Shown here piece by piece: positions 1 to 17,043 of a stretch of 17,043 nt of DNA. The notes below the pieces were generated by a model that was given only the letters and a program-made list of their open reading frames with translations, was not told the origin of the DNA and made no database searches. Origin of the DNA: Candidatus Heimdallarchaeota archaeon (GTDB lineage: Archaea; Asgardarchaeota; Heimdallarchaeia; JABLTI01); NCBI GenBank assembly GCA_019056785.1, contig DXJV01000096.1, forward strand, positions 1 through 17,043, read 5' to 3'. The translations under genes and the position numbers were made by a program. The number at the start of each line of letters is the position of its first letter. The first letter of the stretch is position 1.

Positions 1-1392
1 GCAATTTGTGGTTTCAATATTTGTATGGCTTTTTACAAGTCACCTGTTATGAGTCTTATTCCAGATATGCTTCCTCAAGATTATCGGAGTCAGGGCTCAG
101 GGGTATTAAATGTTGTTGGTGGCGTTGCCAGCATTACTGGATTAGTGCTCGTTTCAACTCTAATAAAACGCAATAGCCCTCTCTCTTTTTGGGCTTCGTC
201 CTTTATTATGCTAGGGTGCTTGGTGATTCTTTTACTCAGCGTTCGTGAGAAGAAGGAAATCGAGATAGAGAAAAGTGAAGAGAAAATTAATTTCTTTAAA
301 GCAATTAAAAATACTTTCAAAGAGAGCGACCGAACACTTCTCCTAATGTTATTCTCTATTTTCTTTCATACCGCTGGCTATACAGTGGCAGAAACATACA
401 TCAGTCGTTATGCAACAGAGGTTTTGTTATTTGACGAGTCAACTGCAGGTTATATTTTGGCTGCTTTTGTTGCTTTTTCAGTTATTTTAGCACTTCCGGC
501 AGGGTTAATCGGACGAAAGATTGGTGCCTTAAATGCTTGCCTTGTCGGGCTCATCGGTTTTATCATTGCGCTTATTCCGATAACGATTATAAGTTTAAGT
601 TCGATTGATGTCTTGCGTAACCTTTTAACGCTGAACACTTATACTCCACCATATTTTGAATGGACAACTCCGGTCTATTTATTCTTAGTCTGTTTATTGG
701 GCTTTAGTTGGTTGGTACTGTCTATAAATGCAATTGTTGTTATCTGGAACATGGCACCAAAGCGAAAAACAGCTACCTATACTAGCTATTTCTATGTTTT
801 CCTTCATCTCGCAGCAATCATAAGTCCATTTCTTGCAGGAGGGATTTTTGATGCTTTTGGTGTTTTCTTTAAAAATCATGGCTTAACTGATCGGTCTGGA
901 CTAGAGTTAATGTTTGTTTACATTGCTATATGTATGATTGTTTCTCTCGTTCTTGTGATTTTTGTGAAAAGTTTACGGACGAAGAAATTGCGGGAGATAA
1001 AAGATACAGATGAATATGTCCTCCGTCGACTTGATGAAAAGGAATATCCTTTGTTGTTTTTACCCATGTTACTTTTCGGTTTCGGCCTTCGCGAAGAAAG
1101 GGCCTTAATGGAGCTCCGGAGACAGCGGTTGAGAGAAAAACGTCGTATTAAACAAGAAATCCGACGTTTGAAACGTGAATTACGCCAATTAAAAAAACAA
1201 GTTCTTATTGGTGATATAAGTGAAGACCTTCGACAGCAGCTTGAAACTATTCGCGAATTACGTTTAACTGATAAAGTATTGAAAAAAGAATACCAAGAGA
1301 AACGACAAGAATTACTGGATGAAATTTTGAAAAAGAAAATGATCAAACATGTAGAAAAACAGGCCGAAAAAGAAAGCGAAAAAGAAAAATAA
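1..1392 (+). CDS. MFS transporter (MalT/SUC/SLC45-like sugar transporter), 5'-truncated by window edge, with charged coiled-coil C-terminal extension
   Basis: Frame is open from base 1 (AICGFNICMAFYKSPVMSLIPD...), so the Met at 25 is internal. Has MFS TM4-TM12 pattern, the 'P...L.PD..P...RS.G.G..N..GG' motif and 'LPAGLIGRKIG' loop. About 110-aa K/R/E-rich tail follows the last TM. Confidence 0.85.
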   Translation, partial: AICGFNICMAFYKSPVMSLIPDMLPQDYRSQGSGVLNVVGGVASITGLVLVSTLIKRNSPLSFWASSFIMLGCLVILLLSVREKKEIEIEKSEEKINFFKAIKNTFKESDRTLLLMLFSIFFHTAGYTVAETYISRYATEVLLFDESTAGYILAAFVAFSVILALPAGLIGRKIGALNACLVGLIGFIIALIPITIISLSSIDVLRNLLTLNTYTPPYFEWTTPVYLFLVCLLGFSWLVLSINAIVVIWNMAPKRKTATYTSYFYVFLHLAAIISPFLAGGIFDAFGVFFKNHGLTDRSGLELMFVYIAICMIVSLVLVIFVKSLRTKKLREIKDTDEYVLRRLDEKEYPLLFLPMLLFGFGLREERALMELRRQRLREKRRIKQEIRRLKRELRQLKKQVLIGDISEDLRQQLETIRELRLTDKVLKKEYQEKRQELLDEILKKKMIKHVEKQAEKESEKEK

Positions 1393-1413
1393 CTAACAAA
1401 GTTGATATCGTAA

Positions 1414-3120
1414 ATGCCCGAAATAAAATAATACTCTCTCACTTTTGAACAGCTTGGGTTTTTTTAGGATTAACCTTTCGTGGATTGTTTATTCAATTTA
1501 TGCCCCAATTTTTTTGGGTAATAATCTACAGCCACTTTTAGGTAATATTTAGTTGCTAAATACCATTATTGGGATCATTATGGTTTTAGATAATATTACA
1601 GCAATTATCATTCAACCAATTATCGGTAATCTCTCTAATTGGATTTGGATTCGCAAACTTAGTCGACGTATGCCTTTTTTAATAATTGGGATTCCTTTTG
1701 CTGCACTCTTTCTTGGTCTTATTGGAACCTTTGAGGAAATGTTTGTTTTGCTTTTGGTGGCAATATGTGGATTCAATATCTAAATGGCGTTCTATAATGC
1801 TCCTGCGATAAGCCTTTTGCCGAACTTTTTACCAGAAGAGAAGATGAGCTATGGTAACAGTATTCTTAATGCCATTGGTGGTCTGGCAAATATTGTTGGG
1901 CTGTTGTTATCTGCATTTCTCTATGTCATTAACCATCAGCTTGCTTTTTGGATCATGGCAATAATAATGATTATCTGCTTATTTATTCTCATTATTTTTA
2001 TCAGAGAAAAAAAAGAAGGACAATCGTCTTTACCAAAAGAACGATATGGTTTATTGTTTACGATAAAAAAGTCTTTCAAGAGAAAAATATTCTCCTCCTC
2101 CTTTTGCTATTTGTTGTCTTCATTCATAATGCCGCCTATCAAATTGCCCAGACTTTTTTCAGTAGTTATGCAGAGGAGCTTTTGCATTTTCCAGCGGAAA
2201 AATCAGCTACTATTCTTGGTATTTTCGTAATCTTTCAAATTGTTCTTTCACTTTTCGGAGGTATTTTAACGAAGTATATTGGTGTGACAAACTTTTTAAT
2301 TCCTGGTTCTCTTCTCTTTCTGGGTGGATTTCCTCCCTTAAGTGTTATTAGTTGTCTTTCGCCCGATTTTTTTGGTCGTGTTATTACTCTCAATAACGGG
2401 CTGTTTGGCTCATGGCAATTCTATTTCTATTTTCTAGCGATTTTAGTTATGGCTTTTAGTTGGCTCTTATTGTTCATGAATCTTTTATTGGTTATTTGGA
2501 ATATCGCTCCCCAGCAAAATATCGGAATGTTTACTGCTTTCTACTATGTCTTTTGGAATTTGGCAGCAATTCTAAGCCCTCTTCTTGCCGGCGGCTTTTT
2601 TGATTTAATAGGTTATTTAACAAGGATAAATGGTTTACAAACATTGTTTCTTTTGATCAGTGCCATCTATCTTGTTGCTTTACTAATTTTATTCATAATC
2701 CGGTGTAAACAGATTAAAGTCTTTCATAAAAAATATATATGATGAATCTTTTCTTGAGCAACAAATTATCTCTTGAGAACTGCCAATACGCTATTTATTA
2801 TTCTTCCTGTTCTCTGGACAGCAAAGAAAGGCTGAATTCAAGGATTTGAAAATACGACAGCAAGAAATTAAAAAAGAACAGAAAAAAGAGCTCAAAAATT
2901 TCAAAGCAGAATTTGCCATCATTAAAAATAAAATTCAAACAGAAGCACGAAAAATTCGGCGGCAAAAGATAAGAGAAAAAAGGCTAATTTAAAGCTCTAG
3001 AAAAAAGAACTTCGTGAAAATGTGAAAGCGTTTAAAAATGCCATTTTAAAAGAGCAAGTGAAAAATTTGCTGGAAAAAAGAATAGAAAAGAGAGAAAAAC
3101 CATTTATCGATACTCGATAA
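1414..3120 (+). pseudogene. Degraded tandem paralog of the upstream MFS transporter (includes ORF fragments 1553-1783, 1784-2230, 1948-2742)
   Basis: Manual reconstruction gives MPEIK*YSLTF..LGFF/RINLSWIVYSIYAPIFL...GNI*LLNTIIGIIMVLDN...QPIIGNLS...RRMPF...AICGFNI*MAFYNAP...TIKK/VFQEKN...LAAILSPLLAGGFFD.../DESFLEQQIIS*ELPIRYLLFFLFSG...coiled coil. In-frame stops at 1429, 1550, 1781, 2774 and 2998. Frameshifts near 1459-1466, 2065-2070, 2728-2740 and 2976-2981. Confidence 0.85.
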
Positions 3121-4357
3121 TCTCTTTCTCTCGTATTGGAAAGCCTTGAAATTCTAATCGCAGGATGCCTATAAATTCGCTGAAAATTTTCAAACTATTG
3201 ACAACAATGTGGAAATAAACTATCACTTTCAAAACTGTCAAACCAATGTTGGGGTCGAAGGTCCAATTGAAGTCAAAGAGAACATTTAGCTTTTCAACTA
3301 ACAGTTCAAAGACATTCAGCACTTGTGTCGTATATGGCCCAAATCCAAGCACCGACTGTAGTAAGACGAGGAGTAAGGGGATTTTTACTGCAATAGGAAA
3401 GACTTTCAAAAACATTAAACCTTGTTGTGGTCGAACAATCCTACCAATAATGGATTTGAGGATTTTAATTATCCCTGTAGTGACTATTGTCCCTCCATAG
3501 GCAAAAAGCCACCAGTTAAGTGGATAGTAAGTTGGCTGTGAAATAAATTCGAATACCGGCAAAAAGACTAGAATCATCATTGCTATACCAACAAATAATT
3601 CAAAGATGCCATTTGAAATTGTTTGTTTTCCTGAATATTCTCGATATCTAACAACTCGTTTCGGTTTTTCTTTTATTTCGTTTGATTGAGGTATTGTTGG
3701 TTGCTTTTCTACTCTTGAAACTGGTTTTACATTTGTAGAGCTTTCTGAAAGGATCTTGACTTTGGGTTCTTCTTCTATACTCGTTAGTTCTCTTTTTGCT
3801 TTATCAGTTGAAGTTTTTTCGGTAGAAGTTTGTTTCTTCTGAAATAGAGTTGGCAGTCGCGATGATAGTGTTTGCAAATCTTCAGGATAATACCCTTCGA
3901 GTGACAAGTAAACGAATAAGAGAGTAATGAGTATAATTGTAATCGTTGCGCTAATGGTTAACCCAGAAAAGAATCTTCTGCCTGCGACACCTGTTCCAAT
4001 ATTAAAGAAGGCCCCAATAACATTTAAAAAGAATTGCGCCACTAACGTAATTATTAGAACCCGGGTGTAGAGTGGGAAAAGCTCTTCTGTGACATAAACT
4101 TTCGGTTTCCCTCGCCGTTTATATTCTTTTGCGATTTCCTCAGGTTCACCCATTTGTTGAATTGCTTGTGTAAGCTCCTTCTCAGTGACCTCTCTTTTAC
4201 CGGCAATTTCAGTTGCCTTGTCCCAAATATGATTCTGTAATTCCTCGAGTATTTCTTCAACTTCTTTTTTGTTATTCCGTAACCAGAAAGGTAATTTATT
4301 TTCAACTGCTCTAAGAAATTCTTTTACAATCTTTTCGTTTTCAGATTCTATAGCCAT
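3104..4357 (-). CDS. HAAS-domain (DUF1700-like N-terminus) multi-pass membrane protein, probable PadR partner
   Basis: N-terminus 'VKEFLRAVENKLP...EEILEELQNHIWDKA...AIQQMGEPEEIAKEY' is the typical HAAS three-helix signature. About 6 TM segments follow. The gene lies 16 nt downstream of padR. Confidence 0.8.
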   Translation of the reverse strand: MAIESENEKIVKEFLRAVENKLPFWLRNNKKEVEEILEELQNHIWDKATEIAGKREVTEKELTQAIQQMGEPEEIAKEYKRRGKPKVYVTEELFPLYTRVLIITLVAQFFLNVIGAFFNIGTGVAGRRFFSGLTISATITIILITLLFVYLSLEGYYPEDLQTLSSRLPTLFQKKQTSTEKTSTDKAKRELTSIEEEPKVKILSESSTNVKPVSRVEKQPTIPQSNEIKEKPKRVVRYREYSGKQTISNGIFELFVGIAMMILVFLPVFEFISQPTYYPLNWWLFAYGGTIVTTGIIKILKSIIGRIVRPQQGLMFLKVFPIAVKIPLLLVLLQSVLGFGPYTTQVLNVFELLVEKLNVLFDFNWTFDPNIGLTVLKVIVYFHIVVNSLKIFSEFIGILRLEFQGFPIREKEIIEYR

Positions 4358-4373
4358 TTTTTCACTTCCTTTT

Positions 4374-4892
4374 TTATTTTAAATCTTCAATGTAAAGACC
4401 ACATACATCGCAGAATTTTGTAATTTCATCTAATTTTATTTTGTTTGCACAATTTGGGCAATAGATGTACTTATCTTTGGGCAAGGTGATTTTGTACTCC
4501 ATCAACGGTGCCATTGCCTCGAGTAATCTCGAAAAAAAGCCTGTCATGTGATTGAGTAATTTTTGCCCTTCTGCAGTCAACTGGTAATATTTCCTAATGC
4601 GTCCATCGATCTCCTTTTTTTCTGATTTGAGAACACCGTCTTTCTCCATCTTCCGTAAAAGAGGATAAATTGTCCCTTCCTCAACAATAAGTAAATTCTT
4701 TGTCTCACTTTCCAATGTTTTAATGATTTGATAGCCATATAACCCTGTTTGAGGATGTTGTTGGATGATCTGTAATATCGTCACCGTTGAAATTCCCCGC
4801 AATAACTCTGATTCAAATCCTTCCACGTACGTCCGGTAATGTTCTTTTGCAATTAATGCTTCTTCTCTAAATGTCCTCACTTTTTTTAACAT
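4374..4892 (-). CDS. PadR-family transcriptional regulator with C-terminal zinc ribbon
   Basis: PadR wHTH motifs 'ELLRG...IL', 'YGYQI', 'EGTIYPLLRKMEKDG', 'RKYYQLTAEG'. C-terminal CPNC-x12-CDVC. Confidence 0.92.
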   Translation of the reverse strand: MLKKVRTFREEALIAKEHYRTYVEGFESELLRGISTVTILQIIQQHPQTGLYGYQIIKTLESETKNLLIVEEGTIYPLLRKMEKDGVLKSEKKEIDGRIRKYYQLTAEGQKLLNHMTGFFSRLLEAMAPLMEYKITLPKDKYIYCPNCANKIKLDEITKFCDVCGLYIEDLK

Positions 4893-4937
4893 TACTTCTT
4901 TCCGCCTTTTTAGTAGTCGTTTAATATTATTTGCCGA

Positions 4938-4976
4938 ATACTATGAATAATACAGTATCCCTCTTTTTAAATATTT
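4938..4976 (-). promoter_or_regulatory. Putative PadR operator (imperfect inverted repeat ATACT-N11-AGTAT, 4938-4958) next to a TATA-like box of the padR operon
   Basis: Sequence atactatgaataatacagtat. Minus-strand TATTTAAAAA at about 4973-4964 lies just upstream of it relative to padR. Confidence 0.5.
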
Positions 4977-5066
4977 AGAATTTTAAAAGGAAGTGAATGG
5001 AAGGAAAGAAAGCTTTAAAACGTTAAAAAAGGACTAAAATAATCAGCTGTAAAGGAGAAAAAAAAC

Positions 5067-6383
5067 TTGTCTGTTGAAAGAAAATTCGAAAAGATAACGT
5101 TGTCTGCCTCGATTCTTGCAATGATTGGAACCGTGTTAATAATTATCGGAATAGGTATTGGTTCGGCTTTTTTGACTGATGTCCGGTTATTAGCATTAAT
5201 TGTCCTTATTTTGGGAATTTTTGTTATTAGTGTGATTACTTTCATTGGTTCGTTGCCTGCAAATCGTTTTCAATTTACAGATGAACGTCCGGCGCTTCTC
5301 GCTTTTCTTGCATTATTCTTTGCACCTTTTACTCTTATTTCAAATTACACGACTCCCTTGTATTTACTCATTAAATTAGTCATTGGAGAGAGTTCCATTT
5401 CTCTTCTTCATTACTTTACCTTGGGTGGAATTTTCCTCATGACTATTTCGTTCTTGTTATTTGTCTGGGTTTTCTTCTGGAAACTCCCGGAACGGCGCCC
5501 CACACTGGAAGAGAATTCTGAGCTCCCGATTGCCAAAGCCCTTGCTCAAATTACTGGCTTTTTAACGATGGTTGCGATCATTGGTGTGATAATTGGTTTG
5601 TTGTTCCCGGTGTCTGATTCAAGAAATAGTCTCTTGCAAACTAGCTTAGGTGCTGTTGTCAGTCCAAGTGCCCTGGCTTTTCTCTTTTATCTTCTAATGA
5701 TTTTTACAACAGCCTTATTTGTGTTTATTAGTCCTTTTGAAAAAGTTGCTATACCCCGTACAGATTTAGCTTTACTTTTCTTACTCTTTACGTTTTTAGC
5801 CCTACCGGGATATGAACCATTAACTGCTTCTACTTCAATTTGGAGTTCGCCTGTGTATAAGCTCTTAGAATATGGTCTTCTTGTCTTTTCTGACATGAAT
5901 ATTTTTGGTTGGATTTTACTAACAAGTGTTCTCTTGAATGTTTTTGCATTATTGCTTGGTGTCCTTACTTTCTTCTTGAAGATTAGTGCTTTTGTCTCAG
6001 AAGAAGTTGTACGAACCCCTCGAAGAAGGCAAAAACCTCTTGTCCAATCGGAATCCACACAAGGAAGTGAAACACTTGGCACACTGGCTCAGACATTGGC
6101 TAGTTCAACTACAACCCAAACCCCACCAACTACAGTACCAACCAGCCAATCTGTCCCCACCTCGAGTGGACCGCCATCTGCTATAGCAAAACCAGTTAGT
6201 GGTGCTCCACCCAGTGCTTCCCCCCCTGCTTTTGGCATTTCAACTCAGCCGGCAACAAAACAAACAACACCTACAAAAACGCTTGAAAGGCAAAAGCCAA
6301 CATGCCCATTCTGTGGTAAAGAATTAACATTTATTGAACAATACCAACGATGGTATTGCTATAATTGCAGTCAATACGTTTAA
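5067..6383 (+). CDS. Hypothetical 8-TM membrane protein with Pro/Ser/Thr-rich linker and C-terminal zinc ribbon
   Basis: TTG start preceded by AAGGAG. About 8 hydrophobic segments, then a low-complexity PST region, ending CPFCGKELTFIEQYQRWYCYNCSQYV. Confidence 0.8.
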   Translation: MSVERKFEKITLSASILAMIGTVLIIIGIGIGSAFLTDVRLLALIVLILGIFVISVITFIGSLPANRFQFTDERPALLAFLALFFAPFTLISNYTTPLYLLIKLVIGESSISLLHYFTLGGIFLMTISFLLFVWVFFWKLPERRPTLEENSELPIAKALAQITGFLTMVAIIGVIIGLLFPVSDSRNSLLQTSLGAVVSPSALAFLFYLLMIFTTALFVFISPFEKVAIPRTDLALLFLLFTFLALPGYEPLTASTSIWSSPVYKLLEYGLLVFSDMNIFGWILLTSVLLNVFALLLGVLTFFLKISAFVSEEVVRTPRRRQKPLVQSESTQGSETLGTLAQTLASSTTTQTPPTTVPTSQSVPTSSGPPSAIAKPVSGAPPSASPPAFGISTQPATKQTTPTKTLERQKPTCPFCGKELTFIEQYQRWYCYNCSQYV

Positions 6384-6396
6384 GGAAGCAATACCA

Positions 6397-6413
6397 TTCT
6401 TCTTTTTTCTCTT
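6397..6413 (+). terminator. Oligo-pyrimidine/T-rich archaeal-type terminator candidate
   Basis: ttcttcttttttctctt lies just after the stop at 6383, between convergent genes. Confidence 0.4.
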
Positions 6414-6414
6414 G

Positions 6415-6669
6415 TTATTTCTTAATGAGTTTATATTTTGCTAAAAGAATTGGTTTACAGCGAGAAAGCCTGGGACAACCAGTGCATTTCAGTTCTTCAC
6501 AAAATGTTGCTTCTTTTTTAAAATCATCAATCCGTTCAAGATAACCCAATTTTACAAGTTGGTCAAGTAATAAGACGACTGTCCCTTCTTCTATCCCAAG
6601 CTTTCGTGCAATTGTAGCAGTATTCGCATCTCCTCCAGCTCGTAAATACTCGAGAACTTTAGAAAGCAT
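6415..6669 (-). CDS. feoC: FeoC-like winged-helix protein with Fe-S-type cysteine motif
   Basis: 84 aa. wHTH ('IARKLGIEEGTVVLLLDQLVKLGYLER') plus C57-x4-C62-x2-C65-x5-C71, matching the FeoC CX4CXXCX5-8C motif. Last gene of the feoB operon. Confidence 0.8.
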   Translation of the reverse strand: MLSKVLEYLRAGGDANTATIARKLGIEEGTVVLLLDQLVKLGYLERIDDFKKEATFCEELKCTGCPRLSRCKPILLAKYKLIKK

Positions 6670-6713
6670 ATTTATTGTTACTGTTCTTCTTGCTTTTTAA
6701 TTTTCACACAATT

Positions 6714-7481
6714 TTAGAACCATTTCCGCCTTTTTCTCCTTCGATGACCACATAGTGGCCTTCGTCGAAGATGCATTGTCCTGTGGTTATTTTGTTCTAT
6801 TTCTGTCGCTAAACCATCTAAAGCAGGTTGCAGCTTTTCAGGTAGAAGTACTATATGGCGAATGGTTAATAAACGAAAGAGAGGTGTTGTAAAAATGGCT
6901 AAAAGAATTGGCAAATAGAAATAGGTATCAATATGGATTACTTCAGCATTTATTGCTGCTGAAATTAATCCATTTAGAATATCTGCAATAATAACCAAAA
7001 GATAAATAATGCCAAACAGGCTCCCTATGCCTGAGCCAATGATAAGAAATGAATCGGCTTCTTGATTTTTCTTTCTAAAATAATATATTAGTGCCCATAG
7101 CATAACCAGGCTAATAATAATTAAGACAAAAGAGGTTACTTTCAATTGTTGCCAACCGAATATTGCTGTTTTTTGATAAAAACTCCAGCTTTCATTTTCT
7201 TTGAGCCCGAAGAGTACTAAAATGCTTAAAATCCCTCCAACCAAATAAAGGACGGTTAAAATGATTGTTAATCCTATGATTGTTTTGGTTATTCTTGGTC
7301 GATTCAACCGGTCGATTTTTTCTTGTGTGATTATTCTTTTTTTCTTTCTTTCCTTTTTGCAGAGCTGCTTCTTTATGATTGTTACTGAAAGCTCTGGATG
7401 TGCTTCTACTTCTTCCTTTGGAATGGTTTGTTGTTCTTTCTCCGTGTTTTTTTTATTTTCTTGTTTGATTTTTTTATTCAA
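6714..7481 (-). CDS. Hypothetical 4-TM membrane protein within feo operon
   Basis: Starts 12 nt after the feoB stop, with GAGGTGAG RBS-like motif before a TTG. Lys-rich N-terminus, four TMs, His/Arg/Cys-containing basic C-tail. Confidence 0.75.
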   Translation of the reverse strand: MNKKIKQENKKNTEKEQQTIPKEEVEAHPELSVTIIKKQLCKKERKKKRIITQEKIDRLNRPRITKTIIGLTIILTVLYLVGGILSILVLFGLKENESWSFYQKTAIFGWQQLKVTSFVLIIISLVMLWALIYYFRKKNQEADSFLIIGSGIGSLFGIIYLLVIIADILNGLISAAINAEVIHIDTYFYLPILLAIFTTPLFRLLTIRHIVLLPEKLQPALDGLATEIEQNNHRTMHLRRRPLCGHRRRKRRKWF

Positions 7482-7493
7482 CCATTCCTCACC

Positions 7494-9503
7494 TCAAATT
7501 GACACTATAAAACGCACCAGGAAATAGGCTATTGCAGAAAAGGTATATGCTACAGTCATTGTAAATGCCAACGAGAAGAACATCCATTTAGTGCTTCCGG
7601 TTTCTTTCTTTATCACAGCTAATGTTGCCACACAAGGTACATATAAAAGGATAAAGACTAATAAGCCAAAGCCAGCTGCTGGTCCAAGATTGACAAGAGG
7701 ATTACTTGTCAAAGGAGCTGATGGATCGAAATTCAAAAGGGTACTTAATGTTCCAATTATCACCTCTTTTGCAACAAACCCTGAAAGCAATGCTGCACCA
7801 TATTCCCAACTTAGGGGTGTGCCGTCGCTCGTCTTCATCCACCAAAATAGATATGCTACGCCTCGACCAAGATACTCAAGTATCCCAGAAGCATCAAGAA
7901 GGTAGATTGTAATGACAGCAATTAAGATGATGGAGCTTGCTTTCTTAAAGAATTCTTTTGTTTGATTCCACATTTTAATTGCGACGCCTTTTATCGATGG
8001 TCTCGTATAGGGTTGCAATTCAATAATAAGATAAGTATCTCCACCTCGAAACAGAGTCTTCCTAAACAGCCAAGCAAAACTTATGCCAATAATCACTCCT
8101 AAGATATAGAGGCTTAAAGTCACGAGTCCCGCGTAAGCTGGAAAAATACTACCGGCCAGTAAAATAAAGACTGGCAATCTTGCTGAACATGACATAAAGC
8201 TATTGACTAAAATGGCTGTTTTCCGGCTCTGGGGGTTTTTAATTGCACGTGTTGCCATTATCCCTGGCACATTGCAACCAAACCCTAATAACATCGGGAT
8301 TATCGCCTGCCCTTCCAATCCTACTTTGCTCATATACCGATCCATAATGAATGCTACTCTTGAGAGATAGCCTGTGTCTTCTAAGATTGCCAATGCAATA
8401 AACAAGATAATTAAATATGGCACAAAAGAAATGACTGTTCCAAAGCCATTTAACAATGCTCCGACTATGAAATCTGTGATGGGATTTACACCTGTGCCGG
8501 CGCCATCAAGTAAATTCGCAAGATAATAAATTAGATCCCCTAGCTTTGCTATTCCCAGACCAATTAAGTCAACAAGTGGTTTCCCAACAGTAAAGGTTAA
8601 TTGAAAAACACCCCACATAATTGCTAAGAAGATTGGGATGCCGAGAAATCGATTTGTTAATACCTCATCGAGCATATCACTTAGAGCCCACTGCCTCCCA
8701 CGGAAGTCTGTGACGACATCTTTAATAAAGTCCTTGATAAGGTCATATCGAGCATCGACAATTGCAATGACTGCATCGCCTTTGAAATTTTCTCGATTTA
8801 CCGTCTCTATTTTTTCTTTTAATTCATTTTCAGGGATACCACTATCAATTGCTATTTCCCAAGCATACTTGTCATTTTCCAATAAGGAAATAGCAAGCCA
8901 GTTTAATGGGTAGCGTTTTTCAATCCGGGAAGAATAAGGCGCGATTTCGTTTAAAATAACCTGTAAAGCTGCTTCGATATTCCCTTTCCAGATGATTGGC
9001 TTTGGTTTCACAGGGTGATCCAAATTCTCGCAGATGGCATTTTTTAGCTTGGTAATTCCAACCTCTTTTATAGCAATGGTTTCAATGACTGGAATTCCCA
9101 GATTTTCTGAGAGCTTCTTACTATCTATAATGATTCCCTTCCCACGAGCCAAGTCAACCATATTTAATACTGCGAGGAGATTAACGCCTAACTCCATTAA
9201 TTGAACAGTAAGATAGAGGTTGCGTTCCAAGTTCGAGGCATCGAGAACCACAACTACAAGGTCGGGATTTTCTTCGATGATATACTTTCGTGAAACTTCT
9301 TCATCGATTGAGTGTGGACTTAATGAATAAATTCCCGGAAGATCAGTGACTTCAATCTCTCGTCCTTTGAAATGCATCTTTCCCTCTTTTTTTTCTACAG
9401 TGCAGCCGGGAAAATTAGCGATGCGCTGGTTTAGCCCTGTAAGGGCATTAAAGATGACACTTTTTCCTACGTTTGGATTTCCTGCCAGCGCAATTTTTGC
9501 CAT
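7494..9503 (-). CDS. feoB: Ferrous iron transport protein B
   Basis: G1 GNPNVGKS, G2 [13 protein letters not shown]3 DLPG, G4 NMVD. Membrane motifs [41 protein letters not shown] at 9503 preferred over GTG at 9515. Confidence 0.97.
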
Positions 9504-9535
9504 TTTTTTCTTCACTCTTTTTTGATGACCGGCAC

Positions 9536-9557
9536 AAAGTTAGGCATGCCGAACTTT
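9536..9557. promoter_or_regulatory. DtxR/IdeR-family metal-repressor operator candidate
   Basis: 22-bp palindrome AAAGTTAGGCATGCCGAACTTT with one mismatched pair and core TTAGG-N4-CC(G)AA, 32 nt upstream of the feoB ATG. Confidence 0.75.
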
Positions 9558-9568
9558 TAAATTTTTGC
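9555..9568 (-). promoter_or_regulatory. BRE/TATA candidate for feoB operon
   Basis: Minus strand GCAAAAATTTAAAA abuts and overlaps the upstream edge of the palindrome. Confidence 0.5.
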
Positions 9569-9666
9569 AAATAATTGTATGAGGATAACAATTTAAACTT
9601 GTAGTCAATTAATATAATAGTTTCTGAGAAAATAATAAACAAAGAGATTTGCAGGTTAAGATAATA

Positions 9667-10464
9667 ATGAAAGAAGTAAAATTGCTCTCGTGGAATGTTA
9701 ATGGCTTATGGGCTTTAGTAAAGAAGGCAGTAAAAAGTGAGCTGGATTTCTATTCCTGGGTCGAGAAAGAATCGCCAGATATTCTTTGCCTTCAAGAGAC
9801 GAAAGCTACCAAAGAACAAATGCCTAAGAAGTTGCTTGAATTAGCTGGTTATGAGAGTTATTGGAGTGCAGCAGAAAGGAAAGGTTACAGTGGAGTAGTA
9901 ACTTTCACAAAAGACACACCGATACAGGTGAGTTATTCGCTGGGGAAAAAGGAGTTTGATAATGAAGGAAGACACATTATTACGGAATTTCCTAATTTTA
10001 TTTTACTTAATGTTTATTTTCCAAATGGAAAAAAGAATCAAGAGCGACTCCGGTTTAAAATGGAGTACTATGATGCTTTTTTGACCGTTATTGAAAATTA
10101 TCGAAAGAAAGGCAAATCAATCATTTTTTGTGGGGATGTGAATACCGCTCATAGAGAAATTGATCTTTCCCATCCAAAAGCCAATGAAAAAATCTCTGGA
10201 TTTCTTCCTATAGAGCGAGCATGGATTGATAAATTACTCGAGTTAGGGTATATAGATACTTTCCGCTATTTTCATCCAAACAAAACAGAGCAATATACCT
10301 GGTGGTCCATGCGGAATATCGGTGCACGTGAGCGTAATGTTGGCTGGCGCCTTGATTACTTTTTTGTTAGTAATGATCTGGAAAAGTATCTTAGCAATGC
10401 TTTTATCATGCCGGAGGTTTACGGCTCTGATCACTGCCCGGTGGGGTTGCAGCTGAAGTTTTAG
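9667..10464 (+). CDS. xth: Exodeoxyribonuclease III / AP endonuclease
   Basis: Motifs SWNVNG, LCLQETK, GYSGV, EGR, NVYFPNG, CGDVNTAH, DTFR, YTWW, GWRLDYF, SDHCP. ATG at 9667 preferred over TTG at 9649. Confidence 0.96.
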   Translation: MKEVKLLSWNVNGLWALVKKAVKSELDFYSWVEKESPDILCLQETKATKEQMPKKLLELAGYESYWSAAERKGYSGVVTFTKDTPIQVSYSLGKKEFDNEGRHIITEFPNFILLNVYFPNGKKNQERLRFKMEYYDAFLTVIENYRKKGKSIIFCGDVNTAHREIDLSHPKANEKISGFLPIERAWIDKLLELGYIDTFRYFHPNKTEQYTWWSMRNIGARERNVGWRLDYFFVSNDLEKYLSNAFIMPEVYGSDHCPVGLQLKF

Positions 10465-10506
10465 AGTTGATGAATTATAGAGTGAATTGCAGTAGGATGA
10501 ATTTTA

Positions 10507-11304
10507 ATGAAAGATTTAACAGTTGCCCTCTATCAAATGGATGTTCAAACAGGAAAGAAAGCAACAAATCTTGAGAAAGTTGTAAAAGTCATTCAAAAAC
10601 ACCAAACAGGACAAATCGAGTTATTGGTCCTTCCTGAGCTTTTTACTACAGGGTTTGCTTACGATCATTTTCCAAATTTAGCTGAAGTGGAAGATGAAAG
10701 CCCAACACTGCAACAGCTGGAATTATTGGCGAGGAAGAATGAGCTGGGCTTAGCAGGCACGATCTTAACTACAGACACAAAGCATGAACAATACTTCAAT
10801 CTTGGATTTATTATTGCTCCTGAAGAGGGTGTCATTTATAAGTATCATAAAATACACTTATGGGGACGTGAAAAAGACTTTTTCACTCCAAGGATAACCA
10901 TTCCAAAACCGATTTCTTTTGCCGGAAAGGCTAACATCGCTCTTGCTACCTGCTATGATTTGCGTTTTCCTGAAGTTTATCGCAAGTTTGCGTTTAGCGG
11001 TGCTGAGGTGTTAATCACACCTGCGGCATGGCCAAAGCAACGAGTCCAGCATTTCCATCTTCTCTCTCGTGCTCGAGCATTGGAAAATACTTGCTATCAC
11101 ATAGCGGTCAACCGTTTTGGTGAAGAACAAACTGATTTCATAGTCTCCTACAATGGAGGTTCCGGCATTTTTTCACCACTTGGTGAAGAATTAGTTAAGA
11201 CGCCTCCAGAAGAAAGCTTCAAAGTTTACAAACTGTCCGCACATCAACTATCTATTGCGAGGAAAACTATCCCTGTTCTAGCTGATGCTAAAATGCGGTT
11301 CTAA
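10507..11304 (+). CDS. Carbon-nitrogen hydrolase (nitrilase superfamily, Nit/YafV/MtnU-like amidase)
   Basis: Catalytic E-K-C triad in LPELFTTG, YHKIHL, TCYDLRFPE. Also PAAWP and ARALEN motifs. Confidence 0.9.
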   Translation: MKDLTVALYQMDVQTGKKATNLEKVVKVIQKHQTGQIELLVLPELFTTGFAYDHFPNLAEVEDESPTLQQLELLARKNELGLAGTILTTDTKHEQYFNLGFIIAPEEGVIYKYHKIHLWGREKDFFTPRITIPKPISFAGKANIALATCYDLRFPEVYRKFAFSGAEVLITPAAWPKQRVQHFHLLSRARALENTCYHIAVNRFGEEQTDFIVSYNGGSGIFSPLGEELVKTPPEESFKVYKLSAHQLSIARKTIPVLADAKMRF

Positions 11305-11324
11305 AGTACTGTTAGTAAAGGACG

Positions 11325-12224
11325 TCAAATTACCCCCAGAACCTCTTTTATCAATTTTGCTGCAGCGAAAGAGGAAATGCTGGAAAAATCGTATTTTGGA
11401 CATAATTCAACAACATCAAAAGCGACAAAATTAATGCCTTGAAGTGCTTGTAAGAAGAGTAGCACGTCTCTAGTTGTCAGCCCAGCGGGTTCAGGATTAC
11501 CAACGCCAGGAGCAAAAGCCGGATCTAAAACATCCATGTCAATTGAGAGATAGACTCCGTCCAGTTTTTTTGGCAAAGCTGCTTTTATTCTCTCTGCGAT
11601 TGCTTGTGCACCACTACTAAAAACATCTTGTGTTGTAATAGTGGTGATTCCGAGGTTGTTAGCATATTCTTGCTGTTCAGGTGTACTTGCACGAATCCCG
11701 ACTTGAAAAATTGCTTTAGGCTCAATATTCGTTTCATCTATGATGCGTTTAACTACACAAGCATGAGAATATTTGTCATTGTTATAATTATCATATAAAT
11801 CAGGATGCGCATCAAGATAAATCAATCCCATGCGCAAATCTTGGATTTTTTTAAGAGAAACAAAGGTAAAATACGTTGAAAGATGGTCTCCTCCGAGGAA
11901 AAGAAAACGCATGCCATATTTATTGTGTTTAACAATTTTGTTGAAAACGAGTTTTTTACTCTCCAGAGGATCAAGCTCTGTAATAGGAGCATCGCCAATG
12001 TCAAATATCTGCCAAGTCTGTTGAATATTCCTACCGGTCTCAGTGAAAGGATTATAAAGCGTATTTGAAGTGGCATAGCGGATGTATTGCGGAGCGTCGC
12101 GGGCACCATCCCGGAAAGAGGAGGCACTATCACGAGGAATGCCTAAAACGGAAAGGTTGGCAAAATTGATGTTATTTGTTGTTGCACCAAAAAAAGAGTT
12201 ATAGTCAGAACCTGCTTCTGTCAT
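11325..12224 (-). CDS. speB: Agmatinase / ureohydrolase (arginase family)
   Basis: GGDH, DAHPDL, SHAC, GIR, SIDMDVLDPAFAPG, DVVE motifs intact. Start at 12224 is supported by a TATA-like TTTTAAA about 25 nt upstream. Exact substrate not provable from sequence. Confidence 0.85.
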   Translation of the reverse strand: MTEAGSDYNSFFGATTNNINFANLSVLGIPRDSASSFRDGARDAPQYIRYATSNTLYNPFTETGRNIQQTWQIFDIGDAPITELDPLESKKLVFNKIVKHNKYGMRFLFLGGDHLSTYFTFVSLKKIQDLRMGLIYLDAHPDLYDNYNNDKYSHACVVKRIIDETNIEPKAIFQVGIRASTPEQQEYANNLGITTITTQDVFSSGAQAIAERIKAALPKKLDGVYLSIDMDVLDPAFAPGVGNPEPAGLTTRDVLLFLQALQGINFVAFDVVELCPKYDFSSISSFAAAKLIKEVLGVI

Positions 12225-12430
12225 AATTTCTATGTGGGCTTTTTTCTCTTTAAAATTTGTGAGGAAAAAAGCATCAAAAAGTCCTTTTTTTCGGGATTTG
12301 ATGAGCAAATTGAGCTTAGAAACTATAGAAAAATGGTCTTTTTGTATTAATGCATTAAAACGTATGTTTAAATAGTATTGAAGAGAATATATTACTTGAA
12401 ACAGAAGGGGTTTCAGGGTCTTTATTCTGA

Positions 12431-13147
12431 ATGGCTTGTTTAATGTACGCTAGGAGTAAAAGAATGACAATAGGAAGACTCGAAAAATGGACACACGATC
12501 ATGAGTCGGAAATCAAGTACTTCAAACGGCTCCTCCGAAGATCACCTAAGAACTATTCTTTGTTGAACTTCCTAGCGAACGCTCTGTACAAAAAAGCAGA
12601 ATATGAAGAAGCAATTTATTGTTGGAAACGATTACTCCGAAAACAAGCGGTAAAAGATATCCACAGAATTTTATCAAAAATTGCCCTTGCCTATGAATCG
12701 CTAGGCGAGATTGAATTTGCCTTTTACTATTATGGCGAAGCTCTTAAGGAAGCTCCAAAAACGCCTTCCTCACTTATCGGTAAATATGGGCAAATGGCCT
12801 ATCTTCTCGAAAATTATGATGATGCTCTTGCTGCCTTTAAAGAAATGGTGGAAATTGATCCTGATAATGATGTTGCCTGGCATAATCTGGGCTTAACATA
12901 TTACAATAAAGGTTTCATAGCTGAAGCAATAGATTGTCTCAAGATTGCTGTCTCGCTAAATGAGAAAGCCTCAGATAGTTTGTATGTCTTAGCAACAATC
13001 TATGCTGAAGAATATCAAAGTGATAACGCTTTGGAAGCCTTAGAGCATGCTCTCACCCTCGATCCATCCTTACGAGAACAAGCATCAAAGGAAGAATCTT
13101 TTTCTACGCTTACAAATTTAGCACTCTTTCAATACTTAATTTTATAA
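12431..13147 (+). CDS. Tetratricopeptide repeat protein
   Basis: About 5 TPR-like units (e.g. AWHNLGLTYYNKG..EAIDCLKIAV) and a terminal 'ALTLDPSLREQASKEESFSTL' capping motif. Start could be 12464. Confidence 0.88.
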   Translation: MACLMYARSKRMTIGRLEKWTHDHESEIKYFKRLLRRSPKNYSLLNFLANALYKKAEYEEAIYCWKRLLRKQAVKDIHRILSKIALAYESLGEIEFAFYYYGEALKEAPKTPSSLIGKYGQMAYLLENYDDALAAFKEMVEIDPDNDVAWHNLGLTYYNKGFIAEAIDCLKIAVSLNEKASDSLYVLATIYAEEYQSDNALEALEHALTLDPSLREQASKEESFSTLTNLALFQYLIL

Positions 13148-13148
13148 T

Positions 13149-13162
13149 AAAAAAAGAAAAAA
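13149..13162 (-). terminator. Oligo-T terminator candidate
   Basis: Minus strand TTTTTTCTTTTTTT downstream of the stop at 13187. Confidence 0.4.
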
Positions 13163-13186
13163 GAGATTATTAATCTCTCAAAAACC

Positions 13187-13456
13187 TTAAGGCGTTAAAT
13201 TCCAAAATGCCCAATGTCCACCGTAAAGTACAAAGACGAGTATAACGTAGATAATAAAGCCAAGTGGTATAAGACAAATGGCAATCCAGCCAAGAATCCG
13301 GCCGATTTTTCCACTGCCTTCGCCGGCAGTTCCTTTGGAACTATATCCAAAGACAAGAGCAAGAATGGGTCCGATGCAAGGTAAAATATTCAAACATCCC
13401 AAAATGCCCATTATTAAGGATACTGTTCCAGCTGTAGTATCGCTTGGATCTGTCAT
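13187..13456 (-). CDS. Small DUF4190-like membrane protein
   Basis: Pattern 'SLIMGILG...IGPILALVFGY...GKIGRILGWIAI' is typical of DUF4190 two-segment membrane proteins. GGAG upstream of the ATG. Confidence 0.7.
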   Translation of the reverse strand: MTDPSDTTAGTVSLIMGILGCLNILPCIGPILALVFGYSSKGTAGEGSGKIGRILGWIAICLIPLGFIIYVILVFVLYGGHWAFWNLTP

Positions 13457-13550
13457 TATAATAACTCCATTTTTGTTTTTATAATACTGTAAAAATTAGT
13501 TATTTCTAAGTTAATAAATTTTTTCAAGTGAAGATAGGGGCACTTTTTAT

Positions 13551-14306
13551 TTAGAATAAAATTGAAAGGCATGTTAAAGCACCGGCGCATTTTTCAAACT
13601 CTGTAGTATCAATAGGCCAAACTTCGAATCCTGCTTCTCGAACGATTTCTTGCGTTTTTGGGAAGGCTTTTGCCATGAGGACAACACCATTTACCGCTAA
13701 AGCATTTGCTGCATATTTCTCAAACTTTGGGACAATGAGTTTCTGATAGTCTTTTAAAACCGGATGATTTGCGAATTGTTCTGTTACCAGCATAGTGTTG
13801 TTTCCCAAGTAACTAATATGGCTTTTTAAATGGAGGATCTCTTCATTTGTTAGAGTGATGACCGGTGTTCGCAGAGCTTCTTGTAATTGCCGTGCACCGT
13901 TGATTGTTGTTCTCTGTGTAATCCCGCAGATTAGCTTATTCTCGAGTTGAATGACATCCCCTCCCTCGATGGTTGCCGGCGGCTGAGCCTGTATAACGAG
14001 AAATTTTCCCTTTAAAATCTGCATTACGGCCTCTTCTTCTCCCCACCGGCTCGGAAGAGCTAACCGAGTGATAAAAGCTCTTCTCTTATAAACAACGGCA
14101 GTATCTTCTACAAAGCACCCATCAGGATAGCGGTCATCACGTGGCAATCTAATGAGCTCTATTCCCAGTTCTTCTAAGGCTTTACAATAGTCTTGATGTT
14201 GCTTCCGAGCAAGACCAATATTTAGATATTTTTTCAAAGGATGATCAGAGATACAACCATCAAGTGTTGGTCCAGGTTCTCGCGTAATAGCAAATTGATA
14301 TCTCAT
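13551..14306 (-). CDS. Dimethylarginine dimethylaminohydrolase (DDAH) / amidinotransferase-family protein
   Basis: ARKQH..Y, PDGCFVEDTAVV, SR.GE, EGGDV, HLKS, YAAN and C-terminal GALTCLS with the catalytic Cys. Confidence 0.88.
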   Translation of the reverse strand: MRYQFAITREPGPTLDGCISDHPLKKYLNIGLARKQHQDYCKALEELGIELIRLPRDDRYPDGCFVEDTAVVYKRRAFITRLALPSRWGEEEAVMQILKGKFLVIQAQPPATIEGGDVIQLENKLICGITQRTTINGARQLQEALRTPVITLTNEEILHLKSHISYLGNNTMLVTEQFANHPVLKDYQKLIVPKFEKYAANALAVNGVVLMAKAFPKTQEIVREAGFEVWPIDTTEFEKCAGALTCLSILF

Positions 14307-14330
14307 AAAGAGAATATCTTTGTTTTGTCT

Positions 14331-14338
14331 TTTAAAAA
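14331..14338 (-). promoter_or_regulatory. TATA-box candidate for a leaderless DDAH transcript
   Basis: Minus strand TTTTTAAA ends about 25 nt upstream of the ATG at 14306, with no RBS-like motif in between. Confidence 0.45.
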
Positions 14339-14369
14339 GTTATTTCAAAAAGGACTTCACAATTGTCTA

Positions 14370-15536
14370 TTATTTTTTCAATGAGACTAACCATTCGAGT
14401 AGATTAAACACTTTGATTTTTGATTCAACTTTATCTAAGTCATCAAAGTCAAAATCTTCTGCATCGTAATCTATTTCATCACGTGCAATGGTTGTCCCTC
14501 CTTTCTCAAGTGTAAATTCACATGTAGGGCAAAATGTGAGGAGAATTGTTGCTCTGGTTGCTAAAGCCTCGCGAATGCGTTTTTTCGAAATTTCAATTGC
14601 GAGTTCTGGGTAAGACATTAACAAACCTGAGCCTGCGCCACAACAATATGAGTCCAAACCAGAATTTTCCATCTCAACAAGTTCGACATTTTTCACACTA
14701 CGGATTATTTCTCGCGGCTCGTCGATAATGCCGCCAAACCGCCCTAAGTGGCAAGGATCATGCCAAGTAACTTTAAGAGGTTCCTTACTCTCAAATTTCA
14801 GTTCGCCTTTTTTCACCATTTCATATAGTTTTGTTATAAAATGAATTGGTTCTGCTTTTATTTCATCAGCATATTCTTCTTTTAGCATTCGAAAACAAGT
14901 GGGACAACCTGTGACAATTTCTTTGGCTTTTGTCTTTTTAAGAATCTTAACAACTTCACTTTTCTTTTCCTTAAATTGTTGAATATATCCCGCATCAAAG
15001 AGGAGGTTGTTACAACAAGGCTCCTCCTCTCCCAGATAATTTACATCCCCTAACAATTCGGCCATATGAATCAATGTTTGATGGTCATTTAATCCATAAG
15101 TACAACCACCAAAGAGTAATGTTTTGCTGTTAGGATTGCTTTTAATTTCTGGAATTGCACGTTTCTTAGCATTTTGTTTGAAGGGGTTTCCAAACTCATT
15201 AAGAGAGCCCACAGCATCATCAAGATATTTGTCTGTTAATCCTTGTTCAACCATGTCTTCTTTAAAATCTCGAAAAATAGTGGTGTTCTCCAGTGCACAA
15301 TTTTTCTCGCAATAGCCACAAAGTAAGCAGGAATTGGCCAGCTTAACAACTTCAGGCGTAATGGTGATCGCCCCCTCCATAATTCCTCGTGCAACGAGGG
15401 TTCTTCCTCGAGATGAATACGTCTCAAGAAGCATCACTTCGTAGACAGGACAGCGCTGGATACAGAACCCACAACGCGTTCTATTGCATGTGTAAATTTC
15501 TTCCCGGTGTTTTTTGGTGTTTTTTAACTCTGCCAT
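14370..15536 (-). CDS. GlcF/HdrD-like Fe-S oxidoreductase (2x ferredoxin-type motifs + 2 CCG domains)
   Basis: CNRTRCGFCIQRCP, SSRGR, CLLCGYCEKNC. CCG domains FGGC..CCNN..GCPTC and HDPCHLGR..CCGAG..CPTC. ATG at 15536 follows an AGGTGA RBS; the alternative GTG at 15548 overlaps the upstream stop. Confidence 0.9.
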   Translation of the reverse strand: MAELKNTKKHREEIYTCNRTRCGFCIQRCPVYEVMLLETYSSRGRTLVARGIMEGAITITPEVVKLANSCLLCGYCEKNCALENTTIFRDFKEDMVEQGLTDKYLDDAVGSLNEFGNPFKQNAKKRAIPEIKSNPNSKTLLFGGCTYGLNDHQTLIHMAELLGDVNYLGEEEPCCNNLLFDAGYIQQFKEKKSEVVKILKKTKAKEIVTGCPTCFRMLKEEYADEIKAEPIHFITKLYEMVKKGELKFESKEPLKVTWHDPCHLGRFGGIIDEPREIIRSVKNVELVEMENSGLDSYCCGAGSGLLMSYPELAIEISKKRIREALATRATILLTFCPTCEFTLEKGGTTIARDEIDYDAEDFDFDDLDKVESKIKVFNLLEWLVSLKK

Positions 15537-15544
15537 TTTTTTGC

Positions 15545-17038
15545 TCACCTTTCGTAGCCAAACATCTCAATGGGAAATTTCTTCCCGGGATTAATGATGC
15601 CATTCGGATCAAATGCTTTCTTAATTTTAAACATGTATTCATAGGCTTCTTGATGTTCTACCTCACCAATCCATGGTGTTTTGAATTCCGAGTCACCAAT
15701 ATAGGTAGCACTTGTTCCTTCCATAGCGATGGCCATTTCACTCATTTCACGAACATATTTGTAAAAGCCTTGAACATTTTCAGGGTCTTTATCATCTACA
15801 AAAACAGCAAAAGAGATGCTGGGACTTAATCGATTAGGCCGTTCATGATAGACACACATGCCTAATATTTGTTGACCGTGTTTCTTAGCAATCTCAAGGT
15901 AGCGTTTATAGGCATCCTCAATACGGCCTATGGGGATCCCGCAATCAACAGCACCAAATTTTTTTTCTCGCTGGGAGTCAGGCCATTTTTGTTTAAAAGG
16001 TGTGAAATTGACCGTATATTTTGAAGCCCACCAGCCATCAGTAATTTCAACTTCTTTGACTACTTGCCCATGGTTTCTCTGGCAAATCTTCAGTGCATAA
16101 TCTCGAGAGAATTTAACTACTTTGTTTTTTTCTTCGGCGCTAGCAAAGGAAATACCCAATAATGCTTCTGCCCAGTCAGGGATCTCAGGTTCATGTCCAT
16201 ATTTTTCTTTATAGGAATGCGTGTAAAATTTCAGTCTTTGTCGGCAATTTATATGGGCCGATTCCAAGGCTAAGCCAGCATGGATGATGTCTCGAATAGC
16301 ATGCATTGCATCTCTCAAAGATGGAAAGACAATCATGTCCACCATACGTGTCTTTTGAACGGGGATGAGTTTTACAGTTGCTTCCACAATCACGCCTAAG
16401 GTTCCCTCAGAACCCACAAGTAACCAATTCAATTGATAACCACTATTGGAACAGAGCGCCTTTCGACGACCCAGCCGGACAATCTTTCCTTCACCAGTGA
16501 CAATTACGGCATTCGTTAAATGATCAACCATTCTTCCATGGCGAATGCCAAAAGTTGAGTCATTATTGCATGCAATTGCAGCACCAACGGTAGAGGCTTT
16601 TTTACTTTCAGGTTCTTGTGGAAAATAAAGCCCATACTGCTTTAAAGCTTGATTGAGGTCCCAAATAGTAATTCCAGTTTGCACTGTGGCAGTCATATTA
16701 TCAACATCGACTTCTAAAATCTTGTTCATACCTTTCGTTTCTAAAATGATCCCACCATATAGCGGAACAGCACCACCACCCATGCCGGTTCCACCTGCAA
16801 AAGGAGTGACAGGAATTCGATGCTTGTTTGCTATCTCAATAATTTTTGCCACTTGTTCTTTTGTTCTGGGACGAGCAACTACATCTGGAAGGTGAATATC
16901 TTTATCTTCTCGAGGCGACCAGTCGCGGGAATAGGCCATACGATGAATCTCTTCTGTAAAAATAACATCCTTCCCCACAGCTGCAGTTAATTCTCCCAAA
17001 ATCTCTGGAGTTACTTTGCCAAACTTCATCCGAGCCAA
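15545..17038 (-). CDS. FAD-binding oxidoreductase (GlcD / D-2-hydroxyacid dehydrogenase / VAO-PCMH family)
   Basis: PDVVARP, GGTGMGGGAVP, MNKILEVD, STVGAAIACN, GSEGTLGVI, IKKAFDPNGIINPGK. The ORF is complete because an in-frame TAG lies at 17041-17039. Start is TTG 17038 or ATG 17029. Confidence 0.92.
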   Translation of the reverse strand: MARMKFGKVTPEILGELTAAVGKDVIFTEEIHRMAYSRDWSPREDKDIHLPDVVARPRTKEQVAKIIEIANKHRIPVTPFAGGTGMGGGAVPLYGGIILETKGMNKILEVDVDNMTATVQTGITIWDLNQALKQYGLYFPQEPESKKASTVGAAIACNNDSTFGIRHGRMVDHLTNAVIVTGEGKIVRLGRRKALCSNSGYQLNWLLVGSEGTLGVIVEATVKLIPVQKTRMVDMIVFPSLRDAMHAIRDIIHAGLALESAHINCRQRLKFYTHSYKEKYGHEPEIPDWAEALLGISFASAEEKNKVVKFSRDYALKICQRNHGQVVKEVEITDGWWASKYTVNFTPFKQKWPDSQREKKFGAVDCGIPIGRIEDAYKRYLEIAKKHGQQILGMCVYHERPNRLSPSISFAVFVDDKDPENVQGFYKYVREMSEMAIAMEGTSATYIGDSEFKTPWIGEVEHQEAYEYMFKIKKAFDPNGIINPGKKFPIEMFGYER

Positions 17039-17043
17039 CTACC

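Follow-up and report, generated by a model that had tools for sequence, protein, structure and literature searches.

A four-helix membrane protein of the archaeal MJ0565 family as a probable partner of one FeoB subtype

The window analyzed here, a stretch of 17,043 nucleotides, contains what is best read as the central part of an operon for ferrous-iron uptake that belongs to a particular archaeal type and is composed of feoB, a gene for a membrane protein of the MJ0565 family with four transmembrane (TM) helices, and feoC. We propose, with a probability of roughly 0.7, that this 4-TM protein would act as an auxiliary integral-membrane subunit dedicated to the archaeal FeoB subtype encoded next to it. 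An earlier, sequence-only reading of the same DNA had regarded the inserted protein as an undescribed Feo component, FeoA substitution being one of its variants. It is very probably a Feo component without a published role, and the variant in which it replaces FeoA did not hold up.

The three open reading frames, feoB, the 4-TM gene (255 aa) and a FeoC-like gene (84 aa), all lie on the minus strand with gaps of 12 and 44 nt, as had been described, and the 12-nt gap places the MJ0565-like gene directly downstream of feoB. The first gene, feoB (7494..9515, minus strand), encodes an Fe(II) transporter with an N-terminal G domain; it was called with a GTG start, and the ATG at 9503 is the likelier true start. 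Its product matched TIGR00437 over positions 1-594 of 594 with 576.8 bits (cut-off 315.65), and the Pfam domains FeoB_N, FeoB_Cyto, Gate (twice) and FeoB_C were found, so that both the G domain and the Gate membrane domains which characterize the FeoB of a Feo system are present. The Pfam scan detected no FeoA/SH3 domain in this FeoB, in agreement with the earlier statement that feoB comes first and carries no such fusion. The divergent upstream gene xth (9649-10464) was identified by TIGR00633 with 306 bits; the spacer between feoB and xth is 133 nt long and free of feoA, so the earlier remark that it leaves no space for this gene was correct, and feoA is absent from the whole locus. FeoA is thus neither encoded with nor fused to FeoB at this place. 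The last gene (6415..6669, minus strand) encodes a FeoC-like winged-helix protein that matched PF09012 with 24.9 bits against a cut-off of 21, a score reached similarly by MarR-type winged-helix models. The tail of this protein carries the pattern C-x4-C-x2-C-x5-C, a predicted Fe-S-type cysteine cluster; relatives at the family level retain the four-Cys motif, and their CxxC is invariant. It therefore combines the features expected of FeoC, namely a winged helix above the gathering score, a position downstream of feoB and a Cys cluster. The Methanosarcina counterpart reaches 56.6 bits with PF09012.

The gene between them (6714..7481, minus strand) begins at a TTG codon 12 nt past the feoB stop, with GAGGTGAGG just upstream. 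In its product, the core (residues 60-215) is preceded by an N-tail of about 64 aa, which is rich in K and E and contains an HPEL motif, and followed by a C-tail of 43 aa that is rich in Arg and His. Four long TM helices (62-92, 114-136, 140-178 and 189-211) are seen in the AlphaFold2 model, and the pLDDT of the core is 80-90. Lysine and arginine residues concentrate in the two tails and in loop 2, and a net negative charge marks loops 1 and 3; this charge pattern indicates a predicted N-in/C-in topology. The label PF27307 ("MJ0565") is precomputed on a protein 97% identical to the window protein, and 86% of the nearest Atlas cluster belongs to PF27307. Profiles built exclusively from members outside the Bathyarchaeia (Methanosarcina, Asgard and metagenome members) matched the window protein with E values of 1.3e-14 and 2.9e-17, hhalign gave 96.3%, and the modeled helices align with short members of 146-170 aa, which places the family core of about 150 aa with four TM helices within the window protein. 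By homology, the protein is a long-tailed member of the archaeal MJ0565 family PF27307, an assignment based on the label of the 97%-identical protein and on independent profiles rather than on a direct run of the Pfam model. The sequence-only reading had called the inserted gene unknown; its sequence family is already in Pfam.

Every named member of PF27307 is annotated as "hypothetical", and we found no paper in the searchable literature that gives a function of the MJ0565 family or a link to Feo. The Pfam/NCBIfam scan of the 4-TM protein returned sub-threshold noise only (DUF7937, TspO, FtsX). In the family alignment the conserved residues are mainly Gly, Pro and aromatics, with no obvious family-wide metal ligands and no conserved Cys, and the clade of the window protein has only a degenerate version of the acidic EDFxDW loop that short forms carry. 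Foldseek of the model against the PDB gave no match at E 0.001 or better, and in a wide structural comparison the fold resembled only generic four-helix bundles, with Z values up to 10.1 that lie within helical-protein noise. An origin of the 4-TM protein as a split piece or duplicate of the FeoB membrane domain was ruled out (hhalign probability 0.2%), and a search of weak sensitivity among longer proteins revealed no FeoB-MJ0565 fusion.

The linkage of the family to feoB, a feature established here and lying outside the Pfam definition of PF27307, extends far beyond the window, to roughly 85 loci in all. The gene directly upstream of the MJ0565-like gene is feoB in 15 of 15 related loci of the Bathyarchaeia class, and a same-strand feoB occupies this position at 69 of 70 places in the Methanosarcina phylum (30/30, then 39/40), the sole exception being a locus cut by a contig end. 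The expectation that homologs would be linked to feoB was therefore borne out. Ten of 11 genomes of the window's family have feoB upstream and a FeoC-like gene downstream of the membrane gene, with membrane proteins that are 40-46% identical, and the same order of feoB, membrane gene and FeoC-like gene was found in four more distant loci of the class. The start of the membrane gene frequently overlaps or abuts neighboring genes; in Methanosarcina sp. T3 the operon reads feoA-feoA-feoB-151 aa gene-FeoC, with 13-nt and overlapping junctions.

This gene order could also be taken to mean that the 4-TM protein serves as a membrane tether or signal relay which holds or releases the Fe-S-bearing FeoC-like regulator, instead of acting on FeoB. 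Wherever a FeoC-like gene is present, the membrane gene lies between it and feoB, often with overlapping start and stop codons, and the FeoC-like protein retains its CxxC-centered Cys cluster. However, tblastn found a FeoC-like gene after only 29 of the 70 membrane genes in the Methanosarcina phylum; this number is a lower bound, but many loci stop before any such gene. The membrane gene thus persists where FeoC is missing, never where feoB is, and we consider a FeoC tether improbable.

The 4-TM protein accompanies a particular kind of FeoB. In a sample of 301 genomes of the Methanosarcina phylum, FeoB was present in 243 and the membrane gene in only 77, and 20 feoB loci without linkage to it gave no match to the membrane-gene profile even at E 1. 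In a quick FeoB tree, for which the unlinked FeoBs were hand-picked among lower-scoring matches, the 28 linked FeoBs and the 20 unlinked ones fell on opposite sides of a branch (length 1.54, SH-aLRT 100), and the window FeoB groups inside the clade of the MJ0565-linked FeoBs. Moreover, 34 of the 36 FeoB columns that discriminate between the clades fall in the membrane domain; W297, F360, W566 and W640 are examples of clade-specific residues. As judged from these comparisons, the MJ0565-like protein is associated with one FeoB subtype only. Such a distribution bears on another explanation, according to which the gene encodes an independent, co-regulated iron-related membrane protein (a small channel, an exporter-like safety valve or an envelope factor) that does not bind FeoB. 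The generic, tetraspan-like bundle would suit such a protein, and its acidic outward loops could bind cations on their own. Nevertheless, a protein of this kind should now and then stand alone or accompany FeoBs of other types, and neither case was seen; the adjacency to feoB is near-absolute across phyla, the gene is limited to a single, strongly diverged FeoB clade, and the residues that distinguish this clade concentrate in the FeoB membrane domain. We therefore regard independence from FeoB as unlikely.

The promoter region of feoB carries a TATA-like box, TTTAAAA (9555..9561, minus strand), read from the sequence as a putative feoB promoter element, followed by the operator-like palindrome GTTCGGCATGCCTAAC (9539..9554, minus strand; 9536-9557 in its wider form), whose half-sites TTAGG/CCTAA are of the DtxR/IdeR type. 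This palindrome fits the DtxR-like operator proposed earlier, and all 10 relatives examined have kept it upstream of feoB. In each of them an A/T box precedes it at the same position, as is also the case at the other two operator sites of this genome; the exact sequence GTTNGGNNNNCCTAAC occurs three times in this genome, in the feoB promoter, in the promoter of an orphan feoA and at a NifX-like gene cluster. A gene for a DtxR-type repressor of 148 aa is located on contig C31 (PF01325, 71.6 bits; PF02742, 56.6 bits). Genes and sites therefore match a regulon of the DtxR/IdeR type, with a conserved predicted operator at the feo promoters and a DtxR-family gene; the putative repressor would bind at these sites.

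The orphan feoA is a stand-alone gene on contig C65 of the same genome (PF04023, 67.7 bits), so that the claim of a Feo system without feoA is true of the locus alone. Orphan feoA genes are present in nine of the 12 genomes of the family, and the three genomes without one are 64-84% complete. Outside this family the operon takes the form feoA(-feoA)-feoB-MJ0565-like(-feoC), one or two feoA genes accompanying the membrane gene in nearly all other operons, which is the opposite of the predicted co-occurrence of the homologs with feoA absence. In this Bathyarchaeia family feoA would have moved to another locus and kept the same TATA-plus-palindrome control; one DtxR-type repressor would thereby control feoA together with the feoB operon and would switch feoA, feoB, the MJ0565-like gene and feoC jointly. 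The system is best read as a split feo regulon under one operator, not as a FeoA-less one. It is against this background that the membrane protein, or its lineage-specific tails, was considered as a substitute taking the role of FeoA in the feoA-less operon. The long form, with its N-tail of about 64 aa and its basic, His-containing C-tail, is found only in operons without feoA, and short forms always occur with feoA, even within one genome (G008) that has both operon types. This correlation comes from one clade, however, and hence counts as a single evolutionary event; together with the core family's regular company of feoA and the orphan gene behind the same operator, it makes a substitution of FeoA very unlikely.

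For the auxiliary-subunit reading, the homology, the linkage, the FeoB subclade, the shared operator and the topology-type features were observed, and from these we infer a contact with FeoB and an effect on transport. The 4-TM protein would pack against the FeoB membrane domain and thereby affect assembly, stability or gating; its termini would face the cytoplasm and its two short net-acidic loops would point outward. The basic, His-containing cytoplasmic tails of this lineage may add a regulatory or metal-sensing contact. To our knowledge most FeoBs function without a partner of this kind, also among other archaeal FeoBs, and this counts against a subunit. A bolder version, to which we give even odds, holds that the MJ0565 family represents a true fourth subunit in an ancient type of archaeal Feo transporter, present in Bathyarchaeia, relatives of Methanosarcina, Asgard archaea and Methanocaldococcus. 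The protein would be physically attached to the membrane domain of FeoB and would either be indispensable for Fe(II) import or act as its gate. In one Bathyarchaeia family it would also have gained basic, His-containing tails on the cytoplasmic side, which would tie it to regulation once feoA was no longer part of the operon.

The movement of iron through FeoB and the roles of its small partners are still unsettled. A dedicated membrane partner of one deeply diverged FeoB clade would, if confirmed, provide a defined new component for structural and genetic studies, and Methanosarcina and Methanococcus, genetically tractable methanogens with a very high iron demand, are suitable hosts for such work. 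Hundreds of feoB-adjacent "hypothetical proteins" could receive names. For the window itself, the idea of a FeoA-less system is corrected to that of a split feo regulon tied by one operator.

Compared with the other members of PF27307 (the "MJ0565 integral membrane domain" of Pfam 38.1, named for MJ0565 of Methanocaldococcus jannaschii, whose neighbor MJ0566 we take to be the FeoB of that organism), the window protein has the same 4-TM core of about 150 aa, but it is longer (255 aa) through additional tails at both ends, predicted to be cytoplasmic, and its outer EDFxDW loop is degenerate. Its best structural matches (Z 8-10) are tetraspan auxiliaries such as MS4A/Fc-epsilon-RI beta, Cav gamma, DUOXA1, NACHO and Kei1, in which a similar compact four-helix bundle partners a larger membrane protein; with a sequence identity of 5-15% and Z values in helical-bundle noise, this is a likeness of form only. 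The literature on genes downstream of feoB yielded only the PF12669 peptide, which is short and Cys-rich, is a candidate accessory of unsettled role and is sometimes fused to FeoB (PMC8749426). Both this peptide and the window protein are small membrane proteins whose genes immediately follow feoB, but the window protein has four TM helices, no conserved Cys and, in the weak search, no fusion; PF12669 itself gave no match on the window locus at E 0.01 in the Pfam scan. The control region resembles repression of the DtxR/IdeR/MDR1 type in its TTAGG/CCTAA-like inverted repeat just downstream of a TATA-like box and in the DtxR-family gene of the genome, but here the half-sites lie 4 nt apart in a 16-bp core and the 148-aa repressor lacks the SH3-like third domain.

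The literature on iron uptake in archaea regards the system as consisting of FeoAB alone (PMC8351635). Among bacteria, no system that combines FeoB with FeoC while lacking FeoA is reported in PMC8749426, which likewise makes no mention of a membrane protein of this kind. With the FeoABC systems of Escherichia coli, Klebsiella and Vibrio, the archaeal system shares a FeoB with G domain and Gate, a downstream FeoC-type winged helix with C-x4-C-x2-C-x5-C and a FeoA in the genome; it differs from this canonical arrangement in the extra 4-TM gene between feoB and feoC and in the unlinked position of feoA.

Three minus-strand ORFs in the same orientation span positions 6415-9515 of the window. The first, feoB (7494-9515, minus strand), aligns with the whole of the feoB equivalog model TIGR00437 (576.8 bits) and contains the Pfam domains FeoB_N, FeoB_Cyto, two Gate stretches and FeoB_C, while the Pfam search detected no FeoA/SH3 domain in it. 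Its longest ORF opens at GTG 9515, but ATG 9503 is the likelier start, giving the usual FeoB N-terminus directly ahead of the G1 motif. The membrane-protein gene (6714-7481, minus strand), a 255-aa frame with a TTG start preceded by GAGGTGAGG, begins 12 nt past the feoB stop. It is followed after 44 nt by a FeoC-like gene (6415-6669, minus strand) for an 84-aa winged-helix protein, which exceeds the PF09012 (FeoC) cut-off (24.9 bits versus 21) and carries C-x4-C-x2-C-x5-C at its C-terminal end. The 133-nt spacer between feoB and the divergent exodeoxyribonuclease III gene (xth) leaves no room for feoA. This layout agrees with the sequence-only reading, which had described co-oriented feoB, four-TM gene and feoC with these gaps, no fused SH3/FeoA domain and no space for feoA before xth. 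A convergent 438-aa ORF (5067-6383, plus strand), for which no significant family match was found, lies on the opposite strand outside the feo operon.

The local Pfam and NCBIfam libraries gave no significant match for the membrane protein. The label PF27307 is precomputed on a database protein 97% identical to it, and the nearest ESM Atlas cluster, 'MJ0565 integral membrane domain' (score 0.87), served as a lead only. Profiles built exclusively from distant short members (Methanosarcina, Asgard and metagenome sequences) match the window protein with E-values of 1.3e-14 and 2.9e-17, and hhalign of these members against it gave 96.3%. When 1.8 billion representative sequences were searched with a profile, only 52 relatives were retrieved at E <=0.001; all named members are archaeal (Bathyarchaeia, Methanosarcina, Methanosarcinaceae, Heimdall-, Odin- and Asgardarchaeia) and annotated 'hypothetical'. 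The possibility that the protein is a piece of FeoB was rejected by hhalign comparison.

AlphaFold2, run on an 18-sequence alignment, predicted four long TM helices (pLDDT 80-90) with low-confidence tails, and structure searches matched only generic tetraspan-like bundles. Since Lys and Arg cluster in the N-tail (64 aa, 20 K/R), the short TM2-TM3 loop and the C-tail (43 aa, 12 K/R, 3 His), and loops 1 and 3 range from neutral to acidic, the positive-inside rule indicates that both termini are cytoplasmic. Conservation across the family falls chiefly on Gly, Pro and aromatic residues, a pattern that argues more for a packing or scaffolding role than for catalysis or metal ligation. An acidic EDFxDW loop that faces outward and could attract cations is retained in most of the short forms; in the window's clade it is degenerate. 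The tails of the long form carry a conserved N-terminal HPEL motif and an Arg/His-rich C-terminus.

Within the window's family, 10 of 11 genomes carry a 40-46% identical homologue with feoB on one side and a FeoC-like gene on the other, in a locus that adjoins xth as in the window; one of these genomes bears the NCBI name Bathyarchaeia. More distant class members have the short form (166-184 aa), and their genes run feoA(-feoA)-feoB-membrane gene-wHTH, a layout shared by a second operon of the related genome G008. Both operon types occur in G008 (L036, L043): an xth-adjacent feoB with long-form partner and feoC, without feoA, and a feoA-feoB pair whose partner is short (168 aa), plus a wHTH gene; an orphan feoA is present as well. 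In Methanosarcina sp. T3 the order is feoA-feoA-feoB-151 aa-FeoC, with genes that abut or overlap and a FeoC scoring 56.6 bits to PF09012.

In a 301-genome sample of the Methanosarcina phylum, the partner profile matches 77 genomes. Of 70 places inspected, 69 have a co-directional feoB immediately upstream, and the last is interrupted by a contig end. With tblastn, a FeoC-like gene was picked up at 29 of these 70 places, a lower bound. Three loci of this phylum (L114, L116, L120 in G341, G150, G251) show a tandem feoB-partner-feoB-partner arrangement, the second partner copy being far more diverged (E about 1e-6). At many others (e.g. L068-L078, L107-L110) FeoB matches in two adjacent pieces, a G/helical and a membrane part, which suggests that in this lineage feoB is split or has changed frame.

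FeoB itself is present in 243 of the 301 genomes, so most FeoBs are without this membrane partner. At 20 unlinked feoB loci the partner profile gave no match even at E 1, and no 140-170-aa hydrophobic frame was found downstream of feoB. In a quick, unrooted maximum-likelihood tree, 28 linked FeoBs from both phyla were separated from these 20, hand-picked among lower-scoring matches, by a branch of length 1.54 (SH-aLRT 100). Of 36 columns discriminating the two groups, several of them Trp or Phe, 34 fall within residues 281-643, the membrane domain. Because of the near-absolute adjacency to feoB across phyla, the frequent start-stop overlap, the restriction to one diverged FeoB clade and the position of that clade's distinguishing residues in the FeoB membrane domain, the protein probably serves this FeoB subtype as a dedicated membrane partner. 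The earlier proposal of an undescribed Feo component gains support from these genomic comparisons; its basis is association, and the mechanism is inferred.

The suggestion that the protein substitutes for FeoA is not supported, since feoA was detected upstream in 34 of the 40 partner loci of the Methanosarcina phylum for which the retrieved sequence reached far enough, and the window genome has an orphan feoA. Long tails are present only in operons that lost feoA, a suggestive correlation based on a single clade. A scan of the window genome (82.5% complete, 2.87 Mb) revealed one FeoA gene (67.7 bits) on contig C65 (61277-61610; L001:1489-1851, minus strand), just downstream of a frame of ~430 aa that we take to be a GH57-type glycosidase. 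It has its own TATA-plus-operator site, which lies within the longest ORF call, and translation probably starts at the ATG past the operator (MVRKK...). Among 12 genomes of this family, 9 have a stand-alone feoA.

The putative operator noted upstream of feoB, a palindrome after a TATA-like box (consensus GTTNGG-N4-CCTAAC), is kept in 10 of 10 relatives, and a 148-aa DtxR-family repressor is encoded on contig C31. Only three exact sites occur in the genome, against roughly 0.3 expected by chance: the feoB promoter, the orphan feoA promoter with the same TTTATAA-operator layout, and a perfect palindrome, GTTAGGAATACCTAAC, after TTTATAA on contig C51 (33395-33410; L089:1501-1516). The third precedes genes for a 116-aa basic protein and two NifX/NifB-like (PF02579) proteins, with a divergent DUF134 gene; this cluster probably belongs to the same iron regulon. 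Since orphan feoA and feoB share one operator, the Feo system here is split over two loci rather than FeoA-less, contrary to the sequence-only reading.

In the most comprehensive survey of how Feo systems are built, bacterial FeoB is always accompanied by FeoA, no FeoB plus FeoC system without FeoA is reported, FeoC occurs in a few Euryarchaeota, and the sole membrane element downstream of feoB is a short Cys-rich PF12669 peptide (PMC8749426). Work on methanogen iron uptake describes FeoAB only (PMC8351635, PMC10846266). We found no mention of MJ0565 or PF27307 in the searchable literature; the sequence family is thus already catalogued, and we found no account of its tie to Feo. In contrast to the bacterial systems (PMC8749426), the window locus combines FeoB with a FeoC-like protein without feoA at the locus, FeoA being encoded elsewhere, and the system represents a variant of the known Feo system.
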